Origin: Podarcis melisellensis
Lineage: Eukaryota
DNA length: 64,000 bases
Reading direction: 5' to 3' (one strand)
Assembly: GCA_964234715.1 (NCBI GenBank)
Contig: OZ174275.1
The notes below the pieces were generated by a model, which ran no database searches, was not told the DNA's origin, and worked only from the letters and a program-made list of their open reading frames with translations. This document shows, one piece after another, positions 1-64,000 of the stretch. Position 1 is the first letter of the stretch; every line of letters starts with the position of its first letter. The position numbers and the translations under genes were made by a program.

Positions 1-44
1 GTTTTCAAATACGCAAAGAAGTGTTTTCAGCAAATAACCACATA

Positions 45-304
45 CAGTGGACGCTCGGGTTGCGAACGTGATCCGTAGAGGATGCATGTTCACAACCCGC
101 AGCATCCGCAACCCACAGCGGTGCGTCTGCGCATGCGGGGGTTGTGATTTGGCGCTTCTGCGCATGCGCAAAGCGCAATTTAGCGCTTCTGCACATGCGT
201 GACTGCCGAAACCTGGAAGTAACCCGTTCCGGTACTTCCGGGTTTTGGCAGTCCGCAACCCGAAAAAACGCAACCTGAAGCATCTTTAACCCGAAGTATG
301 ACTG
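45..304. mobile_element. Tc1/mariner-pogo (Tigger-like) MITE
   Basis: TA|CAGTGGACGCTCGGGTT...AACCCGAAGTATGACTG|TA; imperfect TIRs, TA TSD. Confidence 0.75.
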
Positions 305-808
305 TATTCCTGATACTTATATTTTGTGGAGCAAACAAAAGGATATACTTTACCATACCTAGCAATCTGGTCTGTTTAAACTGACTTGGAAAAAACAATA
401 AAGGAAAAGTAGAATAAACTTTGAGCTATATAGAAGACAATATTGCACATATGGAAACAAATCTGTTGTACAGGTAAACATTTTTTTAAAAATATAGCTT
501 ATAGGAGAAATAAGTGAAGGGTACATACAACAGTCCAATTTCCCCCCTGAATAGCCAGCTCAAATGTGCTAAAGCAGAAGTGTCACAAGACAAGTTACAT
601 TCTTCAAACATAGTATTCAGGAGACAAAACAATTGTTTACTGCACTGGTTTATATTTAGGACAGAAATACATGCCACAAAACAAGCTTTTTGAGATGGCT
701 GTTTTACTGATTTTTTTTTTTTAATCCTGCTTGAAACAGCACAGTCTTCCAACTTCAAATACAGCACAGGGAGAAACATGCTCTGTCAGACAACTTCAAA
801 ATACACTA

Positions 809-1000
809 CAGTGGTACCTCGGGTTACAGACTCCACTAACCCGGAAGTAGTACCTCGGGTTAAGAACTTTACCTCAGGATGAGAACAGAAATTGCACAGC
901 GGTGGTGCGGCAGCAGCAGGAGGCCCCATTAGTGGTACCTCAGGTTAGGAATGGTTTCAGGTTAAGAACGGACCTCCGGAACGCACCAGAGGTGCCACTG
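809..1000 (+). mobile_element. Tigger-like MITE, family A
   Basis: TA|CAGTGGTACCTC...GAGGTGCCACTG|TA; same family at 2034, 46207 and 55186. Confidence 0.85.
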
Positions 1001-2033
1001 TATGTGCAGTTCGAAAGAAAATACGGCTTACTATAACAGAGCAGTCATGCTTATTTGTAGAGACTTGATTTCTTTTAAAATACTTTATGGGTGCAATGTA
1101 GAAAGTCTTGTGGCCAGAATTCCACAAATCCATCCACCAAACCATCCCTCCATCTCTGGCAAGCATGAAGAGGCTACTTCCTTCTCCCAAGTTTACAGGC
1201 AGGCAAAGGGCGAGGAAATGGCATCACCCTTTTAGTCATGCTGCACTTCAGAGGAGCTCTAAGCATCACAGAACTTCACACAACATAGACAAGCCTCTAG
1301 TCTCCATGTCAGAGATCCAACCCCTTCTCCATGCTGAGGGAGGCGCAGGGTCAAAGATATGACCCCCACAAATTCTGGCTGGCTACCAAAGCTTGCCAAA
1401 AGTTGTGGCAAACTGCATATGCACACAGGCTACCAATTTATTTATGTTTTAAAGAGTGGCCAAGCAAGCTGCTTGGTATCCTGTCTGGAATTTCAAAAGC
1501 CATTTGTGGTTTATTACAAGTACTGTGAACAAGACAGCATGTCATGAAGTTACACTTTGAGCACCCATTCAGGAGAGAGAGGCGGGGGGGGGGGGCGAGA
1601 CGGAATGGAGAGGGAGATTGAGATTTACTAAGACAGGGTTGTATCCAATGGTGGCAAGCCTTCTGTCAGTGGAACTAAAAGGGGAGCAATTTTTTTGTGA
1701 TTCTTCTTTAGTCCTGCAGCTCCCTGCACCCCTCCTAAATGTGATCTAGAGGGTTGGTGGTGCTTTAGAGCAGTTTTAGGGGACACTGCACAGGAAAGGG
1801 AGAATCACAGAAAATTACTTCACTTCCCACTGCACTGGCTTACCATCAGTTGAATAACACCATTGGATACAACCCACAGATATTTTGGAAAATATATATC
1901 TGAATCCTGGCTGCTTGGCCTTTGGGTAGGCCAGGAGGGAAGGAAAAGGGCTAGCTCCCAGTCTGAAACCCTTTGCTATAAAGGAGAAGTGAAGCTTTAC
2001 GTGAAGTCTTGGCAGGTTCCAGAGAAGGAAGTA

Positions 2034-2259
2034 CAGTGGCACCTCAGGTTACATACACTTCAGGTTACAGACTCCGTTAACCCAGAAATAGTGCTTCAGG
2101 TTAAGAACTTTGCTTCAGGATGAGAACAGAAATCCTGCTCCGGCGACGCGGCAGCAGCAGGAGGCCCCATTAGCTAAAGTGGTGCTTCAGGTTAAGAACA
2201 GTTTCAGGTTAAGAACAGATCTCCGGAACAAATTAAGTACTTAACCAGAGGTACCACTG
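2034..2259 (+). mobile_element. Tigger-like MITE, family A
   Basis: TA|CAGTGGCACCTC...GAGGTACCACTG|TA. Confidence 0.88.
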
Positions 2260-5060
2260 TATAATTTTTTTAAGATGTGGCAAGCTTGGTCAGGTAGTAG
2301 TGAATAAAATGAAGTTATTAAATATGGCCATTCTATCAAGGAGTGGTAATTTAGAACATGGTGATTCCCGGACCATCCGCGGGCTGGACTGAGAAGGTGA
2401 CTGGGCAGTATCCGGTCCCCGGGCCTTAGTTTGCCTACCCATGATCTAGTTCATCAGAAATCCTGGCACTGGTTCCAACTAAGTGTCAAATGCTGCACAA
2501 CAAAACAAGGTTGTGAATCTAGTAAGAGACTGGGATCGAGTGTGCCACTTACAGACAACAGGAGAAGCCAAGCCCTGCTCATCTATTGTCAAAAGGTAGA
2601 CATTTAAGAAAAACAAATCCAGATGGCTCAGGCTGTTTATACCATTAGTTACAATATAAATGAGCATGTAATGAAAGATACTCAAATGAACTCCAAACCC
2701 AGAAATGTTTATCGATATTTCAGTTTAGTAAACTAAATGTGGCATGCTTTAAAAAGGCAAAAGTTTCAGCTGCTAGGTAGGAGGGGGTTGCGAAATCCAA
2801 ATCAGGGGCTCTAAAAATACCAAAATCTCTTTTTGCTTATCTTGCCCTGTTTTACTTTGGTAGAAACCTCAAAGTGGGGGGGGGGGAGAGAGAAAGGATG
2901 AATATCTTTCACAAGAGGAACCTAGTGATGTCATCGTTTAGATCTGCGTAATATATATCTGCATAATACTTTCTTTTCTTTTTATACTTTTCTCAGAGCT
3001 GCAACCTTCTTGGCTATAACTGAAATGCATCACAACTCTGAAAACAGCCCCTCCATTTTCTTTTTCTTTAATGTTAAATTATAGATCTGCTGTACAAAAC
3101 GGGTTTAAATTTCTTACAAAGTTCAAGTATGACACAGAAGGCCGCCTACACAGCAGAGAAAGTGATAAAAACCACTTGCCGAACTGGGTAAAAAACACAA
3201 TAGTGTAGGCGTATATGGAAGCGAGAAGGAAGAAAACTGAACTCTATTGTAGCCTCTCTCCTCCCTCCTCAAACAAGCTTCACAAACATGGGTAACTGGT
3301 TGCCTGGAAACAAAAAGTGCTAACCCTTTAGTCCAAACAGGCATCACACGATAAAGCCAAGGACAAATCATATGAAACACATGAAGCAATCAGAAAGAAT
3401 CAGACACAGTCCTGGCAATCCTATAGGCACGCCACAATTGTGGCCCACTTACCCCAGTCTTAATATCTGCATTGCTTTTTGTTAGGATGCTATAGGGAAC
3501 ACTGCAATTCTGACGGCCATTCCCCAAGCACCCATAATAATCAGCTGTAGAGAACAAGGCAACATTTCCCTCAGATCAGTCATGCATGGGCTATGCAAAT
3601 CCATAGAGAGAGACACCACCACACCCAACCAGCCAGCCAGAGACACCTCACTGCCCTTCAGTGCATGAGACACTATGGAGTAACTTACAACCGAGAGTCT
3701 CCAGGAATCCCTGTGGACACAAGAGTGATTCTCCTTATACCACTCTCAGTGAGTGTTAATAAGTACCCCTTTGACTGCACAATACGAAGGCAAGGACAGG
3801 TGGTATACCCAAAGAGATCCCTTAGGAGGTGGCCTGCACCACAAACCTAATCGCAAATGAGAGCAGCAAAACAGGTGACCAAGTATGGCATAAATGTGTC
3901 ATGTTTCAACAGTGTGTTGGTAGCTTTAAATTGTTTGACTGTAGGCCAACCACTAAGGTTGGTTCTCCAGAAAATTCTGAACGGTAAAACATAACCTATG
4001 AAAATTAGGGTAATTTGCATCAGAAAACTTACTGATGCCTCTAGAGCAGGAAGGAGGACTTGTGGTGCTCCAGGTCTTACTGACCTACAACAATACCCCC
4101 ACCATACACCATTTAAAACACCATAGATTGTTTAACTAGCCAAAGGCCTGGGAGAAGAGGAATGTTTTTGCCTGGTATATAAAGATACGTAAGGAAGGTG
4201 CCAGACAAGCCTCCCCGGGGAGAGCCACCGCTGAAAAGTCTTTCATGTTGCCACCTCTGGACCTCTCGCAGAAGGGTCTCAGATGATGATCACAGGGTCC
4301 AGGTCAGTTCATATGGTCCATTCCATCATTCCTGATCATTGGTTCTCCATCCCCGCCTTTGAGAGTGATCTAATTTACCATGTCTATTTTACAGGCATTT
4401 ACTAAACAAATCATAAAATGGTGAAACTTTTAAAATGGCAAATTCTCCACAGAAAAAATAAAGCACTGGAAAGTTTTCCTCACATCTGCAGATGTTGGTG
4501 GACTCCCATTATCCTTGACTAGTAGCCATGCTGGTTGAGGCTGATAGGAGTTGGGATTGAACAACACCTAGAGGGTAACAAGTTCTCCATTTCTGGCAGC
4601 AAACATACTTACTGATTAGGCTATAACAAAAATGGGTATAAGTTTCAAATAAGCACATCAGAAAAGATCTAGGGCACAGTGGTAACTGTGTGGAGGAGGA
4701 GAAGATGATGGTGATGATTCTGTAGTTGGCTAATACAACTTTAAAATGATAATGAAAAGCATGGGCCTACATACTCATAATGTAATTTTTAATCATGTTC
4801 ACAACCATCACTGTTTATTATTATCTATTATTCTTACTGCAGGCATAACAAGACTGAACACAGTAATTAAGAATATCCTAAGAATTTTTTGGGGGGGAAC
4901 TACCATACATGTTTGATTTACCTCAATTTTACCCAACTGCATACCATGAATTCTGCTCTGTTTGTGGCACACAAAACAAAGTGTACATTATACAGGGAAG
5001 ATCAGACTAAACAACAGGTGAATGCCCTAGCTGCAGGTACAATGGGGCTAACAGCACTGA

Positions 5061-5366
5061 CCGTATTTTTCGCTCTATAAGACGCATCCGACCATAAGAC
5101 GCGCCTAGTCTTTAGAGGAGGAAAACAAGAAACAAGAAAGCAACGCAAAGCCTCTTGAGAGAAGAGGGAGGAGCGCTCCAGCTGCACTCAAGAGACTTTG
5201 TGTGGCTATCGCTGAAGCCAGAAGAACAAGAAGGATCACTGCACACCGATCCCTCTTGCTCTTCTGGCTTCAGCGATAGCTGTGCAACCTGTGTTCGCTC
5301 CATAAGACGCACATGCATTTCCCCTTACTTTTTAGGAGGGGAAAGTGCGTCTTATAGAGCGAAAAA
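5061..5366 (+). mobile_element. Tc2/pogo-type MITE with CCGTATTTTTCGC termini
   Basis: CCGTATTTTTCGCTCTATAAGACGCA...TGCGTCTTATAGAGCGAAAAA; internal hairpin ~5205-5280; termini similar to 15238-16404. Confidence 0.8.
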
Positions 5367-5409
5367 TTTGGTGGTTGTCGGATGGTGGCAGGACTAGACT
5401 ATAACAGCT

Positions 5410-6065
5410 GGGAAACTCAGGAGCGTTCCTAGACAGCTAGATCATGTGGACACGCTAGAGCATGGTACTGGATGCCTACATAAAACATATGCAAAAGGTA
5501 GCAAAGGTAGAGGAAAGAGAACAGTTTGAAGTAGAGAGCGGATCTTGCAATAAGATTGCCTAGTAACTGACAGCTTCCTTCACAGTCTATGAAAACAAAA
5601 CTGATCTGTTCCATTTGCTGGAGGAACATATTGCATCCATTAAAAAAAGTAAACAAGTGTACAGTAGTTTGCGGGGGTCCAAATACTATGCTCACCCGGC
5701 AGAAAGGACAAAAGTTCACACAAGGAAGCTGACACGCCTAATGATGTTGCATCCATCTAATGGAGCACATACTGGGCACCAAATGTTCATGGTCAGATGG
5801 GACTGTGTCCAACATTCCAGTGACTAAAGCAAAGACAAATGCCACAGGTACACTGCAGCATATAAAACTGCAACCACTTTGGGCTCAAGGAAATCGTAGG
5901 TATTAACTATGTTTCATGTGTTCACTGGCTGTGATGTGACCATATTCTTTGCCAAGAATAGCAAAAAGTAAGCTTGGGACACATGGAACATATTTATTGA
6001 TGTCACAGGTGCATTTCTGATATTGGCATAAGCCTCAGCACTATCCCTGACAATTTCATGGTGCT

Positions 6066-6135
<70 letters not shown>

Positions 6136-6977
6136 TTATTTGTACCCCACCCATCTGGCTGGGTTTCCCCAGCTACTCTGTTGAAAACTCTGCAGCGCCT
6201 CTGTATGACAGAATCAGTAGATGGTGCAAAGTCAATGAGAACAGGCAGCAGCTGTTTTCAAAGTCACAATACCATTGATCTGGTCTAGGGAACCACCCAC
6301 AAACAGGGCCTCAGTCTTATCTGAACTGAGCTTCAGTTTGTTGGCCCTCATCCAGGCCATTACCAATGCAAGATAACAGTCAAGCAGATCCACTGCCACA
6401 CCTGGAGATGTAATGGAGAAATAGAGCTGTGCGTCATCATATATGACAACCAAAGAAGTTTCTATGCAAAAACTGGGCCTAAACCCTGATTGAAATAGAT
6501 ACAGAAAATCTGTTTTCCCCAAGAGTGCCTGGATCTGGTCTGCAACTCAAGAATCTTGTCCAAGAAGGGAAGACTGGCAAGACTGGTTGGTGATTGTGTG
6601 TGTGTGTTTGGTGTGTTTGTGTGTGTATTTCTGCTACTGAATTATTATTATTTTATTATTTATTGAATTTATTTAGTATATTATATAATATAGAATTATA
6701 TAGTCCATTATGAACATACATGTCCCCTTGTTTTATGTTCACTGTTTATACACATACATTCTATATGTCCTTTAATTAGCATTACCATTGAAAACATTCT
6801 CTTGATTCAAAGTATATTCACTTAGGAGCAAACAGTGTAAAAATTAAAATTCATTTATTTCAGAATGGGTGTGAGAGTGCATCCATATGAAATATTTAGA
6901 CATTGTCCATAACAGGTTTGATGCTTTTAACCCAAAGTGCATATATGGTTAATAATCTTGACTTAACTGCTGCACCA
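5410..6977 (+). mobile_element. Decayed Academ-like (XPG-domain) DNA transposon, 3' part, interrupted by an L2 fragment
   Basis: Hand translation gives ENKTDLFHLL, HKEADT (5719-5736) and FHVFTGCDVT...KK*AWDTW (from 5912), with stops and frameshifts; terminus-like GCTTTTAACCCAAAGTGCA...CTGCTGCACCA ends at 6977. Confidence 0.6.
6069..6590 (-). mobile_element. L2 LINE fragments with (AAT)n tail (6069-6135)
   Basis: Minus ORF FQSGFRP...DDAQLYF...WMRANKLKLSSDKTE; 3' UTR CCCCACCCATCTGGCTGGGTTTCCCCAGC shared with ~35170 and ~42816. Confidence 0.75.
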
Positions 6978-7312
6978 TTTGGATGGGCAACTAACTGAGG
7001 AGAGAGAGTTGACAGCGGGCAGATAGTTCACAAACACATAAAAATTAAGACTCTTGCAGCACAATTGTACGTTACGCAAATATTGTATATAACAAATGTG
7101 TCCTGCAGCCAAAATGGTGTCCTCAGCTTGTTAGCTTTTATGGGTATGAAGCATTATATGCATTATGCCACATATAACTTTCAAGAAGACAAAAGGAGTT
7201 ATACTTTAGAAGGGTCTTTGCAAGACAGAAGTTATTTAAGTAGTCACCGAGTTAAGTCATTTAAACATTACTAGCAATCTGTAGTCTATAGTTTGTACTT
7301 CTGAAATTCATA

Positions 7313-7720
7313 TGTCAGGGAACTGACATCTAAAGCGACGGAGGCGCAAAGGCTCACTGAGGGTGAGAGAGCAGTAGCAGCGGAAGAGGGAACCAGTAGA
7401 GGGCGAGCAAGAACTCCAAGGGAAAGTGAGTCGGAGGGATGGCTCAGAGACGCTTCAAGCGAAACCAGTGGGGAGGTCTCAGGACCTCCTATAGGGACAC
7501 CCACACCTCGACGGAAACTGTCACGCCGAGAGGCCAGACGACGTGTTTCCGTTAAGGAGCTTTTATGTTGGAAACGTTTCCGAAAGCAGCCACTTTCGGA
7601 TTCTACTAGTGATTGACGCAGCCATGCTGGAGGGGCTCCGTCACAGGCAGAGGTTTGAAAGCCTGATCAAATTCTGAGGGACTTGCATTTTACGCACAAG
7701 CAGCTCATCGTCCCATCACA
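7313..7720 (+). repeat. 5' LTR (408 bp)
   Basis: TGTCAGGGAAC...CCCATCACA; by eye identical to 12383-12790 except T7672 vs C12742. Confidence 0.97.
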
Positions 7721-7722
7721 GC

Positions 7723-7733
7723 AATCCGAAAGT
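7723..7733 (+). promoter_or_regulatory. Self-priming primer-binding site
   Basis: AATCCGAAAGT, 2 nt after the 5' LTR, is the exact reverse complement of ACTTTCGGATT (7592-7602) in the LTR; no TGG-type tRNA PBS. Confidence 0.8.
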
Positions 7734-7766
7734 CTCCGAAAGCCAGCTTGTGCAGGGAGAAGCATC

Positions 7767-8787
7767 ATGAGCAATCCAGCCGGAACCGGGGAAGCAGGAG
7801 CAGCTGGAGGAGGTCCAAGCCTGGAAGAAAGGTACAGGGCGTTGGAGATCCAGTTGGCGCTGCAAACGGCGAGGCTTGAGGAGAGGAGGGCTCAGGATGC
7901 AGAAAAGGGAAAGGAGAAAACCACCCCGCTCGCCAGAAAGGTGCCAGGATTGGTGCAGAAATTCGGGGGGGGATCCCAGGAACTATCATGCCTTTAGAAC
8001 AGAGATGCAATACGCTCTAAACTTGCAGTTTGATGACTTCCCCGATGAGGAATCGCGAGTGGCGTATGTGATTGGCCATCTCGAATCCGGGGCGAAAGAT
8101 TGGGTTAGACCCCTGATGGCAGCGAATAATGAGATCTTAAAGGACACGAGGAAGTTTTTTCGTGCCATGGACCTGATGTTTTCCAGCGATATTGAGCAGG
8201 GGGTGGTGCGAAGGCAGTTAATGGCTTGCCAGCAAGGAAGCAGATCTGTCCGTGAGTACTGGACTGAATTTACCATGTTGATTCACAAATTGGGGTGGGA
8301 CCTATCGGCGGAGCCCATCCAAATGCTTTTCGAAGAGGGGCTTTCTTCAACCGTCAAAGATGAGCTTTCCCGGGGCCCCAGGGCGGAGTCTATGGACCAG
8401 TTAACCAAATCTGCGCTGGCCATAGGAGCGCGCCAGGAGGCGAGGGCTATGGAAAAGCGGGAAGGGAAAGGAGACCGTTGGAGGGAGTTCCGCATTCCAG
8501 ACATTCCAGAGCCACCTTTCCCGCCGGCAGAGCCGATGGAAGTTGGAACAGCGCGGGCGCGCGCAGTTTCAAATCCCAGTGAAGGGCGGAAAAAGGAGGG
8601 AAAGAGCGCCAAGAGATGTTATCTCTGCCAACAGCCAGGGCACTTTGCCAGAGTTTGCCCACAAAGAAAGGAATGGCAAGGGATGGCAGGAGCTGTTGGG
8701 GGAAAGGAAGAGGAAGGCAAGGAGCAAGTAAAAGCCAACGCCTGGCTGCCACCGTTGGGGCACAGCAGCCAGGCCAAAGAGCAATGA
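7767..8787 (+). CDS. gag: Retrotransposon Gag, interrupted by a 1-nt frameshift in a G8 run (7965-7972)
   Basis: ATG 7767 MSNPAG...VQKFGG joins the next frame DPRNYHAF...HLESGAKDW... if one G is removed; PMEVG motif; CYLCQQPGHFARVC zinc knuckle at 8617-8658. Confidence 0.9.
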
Positions 8788-8795
8788 AAGTGCCC
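8740..8795 (+). promoter_or_regulatory. Predicted H-type RNA pseudoknot at the gag/pol overlap
   Basis: Stem 1 GCCTGGCTGC (8740-8749)/GCAGCCAGGC (8765-8774); stem 2 GGGCAC (8758-8763)/GTGCCC (8790-8795); single A (8764) at the junction. Confidence 0.7.
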
Positions 8796-11700
8796 ATGCC
8801 AGAACCCCCCAGACCCGCTTTAGTGATAGAGGTGTTACTAGAACTGCCAAACGGACACCCACTAAAGGTCAAGGCGCTTTTGGATTCAGGCAGCTCCTGT
8901 AATTTCATGAGTAAGGAGTTTGCAGCTGAGCACCAGATACAGACTATCCCTTTAAGTAACCCCTTGCAGGTGACTACGATTGACGGCAGAGAGCTGTTGG
9001 GGGGAGAAGTTAGCCAACAGACTGTCCCGATGATAATGAGAGTGGCAAGGCACACCGAACAGATAGCGTTTAATGTGGCCATCCTGGGGATGAGCTGGCT
9101 GGCGCTACACGATCCGCTAGTGGGCTGGCATCAGAGGGTGGTCTCCTTTGGGTCAGCGCATTGCCTAGAACACTGCAAGGAGGGGAAGGTTTCGGGAGGA
9201 GACAGAGTCACCCTAGCGGGGATGGAAGTGATGGACAAAGGGAAGGTGCCCCCGCAATACGCAGATCTGAGCAACGTATTCAGCGAAAGGGAAGCAGACA
9301 AACTGCCACCGCATAGACCCTTTGACTGTCAAATCAACCTACTCCCAGGGGCCCAACTCCCAGTAGGCAAGCTGTACGCCATGTCAGACAGGGAGATGCA
9401 GGAGCTGAGGGAGTTCATTGACAAAAACTTGAAGCGAGGTTTCATCAGAGAGTCCCGAGCGGTGGGGGGCAGCCCAGTGTTCTTTGTGGACAAAAAGAAC
9501 ACAGACAAACCGAGACTGGTGTGTGACTTCAGGGCCCTCAATGCAGTGTCGGAGCCCCTGGCTTTCCCTATGCCCCGAATTGATGACATTTTGACCAGAG
9601 TAAGGAAGGGAAAGATTTTTACAAAACTGGACCTGCGGGGGGCGTACAATCTGATACGCATAAGGAAGGGAGATGAATGGAAGACCACCATGTTTACCCC
9701 GTTGGGAGCCTTTGAATACCTCGTTATGCCCTTCGGTCTACAAGGGGGCTCCGCGTGTTTTCAAGCTTTTATAAACCACGTTCTGGGACCTTTGCTCTAC
9801 AAGAATTGTGTGGCCTTTTTAGACGACGTGTTGGTGTATTCGGAAAATGAGGAACAGCATGTGAGGGACGTTCGAGAAGTGTTGGGCAGGCTGCAAGCCA
9901 ACCAGCTGTGGGTGAAACTGGAGAAGTGCCAGTTTCATACCAAGGAGGTGGAATTCCTGGGGTACCGCTTGTCAGACAAGGGATTGGCCATGGATCCAGG
10001 CAAGGTCCAAGCGGTACTGGAATGGAAGACACCGAAGACCAAGAAGGACGTGCAAAGATTCTTGGGATTTGGGAACTTTTATCGGAAGTTCATCAAGAAC
10101 TTTGCCCACTTGACGGCGCCCATCACCGACTGTCTCAGCAGCAAGAAGAAATTTGTTTGGACGGCAGAGGCGGATCGAGCCTTTGAAGAACTGAAAAGGG
10201 CTTTCGCCTCGGAAGAACAACTTCTGCATGTGGATTTACGAAAACCCATGAGAGTGGAAACAGATGCATCCGACCGGGCGGTAGGGGCGGTCCTTCTTCA
10301 ACCGGGGAGGAGTGCGTCGGAGTGGAGACCGTGTGCCTTCTTCTCGCGGAAGCTGAATAAGTCCGAGAGGAATTACACGGTGTATGACAGGGAACTACTT
10401 GCCATTCACGAAGCATTCCGGAGGTGGAGACATTTATTAATTGGGGCACAACACAAGGTGCAAGTGTGCACCGACCACAAAAATTTAGAGTATTGGAGAA
10501 CAGCTCGAGTGCTCAACCAACGACAAGTGAGATGGGCACAGGAATTCTCCAAATTTAACTTTGAGATTTGTTATGTGCCAGGCCCAGAAAACGTCAGGGC
10601 GGACGCGCTCTCACGCAAACCAGAATATTGGGAAGGGGAGGGGGTGATCGAAGAGAGACATGTCATCCCGGAGGACCGCTGGGTGTGTGGGGCGGCGATG
10701 GTGGGGCAACGAGAACTGGTGGAGGAAACGGAAAATGATGAATATGCCCAGGATAAGCTCAGAGGTCTCAGGGGGGAGGGCGAGAGCCCCGGAGGTTTTG
10801 AGGAAAGAAATGGGGCATTGTATTACAAAGGGGCACTGTATATACCCGAAGGTGAATTGAGGGGGAGAGTACTCAAGCAGTTGCATGATAGCCCCACGGC
10901 GGGACATTTTGGGCAACACAAGACCATGTGGTTGGTTACCAGGGAATTTTGGTGGCCTAAGGTGAGGGAAGATGTAAGGGAGTATGTAAGAGGGTGTGAC
11001 CAATGTCAGCGAGCCAAAGGGGAAAGAAGGGCGCCGGCAGGGTTATTAGAACCTTTACCCACACCAGAACGGCCTTGGGAAGCGATATCAATAGATTTTA
11101 TGACGGATCTGCCAAGGTCCAAGGGGAAAACAGCCATCATGGTAGTAGTAGACCTGTTAACTAAGATGTGCCACTTTGTAGCATGCTCACATGCAGTCAC
11201 AGCGGAAGAAACGGCGAAGTTGTTTGTGGAACATATCTTTAGGTTGCACGGGGCTCCCTCGAGGGTGATCTCAGATCGAGGCAAACAATTTACTTCCAGG
11301 TTCTGGAGGAAGCTCATGAGCTTGTTACACGTGGAAGTCAATTTTTCAACTGCCCGGCACCCTGAAACCAACGGGCAGGCGAAAAGGGCAAATGGCATTC
11401 TTCAACAATATCTTAGGTGTTATGTCAATGACAGAGAGAACGATTGGGTCGAAAAGTTGGCGTTGGCAGAATTTGCCTACAATAATGCGGAGAATGTGTC
11501 CACAGGGATGAGTCCCTTTTTGGCTAATTACGGGTGTCACCCCAGGGCATTTCCAGGGGAAGGAGGGGAGAGATGGAGCGTCCCAGCGGCTGAACATTTT
11601 GTAGAAGAGATGGAAGCCATCCATCAGCAGCTCCAGCTCAACTTAGAAAGGGCTAAGGCACAATATAAGAAGCAGGCAGACAAGAACAGAAGGGAAGGTG

Positions 11701-12686
11701 AAACCATAAGGGTGGGGGATCAAGTGTGGTTGTCAACCCAAGGGTTGCCGTTCAAAGGGGGTTGTAAGAAACTGAGGCCCAGAAGATTGGGACCCTTTGA
11801 GGTGATTCAGCAGGTCAACCCGGTAGCTTTCAAACTCCGATTACCCAATCACATGAAATTGCACCCAGTGTTCCACAGGTCGTTACTGTCACCATACAGG
11901 GGAGGAGGTGAAGGGGAGCACGTCAGGGGACCAGCCTTGGAAGAGAGGGAACGCCGCAACCATGTAGCGGAAATCCTCGATTCCAGGTGGAAGGGAAATC
12001 AGGTGGAGTATTTAGTGGCGTGGGAAGGGGAACCGGAGTCAGAAAACACCTGGGTAAGTGCGCAGGAAGTCAATGACGAGGTTTTAACAGAAACGTTCCA
12101 TCAAAGGTTCCCGAGGAAACCTCAGCCGATAGCAAGGTTTAGGAGGGAGTATTTCGGCACCACCGATGAGGAAGAGGAAATGGAAGGGTTCGCGGAGTCG
12201 GAGTTGGAAGAGGGAGTGGACTCTGATGACGAAGAGTACCTAGAGAGTAGGAACAGCAACAAGTGGAAGGAAGTGTTCGCGACGTCGGAAGATGAGGGAG
12301 GTTCTTTCAAGGGTTTTACCTCCTCACCGCCAGTAGGAGAGGAGACGGGAGGGGGTGAAGGGGGCCCTGGAGGGGAGGTGGATGTCAGGGAACTGACATC
12401 TAAAGCGACGGAGGCGCAAAGGCTCACTGAGGGTGAGAGAGCAGTAGCAGCGGAAGAGGGAACCAGTAGAGGGCGAGCAAGAACTCCAAGGGAAAGTGAG
12501 TCGGAGGGATGGCTCAGAGACGCTTCAAGCGAAACCAGTGGGGAGGTCTCAGGACCTCCTATAGGGACACCCACACCTCGACGGAAACTGTCACGCCGAG
12601 AGGCCAGACGACGTGTTTCCGTTAAGGAGCTTTTATGTTGGAAACGTTTCCGAAAGCAGCCACTTTCGGATTCTACTAGTGATTGA
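8784..12686 (+). CDS. pol: Pol polyprotein: aspartic protease, RT, RNase H, integrase, chromodomain, acidic/basic C-terminal extension (frame open from 8616, -1 relative to gag)
   Basis: LLDSGS (PR); LDLRGAY and FLDD (RT); ETDASD, RELLAI, TDHKNL, ADALSR (RH); HDSPTAGH...CDQC, IDF, SDRG, GPF (IN); ILDSR...YLVAWEG...ENTW (chromodomain). Confidence 0.96.
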   Translation: MKVPMPEPPRPALVIEVLLELPNGHPLKVKALLDSGSSCNFMSKEFAAEHQIQTIPLSNPLQVTTIDGRELLGGEVSQQTVPMIMRVARHTEQIAFNVAILGMSWLALHDPLVGWHQRVVSFGSAHCLEHCKEGKVSGGDRVTLAGMEVMDKGKVPPQYADLSNVFSEREADKLPPHRPFDCQINLLPGAQLPVGKLYAMSDREMQELREFIDKNLKRGFIRESRAVGGSPVFFVDKKNTDKPRLVCDFRALNAVSEPLAFPMPRIDDILTRVRKGKIFTKLDLRGAYNLIRIRKGDEWKTTMFTPLGAFEYLVMPFGLQGGSACFQAFINHVLGPLLYKNCVAFLDDVLVYSENEEQHVRDVREVLGRLQANQLWVKLEKCQFHTKEVEFLGYRLSDKGLAMDPGKVQAVLEWKTPKTKKDVQRFLGFGNFYRKFIKNFAHLTAPITDCLSSKKKFVWTAEADRAFEELKRAFASEEQLLHVDLRKPMRVETDASDRAVGAVLLQPGRSASEWRPCAFFSRKLNKSERNYTVYDRELLAIHEAFRRWRHLLIGAQHKVQVCTDHKNLEYWRTARVLNQRQVRWAQEFSKFNFEICYVPGPENVRADALSRKPEYWEGEGVIEERHVIPEDRWVCGAAMVGQRELVEETENDEYAQDKLRGLRGEGESPGGFEERNGALYYKGALYIPEGELRGRVLKQLHDSPTAGHFGQHKTMWLVTREFWWPKVREDVREYVRGCDQCQRAKGERRAPAGLLEPLPTPERPWEAISIDFMTDLPRSKGKTAIMVVVDLLTKMCHFVACSHAVTAEETAKLFVEHIFRLHGAPSRVISDRGKQFTSRFWRKLMSLLHVEVNFSTARHPETNGQAKRANGILQQYLRCYVNDRENDWVEKLALAEFAYNNAENVSTGMSPFLANYGCHPRAFPGEGGERWSVPAAEHFVEEMEAIHQQLQLNLERAKAQYKKQADKNRREGETIRVGDQVWLSTQGLPFKGGCKKLRPRRLGPFEVIQQVNPVAFKLRLPNHMKLHPVFHRSLLSPYRGGGEGEHVRGPALEERERRNHVAEILDSRWKGNQVEYLVAWEGEPESENTWVSAQEVNDEVLTETFHQRFPRKPQPIARFRREYFGTTDEEEEMEGFAESELEEGVDSDDEEYLESRNSNKWKEVFATSEDEGGSFKGFTSSPPVGEETGGGEGGPGGEVDVRELTSKATEAQRLTEGERAVAAEEGTSRGRARTPRESESEGWLRDASSETSGEVSGPPIGTPTPRRKLSRREARRRVSVKELLCWKRFRKQPLSDSTSD
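12369..12382 (+). promoter_or_regulatory. Polypurine tract
   Basis: GGAGGGGAGGTGGA directly before the TG of the 3' LTR. Confidence 0.85.
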
Positions 12687-12790
12687 CGCAGCCATGCTGG
12701 AGGGGCTCCGTCACAGGCAGAGGTTTGAAAGCCTGATCAAACTCTGAGGGACTTGCATTTTACGCACAAGCAGCTCATCGTCCCATCACA
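12383..12790 (+). repeat. 3' LTR (408 bp); first ~300 nt lie inside the pol ORF
   Basis: Direct repeat of 7313-7720, followed by TSD TCATA; pol stop codon ends at 12686. Confidence 0.97.
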
Positions 12791-13521
12791 TCATAGTTTC
12801 ATTTGCAAAAAAAAACCCCCAACATCACTGCATATTACTTTTAATCATCATAATCTAATAATAGATTTCTCCATTCCCCTCAAAATACTATACTGGAGGT
12901 ATCTTAGAGATCTGTCATCTGATAAGTTCATTGCTACTCACCATCCAAACAGCTTTGCTGTGCTAATATATTTTGGGAAGTTCATTAGTTGTTCATCTGT
13001 TCTTTTCTCCTCCCCCTCATCCTAAGAGGCTGCCATAATATAAAATACCATTTCCCCAGCATGAAAAAAATGTCAGGGATCCTGACCTTAACGCCAGGAA
13101 AAAATGGAATGGAAGCCAATAGTAGCAACCGCCATAGCGTTTTATCCTTGAAGCAAATCTCATCACAGCTGAACTGTGATTTTAGCAACAGTATTTCTTT
13201 ATTACAACTACTTCTTAGCAGCAGTAGTAATGTGTTAATGATACTGCATTGTTAAGTGAATAGCTAAAGATGGGACAAGGATGAAACAGAAGTCTCAGTT
13301 CTCGGATAATGTCAGTGATCTCAGCAGCAAAAAATTACTTTAAACTAAAACGAAGATACAGCTACAGATGACCAGCAATAGTAAAACAGGTTATGCATTC
13401 TCATTACACTGGAGAATTAGAGTTCCATTTTGGCATACAGGATTTCATAAAGCGTACTTTTAGATTCATACAAATTTCATCCACATTGAAGAACGTGGAA
13501 ATAGCTTTAGAAATCAATTAC

Positions 13522-13590
13522 CTGTTTCAGTATTATTAACAAAACTCTTTAGTCGTCTTCCAACAGCACAACATTACTTAAATACTGTAA
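13522..13590 (-). other. Possible non-coding exon
   Basis: Minus-strand acceptor TATTCTACTTACTTCAG and donor CAG|GTAATT; splice-site appearance only. Confidence 0.2.
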
Positions 13591-13679
13591 CTGAAGTAAG
13601 TAGAATACAGTCCAAGTTCTGCTTCACAACTATAATTTCATCCAGACAGACAAGTTCTGTTACCTTCTGTTACCTACCT

Positions 13680-13995
13680 TTAGCTTGGCGGCCTCTACCC
13701 ACCAAGGTAGGTAACTCCCTCCCATCAGACAGGCGCCTCCTCTATTGTTTTTTTGGTACCTGTTGAAAACACTTTTCTTTCAACAAGTCTTCGAAGTACT
13801 GTAAAGTCTTTTCCCCCAGCTGGTTTGGATTTGCACTGATTTTAAATATCCGTTTTTGCTGTTCTTTTAAATTGTTTTGATATACATGGTTGGTTTTCTA
13901 TATGAAAATGTTTTAGCTGTTCTGTGTATGTTTTTCGTTGTCCTGTAAATTGCTTTGGGATGTCTCAGGAGAAGTGATCATAAATGAAATAAATG
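13680..13995 (+). mobile_element. L2 3' end fragment
   Basis: GGTAACTCCCTCCCATCAGACAGGCGCCTCC...TTGAAAACACTTTTCTTT resembles the L2 ORF2 end, followed by a T-rich 3' UTR and an A-rich tail. Confidence 0.45.
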
Positions 13996-15237
13996 AATGA
14001 ATGAGTAATACAAATTCAGCCATAAGACCCCACAACGCTAGATAAGTTTGTGCTCAATCTTTCTCCAAAGATCCAGATTGTGTATATTCAGAGTGAGTAA
14101 AGATATGCAATGTTTGTCATTTCCACTGTGATCAGCACCCCCCCCAAACCTCTCTCAGGTCTTTAGTGATATACTATACAAGTATAAATGCAACCTCCAA
14201 CCTTATGATGCATTTCACTAGAACACTAGAAAGCCTTCTTTCTCCTGCTTTTTTCTTTAGTGCCAATAGTAAGCTCTAGCATCTCTCTTACATAACTTTC
14301 ACACGTCACAATCACCAGGCAAAATTTTAATAATTCTCTTGATGTTCTACACACCAGGACCTTAACTGAGAGGCTCATATGCATAGGCCTCATGTTCTCT
14401 TCTACAAGTACTACTAGACCTAGACCTTTCTCACATTACAGAGTTCTCTCTTAGCCAGGATACGAAGCCACTTTCAAATCCCGGAAAAATGGAAACTAGC
14501 CATGGTAAATCGTGACGCCAGTGTAATAATGGATCAGGCCAGGAGGAATAGGGGAGAGGGAATTTGTATTCAAGATGGGAAGGAGCACACACTCTTATAC
14601 CCAGCACAATCCTTCAGCCACAATGAAGAACAAGCCATACGGCATCCTGGCAGATGCATAATATTAATCATAATCAGTACAACCATAACATTTCCCATCT
14701 CCTAACTACAGTTAGGAAATCTGAAGCATTCTCCATCTCCTTTCCCCCACCCCTTCAGATGCAAATTAACACTTTCCTGTTCAGAACTATGAAGCAACAT
14801 TATGCCTGTACTAATATCAGCACTAAACCTTTAGTTGTTAAAACCAACCTGCTTCTAACAGTGGTTACAAGCTCTATTTCTGGAATTACCTCCAGTTAGT
14901 ATTATTATATGCAAGGAAAGGAAAGGAGAGATCTTAATGAATCTGCAGCCCTCCCCAAATCATTCACTTCATTAATTAAAGGCCAAGCTGCATTTTCACG
15001 AGTTTCACTTTAAGGAGGAATGTGCTTGTTCAGTGAGAGACCTTCAACAGCTAAGAAAATCACATGAAGAGTGTTTCTCTGTTTGTCATCTAATTATAGC
15101 CTAGACAGAGCTATGTAGTAGTCCCAGGGCAATCCCTGGACTAACAAAAAGGGCAGAGCTCATGGAAGCTTCCATACTCCCAACTCTTGGAAGCTGTGCT
15201 ATCCCAGAGAAAGTAACAGCTTCAGCAGAACCTCTTA

Positions 15238-16404
15238 CCGTATTTTTCGCACCATAGGACGCACCGGACAATAGGACGCACCTTGTTTTAGAGGGAGGAG
15301 AACAAGGAAAAAAAATTCTTCCGCTCTCTGACCAGTGCCCCTTCAGCAAAGCGGCAGGAAGCGCTGCGCAGAGAGTGGGAGAATTTTCCCCCTCTTGTTT
15401 TCCCACTCTAAAACAAGGTGCCATTTAAGGTGCGTTCAGGTGGCTACCTTGGAAGCCTGGAGAGCTAGAGGGGTCAGTGCGCACCGACCCCTCTCGCTCT
15501 CCTGGCTTCAGGTTCCTTTCGACCTGCTCTTTGGGGCTGGCGGGGGGAAGCCCACCACCAGCCCCAAAGAGCAGGTCTGGGAGCAGTGGAAAGGCGCAGC
15601 GGAGAGGCTGCTGCCATACTCACGCGTCACTTCTCCAGCTGGGAGAGGGTCGCGGGGCTATGGCTTCTTTATCCCCGTCCGCGCTCTCCCGGCTGGAGAG
15701 GTGACGCACGGCTATTGAGGCTCCTGCCATAGCCGCGCGTCACCTCTCCAGCCGGGAGAGGGTCGCGAGGGGCTGCTTTAGTCCCGCGCGCGCTCTCCCG
15801 GCTGGAGAGGTGATGCGCGGCTATGGAGGCTCCTGCCATAGCCGCGCGTCACCTCTCCAGCCGGGAGAGGGTCGTGAGGGGCTGCTTTAGCTCCGCGCGC
15901 GCTCTCCGGGCTGGAGAGGTGACGCGCGGTTATGGAGGCTCCTGCCATAGCCGCGCGTCGCCTCTCCAGCCGGGAGAGTGTCGCGGGGGGCTGCTTTAGC
16001 TCCGCGCGCGCTCTCCGGGCTGGAGAGGTGACGCGCGGTTATGGAGGCTCCTGCCAGAGCCGCGCGTCACCTCTCCAGCCGGGAGAGCGTCACGAGGGGC
16101 TGCTTTAGCTCCGCGCGCGCTCTCCGGGCTGGAGAGGTGACGCGCGGCTATGGAGGCTCCTGCCATAGCCGCGCGTCACCTCTCCAGCCGGGAGAGGGTC
16201 GCGAGGGGCTGCTTTAGCTCCGCGCGAGCTCTCCCGGCTGGAGAGGTGACGCGCGGCTATGGAGGCACCTGCCTGAGCCGCGCGTCACCTCTCCAACCGG
16301 GAGAGGGTCGCGGGGCTATGGTGTCTTCGCTCCATAGGACGCACACACATTTCCCCTTCATTTTTGAAGGGGAAAAAGTGCGTCCTATAGAGCGAAAAAT
16401 ACGG
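15238..16404 (+). mobile_element. Tc2/pogo-type MITE containing a tandem palindrome array
   Basis: TA|CCGTATTTTTCGCACCATAGGACGCAC...GTGCGTCCTATAGAGCGAAAAATACGG|TA. Confidence 0.9.
15603..16321. repeat. GC-rich minisatellite, 109-bp unit, ~6.5 copies, built of alternating 34-bp inverted arms
   Basis: C(T/A)CCTGCC recurs at 15721, 15830, 15939, 16048, 16157 and 16266. Confidence 0.95.
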
Positions 16405-17019
16405 TAATTTACTCTCAGGAAGAAACCCTCAGGGCCATGATGTAATTAGTAAGAGCTCTGCATTAATCCTACACAACACTTCAGGTTTCTACCTAGCATT
16501 AAGAAGACAAACTTAGGAATTTCACATCACCTTTGTTCCAAAGGCCTGGGGGCTTCCCTGAGTCATGCCCGATGAGCTAAGGTCCTAAGAACCTTAGAAG
16601 TCAGTATTTGGGAGCTTCTGCACACTTCCTTCTAGGGTCCATAATTTGGATGAAAAATAGAAGGCAGTTCTAAGAAGACAGTTGAAAGCTTTTCCTGAAA
16701 AACAGAGATAATTTCTAACAACAGAGAACTAAAGCAAACGTATTACTTCTTTGGCTCAGCTCTGTTTAATTTCCAACTCTTAACTCTTTTATATTGAGAT
16801 TGGGCAATGGCTTTTCATTTGCAGCTGCATGCAAGACAAAAACCTGAGAATTATACCAGTCCCAACAGATGTCACTTCCCAGTGTTACCTTCCTGACCAC
16901 TCAAAGATATGCAAAGTTACAGCTCCAAATAAAAACTGAGGATAGTGTCAACCTGATCATTCTGCCAACGTCAAGCCATATGGACACCTCAACATGCTAA
17001 CATTTTCTTTTTAAAAGTC

Positions 17020-17642
17020 TTCTTTTAAAATGCATTGTTTATTGGTTTTTCCCCTTAACAGCACAAAGAAGGAAAAAGAAAATATATCAGCAAAACATGT
17101 CCATTCATAAAAACATTATACAAAATCAGGCACATGTGGAAACCAATAATAAAAAACAAGAAAGAGGGGAGAGGGAGTCAGACAGGAAAGGATAAAGCTC
17201 TGGCCGAGCCCGTACTACATGCATATTGCACCAATAGCTCTAGATGGGATCTCAGAAAAGTTGTGCCCTTTGCACCTCTAGGCAAAAGCAGCTTTTTCAT
17301 AAACTGCAAGAGAGGAAAGATTCTCCAACCAACAAGCTATGAGAGGAGCCTGTACTACATGCATATTGCACCAATAGCTCTAGATGGGATCTCAGAAAAG
17401 TTGTGCCCTTTGCACCTCTAGGCAAAAGCAGCTTTTTCATAAACTGCAAGAGAGGAAAGATTCTCCAACCAACAAGCTATGAGAGGAGCCATCCAGTCCT
17501 TCCAATGCTGTAAAACCTGTTGGTTAGCTACCAATAAAGCGTGCAGGATCCAGCTGTGTTGTCTCTCCTTCAAGTTCCAAAACACTTGGATATAATGTGT
17601 AACATGAACATACAAAGATTTCAGAGACATTCTCAGGAGCAA
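17020..17642 (-). mobile_element. L1/Tx1-like ORF2 C-terminal and 3' UTR fragment
   Basis: Minus ORF IQVFW...ILHALLVANQQVLQHWK...WLENLSSLAVYEK resembles the L1 ORF2 C-terminus; AATAAA near 17040 on the minus strand. Confidence 0.55.
17211..17490. repeat. 140-bp tandem duplication
   Basis: 17211-17350 equals 17351-17490 apart from the first base. Confidence 0.95.
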
Positions 17643-18402
17643 ATTTATTTGAGATTTACACCCCCAAATAAGCCACTACAGGGCGAAACCAGGTCATCCT
17701 CACCACAAAACTGGCAGGTGCCAGTGGATATAATGCAGTCACTCACTGAAGATTTCATGCCAAACAGTAGTTAGACTCACTTGTTTGTATATCAAATATT
17801 GCAACATAAAAAACATTATTGTAATCACCACTTAAGCAAGGCATAATATTTAACATGGTAACATAGCTTCTATATTTTATGTTACATAATATATCTAGCA
17901 CTACTTACAGTGGCATTAAGCAGTAACTGCACCTAAGAAATAATACCTTCAGAAGTAGACAATTCTGATAGCATAGAACTATAATACTATGTCCAGGTAA
18001 AATACTACCCATACTGAAACAGTTAAAAGACCTGAAGATAAGCATTTACTATGAAATGTTATGTTCCACCCACATTTATCATCGTTCCATTTCTGGTTGC
18101 TACCTCTCTGTTACCTCCCTGAAGACAACAAAAAACACCCATCACAAATGTGAGGAAAAAAGAAACAGTGCCTATGAAAAGAATCCTCTCATTTCCTTAT
18201 GATTCAGCATGAATACACTGATAATTCATCCTCACTATTAGAAAAAGAAACTACAGCATACTAGTCATGTGAGTCTGTCTACCAATAGAGGCACTTCAGA
18301 AGACATTTTCTGCTTAATAGTCAACTAAATCGAATAAGAAAGGGTTTCCTCTTCATGTCCCACTGGGTAAATTAATATACACATGTGCTAAGTTGTCCCT
18401 AA

Positions 18403-18702
18403 GTTGTCGAATCCCCGCGGCGGGGTGCGCTCCCGTTGCTCGGTCCCAGCGCCTGCCAACCTAGCAGTTCGAAAGCACCCCGGGGTGCAAGTAGATAAAT
18501 AGGGACCGCTTACTAGCGGGAAGGTAAACGGTGTTTCCGTGTGCAGCTCTGGCTCGCCAGAGCAGTGATGTCACGCTGGCCACGTGACCCGGAAGTGTCT
18601 CCGGACAGCGCTGGCCCCTGGCCTCTTAAGTGAGATGGGCGCACAACCCCAGAGTCTGTCAAGACTGGCCCGCACGGGCAGGGGTGCCTTTACCTTTACC
18701 TT
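18403..18702 (+). mobile_element. Sauria SINE, 5'-truncated, young
   Basis: CCTGCCAACCTAGCAGTTCGAAAGCA core, (ACCTTT)n tail, 14-bp TSD TAAGTTGTCCCTAA (18389-18402 and 18703-18716), CpGs intact. Confidence 0.9.
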
Positions 18703-19566
18703 TAAGTTGTCCCTAAATCAGTAAGGACAACTCATTTTACTGTTCCAAGTTTAGAAACAGTGCATTCTGAACTTTCAGGTCAGTACAAGTTGCATTCAAC
18801 ATGTAAAAACACACACCCATAAACCTAAGAGCTGACCCCTCTCTGTAACTGCTTTGAACAGGTGTCAAACTTCTTCACTGTAGTCCAGAAACCCTAACTA
18901 TCTGTAAGGAGAAATGTCTCTACCAAAGTACTCCAAACACTAAGCAAGACTCAAGTGTCCACATTCCATCCCTTGAATTTGTGATTTCTTTTCTGCTTGT
19001 CTTGTGACAGAATCCTATGCATGTTGATTTTCACTTGTCTCCCGCATGGAGCAACTGGTATTCCAAACAAAGTTTGAACACACAGCTGAAGTCCCTAAAG
19101 ACCTTTAGCGGATTTAAGATAAGTGCAGAAGTGAAATTATTTTCAGGGCCAGGACCAAACAGCACACTAGTAATATTTCTTTGATTTTTAACCCATGACT
19201 AATCCACTTCTCTTTATGCCATTGAGTGATCTGCTTTCTGATATTATAGAGGAGTATCACAGCCTAGAAGCAAGCAGCTGAACACTCACAGGAACTGGAG
19301 ATACCATATAATTCAGTCCTTTTTTTATAAAAAGAAGAAGAATTCAGTTCTAAGCAATGATTGTTAAATTGCTGAACAATAAATTTCAACAAGTTTGAAA
19401 CCACCACCTTGGCTGTACAAATCAGCTGAGCAGTTTCATAACAGTGCTTGCAACTAGGAGTTTGACTTTCCACCACCACCCATTTCTCCCAAAATAGGAG
19501 ATTATGGCTTTTGGCTTAGGTAGGATTAAATCTCATATTTGGCTTTGGCACTATGTAAGGACATAG

Positions 19567-19628
<62 letters not shown>

Positions 19629-19630
<2 letters not shown>

Positions 19631-19821
19631 TTTCGTAGATTTTCACGGGTACAGGAATGCAGGTTTTGGTGTCCTCGGGTGTCTTCCCGTGTAAAAGTTG
19701 GGGTGTCTAGGCGACGTTTCGACGAGGTCTCACTCGTCATCTTCAGGCTGGTGCTTTCGGCTTCTTGTTACTGGAACAGAGCTCTGTTTTACACGGGAAG
19801 ACACCCGAGGACACCAAAACC

Positions 19822-19825
<4 letters not shown>
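19629..19825 (-). mobile_element. Penelope-like pLTR fragment with inverted repeat, inserted in (AT)n
   Basis: 40-bp inverted repeat 19657-19696/19787-19826; minus-strand hammerhead-like core; (AT)n on both sides. Confidence 0.7.
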
Positions 19826-19860
<35 letters not shown>

Positions 19861-20379
19861 CAGAGAGCTAGAGGTCTTGCTAATCAAACTCTTTATACTC
19901 TCAGCACTTCAAAATCTGCATTAGTTTACAACTTATTTTTCAAAGAGAGAATTGCTTTACCCATCTGCAGTACAGATAATCATTACACCTTGATGTGCAA
20001 ATGAAGCTCAAGAAACAAACTTGTTTCAGCAATCAACTCCATAATATATGCATGGAAATATGTTTTATTATCTGTAAAATGCTTACATAACCTGCTTTAC
20101 CGCATTACTGTTTGAAGAGAGTCAGGCAACAGAATTAATAACTGAATATACTCTGTCAGTCAACATACTTTCATGAGACCAAAATAAATGGAAACTTCCT
20201 GAAATGGTTAAGGCAAGCCAAACTAAAAGTGGGACTTAGAACATTTTTTAAAATGAGCGAGCATAGACTGTGGTACACAGTATACCTCAAAGACAAGTAA
20301 ATTAATTTTGCTTTGAAAGGCTGTACTTATCATTCAGTCATGACAACTGAAATAGTTTCTCTTTAAACTTCCAGAGATA

Positions 20380-20500
20380 CAGTGGAACCTCGGTTTTCAA
20401 ATGTCTTAGCTGCCGAACGTTTCGGAAGCCGAACGCCGAAAACCTGGAAGTGAATGCTTCCATTTTCGAATGTGCCTCGGAAGTCAAATGGCTTCTGCGG
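20380..20500. mobile_element. Tigger-like MITE fragment (related to 48919-49140)
   Basis: TA|CAGTGGAACCTCG; GAACGCCGAAAACCTGGAAGTGAATGCTTCC matches the reverse complement of ~49060-49090. Confidence 0.7.
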
Positions 20501-22447
20501 GTATCAGCTCCAGCCAGTATGGCCAATGGGTCTGGAATGAAGGAAGCTGTGGTTCACAACATCTGGAGGCCATCGTGCTGGCTACCACTGTAAGTGAAAG
20601 ATTTCAGAACCAATGTAATGGTTTTATTTAATGAGCTGTCAATGTATGACAATCTACTTAATACATTCCATTGTTAATAATGATATATACTGACTTACAA
20701 CCAGTAGCATTAGATTTAACTGTTAGTTGCATAACTTTTGTTATATAACTGAAGCTACTGTATACTTAAGTATACAGTATACTTTTTATGCTGCATTTTT
20801 AAAAAGGAAATGTAGGTGGCATTTCATCACCCTTTTTTTACATTTTAATTGTGGTACTAGGCAGGGCCAGCCCCCTATTAGCACCATGAGACATCTGTCT
20901 TATGCAATGCCTCCGGAGGAGAGGCAGATCAGGCCTCGCAGCCTGCCCACTACAGCTATTTGGCTCGCTGCTGCTGCTGCTGCTTTTGCCAGTCAGCCTT
21001 CAGAGCTGCTGTGAGTTTTGCTGCCAGCTGCCGTCCCTGCCTTGCAGACCCACTGCTGGTCCACAGGGTGCCCTGCCTGGTGATGGGTCCCACCTCCTTT
21101 CTTCAGGCACCAGAGGCTGTCATTGTCTTCTCCACTTAGCTGCCTGGACAACTGCTTCTAGGTGTACCCTGTGGCTGGTGTAGACGGAGAGGCTCTTGGC
21201 AAGGGGAAGAGCACAGGCAGTGTGTATTTGTGGGAAAGGCAATGGGATGCTGATTTTGCTTTCATCACCTTCCCATTTCTTTTTCACCATTAATAGGTGA
21301 AAGCAGAAGCAGCTTTTTTAAAAATAGGGGGGTGGCAGAAGATGACAGGTGCAGAGATGGGGAGACAAACCCCCATGATCCGATTCGTGCATGGGTAAAA
21401 GAAAGCAAAGAACATAAAATACAAGGTCTCTAATGCAACACCTCCCCTCTTCTTACCTTTGGGCTGAGGGAGCTTTGGGCAACCAAGAAAGAAAAGTTTA
21501 TAGGAGTTTGTTTCCCTGGGAGGGAAAGAAAAGGAAGTCTAATTCAGATAAGTGGCCATATCCTGCTGCTAGCCTGAGTTCCAGTTTGACAAATGAAATT
21601 ACTTTTCTTTTTCCCGGGCTAGTTCTTGTTGTGCTTGCCAAATCGTCATTGTCCTCCTCATTCCTTCCCAGCAGGAAATTTCAAACACAGAAATTAATTT
21701 ATGGCCAAAGGTAGAGTTTCGTTTCATTTCATTTCTCGCTTGCTGGCTTTCTAATACCCCCTTTTCCTTGGAGGGCTGGCTGCTAAACAGGGCAGTCCCA
21801 TGTAAGTCTACTCAGAAGTATACCCCAGTGAGCAAGTGTGCATAGGATGGCGCTGCACAGCAGCAACTTCTGTTGGGTTGCCATAGGGTGATTAACTGTT
21901 CTTTTTTGTTGTTTTGGGAAATGAGTAATTATTAGCCTCATGCAGCACCCTCACGTGTTATCTAGGTAATCCTTGCAACAAACCTACAAGGTAGTTCAGT
22001 ATCCTCATTATATTGCAAGTGGAAATTCCCTAGTAAGGGTGCTCTAAGCTGCAACTGGACTGAGTTCCTCAGAACAGGAGGAATTCTCATTTCACAGCTT
22101 CAGTCTCATAGTAACTCATACTTAAACTAAAACTGATTTACACAATCTGTACATATTTTTAAACATATAGACAGAAATGTTTTGAAGCAGAGAGCAAATG
22201 GCGGTCTTTGGGAGGCAGCCCTACCCAAAAATATTTTCTTATGCAAACATAAGCTGGTGCAACAAAGGTGACTGGGGCTTGGGTACTATGACTGGTGGCG
22301 GTGGAGGTTGTTGTTGTTTTGTGTGTGTGTACACTATTTGTTGCTTCACCTCTGAAAGGAAAATTTTGTGGGCCCAATACTTGGGACAGTAGAGATTCAT
22401 TTCTGTTTTTATTTTTGTACAAAATAAAACCCAGCCAGATGCACGGG

Positions 22448-22448
<1 letters not shown>

Positions 22449-22493
<45 letters not shown>
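22449..22493. repeat. (TTA)n microsatellite
   Basis: Read directly. Confidence 0.95.
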
Positions 22494-22499
<6 letters not shown>

Positions 22500-24399
22500 A
22501 TACCCTTCATCAAACAAGTGAACACAGTGTGGGGTACATAAAATAAAAACAGATTGATTCAACGAAACAGGAATAAAAAAGGAAAGGAATAAAGGATTAC
22601 ATAAAAGCACTATAAAACTCACTAACATTATAACTATTCACACTCCAAGGATCAGTGGCCTATCATTTCAAAATCAACATCATTAAAAGCCTGACTGAAG
22701 TAGTAAGCTTTTAGCTGGTGCCATAGGTAAAGAAGAGCGAACATCTCCATCCCCTCAGTAGCCTGGAAGACTCACAACTTAGCCTGCTCATGAGTATTTC
22801 CATTGGCAAAGAAGCATGCAGAAGAACAAGATTTTCCAAAGGCTGCTAACACAGTTTCCAAACTGTTTTTAAATTACTCCATTATGATGTAAATTTGCTA
22901 CGCAATTTACAATTATTAAAATCAAGTTCCTCTTGCTCGTTGTCACCAATTTTACGACCTTGGTTAGGATTCCCATACAAACAATTGTTAGCAGACTGCT
23001 AATGTGATGATTTTCCTGTTCTTGGAAAAAATAGCACAGAACAATTTTCTCCCACTTGCAGCAGAGTCAAACAATGCATTTGATGTTGGGCTCATCAGGA
23101 GGTCTGTGACTCAAAGTGTTGAATTCCCACGGTTTTGCAAAGTGGGATTTCAAAAACAAGAGTTTTAAAAATCAGTTGCTAAGCGCAAAAAGCAGTGACT
23201 TGTTAACTAGGTGTGGGTGTCAGAAAGAGAGGCAGAGACAGAGACACAGAGCGAGTAAGACAAAGAGAGAACTGCACAGAAACTTTTAAGGCAAAAAACC
23301 AAAATCTTCCTATTATGTCAGATTTGGGAGGGGGGGCAGGGTCTAGGCTTTGCGGTTTGTGGACTATGGAGAGGAATTGGCAGCATATGGCCTGAAATGT
23401 TTTATTTCTGATTATTGTGTGGAGTTTTAGGAGTTGTATTTAAGAATACTGTATGTTCTGGTGCTTATGTATTTTTATTGTATTTAGCTTTATAAGCCAG
23501 CTCATGTGGTCATTTTTTCAGAGCAGAAAAATAATATAATTCCATTACTTATTTTTAAAAGGGTGGCAACATATTGCCCTGTAAATTCAACCTGAGCCCC
23601 TTGTAATATTTTTGTAGCTAGTAATTATATTGTTCCTGCAGGTCACTTAAAGCAAATGTGTGGCCACATGAATTTCAGCAGTGCACAAAGGGAGGTTGAG
23701 CGGCCATAAAAAGTAAATTGCTGCCCACCTTCAGAGCAGCAAAATATATTCAAAAACACAAATGGAATCCCCTACTTTCTACCAACTCTCCTGAACTCAC
23801 TGAGAAAAAGTGAGAGTTGAGTGAATATTTTGTTCTCCAATTCCCACACCCCAACAACAGCTACTTGAGCTTGAATAAATACAACAATCATATTCATGTT
23901 ACCTAACATAAAATTATGATTAGGCTTTCTAGTATAAACTTTACAGAGATGTCACTAAAATGAAAGTTCCTCAGTCTATGTTAAATATATGATCTTCAAA
24001 AATGCTTGCCTATTTGAACCCCTGAATACTAAAAAGCATCTGCTCAAGCCAACAAACTTAAGTGGACATACCTTCCATATCTCTTGATTTTTAAAAAAGT
24101 TTTAAGTTAGGCCTCCAGTCAGCCTCCACGGAAATGCACTGACTACTTGTGCATTTTCTGTTCCTAGCTGTCGAACCGTGCAAATTCTCACCAAGTTAAT
24201 CAAATCAGCATCACTTTTCGGTAACATCAATAACTGTTAAACAGCAATAGCAGAACGGGAGCTGGCTGGGAGGTAGATACCAACCTTAGCCTCCTCATAC
24301 CTTTTCTGTTGCATGGTACCTGGTGAATGGCAACCTACTGAAGCAGCCAGAAAGCTTGGCTAGCTAGCCCCACTAAGGGCTTTTGGGAAGCAAAGGGTC

Positions 24400-24489
24400 C
24401 ATAGCTGTCAACTTTTCCCTTGTCTTGCGAGGAATCCTATTCAGAATAAGGGAATTTCCCCTTAAAAAAAGGAAACATTGACAGCTATG
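24400..24489 (+). mobile_element. 90-bp hAT-type MITE
   Basis: TIR CATAGCTGTCAA/TTGACAGCTATG; perfect 8-bp TSD AAAGGGTC. Confidence 0.9.
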
Positions 24490-26957
24490 AAAGGGTCATC
24501 TGTGGTGGGATAACCCCTAAAGCAAAGGGTAAAAATCCCTTTGGATCTCTCCTTTGGGGTGTGACGAGGGCAAGGGCATTCCTTGTGGGTGAACAGTTAT
24601 GGGTGGACCTACTCCTAGATGAGAGATTGGAGCAATGGACAGGCATTGAGAGGGAGAATTTGAGTTTACCTTGCTTTCAAGTGAGAGGTAGAATGATGAG
24701 GAGCTGCATCTGTAGTGAGAGCATGAATACAACTCACAAATGCACCTGCAGTGTTATCGCATGGTGATACTGCCATTTTATATTGCTTTATTGTACTTTT
24801 ACTGTATCTCTCTTTTGTATTACTTTATTGCTTTGGGGGTGGTCTTTGAACCAAATAAGTGGTATATAAAATCACTTTTCAAAAAGCTTGCACTGAATAT
24901 ATTCAACGAAGATGTTATGCAAATTCTATAGCCAGTCAAAACAATAGCACAAAGAATTAAACAGCACTGTTCATTTCATGGTGGTGTCAACATTAAGGTG
25001 TAAGATGCCAACATGGTTAGACATTTCACAAACACCACGAAAAGAAACAACTATTGTTAAGATCTTAAATATAGTTACGGTGGTGGTTTCATTTTGGCTT
25101 TTGAGATGGGTCAAGCTTTGTGGGTAGAACTGGGAAGTGTGCCACAGTAAGCTTTTTCCATCAATACAACCATTTTTCCACTTCATCTTCCTTCCGAAGA
25201 GCAATTGTGGTCTGAACTTGATTCTACAAAGGTTTCTTTCAAAACTAGTATATTTCTTCTTAACTAAAAAATTGCCCCTAAGGAAATGTGGTTACAGCAA
25301 CTGACAATTTTATCTCCTTTCCAATTTCCCATCATTAATATCCAAATTAACTTCCAAGAGTGAAATTAAAGCACTTACTATTATTAGAAGGGTAAATAAG
25401 TTGTATTTCAAAAAGGGAATCATCAGCTGCACCAGCAGACTTCTCTCAAGCAACACTGGATACAACCAAAGTTGCTTATTCTCTTCATCTTTGCATTCAA
25501 TTCTAGCCTTTATTTATATTTGGCTTTAAATAGAAAAAAATCTACATATTTTTTTTTGGCACCCATCTTTAATTGAAGAGCAGTTTTACAAACTATAGAA
25601 CGCAGGACTACACAGGAAAAGCACAAGTGTTTTGTGCTTCCTGTTCTTCTGTGTCATCCAGAACGGAGCTCGTGAGAGTTCCATTTTGGACAATGGCGAA
25701 GAGCCCAAGAAACAGGAAGCACAAGGCATTTGGGCCTCCTGTTCTAAAAAAAATTATATAATCTCTGAAAATGCTAAGTGCTCTGTTAAAGGAAGGTGTA
25801 AGGATCACTGTGCCAGTCAAACAGCCAAAACTGGAATTGCTCCAGTACAGCTACACCCCCTGCACTGGTTTAGCATCTCAAGACACTTCCTCTGAATTGG
25901 AACAGTACAAATAATTCAGCTGCAGTGAGAAAGAGATGGGACAATACAGGTGTGCCATGAAATCTAGGTGTGAGCAGGTGGAATAGCACAGCAGGATTCA
26001 AGAGCAACAACATTAAGTACAACCTAAAAAGGACAAAAACTCACCTTAAGCTGGTTCACATATACATTTATATTTGATCAGCACATCTCGAGATACTACA
26101 GGTAAACACACACAGAATCACATCAACAGTTCACCACTAATACAAATCTCCCCTAGATGTCCACAGATATGTCAAAAGGAAGGTAACAGTGAAAGTGCAC
26201 TGAAGTCTGAAAGGGAGACTGAGAACTTTTCAGAAGTATGCATTGGCATGCTGCATATTAAAACATAGTTCGCTTTTAACTATAGTTCAATGTGATGTGC
26301 AAACCAGGCCCATGAATGTCTACAAACTTTTGCTTGGTATCAAAAGGGCATAAAAAGCCAGTCCATAAAACAAACACAGGATATGTTTTCCATAACAAAT
26401 CTGAGCCACACAAAATATCCTGAAGAAATAGAGGGGAAATTTGTTTACCACTCATAACATGCCCTATGTAGGTTTGCTAGACGGGACATGATAACAATAA
26501 AACCATATCTAAAGGGGGATTAAGTGTATTATTCTAAAATAGCTTGCTGTCTGCAATGCAAGCAAAAAGAAAAAATCCTGAATGACTTTTTTGGCCTGTC
26601 TTTCAGCTGAAGGCAGATGTTCAGCACACATAGCATCTGTTAACTAGCCCAAGGTTTGGTGCCTCTCTCATAGCTGTCTCATTAAGTCCTGCTGTGCCTG
26701 CTCCATGTCATAAGGATACCTAGGGGACATTTATGAATGGGGGAAGGGTGTTTATTGTCCAAAAAATTAGGGCTGCTCCATACACGTTTGCATGTTCATA
26801 ATCCTTTTACATGTTCTTACATTTTTATATGTTTTTATTTTCTTTTTGATAGTACTGTTTTATCACTTTGTTGCTTGTCACCCTGGGCTCCTTTTGGAGA
26901 AAAGGCAAAACAGAAATTTAAAACAACAATAATACATCTGTACAGACAAATATCATG

Positions 26958-27290
26958 TAAAGGACCCCTGGAAAGTTAAGTCCAGTTGAAGGCGACTATG
27001 GGGTGCAGCGGTCATCTCACTTCAGGCCGAGGGGGCCGGCGTTTGTCCACAGACAGCTTTCCAGGTAATGTGGCCAGCATGAAACATGGAACACCATGAT
27101 GGAAGCCAGAGCGCACAGAAATGCTGTTTACCTTCGCACCACAGGAGTACCTAATTATCTACTTTCAAACTGCTAGGTTGGCAGAAGCTGGGACAGAGCA
27201 ACGGGAGCTCACTCTGTCGCACAGATTTGAACCGCCAACCTTCCAATCAGCAAGCCCAAGAGGCTCAGTGGTTTAGACTACAGCACCACC
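26958..27290 (-). mobile_element. Sauria SINE (diverged)
   Basis: AAAGGACCCCTG...TTCAAACTGCTAGGTTGGCAG...GGTTTAGACTACAGCACCACC is the reverse complement of the Sauria SINE body. Confidence 0.85.
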
Positions 27291-29926
27291 TGCTCACTCA
27301 CAAACATCATGTACACATGTGACATACGTGTTGTGCAGATATGCAGAAGAGAACTAAGACTAGCTTCAGTTTCCTGCTATATATTTAATATAACTAATAT
27401 GAAAGTGCTTTCAGTACTTTATTTTTTTACTGCTAGGACATAGGCTAAACCCAGGAATATTAATGTTTTTCTGGGTACTTTTTGTTATATGTATGTCTAA
27501 CTCCTAAAAACTTACTGCATACTTAAAGTATGTTAACTTGAAGAATTGCTGCACCTTTTCCATACAACACTGAGCAATAAAACTTAACATGAAATGGAAC
27601 ATTATCTGGAACGTTGTCAAACACTCTACACTAAGAGAATGCTATCTAGAATGGTGGTTCCCAACCTGTGGGACTGCAGAGTTATCCCAAGGGAGCCACA
27701 AAGCTTTGCATGCAATGCTTCGCCAGCCAATGTTTGGTTTTCATCTGCCACCCACTGCTATGAGCAAGGCATGTATGGATTTTGCAGACCAAGCAGAAGC
27801 TTGTTTTACCTGTTCCTCATTAGAACTGAACTCCCTTTCAACAAGAAAAGCATGGAGTGAGTGGCCAGACAAAAGGCACTCCTAACAACAGCTGCTACCT
27901 AGCCATCTAGAAGCAGAGGGGCATTTCCAAGTTGCAAACTTGACTTTAACTCTTCCAAAATAGGATACTGTATACACATACTCCCAGATCACTGGAATCC
28001 TTAAGCAACAGGACCTCCATTGTCCCTAAATTAAGTTTTAACTTGCTTGACCTCATCCAATCCCAAACAGTGGCAAAACACAGAGTTCAGAACCGACACT
28101 GAGTCCCTGATACCAGGAAAATATTTGTGAATAGACTAATTTCTCTCTCAGTCTGTTACAGCTCCCTCCCACCTATTTCATTTCTGTACGTAATGTGAAT
28201 GCCCTCCAAACAGATAAAGAGACATTCTACTGGTGTATCACAAAAAAGGCCTGATTCCAGGTAGTCTGTAGCTACTAATAACCTTTCCAATTGTACAAGA
28301 CACACTATCTAAAATCCCCAATTTAAATACTGCTCACATTACATTACATTTCACTTACACCTCAGCCAAAGGACTACTTAAACCAAGTGTTTTGAGGTGC
28401 CTGAAAGTAAAGAGTTTTACAACTAGAAAAATATGGTGCTTGATGACAAGCATCAGTCAATTTTGTGTGTCACCCACTTTGAAAATGGATGTCAAACTAG
28501 TATACAATTATGGAATGTAGAATTGTGCTCTGAACATATACCTCATTCTGGTGTCTCAAATAAGCTGGTTAAAACTAGAGGCCTCAATTCACCCAGCTTT
28601 CCAAATATTGAATTGAACTTTGCACCTCCACATTATCTGTCTCTACAGCACAACGGCTAACAGACTGAGTCACTGGTTATGTACTACTACATCAACATTA
28701 GAATATCATCAGCAATGCTAGCTTTGTCTATTCAGTACAATTCATACAGCCATTAGTGAGCTGTGAGATGATTTATGGAAGTCGCGTTGTAATGGATATG
28801 CATGAAATCTGGTCTTGTGAATGAGTTCGTGCATCACTGACTGAGCATGATTCATGCTCCCCTGTGGCCAAGCAAGCATGAGAGAAAGGAAACCAAGCAG
28901 ACCTCTAGCATGAGCCAGCACACTGCAAAGTTTAGCCTCACAATTATCAGAATGCCTCCTGAACTGTGTATGGCCAGACTCCACCCCTTTTATAAGAGAA
29001 TCTGTGCATACCATTTAGCAACAGCCATCTCTGCTTGTGATGAGTGATTTGGTGGGGTGTTGGAAGAGACAATTTAAGTTTATTTTCTACGTTTGAAGGT
29101 GGAGTGTTGTATTATAATTCAAATGATATATGTTTTGTACATAGGAAGGGAATAAGGAAGATAAATAAACCATATTGGTATTTGTGCATCTTTTCCCCTT
29201 TTCTTGTTAACATATCACCCAATTTTATTACTATAAATAAAAACACATCTTGAGATTCTTTATCTCATTTGCTTGTTTTTCTGAATCATTAAGTTTTGTG
29301 TATCTTCACTATATGAATTCTCTCGGTCTTAGTAAAATCTTTCTACGTCGTTGTAATGTCTTTAATTTCTCTTCGCAAATATATTCCTTTAATTTGGAAC
29401 AGTTTATAGTTGACCACCATATATTTCAACAGTTTCACCATCAGAAGTCATCTTTTTGTATTTACATTTTTCATTTCTGGGCTCATTTGGGAAGAAGGGC
29501 AGTATATAAATTTAATAAATAAAGTAACATAAAAATAAAATTCTCTTCATTTCCTAAATTATTTTTTTTCCTGATTATGGGCTGTAGTGCAACAGGAAAC
29601 TCCACTTCCTCCACCTGCACATACCTCCACACCACCCCCAATCTGCTCTGAAGGGCTGAGTGAACTCCCAGAACATATTTAGGAGACGCTTGGTCATCAT
29701 CACAGAGCACTTCCCACCATTTACCGTAGGTTCCAATCATAACCTGACCTGCCTCAATGTCCACCACACCACAATGTATGCATCCTCCGATCAGAATCAG
29801 AAGAATCTTTATTTGCATCAACCACTAGCCATAGCAATTTTATATAAAATAAAATGTACTGAAGATAAGAGGTAAAAACGTAACTATACAAAATACATTA
29901 TGGAGGTTTACACCAATAATCAAATA

Positions 29927-30169
29927 CAGTGGAACCTCTATTTGCGACCATAATCTGTTCTGGAGGTTCGTCCGGAGGTCGAAATGGGTCGCTGGGAGAG
30001 GTGCCATTGTGCACAGGTGTGGGCGGTGATTGCCCGCTTCTGCCCATGCACAAACGCAATTGCTGCTCCTGTGTGAACAGCGGCAAACCCACCAGTTACT
30101 TCTGGGTTTGCCGCGGTCGCAACTTGAAACGACCATAGGAAGAGGCGGTGGTAAGTGGAGGTTTGACTG
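29927..30169. mobile_element. Tigger-like MITE
   Basis: TA|CAGTGGAACCTCTATTT...AAGTGGAGGTTTGACTG|TA. Confidence 0.75.
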
Positions 30170-31761
30170 TAATAGATCTTATCCTTCTGTCATCCAGGGC
30201 AGGTATCCCAGGACTTGTTTTAACCCAAACATGCATTTCAGGACCCATTTCTTAATTAATCTTTCACCATATATTTGCATGATGGTAGTAGTCTTGTTGT
30301 GACCCACCTTGAATCAGGCTGCAACCCGCTAGTGGGTCCCAACTGACCAGCTGAAGACCAGTGTTCTTTAATGCAAGCCTTGTGTGTCCAGTAATAATAT
30401 ATCCAATGCATCATGGCGTTCAGCCAGCTATACTGCCTGCAGCAAAACTGATTTGCTGGCCTCCTTTTCACCCAACACCAGGATTGTATATCCAGAGGTG
30501 AACCAATTGTGAATGAAAAGGCCAGGCTACATTGGAAGGAGAGACACGCCTGAGACTGCTTGCCTAACACCAGCTTGAGAAAGTGGCTGTGTGCGTTAGC
30601 TATATAGCCACATATTATTTCAATTATATGAATCATTTGAATTACATAATTTAAAATACACAAGACCAAATAGTTGCTATACATGTTCAGAAGCCATCTT
30701 GAGCTAATGTTTATCAAATATCAAAACGTGACACACAGGCACACAAAGCTTACTTGGCAACTGCTAGTTAGGGCGTAACCAAAGAGAGACTTAACAACAA
30801 GTGTTATTTCTCCATGACCTGACCCTTAAAGTGCTATGTTTCTGCCAGCCCAATCAACTGTAACACAGCTGACATGGCTGGAACACTCTGAGGATTAGGC
30901 CACACAAACATTTCCAGTTCTACTGTTCTGATGGGTGCAGCAAGTTGCAACAAATTCAGAATTACATCACAGGACTGAGAGAACTGTTCCTGGGATAGCC
31001 ATGAGGCACACCTGGCCTATCACATTATTGGATCAGTTACTCTGCTGGTCATTGCCAGAGCCTTATGTGCCTCCAAAGAAATGAGCTTCATCATAAAGAG
31101 TTCTGCTTTAACGAGAAGCAGCTGGTTTTCAACTGGGAGTAAAACCCCAACATTAACACATATTTGTCTGTAATTGTAATTGCCTCATAATGGAAGAACT
31201 GCAGGTATCAATCTGTTTATTAGGATTGGGAAGGGAAGGTGGGAGAGACTCATTCCATTCAGTTCCATTGACAGAAAGTAACTTAGGATCCAAGCCATAG
31301 AAAGCTCTGTGCTCAAACAGCAGTTTCCATAAGGCTCTATGAGTCTTGCATGTGACAATCCTCGCTCACCAACTACCTCCACTCAGCGCTTCAGAGCACA
31401 CTATGGCCCAGCAGGGTTATTCAATAGCAGTTGATGCCCTGCTGTGTTGCCAACTCTGCCCCAGGATTCAGATGTGCAGAAGAGCTAAAGAAGCATGAGA
31501 GGAGTGCCATACATGGGGGGCCAGGGGAAGAGCCAGAAATGGGAGGATGCTACAGATATTCAAAAGAGCAATGGCTGCTATTGAATGGGCCTACAGCAGG
31601 GATGACTAGACTCTGCCCCCCCAAGATGTTGCTGGACTAGACCCCCCCCCCCAAGATGTTGCTGGGCTACAACTCTCATTAGCCCCGGACAGCACAACCA
31701 CTAGTCCAGATTGATGTAAATTATAGTCTAGCAACTGCCCTACAATGTCACAACATGCTCA

Positions 31762-31995
31762 AAACAAAAAAAAAAAATCCTTCCTGTAGCACCTTAAAGA
31801 CCAACTAAGTTAGTTCTTGGTATGAGCTTTCGTGTGCATGCACACTTCTTCAGAAGTGTGTATCTGAAGAAGTGTGCATGCACACGAAAGCTCATACCAA
31901 GAACTAACTTAGTTGGTCTTTAAGGTGCTACAGGAAGGATTTTTTTTTGTTTTGTTTTGACTATGGCAGACCAACACGGCTACCTATCCGTAACT
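31762..31995 (+). mobile_element. Fold-back Penelope-like pLTR insertion
   Basis: ~90-bp near-perfect inverted arms; 12-bp TSD ACAACATGCTCA (31750-31761 and 31996-32007); hammerhead core. Confidence 0.8.
31860..31897 (+). ncRNA. Minimal type I hammerhead ribozyme motif
   Basis: GUAU-CUGAAGA-A-GUGUG(CAUG)CACAC-GAAA-GC-UC/AUAC: stem I GUAU:AUAC, 5-bp stem II, palindromic AGCU stem III. Confidence 0.7.
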
Positions 31996-32723
31996 ACAAC
32001 ATGCTCAGTGAAGTTTTGTGGGAAGAACTGGTGGGGTTGGAAAAGTTTATCTGTAGGAGTCCCTCCATGAGCACAAGGTGCAATATTGCTCCCATAGTAA
32101 AGTAACTTTAAAACATCATTATGTAAAATTTAAAAAGAGAAGGAAAAATAGATCTTAGCCCTTTACATGAAGGTACTTTGGTAAAACATAAAACGTTAAC
32201 TTTAAAATAGTCCATTGTTTCTCTTGCAACATGCCTCCATTGTTTACAATCAGGTTTTTTTGTGTTGTGCTTAGTCTAAACTACTTCCCTGAAGGATGCG
32301 CTTAAGTTGCTAAAATAATACATTTGACACTCAACACACCACCTTCTGCACCTTTCAAAAATGTGATGCTTCCCCCTCAAAACATCCTTTGCTATTGCAG
32401 GTGCCACATGAGATGCAGTTTGTACAGGTACCCTGGGCAACTATCACTTGTTGCTTGTAATGTTAACATAAACTATTCATAAAATGCCTAAAAGAAACAA
32501 GGTAATGTGCAATACAAAAACATAGAATAAAGAGAAAGAAAACCCTGCTGGCCAGCCTCACAATTATATTGTGACAAGTAGCACTACTCTCCTTTGTCAA
32601 TCCCAAACTTAACTTCATTCACATTCTTCTGTGGCTGTTTACTCTCCCACTGCAAAACTCCAGCACTAGTGTGTTCATTCAATATCTTTTCTTCCACGTG
32701 GCAAAGAGTAACAGATCGAAACA

Positions 32724-33030
32724 TAGGGATGCCATATTTCAAACAGTGAAAACCTGGACAGAAAAGTTGCTGAGCTTTTTTTCTTTATGCCAAATCTACT
32801 GAGCTTTTTTAAGCTTTGCCAAAAACTGTTGAGCTTTCTGGGCAAAATTGCTTTTTAAAAAACACCATTTTTAGCAATTTTTATGGAAAAACAGCAATAA
32901 CAGCACTGCCAACATGGGCTGCCAAAAGTCCAGATTGTACCAGACATTTTTTACGATTTCCGCCCGGGCACTGCTGCCAACTACAGTATTCCAAATATGT
33001 CCAGGAAAATCCGGACGTATGGCAACCCTA
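32724..33030. mobile_element. hAT non-autonomous element (TAGGGTTGCCA-type ends)
   Basis: TAGGGATGCCATA...TATGGCAACCCTA; TSD TCGAAACA/TCGAAAAC. Confidence 0.75.
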
Positions 33031-34075
33031 TCGAAAACTGCCTGCCCCAAAGCTCATTCCTCTTTACTATGAGGGGCAGAATGTTGCCCTTGGATCAAGG
33101 CTTGTGGGAGATGAGTGTAAAGTCCCTGAGGGGACTGAGTGCTGTAAAATAAAGACATTTACAATGCAGTTTGTTCTTATATGAAGAATCTTGAGTATAC
33201 AATGGAGCATCTCTTGCAGATATCTGCAAAATAACATGCTGGTTTATTTGTGTCTTTATATCACAATGTAGCTCTGAAGCTCTTCAGAGATGACTTACAT
33301 ACAGGCTATGTAATCAGTCTTGTACTCAAAGCACATAATCCAACAGATTATGCAACTGAATAGCTGTAGTAGCCTGAAGGTATTTTATGCTTGAAACACC
33401 AAAGCATCTGCAGAGATATCCTTTAAGTCACAGTATCTCTTAACCTCAGTGTAACCACTACATGAGCTAACTTGTTAGGACTAAAACAAGACAGATAAAA
33501 AGATCAGATTAAAGAAGATCAAAAGCACCAGTATTCACCCTGAAAAACAAAACTCATTCAGTTCTTTTATGCAATGAAGTTTCAGCCATTTGTCTAGAAG
33601 AGTCTTTATAAAGGCAGAATCTGACCCAGTGTGGAAGGGAGAGAAATTCAAGATCCATAAAATGTAGACTATAAGAGCCAAAGCAGACTGGTTCTGGTGA
33701 CTAAAACATCATGTAATTGATGGCTGAGCATATAATACCTTCAAAGATGTTACATAACTTAGAAAAATGGGCATGGGGCAAAGATATCGCTGCATCAAGA
33801 TCACCAGTTCCAGACAAGTCTCAGCTCCATGCAATATTAGCTCCATCTGGTATGTTATTTGAAGGCTCTACGAAAATAGTTAATCTCATTCCATTTCCAT
33901 ATGTTCAACATATTTTTATCTACCACAACCAGCATACTGACTGTAAACCAAAGGATTAGCCACTGTTTAAATGTTTTTAGTTCTCCTTTCTCAAGATTGC
34001 CCTCAGAACAAGAATAAAATCAGCTAATGGCAGCAAGTATCAGTCTGCATTCCCACTGATTTTTACTTTAGAGAA

Positions 34076-34260
34076 AGGCTGTATTTCAGTGGTAGAGCGC
34101 ATGCTTTTTTGTTCAGACGATCTCGAGTGTGATCTCCTGCATCTCCAGGTAGGTCTGGAAAAGAACCCTTCCTAAAACTCTGGAGAACCGCTGACCACCA
34201 GTGCAAGCAATACTGAGATAGATGGAACAATGATCTAACTTGATAAAAGACAACTTTCTA
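34076..34260 (+). mobile_element. Old tRNA-derived SINE
   Basis: GGCTGTATTTCAGTGGTAGAGCGCATGCTTT A-box-like head; related copies at ~36697-36845 and ~55450-55520 (minus). Confidence 0.6.
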
Positions 34261-35304
34261 AACTGTAGCTCACTCCATCACACATTACACTAATCCTCTG
34301 TTTAGAAATGTTTTATTAAAAATGAGTAATTTTTTTCTGTTTCCAAACCAGTAAAGCGCTGCTGATTTAAATTAACCATTTATTTAATGCTTCTGTTACA
34401 AAAAACTTGCCTTGGTGTTCATCTAAGCAGCCAGCAATGTAAGCTCTCTACAGAGAGGAAACCAACATTCAGCAGTTGGTTCAAAATCAGCAGCTGCTCA
34501 GTAGCTTAAAAGGAACCTTAGTGGCTCAGGTTTTGTTCCCATTGACCATGACTGATAGACAGCATTTAGGTTTAACTTATTCCTCTTCCTCTGAAGAATC
34601 AGTGATTTCTATTCAAAGAGACCAGTGTCACAAGCAAGCCACCACTGGGTATCTACCCTTAGGTTGTAGCCCTGGTCAAACAGCAGCATCTGTATACATT
34701 AAGCACCAATATGAGTGGGAACGAAGCAAGCTATAGTTCTGGACTAAGAAGGGTTAGGGTTAGAAGAGTGAAGACACAAAACTATATTATTATTATTATT
34801 AACTGGTTGTAGGGGAGGAAGAAAGAGGACGAGTGCAGGAACCCAAGGGTCACCCAAACTCATTCATGACAACCACAATTCCTGACCACAGCAAGTTGTT
34901 ATGGGAAGTGGGCTTATAAACTAGGTATCTATGACGAAAAAGAAATGTGTTTGCTTTGACTATACAAAAAAGCAAGTCTTTAAACCTTATTCAGGATCTT
35001 TCTCCTTCCTCTAAAACCCCTTTGCAATGCCCTATACATCTGAAATGCAACTCCTTACCTCACTTAATTCCAAAAAGAAAAAATCAAAAGTAACTACAAA
35101 GCCAAACATGGCTTTGGAATTTGGGGCTGTCCATTCCACCAATAATAATAATAGTAATAATTTTATTATTTATACCCCGCCCATCTGATTGGATTTCCCC
35201 AGCCACTCTGGGCGGCTTACAGCATATATAAAAAACTGTAAAACATTTCCTGATACAGGGCTGCCTTCAGACACATTGTGCTTCTTCAAAGTTTATATTC
35301 TTAC

Positions 35305-35399
35305 CTCAAGTTTTGTTTGTCTGATCACTCGTTAACATAATTGAAGTTCCTATTCCTTTTGTCAGCATCACTGTACAATATACCCAGGGAGCATTTCAG
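35305..35399 (-). other. Probable non-coding (5' UTR) exon of the host gene, 95 nt
   Basis: Strong acceptor CTTTCTCTTTTCTTTGTCCCCCTGTATTTTACAG| and donor GAG|GTAAGA; stop codons in all three frames. Confidence 0.6.
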
Positions 35400-35878
35400 C
35401 TGTAAAATACAGGGGGACAAAGAAAAGAGAAAGATTATTTTATAACCATGTATGAAATGGTTTGACCTCGTAGTAAATTCTGACCTTTAGAACAACCCTT
35501 ATAGTACACTACCACCCTTTTCTATAGTGTTAAACTCATTTTCACTACACCATAAATATACATTAATGGGGGTGTTACTGGCTTTTGCCTTAAACATGTC
35601 CCTAGCACCTTGACTCTAAAATCTCAAGTTGCTTGAGAAAGTATAAAAGGAAAAGCATACGAAAGCTAGTTGCAAGGGTGTACTTCCTATCTCTCATATC
35701 TGCATGAAGTTCTTTCCCCCCTTCAGGTCCATTCACAATGTTCCTTAATGAAACAGAGGGCGGAATTGAGGGGAGAAGATCCAAAAACGCCTCTTCTTCG
35801 CTGTAATAGCCCAGCGTGCAGAATGCTCACACATGCATGCCATGGGGTGGAATGACTGGACTCTTGTACTGTATATAG

Positions 35879-36401
35879 CAGGGGTCGGCAAATTTTTAAA
35901 GCGGTGGGCCGGTCTATTGTCCCTCAGACCTTGTGGCGGGTTGGAAAAGCAGCACGGGGGGGGGGGGCTGGAAGAAGCGGTGAGGGGGGCAAGTAGTCCT
36001 CCTCCCCACCCCCAGCTGCTGCTGCCGCCACCACCACCACCACTGCTTCTCGTGGGTAAGCAGAGTGAGTTCATCCGCTCCGCTCTTTGGCCCACGGGAG
36101 CACCACGGCAGTGGCGGAGGGACAATGAATGGCGCAAAAGGGCTGCTTCCGGAGAGGGGCTGCTTAAAATGGCGATCAGCCAGCCCAGCCACCTTCCTCC
36201 TCTAGGCAGGGTGGGGAGAAGCCAGGAGGAGGGAGAGTGTGTGGGAGGGAGGGGGGGAATGGAATGGAATGGCACGGGGGGGGGGAATGGTGCAACCCAA
36301 ACGAACAGAATCCCCACGCCGATCCACAAACAGTCCACAGGCCAGATCCTGAAGGCAATTGGGCCTGATCTGGCCTATAGGCCTTAGTTTGCTGACCCCT
36401 G
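35879..36401. mobile_element. hAT (Charlie-like) non-autonomous element
   Basis: CAGGGGTCGGCAAA...TTTGCTGACCCCTG; TSD GTATATAG/GTCTATAG. Confidence 0.85.
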
Positions 36402-37139
36402 GTCTATAGGAATCTCATGTGTAAGTGCTGTCTTCACAGCAGGCTGGATTACACCAAATACAAATGCCAACATCTTAATACTGTATATTTTTGTTTTTTC
36501 TCAAAGATGGGCAGATTAGAATCGAATCAGGAACGTTTTTTTTTCTATATCTAATTTAAACAGTCAGTTGCTTTGCCACAAGAGATTAATTTTTATAGCA
36601 ACATTGATTATGTTTCAGGAGGCTCAAGCAAGAAAAGATGAGCCCTTGAACTAGTTTCTGTGTCCTGGAAGATTTACATCTGTTAAGCTGCAGGAGAGGG
36701 GCTATAGCTTGTGTTGCTCACATGATTTTCACGCAAAACGCCATAGGTACTATCCTGGGTCACAACTGAAACTTTGCCAGTCAGTGTCAACAGTACTGAC
36801 ACTAGATGTATTAATGATCTGTCTCAGTTATTAGGCAGCTTCTTGAGTACTACTATTTCCTGCAAAAATGACTGGACTGGGTGGTAAATTGGCTGCTGAA
36901 ATAAACACCTTTATTCAAATTATATCCAACAGGAGAACTGACATGGCGGAAAACAAGTGAATAATAATATTTTTTAATATATTTATTTATTTTATATGGA
37001 AATTTCTATCCTACCCTTCTGGCACAACTCAGCACAGCATACAGTAACTTAAAATCACATCAACACCACCCACTTCACTGCCCCACTGAAAACATAACAA
37101 AAGCGAAGACCAAACACATAATCCAACCTTTACACAAAG

Positions 37140-38330
37140 CTGCTGATACTTAGCAGGCAAAAGCCTGCTAAAAAAAGAATGTATTTACCAACAGGCAGGT
37201 GGGGAGGGGAAGGCTACATGTTTCAAGAAACAAGATACAGTACTGTATTCCATAACATTGGTGAAGCCGCTGAGAAGGCCCTATCAAGTGCTGCTCTCAA
37301 CCATGCTCCCATCAACCATGCCTCCACCCCAGGTTGAACACAGAGAAGGGCATCTCCTTCTGATACTACTATGGAAGGAAGTAGCTCCTCCGCTATTGTG
37401 GGCCTAAGCTATTTAAAGCTTTAAAGAGAATCACTGAAGTTTCAATTTGTTACCAGAAACAACTAGCAACCAGTGCAGACATTGCCAGATAGGTGTTAAG
37501 ACAGACCTACTGCTACATTCTGAGAAGTTCAGCAGAACCCATAGGGATGTACTCCCTCTGTCTAGTTCCCAGTGGAGGTTGTCTACAAAGTCAACCAAAG
37601 CTGCTTTGGTTCCAACTTCAGGCATGAAGCCAGATTGAAATGGATCATAATCCATTTTATCCAAGAGACTGATATTCTACTATGCCTTCGTGTACCTTGC
37701 CAAAAATGGTAAACTTGAGACTGGTTGGTAATTGTCCAACATGATGGGGGGTTTAGAGGGGACCGTTTCATCAGGGGGTTATAGGTAGTTAGGAACTCTT
37801 TTTACATAAGTCAGCGCTCCTATGAAGGTTCCTGTCAGTCTGAAGACAGGTTCAAGCATTCAAGATCTGTCAATGACAAAAGGACCGTACACTGCCCCTC
37901 CATACCTCTTGTTCAGAACTAAAACAGTACAAAATTCAAGCCCAAAGTATATCCTGCTATGTGAAGGAGTCCCGATATAATTTGGGATAGCCCCACAGTT
38001 GCTGTGGAGGGCAGAAAGTCCTGAGCGACTTCCAACAAGGTGGTCTTTGCATGGATGTCAAAGTCACTCACTAACAACAGGCTGGGAAACTCCAACAACA
38101 TGGGAAACTACCCTAGCTAGGTCACATAAAGAGCCTGTTATACAACAGAATCTCCCTTCTGTGCCAGCCACCTACCTCAAGAACAAACACTCAATGATTC
38201 AAACAGGGCACTAGGTCAGGGTGGATGGAATCATGATAGACCACAGCAATTCTGCCTCCTTGCCTGCCCATACATGCAGAGCCTCAGCTGATGGCTGTAC
38301 AGAGAAACCTGGTACAGAGAGATAAAATAC
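37140..38330 (-). mobile_element. Decayed L2 LINE fragments (EN and RT pieces)
   Basis: Minus ORFs DPFQSGFMPEVGTKAALVDFVDNLHWELDRG and LLLVSDFDIH...GYTLGL. Confidence 0.75.
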
Positions 38331-41300
38331 GTTTACCCATCCACTTCTTCCAACCATGGCTCTGCAATACATTCTAGGTCAGATCCTGGGAGGTCATATT
38401 TTACCACGTACTGACATGGCATTCGAAAACACCACCTCCAGACTGGAAGGATTGCCACCATACGCACAAGGACCTTGGTTGACAGGTAAATTGGAAAGAA
38501 AAAAGGTATACCATCCAGTTATCCTTCCCTCTCTGGGACTCTCTGTGAAAATGAAAATAGCAGTTTGCAGATTGTGCAACTCTTTTTTCCCTCTTGCTTA
38601 ATTTAATTTAAAGTGCAACACCCCCAAAATTGGGGGGGGGGGGAAATCAAGCATTCGAGATCATTATTCTTTTGAGATGAAACTAGATAGTAATCATCTT
38701 GTCATGAGTTTTTCTAATGATCTGCCACTTACAGACCAGACTGACAGGAGCCAACTCTTCTTATGCAATAGAGTATTTTGTAGGGCGGGCAAGCAACCAT
38801 GTGCTCACCTTCAGAATGCATAGTATCCTTTGAGCTGTATGCTTAAAATAAACCCAAAGCGGGTTCTCCATGTATCCAACTTAATGCTCAAAGGAACAAG
38901 GACTAATGGACACTGTGCCTTGTTGGAAGTGCTGGGAAATGTAGCTCTGGGAGGGAGAACTACTGTTCCCAGTATTCTGTTGGGGTATGCGCATTAGATG
39001 TGCTTTAAGCGTCTGGCATGAATCTGCCCACATGCTCCATGAGGCAAGACCATATGCAAGAGCATGCTATCAGAAGACAGGCAACAGCTAGAAACCATTC
39101 TGCCTTGAGGATTTCCCATTTTTTTCCTGACTCCAGCCCTCAGTAAAAGAGTTGGTTCCAGGCAAGTGTGGGACAAGATGAAAAGGATGGAATTGAGGTA
39201 AGTGACAACACATCTGGACACTAAGCTAATAGCTGCTGGAAGGAGGATTCACTAAGTTCCTGACTGTCACCTTTGTGCATGGACACTGAACATGCACTGC
39301 TACTTTCTTAGATCTGCAGAGCCTATTGGTTCTTCACTAGGGTCCTACAAGTGAACATACAGTACAAAGTATTCCCCTGTCAAAGATGCCAGTCCGAGCC
39401 AGATTTGTTCTGTAAGTCTCCTTGGAGGTAGACCTCATAGGAGACTGAAACTGGAGCTTACCATGTGACGGGTGGTGAAGAGATGAAGGAGCACACCTGC
39501 TGGTTGTGAATTTACTATTCCTACACAAAGATCTTCATGCACAACAGCTGAGGCACACAAAAGAACTGAGCATGAGTGTATCTGTGTACACATCCCATAA
39601 ACAGAAGACTGGCACAGGAGTAGTTGGGAAAGAGAATCTGCTGAGCAAATTTAGGCCAGAGACAAGTTCTGGAGATTTCAGGTTAGTGTCACTTGACGGG
39701 AGCTTTGGTAAGCCCTAATGTGATCTACTAGATTTTTTAATTGAATCCAGGGGGCCAAGATCTGTACATCTTTAAACAAAAATGAATTCAGTGCTTTAGG
39801 CATACAACTCTTAAGAAGAAGAATCTACAATTAAGCATCAGTACACCTAAACATTTTAAAAATAATAATAACACGTTTTTGAGTATTCCATCTAATAAAA
39901 CTTTGCAGATAGCCAGTCATCTGTGCTGAGGAGTTTCAGTGGCTGGGTTGGAATTTTAGAAACACAAAACCACACTGAGCTTCAGAATACAACATTTAGC
40001 ATTTCACCCCATTTATCCCTTCACAGCACCAAGTGCTTCACTGTAACAGAATAACTACCACCATGAGCAGATGAAGTATAGTAGTTAAGAGCTACCCTTA
40101 GCCAAATAGTTTTGAGTTCCAATCTCTTCTCAGCTATGCTATACATTACTGGATGTGCCAAAGCAAACCACTCTTTCAGCTTCAGCTTCCTTTTTTCAGA
40201 GTTGCCGTAAAGATTACTGAAAAAATGTAGATGAAGCTCTAGGAACATAGTGAGTAACTGCCCCAAGCAGAGATTTAAACCTGTCAAGGTCTCCCGCATT
40301 CAATTCCAGCACAGTATAAATTACATTATACAGGTCCTCAAGGCACTCCATGATCAACTTACATATTTGTTCTACTGGCGCTGACTACACAGCATTTATA
40401 TTGCAGTTTCTCCAACTAAGTTAACTAACTTACTGTTAATTTTGTTGTGATCCCCAGAGGTCAAATGAACAGACTTGCTACAAAAGCTGAAAAAATGACT
40501 ATTTTTGCATCAAATTAATGCCTTCAAAAATGGAAAGCACAGGAGTTTTGAAGTCATGTAATTGCCAAATTCAGCTTCATAAGAGTGTCCATTTAGGAAT
40601 AAAACATTTCCAGTCCTTTCAAAGAATGAATAATTGTAAAAATGTAAGATTATATTATTTAAATAAGATTCAGTTTCAGCTGTATTAAAAGATAAAAAGT
40701 TGTCCTTTAAACGAAATCTGCATGTAATATAAACATGTTAAGTATGCTGAATTAGTGGTAACTAGAGAACTTCAGCAAACCAAAGCAAAGTGCTGCGCTC
40801 ACAGATTCCCACCCACCTCCTATTTTCTTACTATTAGGCCAGCAGGAAGAGACCAGCCAAAATTACTTTATTATCCTGAATCCCAACTTATCATTAAGTA
40901 CAAACTAGAATCGTATGTAAATCAGCTTTATAACCTACAGTTTGAAGCGGGCTTTTTTGAAAGTGACTAGTTTGTTTTACACTAGCTGTCGAGATCCAGA
41001 GAAAGTGTAATATTTACAGTTCCTATGTGGAAAAGCACTCCGCCCCCCCCCCCCATAATTATCAGCCTAGCTTCTGGACACAGAATGCTGGACTATGGCC
41101 CTTCGCTCCAAATGATATTACTTACAGGCTTTGCACACATACAAGAAAGCCAGTAAATTAATTTTCATAATCCCCACCTCATCTCTACAGGCAGATATAA
41201 TTGAGTAGTGCAAAATACATGATCAGAGATCTTGGATTATGCTTCAAGGTGGGATAATTTAGCTGCAAACCAATTTGTGTTCATTTGCTGCAGCAACTAA

Positions 41301-42776
41301 ATCTTGTTCGTAGAATATATGAATCACAAAAGGGAAAATTCAATGTACACCAGTGATTTTTAAAGGGCTCTCATCTTAATGACTTACATCAACAACATTT
41401 AAAGTAATTCACATTTGCCCTTATGTTCGGGAAGATGTTACAGAAAGTGTGCAGCCAATGCCTGCTGAAAGCTCAGAAACCAGAAAGATAGCTGAGTAAG
41501 ATTTCTGCTATGAGACTTGTCATTTAAGAACATAAGAAGAGTCTGCTGGAGCAGGACGATGCTCTATCTAGTCCAGCATCCTTTTCTCACAGCGGCCACA
41601 ATAGGTGGGAAACCTGCAAGCAGGACCTGTTTCAGACATTTACTCCACCTTGGATGCACCATCTTTCTAATCCACTTATTAGGTGGTCTGGAAAGAATGG
41701 CAGAGAAAACTGGTTCCTATCTCTTCCCCTCTAACACCTATTGCATACAATGCTAGCTTAAAAAAAAATACAGATTTCTGAAAATTGGTCGAAGGCTTGG
41801 ACAAAAAAGGGTAATATAGACTGAAGGGCTTTTGGATTAATGACATAAAACTTTTATGTTACTGAAATACAATTAAGGCTAGACTTGGGTAAAATTACCT
41901 GGGGGTGGTTGCAAGCACATTAGCGGTTTTATTTTCCAAAAATCCAAATTACAATCTGCCAGCCCATTAACAAGGTTTGAACTTCTGATCTAGAATTCTA
42001 TTCTAGATGTTATGGGTCTACTCTCAAATATATATACAACAAACTAACAGAAATTTCAACAGGAAATGTCACTGGCCAGAAAACATTATGGGAGACAAAT
42101 TTAGGTTGGCAAGACCCAATGGCAAGTTATATGTAATACATAATAGTTTTGTTGTATTTTAGAGTTCTCACACAGACCATGCATATATTCTCTTTCAACA
42201 GAGCAGCTTCAAAGTTTGAACTTCTAGCTAAGCAAAGTCTCTTTCACTGACCTTGGTGATTTGTCTTTTAAGATAAGACACATTTATAATTTACATCAGG
42301 TGTGGAATGATATTTTGACCTGTGCTATCCTAGTACATAACTTTTTATTTTATTTTATTTTATTTAAGTGAGTGTGCTCAATTTTATACCCATCGCAATA
42401 CCCAGCTTCTCTTGGCACAGATTTTTTTTCTTATTTGCACAGCTCTGAAAATAAGCTGCCTCTAGCCTAGCCTAGTTCTTTCATGTTTTGGATTTCTCAT
42501 TTCCTCTCTCCTCCCACAGAAACCATGCATAGGATTTCTAGAACAAGTTCAGTTTTATGTCCTACCAAAAGAATTATTCTAAAAGCAACACTCAAGAAAG
42601 CACCAGAGTGGCAGTTTTTATAACAGGAATTTATAAACATAAGTTCTTCCATGGCTATGATTCTAAAAGTCTGTCCATTCTTTCAGAACCCTGACAATTT
42701 CAGCTTTTATTTTAAGAAAGGACATTTCCAGATCTCTTGGTTCCACAAACAAGGGTGGAAAGGTTCTGTAAAACAA

Positions 42777-42777
<1 letters not shown>

Positions 42778-42818
<41 letters not shown>

Positions 42819-43322
42819 CCTTCCATCTCGCTGGGTTTCCCTGAATGGGGCTGCCTTCAGAAGTTTTCTAAAAGTTGTGCAATTCTTTATCTCCCTGACA
42901 TCTGATGGGAAGGTGTTCCACAAGGAGGGCGCCACTACCGAAAAAGCTCTCTGCCGGGTTCCGTGTAACTTTACTTCTCACAGGTAGGAAACCACCAGAA
43001 GACCCTCAAAAGTGAACCTCAGTGTCCAGGCTGAATGATGGAGGTGAAGAAGCTTCTTCAGGTATGCTGGGCTGAGGCCATTTAGGGCTTTAAAGGTCAG
43101 CACCAACACTTTGAACTGTGCTCAGAAATGTACTGAGTGCCAATGTAGGTCTTTCAGGAACAGTGTTATATGGTCTCAGTGGCCATTCCCAGTCACCAGT
43201 CTAGCTGCCGCGTTCTGGATTAGTTGTAGTTTCTGGGTCACCTTCAAATGTAGCCCCACGTAGAGCGCATTGCAGTAGTCCAAGCAGGAGATAACCAGAG
43301 CATGCACCACTCTGGCGAGGCA
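42778..43322 (-). mobile_element. L2 LINE 3' fragment with (TAA)n tail
   Basis: Minus translation VVHALVISCLDYCNALYVG...IQNAAARLVTG...APSLWNTFPSDVR. Confidence 0.85.
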
Positions 43323-44575
43323 GAAGTATATAAAAAATGATTTAATCAAGTCTTACTGATTAGTGATTTAAATCGTGATTTAAATCAATTTGATTTAAAT
43401 CAATTTGATTAAATCAAATCCACCCTGGCTGGAGGTTTATGATGCAATACATTTTTCAATGCCTACATCCAAAGTAGTCTACATGGTAGCCCCTGACATT
43501 GTTTAATTATAATAGCTATCATCCCTGATCTTTAGTCATGCTAGCGGGGCTTATGAGATTTTTATTTCACAACATCTGGAAGGCATCCCATTGGCTAGCC
43601 CTCCCCTGGTTATTCAAAACACAAGTATAAGGCTTTGTTAGTGAACATGAAACCACAAATAAACCAAGTTAAGTACCCTACAGAAAACAAAACAGATAAT
43701 ACTTGTGATTTTGCTAGAAATATCACTTTACCTTAAAGATCTCAAAATGCACAAGGCAAACTGCAAAGCAAGCATTTGCAGCAGTGCATAATTAAATGGT
43801 GGCTATCGTGATGGAGATTAAAGGGCGATGGGATAGTTCAGTTGTGGGATTATACAGTTAACAGAATTGTATCACAGACCAAATTAATGAGTCAAACTTT
43901 AGTAAAGCATTGGTGTCTCTTCTCATTTAGAGAGGCTTATGATGCTAAAAAAAGTTTCTTTAAAACCCCAGCAACTAAATCCATCACTCATATTTTCAAA
44001 TACTGAAACATGAGCATGTTTTTTCTCAAACCATAAGACAAGGTATCTGTAGTCATATCTCTAACAGCATATAGGAAAATGTCCATGCAGTGTTTGTCTG
44101 AACATCATTCTCTATTGTGAGATAGAACAATAATCATTTATTTAAAAGAAGAAGATTCCATTTCTAGTTCAGGAATCGACTAAGTAGATGGTAATCAATA
44201 TGAAATCATATACTTGCTAAGAGTTTATTAAATTTATTAGCTGATTTTCTGAACAATCAACTGCACACAAATCAACATTCAAAAATAGAAGTCCTTTATT
44301 TCTTTTGCCTTAGTACTTCTGCCTTTGAGGCAGATAAATCCAGGGCAGCTAAGCCAGTCATAACACAATACTTAGCCAAGTCACTGATCAAGTAATGGCA
44401 GCACTCCTGCCATAACAGAAACAAGTAGCTGTTTTATGAAATCTGGAGCAAAAACAAACATGCTGGTTCATAACAGTCTTGTTTTTAACAACTTGCCTAG
44501 GAGTCATAGGTGACCAGGAATGCAGACTACCAGCCTCTCTTAAAGGCTAGTAAAAAAATGTGCAGGGTAGTAACT

Positions 44576-45221
44576 GGTCCCATCACCTCCTGGCAAATAG
44601 AAGGGGATTAAATGGAGGAAGTGAGAAATTGTACTTTATTGGGCTCCATGATCACTGCAGATGGCGACAGCAGTCATGAAATTAAAAGACACCTGCTCCT
44701 TGGGAGAAAGGCGATGGCAAACCTAGACAGCATCTTAAAAAGCAGAGACATCACCTTGCCAACAAAGGTCTGTATAGTTAAAGCTATGGTTTTCCCAGTA
44801 GTCATGTATGGAAGTGAGAGCTGGACCATAAAGAAGGCTGATCGCCGAAGAATTGACGCTTTTGAATTATGGTGCTGGAGGAGACTCTTGAGAGTCCCAT
44901 TGACTGCAAGAAGATCAAACCTATCCATTCTTAAGGAAATCAGCCCTGAGAGCTCACTGGAAGGACAGATCCTGAAGCTGAGACTCCAGTACTTTGGCCA
45001 CCTCATGAGAAGAGAAGACTCCCTGGAAAAGGCCCTGATGTTGGGAAAGATGGAGGGCACAAGGAGAAGGGGACAGCAGAGGACAAGATGGTTGGACAGT
45101 GTTCTCGAAGCCACCAACATGAGTTTGACCAAACTGCGGGAGGCAGTGGAAGACAGGAGTGCCTGGCGTGCATGGGGTCACGAAGAGTCGGACACGACGA
45201 AACAACTAAACAACAACAACA
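44576..45221 (+). mobile_element. Bov-B (RTE) LINE, 5'-truncated
   Basis: ORF LGSMITADGDSSHEIKRHLLLGRKAMANLDSILKSRDITLPTKV...; (CAA)n tail; candidate TSD AGTAACT (44569-44575 and 45222-45228). Confidence 0.93.
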
Positions 45222-46035
45222 AGTAACTTGTGTGCTTATTTCCAAGACTGGGTTCATACAAAACTCAAATCAGTTTTCAAATTGCAGTACTGTGAATCTC
45301 TCATCAAATCTCTGTGCTCATGGCAGAATTTTCCTAAAAGCCCTGGCTCTCCTTAAATCTGATACCATGAGTCAACAGGAACAATTCCGGATCTAAATTT
45401 CTGCTACTATATTGGGGCCTGCTAGCCTCAGCATATGCTTTATAAAGCACCAAGAACTAAGGTTTGCAATGAATTTGGTTGCTGTTAGCATGCTGCTAAC
45501 AGACCAGAGTGAGAACAAGGCACTCATTCAGTAAGGGGCATCAAAAGAGCCTAAATAATTCAGAAGAAGCCACTGATATTAATTGCTGTACAGTAAGTTT
45601 GTTCAAGAAGCCTTGGTATAACAATACCAAGCTGCCGCATACACCCCAGATCAAGTAAATCAATAAAAATACCCACTAAATTTGATTTATCTGCCCCCCA
45701 CTATCATGAAGCCTGGCCCCCAACATAAATCCTGGCTACGCCCATGAATAATAACTAACTGGGAACAACAACTATAATACATTAATAAGCCGGGAACATA
45801 AAAGGAAGAAAGGAAAGCTGTTATAGGAGAGAGAACTGAACGTAAAAGGATAAGGGAGGTGAGATGAAAACAACTGGAGATAATAAGGTATAAGGAGAAT
45901 GGGAGAAGAAATTACAGGGGCTGAGTAAAATATGTTCGGAGGCATGTCAGGATGTGAAGGGAAAACATAAAAAAAACCTTCTCTGCTTAGAGCCTTTGGA
46001 TCAGCAAATTTGGGAGGTTGAGCCACATGTCTGTA

Positions 46036-46448
46036 CAGTGGTACCTCTGGTTACAAATGCTTCTGGTTACGAATGCTTCAGGTTGCGAGCTCCGCTAACC
46101 CGGAAGTAGCTGCTCCTGCTTGTGAACTTTGCCCCAGGATGCGAATGGAAATCGTGCACACAGCAAGAGGCCTCATTAGCAAAAGCACGCCTCGATAAGA
46201 ACTGTACAGTGGTACCTCTGGTAACGTACTTAATTCGTTCCAGAGGTCCATTCTTAACCTGAAACTGTTCTTAACCTGAAGCACCACTTTAGCTAATGGG
46301 GCCTCCTGCTGCTGCTGCGCTGCCAGAGCACAATTTCTGTTCTCATCCTGAAGCAAAGTTCTTAACCCGAGGTAGTATTTCTGGGTTAGCGGAGTCTGTA
46401 ACCTGAAGTGTATGTAACCTGAAGTATATGTAACCCAAGGTACCACTG
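46036..46448. mobile_element. Two abutting Tigger-like family A MITEs (46036-46204 and 46207-46448, second one reversed)
   Basis: TA|CAGTGGTACCTC...ACTG|TA|CAGTGGTACCTC...GGTACCACTG|TA. Confidence 0.8.
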
Positions 46449-48427
46449 TACTGAGATTCTGGGAAACTATAGAACTCCTTCCACAATGAAAATTTTGAGG
46501 CAAAGAATTTAGATATCAGTAGATATGGATGTCAGCAATTTCCAGCTGATTATGCCAAATTCTGACTCCATCTGTTTCCATTCTATGATTGGTTCTACCC
46601 CTGCACCACCACTTTGTGACTGGTGGTCCTCAGTACGGTAATTTTCAACCATCTCAAGTTGGCCCTAGGTGGTAAAAAAGTTTGAGAATCCCTGCTCTAG
46701 GGCATCAGAAAGTTTTCTGATGCAAGTTATCCTATGCAAATTTCCAGATGATTTTCCAATTCAAATATTCCTGGAAAACCCACATCACTGGTACTAGGTT
46801 AAATAGGCAATGAGAGCAATGAGGCAAGGAGTTTGCATTGCTACTGAAGCAAATAGTTGCTCATACTGTGGAGCTGATTTGGAGGGGAAGGTTTTATAAG
46901 GCCTGTTATTGGCCCATTTGCTTGTGAGATTAGTGCGGGGTTAGTTAACAGTCAAGCCCCCTTGGATCAAAAAGTTTAATCTGTCTGGTTAACAGATGAG
47001 AGTGCTGGTGGGTGCAGGCTCTAAGACACTAAGTTGACCCCGTTCAAGATCTTCCCTAGAAGGGTTTCTGTACCTTTAGAGCAGAGACTCCTTCCTCAAC
47101 TCCAAGCTTAGCAGGAGATTATAATATTGTTCCTCAGTGTGCTTTCAAGCATAGGGTGGCACAGAAGGTCCCAAACATTCTGCCTATGGCTTGGAAGGGA
47201 TATATTAACTTTGACATCATACTGATCACATACAAGTGCCTCGATCTCACCATTCTGGGACAAAGTCCTGGCAAGTATAAATTTTGGCTGATTACAAAGA
47301 CCAGCCAACATTTAGGAACTCTTGAATCCAGGTCTTCAACAAATGCAAGCCATAATCTCTAACCCAGAGTGGGGAAACGTTTTCAGCCCAAAGGCCACAT
47401 TTCTTCACCAGTAACTTTTTTAGAGCTGCATTGAAAATATTTTTAAAGTGTTAGTCTGAAAAGAAACAGTCTGATAACTTGGATTCAAAGACAATAGAAT
47501 ATATGTGAGAAGCCAGAGGACCAAGTCACAAATGTACACGTCTCTAACTTTTGAAAGTTGGCAGCCTATCACAGTAAATAAGAGGAATGTTTGAGTAGGA
47601 TATGAATAATGAATGTGCTCTGAACACAACTGGAGTGTTTACAGTAGTAAACTAATTTGCACTGCTCCAACTGTTCTAACAAAATCAATAGCAGAAAGTG
47701 TCAAACAAATAAAAGCTTTATGTGCAATTACAGCAATATAAATATTGATGCACAAAATATAACACATCTATCCACTAGATGATCAAACCTTCTTTTGGAC
47801 ATCCTCCATGAGACACACCATAAGAACTTCCAAACACAAATGCATCAAACCTCTTCATTGCTTCCTGTTTTGTTCATTTTCCAACCACGCAAGGGACTAC
47901 CTGCTACTCTTATTCTATAACTAAAGAAGTAGCTAAAGAAAGGTCTACAAGGAGACGAAGTAAGGCCTACATGTGCCTGCCAGAATCAAATTGCAAGCCC
48001 TAGTTTATATAAATAAATAAGGCAGTATAAGTGCAGTATATGATATATTATTTTTGTATTTCCTTTCAGTCCAGAAGAATCACCAATAAAATACACAACA
48101 CAATAACACCAGGATTGCTTCTGCAGCACATGGTACAGTTCTGACAGTATTTAAACCAGTAGTGCCTGAAGAGCACACATGTTAAGCAGTAAGGGTGATA
48201 AATTTAAGAACTGGGAAGAAGATCAGAAATGAATTACCCCAGATCAGAAAACTATCCTTCATGGGCAGGGCCCAAATCCTGCCCAATTTCAAAAATGGCT
48301 CATAACAGGCTCACCCCAGCATCAACAAGTCCTTCCTGCCACCTGTCTCTCCCCTTTCTCAAAAAGTGTCATTGCAAAAAAAGGAGGGGCCAATGGCAGG
48401 GAATACTGTAGAAATACTATCTTTACA

Positions 48428-48618
48428 GTTACAGATAGGTAGCCGTGTTGGTCTGCCATAGTCAAAACAAAAAAAAATTCCTTCCAGTAGCACCTTAAAG
48501 ACCAACTAAGTTAGTTCTTGGTATGAGCTTTCGAAGTGTGCATGCACACGAAAGCTCATACCAAGAACTAACTTAGTTGGTCTTTAAGGTGCTACTGGAA
48601 GGAATTTTTTTTGTTTTG
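48428..48618 (-). mobile_element. Fold-back Penelope-like pLTR insertion (same family as 31762)
   Basis: Same arms in reverse orientation; 12-bp TSD ACTATCTTTACA (48416-48427 and 48619-48630). Confidence 0.8.
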
Positions 48619-48918
48619 ACTATCTTTACAAGTAGAGGTAATGTTTGAGACCCAGGTGGCCATCAAGAGACCCAGGTGGCCATTACTACCAGGGAATATG
48701 AGAGGCTGTGTCACCAATGCCTCCCACTCCAGCAACAAAGAGGATATTGAGAACTCTATTTCCCAGGCTCCCCCAGCAACAATGGAAATTCCCTCTAGCA
48801 TCCAGGCCTTTAAAAATATAGTATCTCTGGCTGAAATCCTCTACCCTACCCTTCCTGACACCATTAGTAATGGTAGGTTTGGGGGGGAAGGGCTGGAGAA
48901 ACCAGGGCTGAAGGGGAA

Positions 48919-49140
48919 CAGTGGATCCTCAGTTGTTGAACGTAATCCATTCCAGAAGACGGTTCGACTTCCGAAACATTCGACAACTGAGGCACAATTG
49001 CAAATTCCTTTTTAAAAATGGAGAAACGCGTCTTGGAAGACTTTCGAAAACGGAAAACGGAAGCATTCACTTCCAGGTTGTCGGCGTTCGGGTTTCGAAT
49101 TGTTCGGCTTCCGAAGCATTCAACAAACGAGGTTCCACTG
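48919..49140. mobile_element. Tigger-like MITE
   Basis: CAGTGGATCCTCAGTTGTTGAA...TTCAACAAACGAGGTTCCACTG|TA. Confidence 0.8.
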
Positions 49141-49366
49141 TACTTCACTGAGCCTTGTCATTCTGAACTCTCTCAAATAATTCTTGGAAAGGACTCCAGT
49201 TTCTGCAAGAAACCAGAGAAACAGGGAACCAATTGCAATGTGGCATGGTTGTGGAGCAGCCCACCTTTCACTGTTTTAACTAATTGTGAAACAAATAGTT
49301 TTCCTACTTTTCTTTATGTGTCACTAATGGGAACGTTATTTTACAGGCAAGTAGGATACATTGCTA

Positions 49367-49712
49367 GGACGGGGGTGGCACTGTGGTCTAAACCACTAAG
49401 TCTCTGGGTTTGCCAATCAGAAGGTTGGCAGTTTGAATCCCCATGACAGGGTGAGCTCCTGTTGTTCAGTCCCAGCTCCTGCCAACCTAGCAGTTCAAAA
49501 ACACACCAGTACAAGTAGATAAATAGGTACCGCTCTGGGAGGAAGGTAAACAGCGTTTCCGTGCACTGTTCTGGTTTTGCCAGAAGCGGCTTAGTCATGC
49601 TGGCCACATGACCTGGAAAAACTGTCTGCAGACAAACATCGGCTCCCTCAGCCAGTAAAGCGAGATGAGCACCACAACCCCAGAGTCATACGTGACTGGA
49701 CTTAACTGTCAG
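49367..49712 (+). mobile_element. Sauria SINE, near full length
   Basis: GGACGGGGGTGGCACTGTGGTCTAAACCAC head; GGCAGTTTGAATCC B-box; CCTGCCAACCTAGCAGTTC core. Confidence 0.9.
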
Positions 49713-50081
49713 AGTCTGAAGGTACATTGCAGGAAGGCAAGATTCAAGGATGTGTAACAAGGTAAGATAATAAATATGAGCATAGTGTTTTCTCTGTTCT
49801 GGCACCTCAAATACACTAGGCATTTGGCTCATTTGACCTTTGCAACACTTCTGTTACTCCAAAGAAGTTTAAATCAGGAAAACAGTATGGATCTGTGCAC
49901 ACTTTATCAGCAACACAGATAATAAACTAGTTGTACATAAGCTCCACTATTCATATTCAGCCCTGTGCTAACCTGACAGAAGTCCAAACCTGAGAAGATT
50001 CTGTTAGACTGAAGTCTGGGAATTAGAGAAGCTAGTGACTTGGAAGTTACATCTGTTGCGACAATCTTTAAGATGCTACTT

Positions 50082-50326
50082 CAGGGGTCAGCAAACTTTT
50101 TCAGCAGGGGGCCGGTCCACTGTCCCTCAGACTTTCTGTGGGGCAGGACTATATTTTGAAGGGGGGGAAATGAACGAATTCCTATGCCCCACAAATAACC
50201 CAGACATGCATTTTAAATAAAAGGACACATTCTACTCATGTAAAAACACGCTGATTCCTGGACCGTCCACAGGCCCGATTTAGAAGGCGATTGGGCCGGA
50301 TCCGGGCCTTAGTTTGCCTACCCATG
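50082..50326. mobile_element. hAT MITE
   Basis: CAGGGGTCAGCAAACT...AGTTTGCCTACCCATG; perfect 8-bp TSD TGCTACTT; partial copy at ~2361-2443. Confidence 0.9.
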
Positions 50327-53313
50327 TGCTACTTAAACACAAAAGCAGAATCCAAACACACAAATGACTTCTAAAAACATATGCCTGAAATTAGCAGAGG
50401 GAAAATGCTGCCCTTGAAGTCATAAATCTGCCCCCTCAGTGAGGTTCTTAATGAGTCTTGGCAAGGCAGGTGCCCTGCTGTCTTGGACATGAAGTTCAGC
50501 ACAAGACTCTGCTTGCAAATACAGCCTAAGACAGGCCTGGCAGTGTGCATACAATGCTGCAATAGGATAGAGCACACATCTGCATTACCCCACTGCTAGG
50601 CAAAATGAAAGGTGGACTATTTATTATTACGACACGTTTAATTATTCACTTCTTTTTAAGTGGTGCTGTGGGAATCAATGCCAACATTCACTTGGAGTTC
50701 TGCAGGTACATTGCTGGTGCCTTCCTGCAACCTGCCCTTTAGTAATACAAAGGAACAAGTGATACCTGGAACAAATTGTTGCAACATGAGATGCTCCTCG
50801 TTAGGGACCTCCAGTCCCACACCTTCTCATTTTCTTTTTCTAGACAATATATTACTTATTTTCTGCATATATAATAATGAACAAACAGAAAATGGAAAAA
50901 TAAACCATGTCCAGGGAGGAATTCCAGTCTACACTCATTTCCACAGTTCCACAGTGAGATTAGTACAAGTCCAGAGGGAAAGAGAATTTGAATGCCCAGT
51001 CCAGCTTAAAACAGATTTTTGCTAATACTTAAGTCCTTCATCCAATGCAAAGCCCTACATAGTTATCTCTGCCTTCACCCTCTCTCCAAGAATCTACAAA
51101 ATGCTGGTACTAATGTCAAATCTCACCCTTCCAGGTCTAGGTTTAACACACACACACGTTAATCAATATTCTCTGCCCACTGAACATGCTGCACACTCCA
51201 AGGACTTTTTGTTTATTTTTTAAAAAAGTGATGGGGAGGAAAATATGCCAAAAGTGTTTTTGTACTTTTGCAAATCTCAAGATACTCCCAGCCTAATGAT
51301 ACCTCCTTCTGTGTGGCTACTGTTGTTCTGGCTACATAAGCAAGTAAAGCAACAGCACTTGCAGTATCAAACTGGGTAAGAATATAGGGAGATAATGATA
51401 ACAGTAAGACATGACTTCCATAAGACACCAGTGGTCAATATCTAGAACAGAACAGTTCTCACAAAATCCTTTCTGAATGGGTTTTTACTAATGTTATGCT
51501 AATGGCATTTAAACTGCAACAAATTGAGGAAGTATTTATGTACAATAGGCCCCCAGCTGGCTCTAATCTCACCATTTATCAAAAGCAAGTAATCAGGAGG
51601 AGATTTGCAAGCTAACTGGATGCAACTACTCATCTCACAGTATTTAATACAACCCTCATTGAACACAAAGATGTGGATACTGATTGGTGGTAGCATTCAC
51701 AATACATGCTGGAAATAATTTGTATTGCTGGAAATAATTCATAAAACGACATCATCAATACTGGACTAATTTTTTAAGTGTTTTCATTCCAATTTATTAA
51801 TGAAGTAAAAGTGTTGTACAGGCTGACTCTCCAGAATGAATGAAAAGCCCAACACTTGACAATTCAATTCAACTTAATCCCCAGGAAATTAGTCCCACGA
51901 CTTTTGTGTCTCCAATATAGTACAGGAGCTCCTCTGTACCAGACATTAAGGTATGCCAGAATACATGCATGTGGTAACTTTTTTCTGAATAGTGCATTAT
52001 GAAGGTTATGTGCCTTTACACAAGGAGATAAAACTTTTCACAAAAAATAGCTAAATTTCATCCAATCTGTGGCTTGATATTTTACAGCACCATCATATTG
52101 TAAACTGCTTTGAGGTTTTTTCTACAATCAAGTGGTATATAAATTTTATGAAATTAAAAAAAAATTAATATCTACTCAGAAGTAGGTTTCATTGAGTTTA
52201 AAATACATGCAGTGATTGTGTAATTTCTGCCAAGTTACCAAGGAGTGGGGGGATATACAAACTAGCAATTTGCACGGGACATTAAACCACAATTAAAATA
52301 AGCTACAGTTTAATGTGAATGAGCAACATGCTGATGCACACTGCTGAAAGCCAAGGCACTTCACTTTCCCCCTAAACTTCCCACACTCCCAGGGAAAGAG
52401 CAATAGTCTGACTTGTCGTGTTTATTTCTCCCAGATAAACTCACAAGAAACAAGTCAAGATGAACCCTTGTCTTCTGCTCATGGTTTGTTTGGAAAGAAC
52501 AGACAGCACAGCTGCAACAGAAGGAGTAGATAAGGAGTCAAGCGCCCAGGATTTTAGCAGCTGTTGCACATTAAACCATAGTTTATTTTAACTATGGTTT
52601 AAGGAAATATGCAAACTGAGTTTTCATGTAGCATTATATGGGCTTTTTAACCTGTATTTCTTTCGTGTGAGACGTGTGTTTTACACTGAGCTCAGGTTCT
52701 GGGCAACAGGTTATTATGAACACTGTGAATTATACCTTTACAACTTGAAAAAGTTTGTACTGGTGTTGAATAACTTGCATGTATCAGCAAGTTCTAGTCA
52801 CCCAGCAATCATATAAATCATATCCTAGCTTATTACTACAGCTCTGGTAGCAAAGCAATGCATTATGTTGTAGCATCATCAAGGGAACAGAATATATTCA
52901 ATTCGTGTCACAGACTACACTGATGCCCTTTGGCAAGGAATTCTGCACATCAGTTAACACAGTGACAAATAGATAAAACAAGGACATCATTTCCAAGGGT
53001 CAGTTGGGTATGTCTGTTGAACAGACTACTATGGCATAATACTGGAAAGGAGAAGGGAGGAAAAGCTCCATTGCAGGGGTATGGAACCTGTGGTCTTTAA
53101 GCTGCTGAACCACAATTCCCAACATCCCTGGCCATTGGACATGCTAGCTGGAGCTGATGGGAGCTGGGGTATGACATCTGGAGGACCACAGATTCCCTCT
53201 CCCCTGTTGTACGGGGATACCACAATGCCAGTATTTGACTGCTGGGGGAAGAGCTCACACTTATATAAGAATTGCAATGAGCTTCATTAGAGCGGTACTC
53301 CCTTCATATAGAG

Positions 53314-53451
53314 CAGCGGTTCTCAACCTGTGGGTTCCCAGATGTTGTTGGACTACAATTCCCATCATCCCTGAGCTCTGGCCTTGCTAGCTAGGGGTGA
53401 TGGGAGTTGTAGTTCAACAACATCTGGGGACCCACAGGATGAGAAAGGCTG
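53314..53451. mobile_element. Palindromic hAT MITE (MER5-like architecture)
   Basis: CAGCGGTTCTCAACCTGTGGG...CCCACAGGATGAGAAAGGCTG; perfect TSD ATATAGAG; decayed relatives at ~4490, 20500, 43490, 53072 and 54637. Confidence 0.9.
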
Positions 53452-53639
53452 ATATAGAGACACAAATGTACCATTCCCCTCCCCCAATGCTTCTAGCGAA
53501 ACATGGAATGTGACATCAGTGGAAAGGAATGTGTAAATACTATTAGTAAGCCTTCAACTTTTTTTTTTTACCCTTTCTATGATACTCCATGTAATTTACT
53601 TTGCTTTGTCCAATTAGGGCTCATTTTATATAGTAATAA

Positions 53640-53778
53640 AAGTAAAGGACCCCTGGATGGGGTGGCAGCGCTCATCTCACTTTCAGGCCAAGGGAGCCAG
53701 CATTTGTCCACAGGCGGCATTCCGGGTCATATAGCCAGCATGACCAAACCGCTTCTGGGGCAGCGGAACACCGTGATG
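53640..53778 (-). mobile_element. Sauria SINE 3' fragment
   Basis: AAAGGACCCCTGGA...GCGCTCATCTCACTTTCAGGCC...GCCAGCATGACCAAACCGCTTCTGG. Confidence 0.75.
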
Positions 53779-55185
53779 GAATATATAGTAATATCTTCAA
53801 CCATTAACAATGATTGTAAGCAATGGGATAGATTAAATCTAAGTTGTTATTTTAATCAATGTCAATTTCTGAGCACATTTTTTTGAAGAGGCCTCAGCAG
53901 CAAAACTGTTACACACCTTTTATCATCAACAGACCCACGCAGGTGCACCAACCAATTCCAATGCATGTCTTGCATCACAGAATGCATACAAAAACAAGCC
54001 CTGCTTGTGTTTAATATTATAGCCCTTAACTGCAAGAACAGGCATGAAACACCCACGTACGAAAGCACAGCCAAGAGCTGCTATTATGCGCTACCACCTG
54101 TAAAATATTGTTGAAACAGTGAGCACTGCATCACAAAATCTGCTCTTTCTCCAACAAAACACCACAGAGGTGCAGATAAGCCAAAAGGTCAATCTTTCCA
54201 ACAGTCAAGGCAACCTAGAATGAAAATTATAATTGTAAGTGCCAGGAATCCCTTTAAAGAAAGGTCTAAATCCCATAGGATGCACACTTACATCAACACA
54301 ATCCACTTCACCAGTACTAAATACTTCCCAGTAGTAATGGCAGAAGTGAGAGTACTGCTGCATCAATGGCTTACTCTTTAAAAGAAAACAAAATTAGAGT
54401 TCTGCATCACTAAAAAGAAGATCTATTGATAGTGGCTTGCAGCTCAGGCAGCTATTGCCCAGACAGCTCATTATTTGGTAAATCAGTCGTCATCATCTTG
54501 CTATTCCAGGTACACTTGGAAAACATCAAGCAATACTGGTGCAAACCTTCCACCTACCCTTGGACCAAGCAAGTTCCATGCCTTCAGAAGCACAAGTCTT
54601 GTCTACTGGGAGGAGAAAGGGCTCACACCTTAGAGCAGCCTTCCCCAACCTGGTGCCCTCCTGTCATTCCTTGCCATGCTCACTGGGGCTAACAGCAGTT
54701 GTTGTGCAAATCATCCAGAGGGCCCTAGGTTGAGAAAGTTGCCTTGGAGACTCAAAATGAGACAGATCACAGCCATCGGTCTCCCACCAAGCATGGGTGC
54801 TTAAAACAGCACTGGTGCTCCTGGTCCAAACTAGCTTTGGAGTAAAAAAATCTGGCCCTACATTCTTTAAATATTGGCACCATTCCCATGTGCACCCTCT
54901 CAGCAACGCCCCTTAACAATGCCATCAATTCACAATTACTGAGCAATAGCAGCACAGATAAGTATTTTGGGTGGTTAAGCTACAGGGGGAAATCCCTCTC
55001 TAAGCTTTTTATCAGTTTTGCCTACATTTGAAAATGGAAAACATAAAATGTTTTATTTTAATTAATTTTATATTCCTTATATCATTTTTCAGCAGATTAT
55101 GAAACAGACTTAGAGCAGGCACATTCAAAGTCTGTTTTGGGGGCCTAATGCGGCCCGCCAGTCAGTTTATTTCCTGGTGTAAAAT

Positions 55186-55385
55186 CAGGTTACAGACTCC
55201 ACTAACCCAGAAATAGCACCTTGGGTTAAGAACTTTGCTTCAGGATGAGAACAGAAATTGTGCTCTTGGCAGCGTAGCAGCAGCAGGAGGCCCCATTAGC
55301 TAAAGTGGTGCTTCAGGTTAAGAACAGTTTCAGGTTAAGAATGGACCTCTGGAACAAATTAAGTTCTTAACCCGAGGTATCACTG
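55186..55385 (+). mobile_element. Tigger-like family A MITE, left end missing
   Basis: Matches ~2081-2259; ends CGAGGTATCACTG|TA. Confidence 0.85.
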
Positions 55386-58300
55386 TAGTATTATCATAAT
55401 GATAAGCAACTGCTCTCTAGAGTTTCAGATCAGAAGAATAATTCCCACCCTTAAGTGGAGATCCCAGTGACTGAACCTGGGATCTTTTGCATGTAAAGCA
55501 TGGGTTTTCCCATCCAGCTACAGTCATACAACTATCATTTATATTAATCAGAAATTAAAGCGGTACACTGTCAGTGATGACAGTTAAGTGATGAGAACAT
55601 TTTTCAAGAACTGGGTATCAAGCATTAATGGAAACATATCAGATCCAAACATGTTTCAATCTACAGCTCTCTTCATTATTCTTAATATCATTAAGGACTT
55701 TTAAGATGAGTGGAAGAAGGATAATTAGCCTCATCAAACCTGAGAAGTAGCCTAGTCAGGTTTGTAGAGTTAGGTTCTTGGTGAGAGGGGGAGTTCTCTT
55801 TAATAGAGAAGTGTATTAAAAATTAGCCTTCTTAATGGTTGTGGCCCACTTTTATTATAGTTTGGTGGGTAGAATTAGATTTCTCAACAAGATCACCGCA
55901 TATACATATATTTCCAGGTAGCATGGGGATTAAATCAAATCTTCACTTAAAGAAAAACTTGTTTTGAAATGGAAACCAAACCACATTTTCCCCAGCATTT
56001 GTGCAGAAATCAAAATGCCTTCACACCCACTGCCTGTCATGTTGAATACAGCTAAATTTGCAGTACTGTAATAGTTTTCCAATTCAGGAAAGCCTTGCAA
56101 CCTGAGATACATGCCGTGTGTGCATGTATGTTTTATATTTCATGTGTTCTTTTGCATGTGTTTTAGTATGATTTTTCTATTATTTTAGCTTGTTCGTTAG
56201 AATCTGTTTGCTTGCTCAATCTCCCCCCCCCCCACTATAACCTGAACCAATGAATTTTGGATTAGATAACTTATGCCACAAAATTTGACCGGGGGAGGGT
56301 GAGTCCACTGATTCTTCTGGACCTTTTACAGCTTCTGATCCCATTGACCATAATAACCTTTCTGGTGCGACTCTCTAGGATGAGACTTGGAGGCACAGTG
56401 TGATAATGGCTACGGTCCCTTTCTGGGGTTAAAAACCCAGAATATGGTGCTGGGAGACTTTTGTTCCATCCCTTGGCCATTGATATTTAGGGTTAATTGG
56501 ACATCTAGCCCTAAAGTTCTGTCTTTGTTCTCATGCTTTTCAACAGGTATGTAAAACCACAGAGAGAAATCAACTGATGGTTTGAGCAGAGGTAGCATTA
56601 ATATGTGGATGAAACACAGCTCTATCTTTCTTTTCCACCATCTAATTCCAGGGACGTAACCCTGAATAGGTGATTTGGGAAGCTCCAGGGTTACATGAGA
56701 TGTTTACAAGATTCACCATTACATAACCCTTTGCTGTCAAAAACTAATGAGTACTTGTAAGCAGTAAGGAACTAGAAAATGTTAAGGAGTAACAATTGGA
56801 TAAAAATGGAAACAAAATGCAGAGAAGATGTAAAGAATCAGTAGAAGGGGGTGGAAGGAAGTCTTGAGGTTTAAAGAACCTCAAAAGAAAGTTTGTAAAA
56901 TAGTAGGATTCCTTATTAGAAGTTCAAATGTTAGATTGTGGTTTGATTTTTGTATCTTTATTTTATTGTTTAATATCTGTGAAAATTAATAAATGAGTAC
57001 CAACGATAGTGAAGAAAGTTAATTCCATGATGCAATTGTAGAGAACTAAAATCATAAGAGCAACCTAGAAGATCCCATAATTAGTACTAATAAATAGCTA
57101 TTGAAATAATTAATTAACAGTATGAACAATCACCACCAAGTTTATTTTTTATCACTTGCAGGTGTCCAATTCGCTAAGGAGTTACTTTTTAAAAAGCAGC
57201 TTTATATCTCAAATAAGAATCAAAATGAAGCCAACAATTTATAAATATGTATCAACTGGGGAATCTTACGTTAACAGAGATTCTTGGGAAGCAAAGTCAC
57301 TGAGTCATATCTCCCTGGAAACATGAAACTAAGAACAATCCAGCACATTTTCATCTGATTATAAGATGATATTTAACACACAATTACCCTTCGTAAAAGA
57401 AAAAATATATCCAGATCTACCAAGAGCCATGGAACATCACATTCAGGTTCCTTTCAAATTGAATTAATTCAACTGATTTAAAAATGACAGACTGAACTAT
57501 TGATATAGAAAATTAGCCAACAAACCCTGTGATAGAATCTCCCCCTACCTAAGATACAAAGGAGCATGGCATTTCCCCCTAGTTGACAGTAGCATAATAT
57601 CAAAAGAAATCCAGCATACACACACATTTACAAAACACTACAAAACTATATACCAAATTTCTAAAGAATTAAAAATAAAACTTCTGAAATGATGTTAATA
57701 GGGGGAAAACCCAAGATATGAATCACCAGTTATATATTCGAAAAATTCAGTACATCCAAGTATATACTGGAGTTAAGTGATAGATGCGTCTATAAACAGG
57801 GGCATGGTGCAATAGCTAAATAACACCCAAAAAGTACTTTGCTGACATACCAAAAGTAATCCCAACTTTCACTAGAAATAGTTTAGAGGTGGTGGTAAGA
57901 AAATAGTTGTTAGACAAGCGATCAACCTGCAGGATTTACGTTTTTTAAAGCAGCACTGGAGCTTTTTCTGCATCCCAGTGGGGTATCCTGAATGTCCTGT
58001 AAGCAGTGAATATTAAGCAGCAAGTCCCTTGGTGTAAAGCCTATACTATTGCTATGGAGAAATCTGTGCCCCTTTCTCTCATTGAAGAGACATACTATGG
58101 TTGTATAAATGAGGATGGATACAAAAGAAATTCAAGGGGGACACAATCCTCTCTCTCTCTCCCTCTTTCAGAGTTTATAGGTTGTCCAAAACAATGGCTG
58201 TCTTCCAGCTTTTCAATTTGTCCTTCTCCATGTACTGTACAAAAAAATGAATCCCTAGTTGAACATACAGAATAGTAAGAAGAGAATAAAGATAAGATCC

Positions 58301-58841
58301 AACATGTTTCAAAATAAAAATAATAATTATTCTTGATACAACCTAGTTAAGATATTAGTGGTATACATCAGATACAAAGTAGGCTCATAAACTGTTTGAA
58401 AGTGGGGTTGTTGCTTTTAAGTAACAGTCTTGGTTTTAACAAAACATTTTAAATAAATGCTCTAGTATTTCACTATAATACATTTGACCATTACGTGGGA
58501 GGTCCAGTCATACTCCCCTAGATTCTATCTAGGGAAGGGATGGGAAATTGTAGCCCTCCACATGTTTTCACACTAAAATTTACATAATCTCTGACAATCT
58601 GCCAAAAGTATCTAGAGAGCCACAGGTTCACCAATCCATTCTGGATCCTATGTAAGAGATTCTGCAACCCTGCTCTTCCCCAAAGCTCTGCATCCAAGTT
58701 GGGAGGGTATCTCTTTCCACATATGCAGAGCTGTGTATAGGGCTGGGATAGCAGAAGAAGTGCCACGTGCTATTTCAATTCATACTATATGTCTTTAACC
58801 CAAATTCAAATCTACAACTGCTAGTACAAATGTCTACATAC

Positions 58842-58931
58842 CACAGCTGTCAATGTTTCTCTTTTTTTAAGGGAAATTCCCTTATTCCAAATAGGATTCC
58901 TCGCAAGAAAAGGGAAAAGTTGACAGCTATG
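58842..58931 (-). mobile_element. 90-bp hAT-type MITE (reverse copy of 24400-24489)
   Basis: CACAGCTGTCAA...TTGACAGCTATG; perfect TSD CTACATAC. Confidence 0.9.
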
Positions 58932-60999
58932 CTACATACCAAGCTCAAACCTAACACCACCACAGAAGTAAAATTCATTGAACCACCAATATCACCAACA
59001 TTTCAAACAAAAGATACAGCTATTACCTACTTAGTACTTTGTTCAGCCGCTTAGGTAAACTGACCCAAAGTAAACCCAACCTCTATTGTAAGCTGACTTG
59101 AAGGAGTTTACTCTCAAAGGCAGCATAAGAGACAAGATGCTTCAACAAAAATTTGAATACTATCTAAATGACATTATACTGCATTATGCAAAAACTGGTT
59201 AAAACAAGAAGGCAAACTATAAACACAGCAAAACACAATTGGGTATAAGAACAGACATGTTCAGGCAAGCACAATTTGATGAGTAACTGAAAACTTAAGG
59301 CTGCTGGTTGCAGGCAACCAATATTTAACACACATACAAATGTATAAGTGCTCATGGACCTTGTACACAACAAACAAATGATCAGGAAAAGTGATTCCTG
59401 GATATTCTTCAACTGCTTCCTTCCCCCAACAGGTGATCATTTACTATGCAGAGGGAAAAGAAAGACTCCTCAAACAGAATAGTGTGTGCACAAGGCTCTT
59501 GCTGGTTGACCATCACTGTACTCGTTTCTTCAAAATACTTTAAAAATATAGTAAAGTTGGACCTGGTTAACCTCTGGACAGTTAGCCAGAAGGACAACTT
59601 AGGAAATGGAGGTAGCGAAATATAAATGCAATGAAAACCTTTTGCAATAAATACTATTGTCAGAAACTTAAGATTCCACTTTCCCTTATGCCTCAAAGGC
59701 AGAACAAGGAGCTGTACTGTTGAACTGCACTGCTCAAAAATAAACTGCTATACTCCCCACTCTATATGAAATTGGAGACACCTACTGCACAACCAACAAG
59801 AAGCACCAAAAGAAAATCCTTTATGAAGCTTGTTTACAATTTAAATCCGTAAAAGTGAACATGCACCACATGTAATGTGCACAGCAGTGGAAAAGAGGAG
59901 GTTCCAGGTCAGTTTCATCATGAAAGGCGAAATTTAAAGAGGAAGGACCAATATTCATTCATCCAGACAGACAAACTGGGAATCTAATGAAACCTGACAC
60001 CTCTAAAGGAAAATTGTAACACTGCAAGGACCCACACTTAGCAGAATCACCAAAAACCCAAGAATCAGTAGTCAGATTTTTAAATCATCCTGGACAAAAT
60101 GAATTCAGGAAAAAAGTATGGATTTGTAGCAGAAAAAAATGAACAGCAGCAGTCAAGGTTAGACAAGGAGAATTTCCTACTAAAAGCATTTTCTGTTCTA
60201 TACCCCCCCCCAATGCAGACAAGTGCACTCCTCAGCAATAAACATAATCCATGATTATCCAATAGATATGCATACATTAATTTTAAAACCATACCATGTG
60301 GCAGAACTGTTACTAAAAATATAACATTTAGAACATAAAATAAAATGTAGTTTTACTTCACTTATAATCCATTTTGTTGGCAACCATCCGCCTCGGGAGA
60401 CAATGGAAAAGTGTGTCTATTTTTATTTTAGAAACAAACCTGTTCAAAGCTACCTGTTCTACAAGATCCAGTTTTAAAGCATTCCCTATTCACTTATCTG
60501 AACTACCGGGAAAGAAACTACATTTCATTCTTCCACTCCCTTTCCCACACTATAAACATTCAGATTATCCCCAACGGCATTACCTTTGAATTAGCTAATA
60601 ATTATCACAGTGTCCAAACTGGTTCAGAAGAAAATAACTACAGCAAAGCTGACAACTAAAACTGCTGACTCTTTTGACCCATTCCCCCAACCACCCAAAA
60701 AAAGGATGGAGGAACACAGAGGATGAAAACCTTTCCACAGCAACCGCCTGTCGGTTCTACCCAGAGGAAAAATAATCAACTTGGTCAAGAGGTTTGGGGA
60801 GAAATACGAGTCCTCTTCTCCCTTCCGCACTCTCTCTCTCTCTCTCTTTTTGGGAGGGGGGGGAGGTGGAAAAGAGATGAATCCAATTAGTACCAGAAGG
60901 CGGGGCGGGGGGGGGAGAGAGAGAAGGAAAGCCAAGTGAATGCCGCTGCTTCTTTTTTTCCCCTTGTTTAAACTGGGGGCAGGGTGAGCAAGTCAGCTC

Positions 61000-62110
61000 C
61001 GAATCTCGCTGGTCAGTTGCAGGCGAAGCTCGCAGACTTTCCGTGCAGCTCATTTCTCGGGGATATAGGAAATATTTGGGCAGGGGGCGCTGAAAAGAGA
61101 GTCTTTCTCTCTCCAATGAATCGAAGGAGGGGGGGGAGGATAAGCTCTCGGTTTAATGAATTGGGGGACAGAGGGGGCGACCATCATGCAGCAGCAGGAC
61201 TTTGGCAAGGTGCGGGGTGGGAATCAATAGCACAGAAAACTCAAGGTCTCGGGAGTCAAAGGGAAGGGGGAAGGGAAGGGGAAAGGCGCTTTAGGAGCAG
61301 AGGTTTTCGGAGAAGTGGGATTAGAGCGGGGAAAGAGGGGGCGTGTTGCCTCCACCCGTTTCATTCAGGTTTTCAGCTCCCTCCCGCTGCGACTACCAGA
61401 GTCATTTGGGGGGGGGCTTGGGTTGGAGGACGGGGGGGGGGTCCTGGTTTGTGTGTCGCCGCTGCCCCGTCAGTATGCGGAGGAGACTAGAAATATGTAC
61501 TGTATGTGTGCATGCATATTTGTGTGTGCGCGCGCGCGTGTCTTCGTCAGGTTCAGCCGCACTCGGGGGCAGCAGAGGAAGGTGGGGTGGGGGGGGAAGA
61601 GGGGGGGTCTGAAGTCGTCCCCCCCGCTGCCCAGCCCAGCCTCCCTCAGCTACCTGCCTCCCTGCTTCCCTCCCCAGAACTCACCCAACAAAGTTGCTGC
61701 TGCTTCTGCGTGAGCCGCTGCTCGCTCCCTCTCCAGCGCCCGGGATGAGCTCACCCAGCAAGCTTGCCTCGCTCCGCCTGCTTAGCAGTCCAACTCTCGC
61801 GAGAAGCCGCGTGGCTGCGGCCATCGCCGCGCGCCGCGCTAAAGAGGGGGACCCGAGCAGCCGCGGCAGTTACTATGGCAACTGCCAAGCGCCGGGCCTA
61901 GCGGTGGACCGCCAAGCCTTGCGAGCCCAGGCAAAGGAAAGGGGGAAAGGGAGCTCGGCTCCGGAGGGTGTTGTCGCTGCGGTAGCCTGTCCTCCGCAGC
62001 GGCTCTGAAAGTCGAGGCACGCTTCGCGCCCTTGCAGTTGCAGTAGCGGCTCGACGGACGAAGCCGGGGGAAAGGCGCCCCCAGCAGCTTCTTCCCGGTT
62101 CGCGTCTACG
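61000..62110 (-). promoter_or_regulatory. CpG island promoter and probable first exon of a minus-strand gene (donor after 61685)
   Basis: High GC and CpG density in non-repeat DNA; TCTCGCGAGA at 61795-61804; X-box GTTACTATGGCAAC at 61869-61882; minus-strand donor TGG|GTGAGT at 61685/61684. Confidence 0.8.
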
Positions 62111-64000
62111 CAGCCAACCTACTGATAATACCTAATGCGGCTGCTAAATTCTCGCCCGTAATTTTTCCGACATAAATCCAGCGTGGAGACTGTCCTTGGG
62201 AACTTATTGCAAAAAAAAAAAAAGTGCAGAAGCCTTCCTGTGCAGCGACTTCCGTGCAAAGCAGTGGCTTTTTCCATCCAGCCATGCACGAACACACAGC
62301 GGGTGGGTACTTTAGCATCACACAGATTAGCGATCAACAGCCCAGTGCTATGCACACTGCAAGTCTTGCTGCTATTTGTAGGGCTTGCTCCCAAATAACT
62401 GCGTAAAATTCAGTTTGATTGAATTCAGCAGCAACCAGCAGACACAGACATAAAGCTCCAATGTCACAGGAACAGACGCCACAGACCTAGTGGGACTTAC
62501 TTCAAAGTAAATAAATGCAAATTTTATTATTTAAAAATATGAGAATACATTCTTCCTTTCAAGAAGGGGACCTTGAAGTAATACACAAGCTCCTTTTTAT
62601 CTTCACAACAACTCTGTGATGTAGTTTAGGTTGAGAGTGAGTGACTGGCCCAGGCTGTGCAGCAATTTTCATGGCAGAGGGGGGATATTTACCTGGGCCT
62701 CCTCATACTTCACAATCCAATCCATGCATTGGGGGGGGCATAAGAAATAACCAGGGTGCTGTTTAAGTAGATGTGTTTGGATCCGTACAGTCACTAAAGA
62801 GTTATTTTAAACTAAAATGCAACAAATGCTGCAGAGTGGGGAAAACTTGTGGCTCACCACTATATTAAACTGTGGCACTCAAGCAACCACATCCTACACA
62901 GCAATCTGAATAGCACTGAATGCTTTCTGTGTGGGAAGCACCATATTTTCACAGGTAAAAAAATAGTGCACAATGACTTGGAAAACCATGCTATCCCTGA
63001 CAGAAAGGCAGTTTGAGGGATTATAGGCTGTTGGTGCATGCAAAGGGGGGGGGTGCACATTTATTGCACAAAAACAACAGCATGCACCTGTAAACTGAAC
63101 AAAGATATTTCTTTTTCTGTGCTGGTAAAAAAAAAAGTGTCCCTGAATCTGGTCATTTCCTGTGATGTGAATGGTCTATGGTTCAATGCTAGTAACGCTC
63201 ATTTGCAAGTAAGTCTCATTAATTTCAATAGCACTTACTTCCAAGGAAAGTTATTGTATAAGATGCTTAAGAAGGCCTTTAGGAGTAGAGTACACCTGGA
63301 TATAAGATGCATGCCCCATCTCACTTTTTCCTTCTTGACCCTGTCTTGCCCATCTATTTCTGATATGCAGGATCTAGTCCACTCCTGGTGCCAGATATAT
63401 GTGAAATAGTAGAATTAGTGGACACACTAGAAAAGCAGACAGCCTGCTCAAATGCAGTGTAAGCAATCCAACTGAACACCACATCAGACAGACAAGTTTA
63501 CTGCAATGCAGACATGGCCTATTAAAGGAAGCACAACTGAAGTTATTGTGTTCCACTTCATTAAGGTCAGTTCCCAAAGTAAGGCACACAGCTCTTGTTC
63601 TAGCAACTTACAAATAAAATAGCCTCAATAAAATGCTGACACATACCTGTTACCAGTGATCTCCTAACATAGTGTTGCTTTGAAGATAAAGAAACATTGT
63701 ACAGGGTTTTGTATATAAGTTATTTTTAATGTTGAAACAACCATGCACACACAAATGAAGGACAAAAATCCACAGACATGAGGAAATCTCTACACCTGAC
63801 ATTCTACAGAAAGGTTGTGTGTGGGCTTAAAGAAGCATAAAGACAGGTTCAGGAAAAGGTGAGAAAAGCAGGTGAGAAAAGAGGCCAAGAATTGTCATGT
63901 ATGAAGATTAGTAGCAAAAGACAATACTGCACCAACCAAACTGTGGAATCTTCTATTACCTAAAAGGTACGGCAGGAGAACTTTCCAAAACAAGTGAAAT

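Follow-up and report, generated by a model that had tools for sequence, protein, structure and literature searches.

What do two short acidic and aromatic motifs do at the end of a retrotransposon integrase? The choice of integration site sets the harm that a mobile element does to its host as well as its own persistence, and to our knowledge few tethering mechanisms are understood (HIV–LEDGF, MLV–BET, Ty1/Ty3–Pol III, Ty5–Sir4 and chromodomain–H3K9me). Here we analysed a 64,000-nucleotide stretch of Podarcis melisellensis DNA (contig OZ174275.1; hereafter the window), in which a sequence-only reading had pointed to such a motif pair in a chromovirus. We suggest that the tandem tail motifs mimic the host motifs termed TIMs or IBMs and would tether the integrase via LEDGF/HRP-2. 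This is the best, as yet unproven, explanation of the data, and we give it a probability of roughly one half.

The element lies on the plus strand, as do all features given here, between two copies of the target site duplication (TSD) TCATA (7308–7312 and 12791–12795). Its 408-bp 5′ LTR (7313–7720; TG...CA) and its 3′ LTR (12383–12790) are direct repeats with 1 mismatch in 408 bases. The gag ORF (7876–8787), encoding a capsid-like domain and a CCHC knuckle (Retrotrans_gag, Ty3_capsid and zf-CCHC), overlaps the pol ORF (8616–12686), which is in the −1 frame relative to gag; GGGAAAG occurs at 8598 and 8700, both in gag phase. The intact pol ORF of 1,356 amino acids comprises PR, RT, RNase H, integrase (zinc finger, core and SH3), a chromodomain and an acidic tail. 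LTRs with a TSD, gag, PR–RT–RH–IN and a C-terminal chromodomain are all present, as in chromoviruses (Ty3/Gypsy, chromo-integrase), and the element is a very young, intact lizard chromovirus copy.

The motifs directly follow the chromodomain, as the sequence-only reading had stated: Pfam places the chromodomain at pol residues 1117–1164 (11964–12107; PF00385, E 1e-8), and both motifs are encoded where they had been reported, in a segment (12138–12317) that translates stop-free in the pol frame. Motif 1, FRREYFGTTDEEEEMEGF (12138–12191; pol residues 1175–1192), begins 10 residues past the chromodomain end and consists of a YF anchor, an 8-residue T/acidic linker (GTTDEEEE) and MEGF. Motif 2, WKEVFATSEDEGGSFKGF (12264–12317; pol residues 1217–1234), is built from a W..VF anchor, a 9-residue S/T/acidic linker (ATSEDEGGS) and a canonical FKGF, and is separated from motif 1 by a variable acidic spacer of 24 residues (12192–12263). 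Each linker carries two CK2-type S/T-x-x-D/E sites, four across both motifs. The tail, with 26 D/E among 92 residues, is predicted to be disordered (pLDDT ~40 versus ~70–79 for the chromodomain; AF2 with the family alignment), and the only helix, of 4 residues, was placed ahead of the motif 1 anchor, in a free model that would miss binding-induced helices.

This arrangement matches a published motif class. A TIM begins with a short helix that presents an F/V/L/I anchor, followed by a D/E/G/S/T-rich acidic linker of 8–16 residues that is phosphorylated by CK2, and then by FxGF (PMC9987994); the corresponding motif of DPF3a is LFGSTSESDTSTFHGFDEDD, with the consensus (S/E)xFxGF (PMC7337902). The earlier assignment to the IBD-binding layout agrees with both definitions. 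Motif 2 (VF-ATSEDEGGS-FKGF) fits position by position, as does the motif of a related group of subfamilies, lineage C (LF-TPTLSAST-FQGF-SSDEE), and the two linkers of 8 and 9 residues, with their paired CK2-type sites, have the length and composition of TIM linkers. In the window copy FxGF is complete in motif 2 and partial in motif 1, in which M replaces F at the first position. The hydrophobic-Phe anchors are YF, VF and LF, and they are conserved among lineages. Cellular IBMs/TIMs (DPF3a, IWS1 TIM3, JPO2/CDCA7L, KMT2A/MLL1, POGZ, CDC7-ASK and MED1, and JIL-1 in Drosophila) have the same layout, with an 8–10-residue acidic or S/T linker, CK2-type sites, FxGF and often trailing acidic residues in a disordered setting, and the tandem copies of JPO2 parallel the lizard pair. 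Unlike these, the lizard motifs belong to a retrotransposon integrase and not to a host transcription factor, MxGF takes the place of FxGF in motif 1 of this copy, a conserved W/F precedes the anchor, and binding to an IBD is putative.

Searches with phmmer (tail against PDB sequences; glycerophosphate oxidase) and hmmsearch (motif profile against PDB; IsdH, E ~2.5) returned chance-level matches only and no IBM peptides, a motif of ~15 residues being too short for either to inform, and when the tail was compared with the ESM Atlas by features, the top score was 0.78, under the noise level. Three other motif types were rejected by eye: FFAT (upstream flank basic, not acidic, with G where an acidic residue is expected), LIR (lacking an acidic lead-in and poorly kept among relatives, being not conserved) and the DEF/Y histone-binding motif (the spacer DEEY is lost in the P0003 subfamily).

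Among 200,000 composition-preserving shuffles of the tail, a fraction of 9e-4 contained at least one such pattern and 5.5e-5 at least two, the pattern itself having been drawn up post hoc. In a control set of 156 other chromovirus proteins (165,644 residues), a relaxed version matched two, each time as F(L/V)GF within the RT fold, and none of the tails. Shuffles and control proteins thus make it unlikely that the motif pair is due to chance.

Next, we compared the tail across relatives. All motif-bearing relatives form one clade (SH-aLRT 100), in which the path from the window to P0045 in the integrase tree exceeds one substitution per site; the named relatives all come from one lizard genus, so that ancestry and host are common to the copies. 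The sequence-only reading had proposed a check, namely that the F and FxGF positions should be conserved while linkers drift, and the outcome was as predicted, with the spacers drifting too. Against L001, at a dS of ~0.7 over pol, dN/dS was 0.04–0.05 for RT and IN, 0.20 for motif 2 and 0.33 for the spacer, and motif 1 showed 9 synonymous changes and 1 non-synonymous change. Against L003 and L002, 13 of the 22 motif 2 residues have changed; W, V, F, F, G and F are retained, several of the retained residues, including Phe and Gly, through different codons. The hypergeometric probability of finding all 6 of those residues among the 9 conserved positions is 560/497,420 = 1.1e-3. Between subfamilies the spacer differs by substitutions and by an indel of 8 residues, and that of P0044 and P0041 cannot be aligned to the spacer of the window.

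At greater distances P0044 (72% identity) has FVGF in motif 1 and FRGF in motif 2, P0041 (61% identity) keeps motif 2 as WKTVF-ESDENEDTD-FLGF with a degenerate motif 1 (FAPF), and the seven subfamilies of lineage C (~53% integrase identity) have DDWLF-TPTLSAST-F[QRH]GF unchanged. P0044 and lineage C have F at the first FxGF position of motif 1, and the window's subfamilies have M or L there (LEGF in the sister subfamilies); in motif 2, x varies between K, R, W, Q and L over the lineages. In the nearest outgroups a short basic tail immediately follows the chromodomain and ends the protein, so the acidic motif tail was gained. Tree and tail comparison show that the motif pair arose once, at the base of the lizard chromovirus clade, and the substitution patterns show that the motifs are real short linear motifs under purifying selection on the protein.

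This conservation might, in principle, reflect constraint on nucleic acid (the polypurine tract, 3′ end processing or LTR-proximal cis elements), or the peptides might be a functionless by-product of purine-rich DNA. The motifs lie 65–245 bases upstream of the 3′ LTR, GAR codons yield acidic residues and purine runs alike, and the last ~40 bases up to and into the LTR are identical in DNA between distant copies (from 12357 on in the window and L001). These bases fall in a purine-rich tract (12341–12382), a polypurine-tract candidate that also codes G/E-rich pol residues, and its DNA-level identity indicates a cis-acting constraint there, unlike in the motifs. In the motifs, synonymous sites are saturated with the amino acids kept, and the Phe codons (TTY) break up purine runs. 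Because codons change while residues stay, DNA-level constraint is largely refuted as the cause of motif conservation, and we regard this whole account as very improbable. Downstream of the tract, the first 304 bases of the 3′ LTR encode the final 100 residues of pol together with its stop codon, and the basic pol C terminus encoded there (..LLCWKR..) is conserved in every lineage.

The neighbouring chromodomain raises a different possibility. Canonical chromodomains read H3K9 methylation via three aromatic residues, which we take to sit at the positions that correspond to the HP1 cage. The cage of the window is degenerate (N..W.GE versus Y..W.GY in relatives): all three aromatics (Y..W.G[YF]) are kept in 69 of 95 control chromoviruses but not in the motif clade, which retains at most one of them (in lineage C the cage W is gone too) and so lies outside the canonical (group I) chromodomains. 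Such a cage-less chromodomain might need a helper, and the strongly acidic tail adjoins it. Acidic stretches with F/Y anchors bind H2A–H2B, and acidic, aromatic-studded tails are able to bind various partners, for example histones or other TNDs. The tail could thus bind histones or nucleosomes like a histone chaperone, or act as a regulator by folding back onto the integrase or the chromodomain, the likeness to IBMs being convergent and inconsequential. However, histone-binding acidic regions tolerate scrambling, whereas here neither the precise motif spacing nor the G of FxGF varies, and the acidic residues are exchanged freely. The lineage C linker TPTLSAST holds no acidic residue at all, and the DEEY element of the spacer is not conserved. 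We consider this interpretation improbable.

Alternatively, the motifs may be functional docking peptides for another partner, either a TND protein (IWS1, TFIIS, Elongin A, PPP1R10/PNUTS or MED26) or an unrelated acidic-aromatic reader, in which case they could serve something other than H3K36me-directed integration, such as nuclear import, stability or coupling to elongating Pol II. Conservation demonstrates function and says nothing on the identity of the partner, the W/F conserved four residues before the anchor Phe is outside the published IBM consensus, and helix plus acidic linker suffice for TIMs in general to bind several TNDs (PMC9987994). Against this, FxGF is the part that every known LEDGF/HRP2 partner specifically requires, and motifs for other TNDs can do without it or lack it (PMC9987994); GF is the sole invariant residue pair of the whole tail over all lineages. 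Another partner seems to us unlikely.

We return to mimicry of the LEDGF/HRP-2 motif, for which we propose the following mechanism. In the pre-integration complex, the motifs would dock onto the IBD (a TFIIS-N-terminal-type domain) of LEDGF/p75 and/or HRP-2, readers of H3K36me2/3, and docking would tether the integrase to transcribed chromatin. The two motif copies would add avidity, CK2 phosphorylation of the linkers would raise affinity, and the interface would be distinct from the folded catalytic-core contact of lentiviral integrase. The motif tail may functionally replace methyl-lysine reading by the cage-decayed chromodomain. It is a serious though tentative possibility that the whole lizard clade swapped its targeting device in this way, the cage decaying and a phospho-regulated, tandem LEDGF/HRP-2-motif mimic evolving in the tail.

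The proposed outcome, IBD/TND tethering to transcribed gene bodies, is that of HIV-1 integrase with LEDGF/p75 and HRP-2. HIV-1 uses a folded catalytic-core dimer interface, whereas the disordered lizard peptide would fill the groove of the cellular partners; if so, HIV-1 and the lizard element would use the same host domain convergently through different surfaces. The integrase tail peptide of the gammaretrovirus MLV binds the BET ET domain and biases integration. As proposed for the lizard element, it is a peptide in a disordered C-terminal tail that copies a host motif and gives reader-biased integration, but it is alternating hydrophobic/basic rather than acidic/aromatic, and its link is to acetyl-lysine and promoters/enhancers rather than to H3K36me and gene bodies. 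In the Ty5 integrase, a targeting domain of few C-terminal residues, regulated by phosphorylation, binds Sir4 and sets the target chromatin; Ty5 belongs to the Ty1/copia elements and is directed to heterochromatin, with motif and partner unrelated to those of the lizard element. Chromoviruses such as MAGGY and the Tf1 group are of the same element type, with a chromodomain ending the integrase. Unlike these canonical forms, the lizard clade has its cage reduced to one or no aromatic residue and an acidic motif tail added.

The motif had been put forward as undescribed in LTR retrotransposons, and our literature search likewise found no description of an IBD-binding-type motif in any of them. 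A TND review names lentiviral integrases as the only viral users of TND/IBD, and a 2023 fly study states that there are no data on an interaction between LEDGF and an LTR integrase. The motif class itself is known from host proteins; what appears new is such a motif pair in an LTR retrotransposon integrase, which may be a new targeting mode. If the proposal is true, the lizard element would be the first known case of IBD/TND tethering by an LTR retrotransposon, and would add a new tethering mechanism, in which a retroelement that is not a lentivirus has independently come to use the IBD groove. It would also provide a natural instance of a transposon evolving short-motif mimicry, and would offer a compact peptide module to study or redirect integration into H3K36me-marked chromatin.

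Last, we turn to the surroundings of the insertion, which the sequence-only reading had suggested to be an intron. Pfam searches of the eight largest flanking ORFs found no domain. Putative RNA-run contigs of low depth touch the 3′ flank, a signal that does not suffice to define a transcription unit. Flank contigs from two other samples match the window beginning exactly at 12791, and the insertion is apparently missing from a second individual with the same species label as well as from a different organism. Because this copy looks recently inserted and is apparently absent there, the family appears to be currently active.

The integrase tail of the window's chromovirus is disordered and carries a tandem short motif that is conserved and under selection. 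Window 12138-12317 (+ strand) lies in frame within a 1356-aa pol ORF (8616-12686, + strand) and gives a stop-free translation of FRREYFGTTDEEEEMEGF, a 24-residue acidic spacer and WKEVFATSEDEGGSFKGF, identical to that of the sequence-only reading. Motif 1 (12138-12191; pol residues 1175-1192), which starts 10 residues past the chromodomain, consists of YF, the 8-residue linker GTTDEEEE and MEGF. Motif 2 (12264-12317; residues 1217-1234) consists of VF, the 9-residue linker ATSEDEGGS and FKGF. Each linker holds two S/T-x-x-D/E sites.

The sequence-only reading had likened this layout to the host peptides, known as TND-interacting or IBD-binding motifs (TIMs), that dock on the TFIIS-N-terminal-type domain (IBD/TND) of LEDGF/p75 and HRP-2, and comparison of the anchor, linker and xGF end with the published definition bears this out. 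A TIM comprises a short helix whose anchor is F, V, L or I, a flexible acidic linker that CK2 phosphorylates (8-16 residues, rich in D/E/G/S/T), and an FxGF that occupies a second pocket, occurs in all known LEDGF/HRP2 partners and is essential for them; several proteins, including JPO2, have more than one motif (2023 TFIIS N-terminal domain review, PMC9987994). The DPF3a motif is LFGSTSESDTSTFHGFDEDD, with the consensus (S/E)xFxGF (HRP2-DPF3a paper, PMC7337902), and the JIL-1 motif of the fly is DFxGFDE. Motif 2 ends in the canonical FKGF, whereas motif 1 has MEGF. At the level of sequence, the anchor, linker and FxGF of an LEDGF/HRP2-type TIM are all present across the pair. In an AlphaFold2 model of the chromodomain and tail, built on an 11-sequence family alignment, the chromodomain is folded (pLDDT about 70-79) and all residues from 1173 on fall below pLDDT 50, which places the motifs in a predicted disordered region, like short linear motifs. 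The sole helix in the modelled tail is four residues long and lies right before the motif 1 anchor.

Such a pattern rarely arises by chance. Tail residues 1165-1256 were shuffled 200,000 times and scored for hydrophobic-Phe followed by a linker of 7-12 residues (at least half D/E/S/T, no K/R) and [FLM]xGF. A fraction of 9e-4 of the shuffles held one or more such patterns and 5.5e-5 held two or more, figures that are generous because the pattern was written post hoc, with the data already seen. An independent and cleaner control is provided by 156 other chromovirus proteins from the searches (165,644 residues): the two matches of a relaxed pattern both fell on the F(L/V)GF within the RT fold, and none lay in a C-terminal tail.

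Relatives were then compared, all named ones coming from one lizard genus. Word-indexed searches recovered the same tail in Podarcis muralis proteins of three 90% clusters (74-85% identical there), whose members all keep both motifs, with K, R, W or Q as the x of FxGF and a spacer that varies and includes an 8-residue indel. With the integrase and tail as query, HMMER was run exhaustively against 1.84 billion representatives and yielded three more distant lineages. The first, P0044 (72% identity; Logan contig L003), has a canonical FxGF in motif 1 (QF-ATTDEEEED-FVGF), VF-ESTDDDSSS-FRGF as motif 2 and a spacer that cannot be aligned with that of the window. In the second, P0041 (61% identity; ENA contig L002), motif 1 is degenerate (FAPF) and motif 2 reads WKTVF-ESDENEDTD-FLGF. 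The third, lineage C (P0045 and its kin in P. muralis; 53% identity), has DDWLF-TPTLSAST-FQGF followed by SSDEE at the motif 1 position and does not keep motif 2. Further search brought the number of lineage C subfamilies to seven (60-80% pairwise identity over chromodomain and tail), and FDDWLF-TP(T/P)LSAST-F[QRH]GF is invariant in all seven; downstream of this block the sequence drifts, and the subfamilies do not retain a second SxSGF. When all lineages are aligned, the only tail positions that never vary, the polypurine-coded stretch aside, are one acidic spacer residue together with the motifs' G and GF. As proposed for a conserved peptide, the anchor aromatics and (F)xGF persist among relatives while linkers and spacers drift. 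Across all lineages, motif 1 and motif 2 can be aligned with each other gap-free, suggesting that a single module was duplicated in tandem.

Compared codon by codon, the window copy and the related copy L001 (dS about 0.7 across pol) have dN/dS values of 0.05 for RT, 0.04 for integrase, 0.16 for the chromodomain, 0.33 for the spacer between the motifs and 0.20 for motif 2; motif 1 shows 9 synonymous differences and one conservative change (M-to-L). Around motif 2, 13 of 22 residues have changed relative to L003 and L002, and W, V, F, F, G and F are all retained, four of these six with other codons in L003. The chance of finding those 6 among the 9 conserved of 22 positions is 560/497,420 = 1.1e-3 (hypergeometric count). 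This selection targets the protein and not the DNA, and it is highly improbable that the motifs have no peptide function. Constraint at the nucleic-acid level is rejected as the cause of the motifs on their synonymous divergence, in contrast to the 40 bases from the end of the purine tract to the start of the LTR, which are DNA-identical between the window and L001, as expected of a cis-acting signal.

In an integrase-region tree inferred by maximum likelihood (72 rows, quick IQ-TREE search), a branch of length 0.61 and SH-aLRT 100 separates all ten motif-bearing rows from the rest, and within this clade more than one substitution per site lies between the window and P0045. The nearest outgroups (about 39-47% identical) end soon after the chromodomain in a short basic tail and lack the acidic extension; therefore, the tail was gained at the base of the motif-bearing clade. 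The same clade has an altered chromodomain cage, with cage positions presumed from mapping onto HP1. Among 95 control chromoviruses whose chromodomain could be recognised, 69 have all three aromatics (Y..W.G[YF]) and 87 have the third. The window chromodomain (11964-12107) lacks two of the three (N..W.GE). Across the whole clade, E or T occupies the third position and N, S or H the first, where Y is retained in the subfamily of protein P0003 only; lineage C has replaced the W as well, and its chromodomain goes undetected by Pfam. Cage loss and motif gain in one clade would fit a switch of targeting device.

We suggest that the tail motifs would bind the IBD/TND of LEDGF and/or HRP-2, that CK2 phosphorylation would raise the affinity and two motif copies would add avidity, and that the outcome would be integration into H3K36me-marked, transcribed chromatin. 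We give this joint reading, drawn from sequence, a probability of about one half. A partner among other TNDs or other readers of acidic-aromatic peptides is unlikely, although it deserves some weight. That the tail instead binds histones directly or acts intramolecularly is quite unlikely. Integrases are already known to be tethered to chromatin readers, and tethering through a copied host IBD-binding peptide appears undescribed in an LTR retrotransposon: as the sequence-only reading had held, full-text searches found no paper in which retrotransposons or chromoviruses are linked to the TND or to IBD-binding motifs. The viral mimicry section of the TND review covers lentiviral integrases only (PMC9987994), and a 2023 study of LTR elements in flies, where they do prefer active genes, states that data on binding of fly LEDGF to their integrases are lacking (PMC10018349).

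Pfam assigns to pol of the element an aspartyl protease, RT, RNase H and the zinc finger, core and SH3 of integrase, with a chromodomain at residues 1117-1164 making up the full chromovirus set; upstream, the gag ORF (7876-8787) encodes a capsid domain and a CCHC knuckle. The two 408-bp TG...CA LTRs (5', 7313-7720; 3', 12383-12790) differ by one base, the 5-bp duplication TCATA borders the element on both sides, and no other copy is present inside the window. A purine-rich tract (12341-12382) lies downstream of the motifs, directly before the 3' LTR, which pol enters by 304 bases (12383-12686; LTR counterpart 7313-7616), so that the LTR encodes the last 100 pol residues. This U3-coded basic C-terminus (RRKLSRRE.RRRVSVKELLCWKRFRK...) is kept as far out as the 61%-identical lineage (GLLCWKR). 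It may be another functional element, for example a nuclear localisation signal or a DNA-binding segment, or the stretch may be under a dual coding and cis-acting constraint. Gag and pol overlap at 8583-8787, with pol in the -1 frame, and two GGGAAAG heptamers that lie in phase with gag, at 8598 and 8700, may serve as -1 frameshift sites. Perfect 11-base complementarity between 7592-7602 in the LTR (ACTTTCGGATT) and 7723-7733, which starts 3 bases past the 5' LTR at the expected position of the primer-binding site, reads as the signature of Tf1-type self-priming, not tRNA priming.

Near-identical LTRs are accompanied by intact ORFs throughout. Parts of the window stretch are present in DNA runs of eight organisms, and the family is very abundant: summed contig depth, which is not a copy number, is 10^4-10^5 over the element vs 9-11 over unique flank. 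In X4 (another sample with the window's species label) and X5 (a second organism), flank contigs match from exactly 12791, the first base past the LTR, and continue upstream with 665 and about 518 non-LTR letters, respectively. These look like a putative empty site, compared over the 3' flank, and the window insertion may be polymorphic and very recent. Family contigs also occur in putative RNA runs of organism G, and the family is likely expressed. P0028, a Podarcis muralis gene model named "vomeronasal type-2 receptor 26-like", holds an 82%-identical integrase fragment of the family and is best read as a gene model that includes an element insertion inside a receptor gene. Elsewhere in the window, a GC-rich tandem array (15604-16312) comprises 6.5 copies of a 109-bp unit with 92% matches and an internal inverted repeat (CTCTCCAGCCGGGAGAG / CTCTCCCGGCTGGAGAG), and a 140-bp unit is present at 17206-17490 in two tandem copies, 99% alike.
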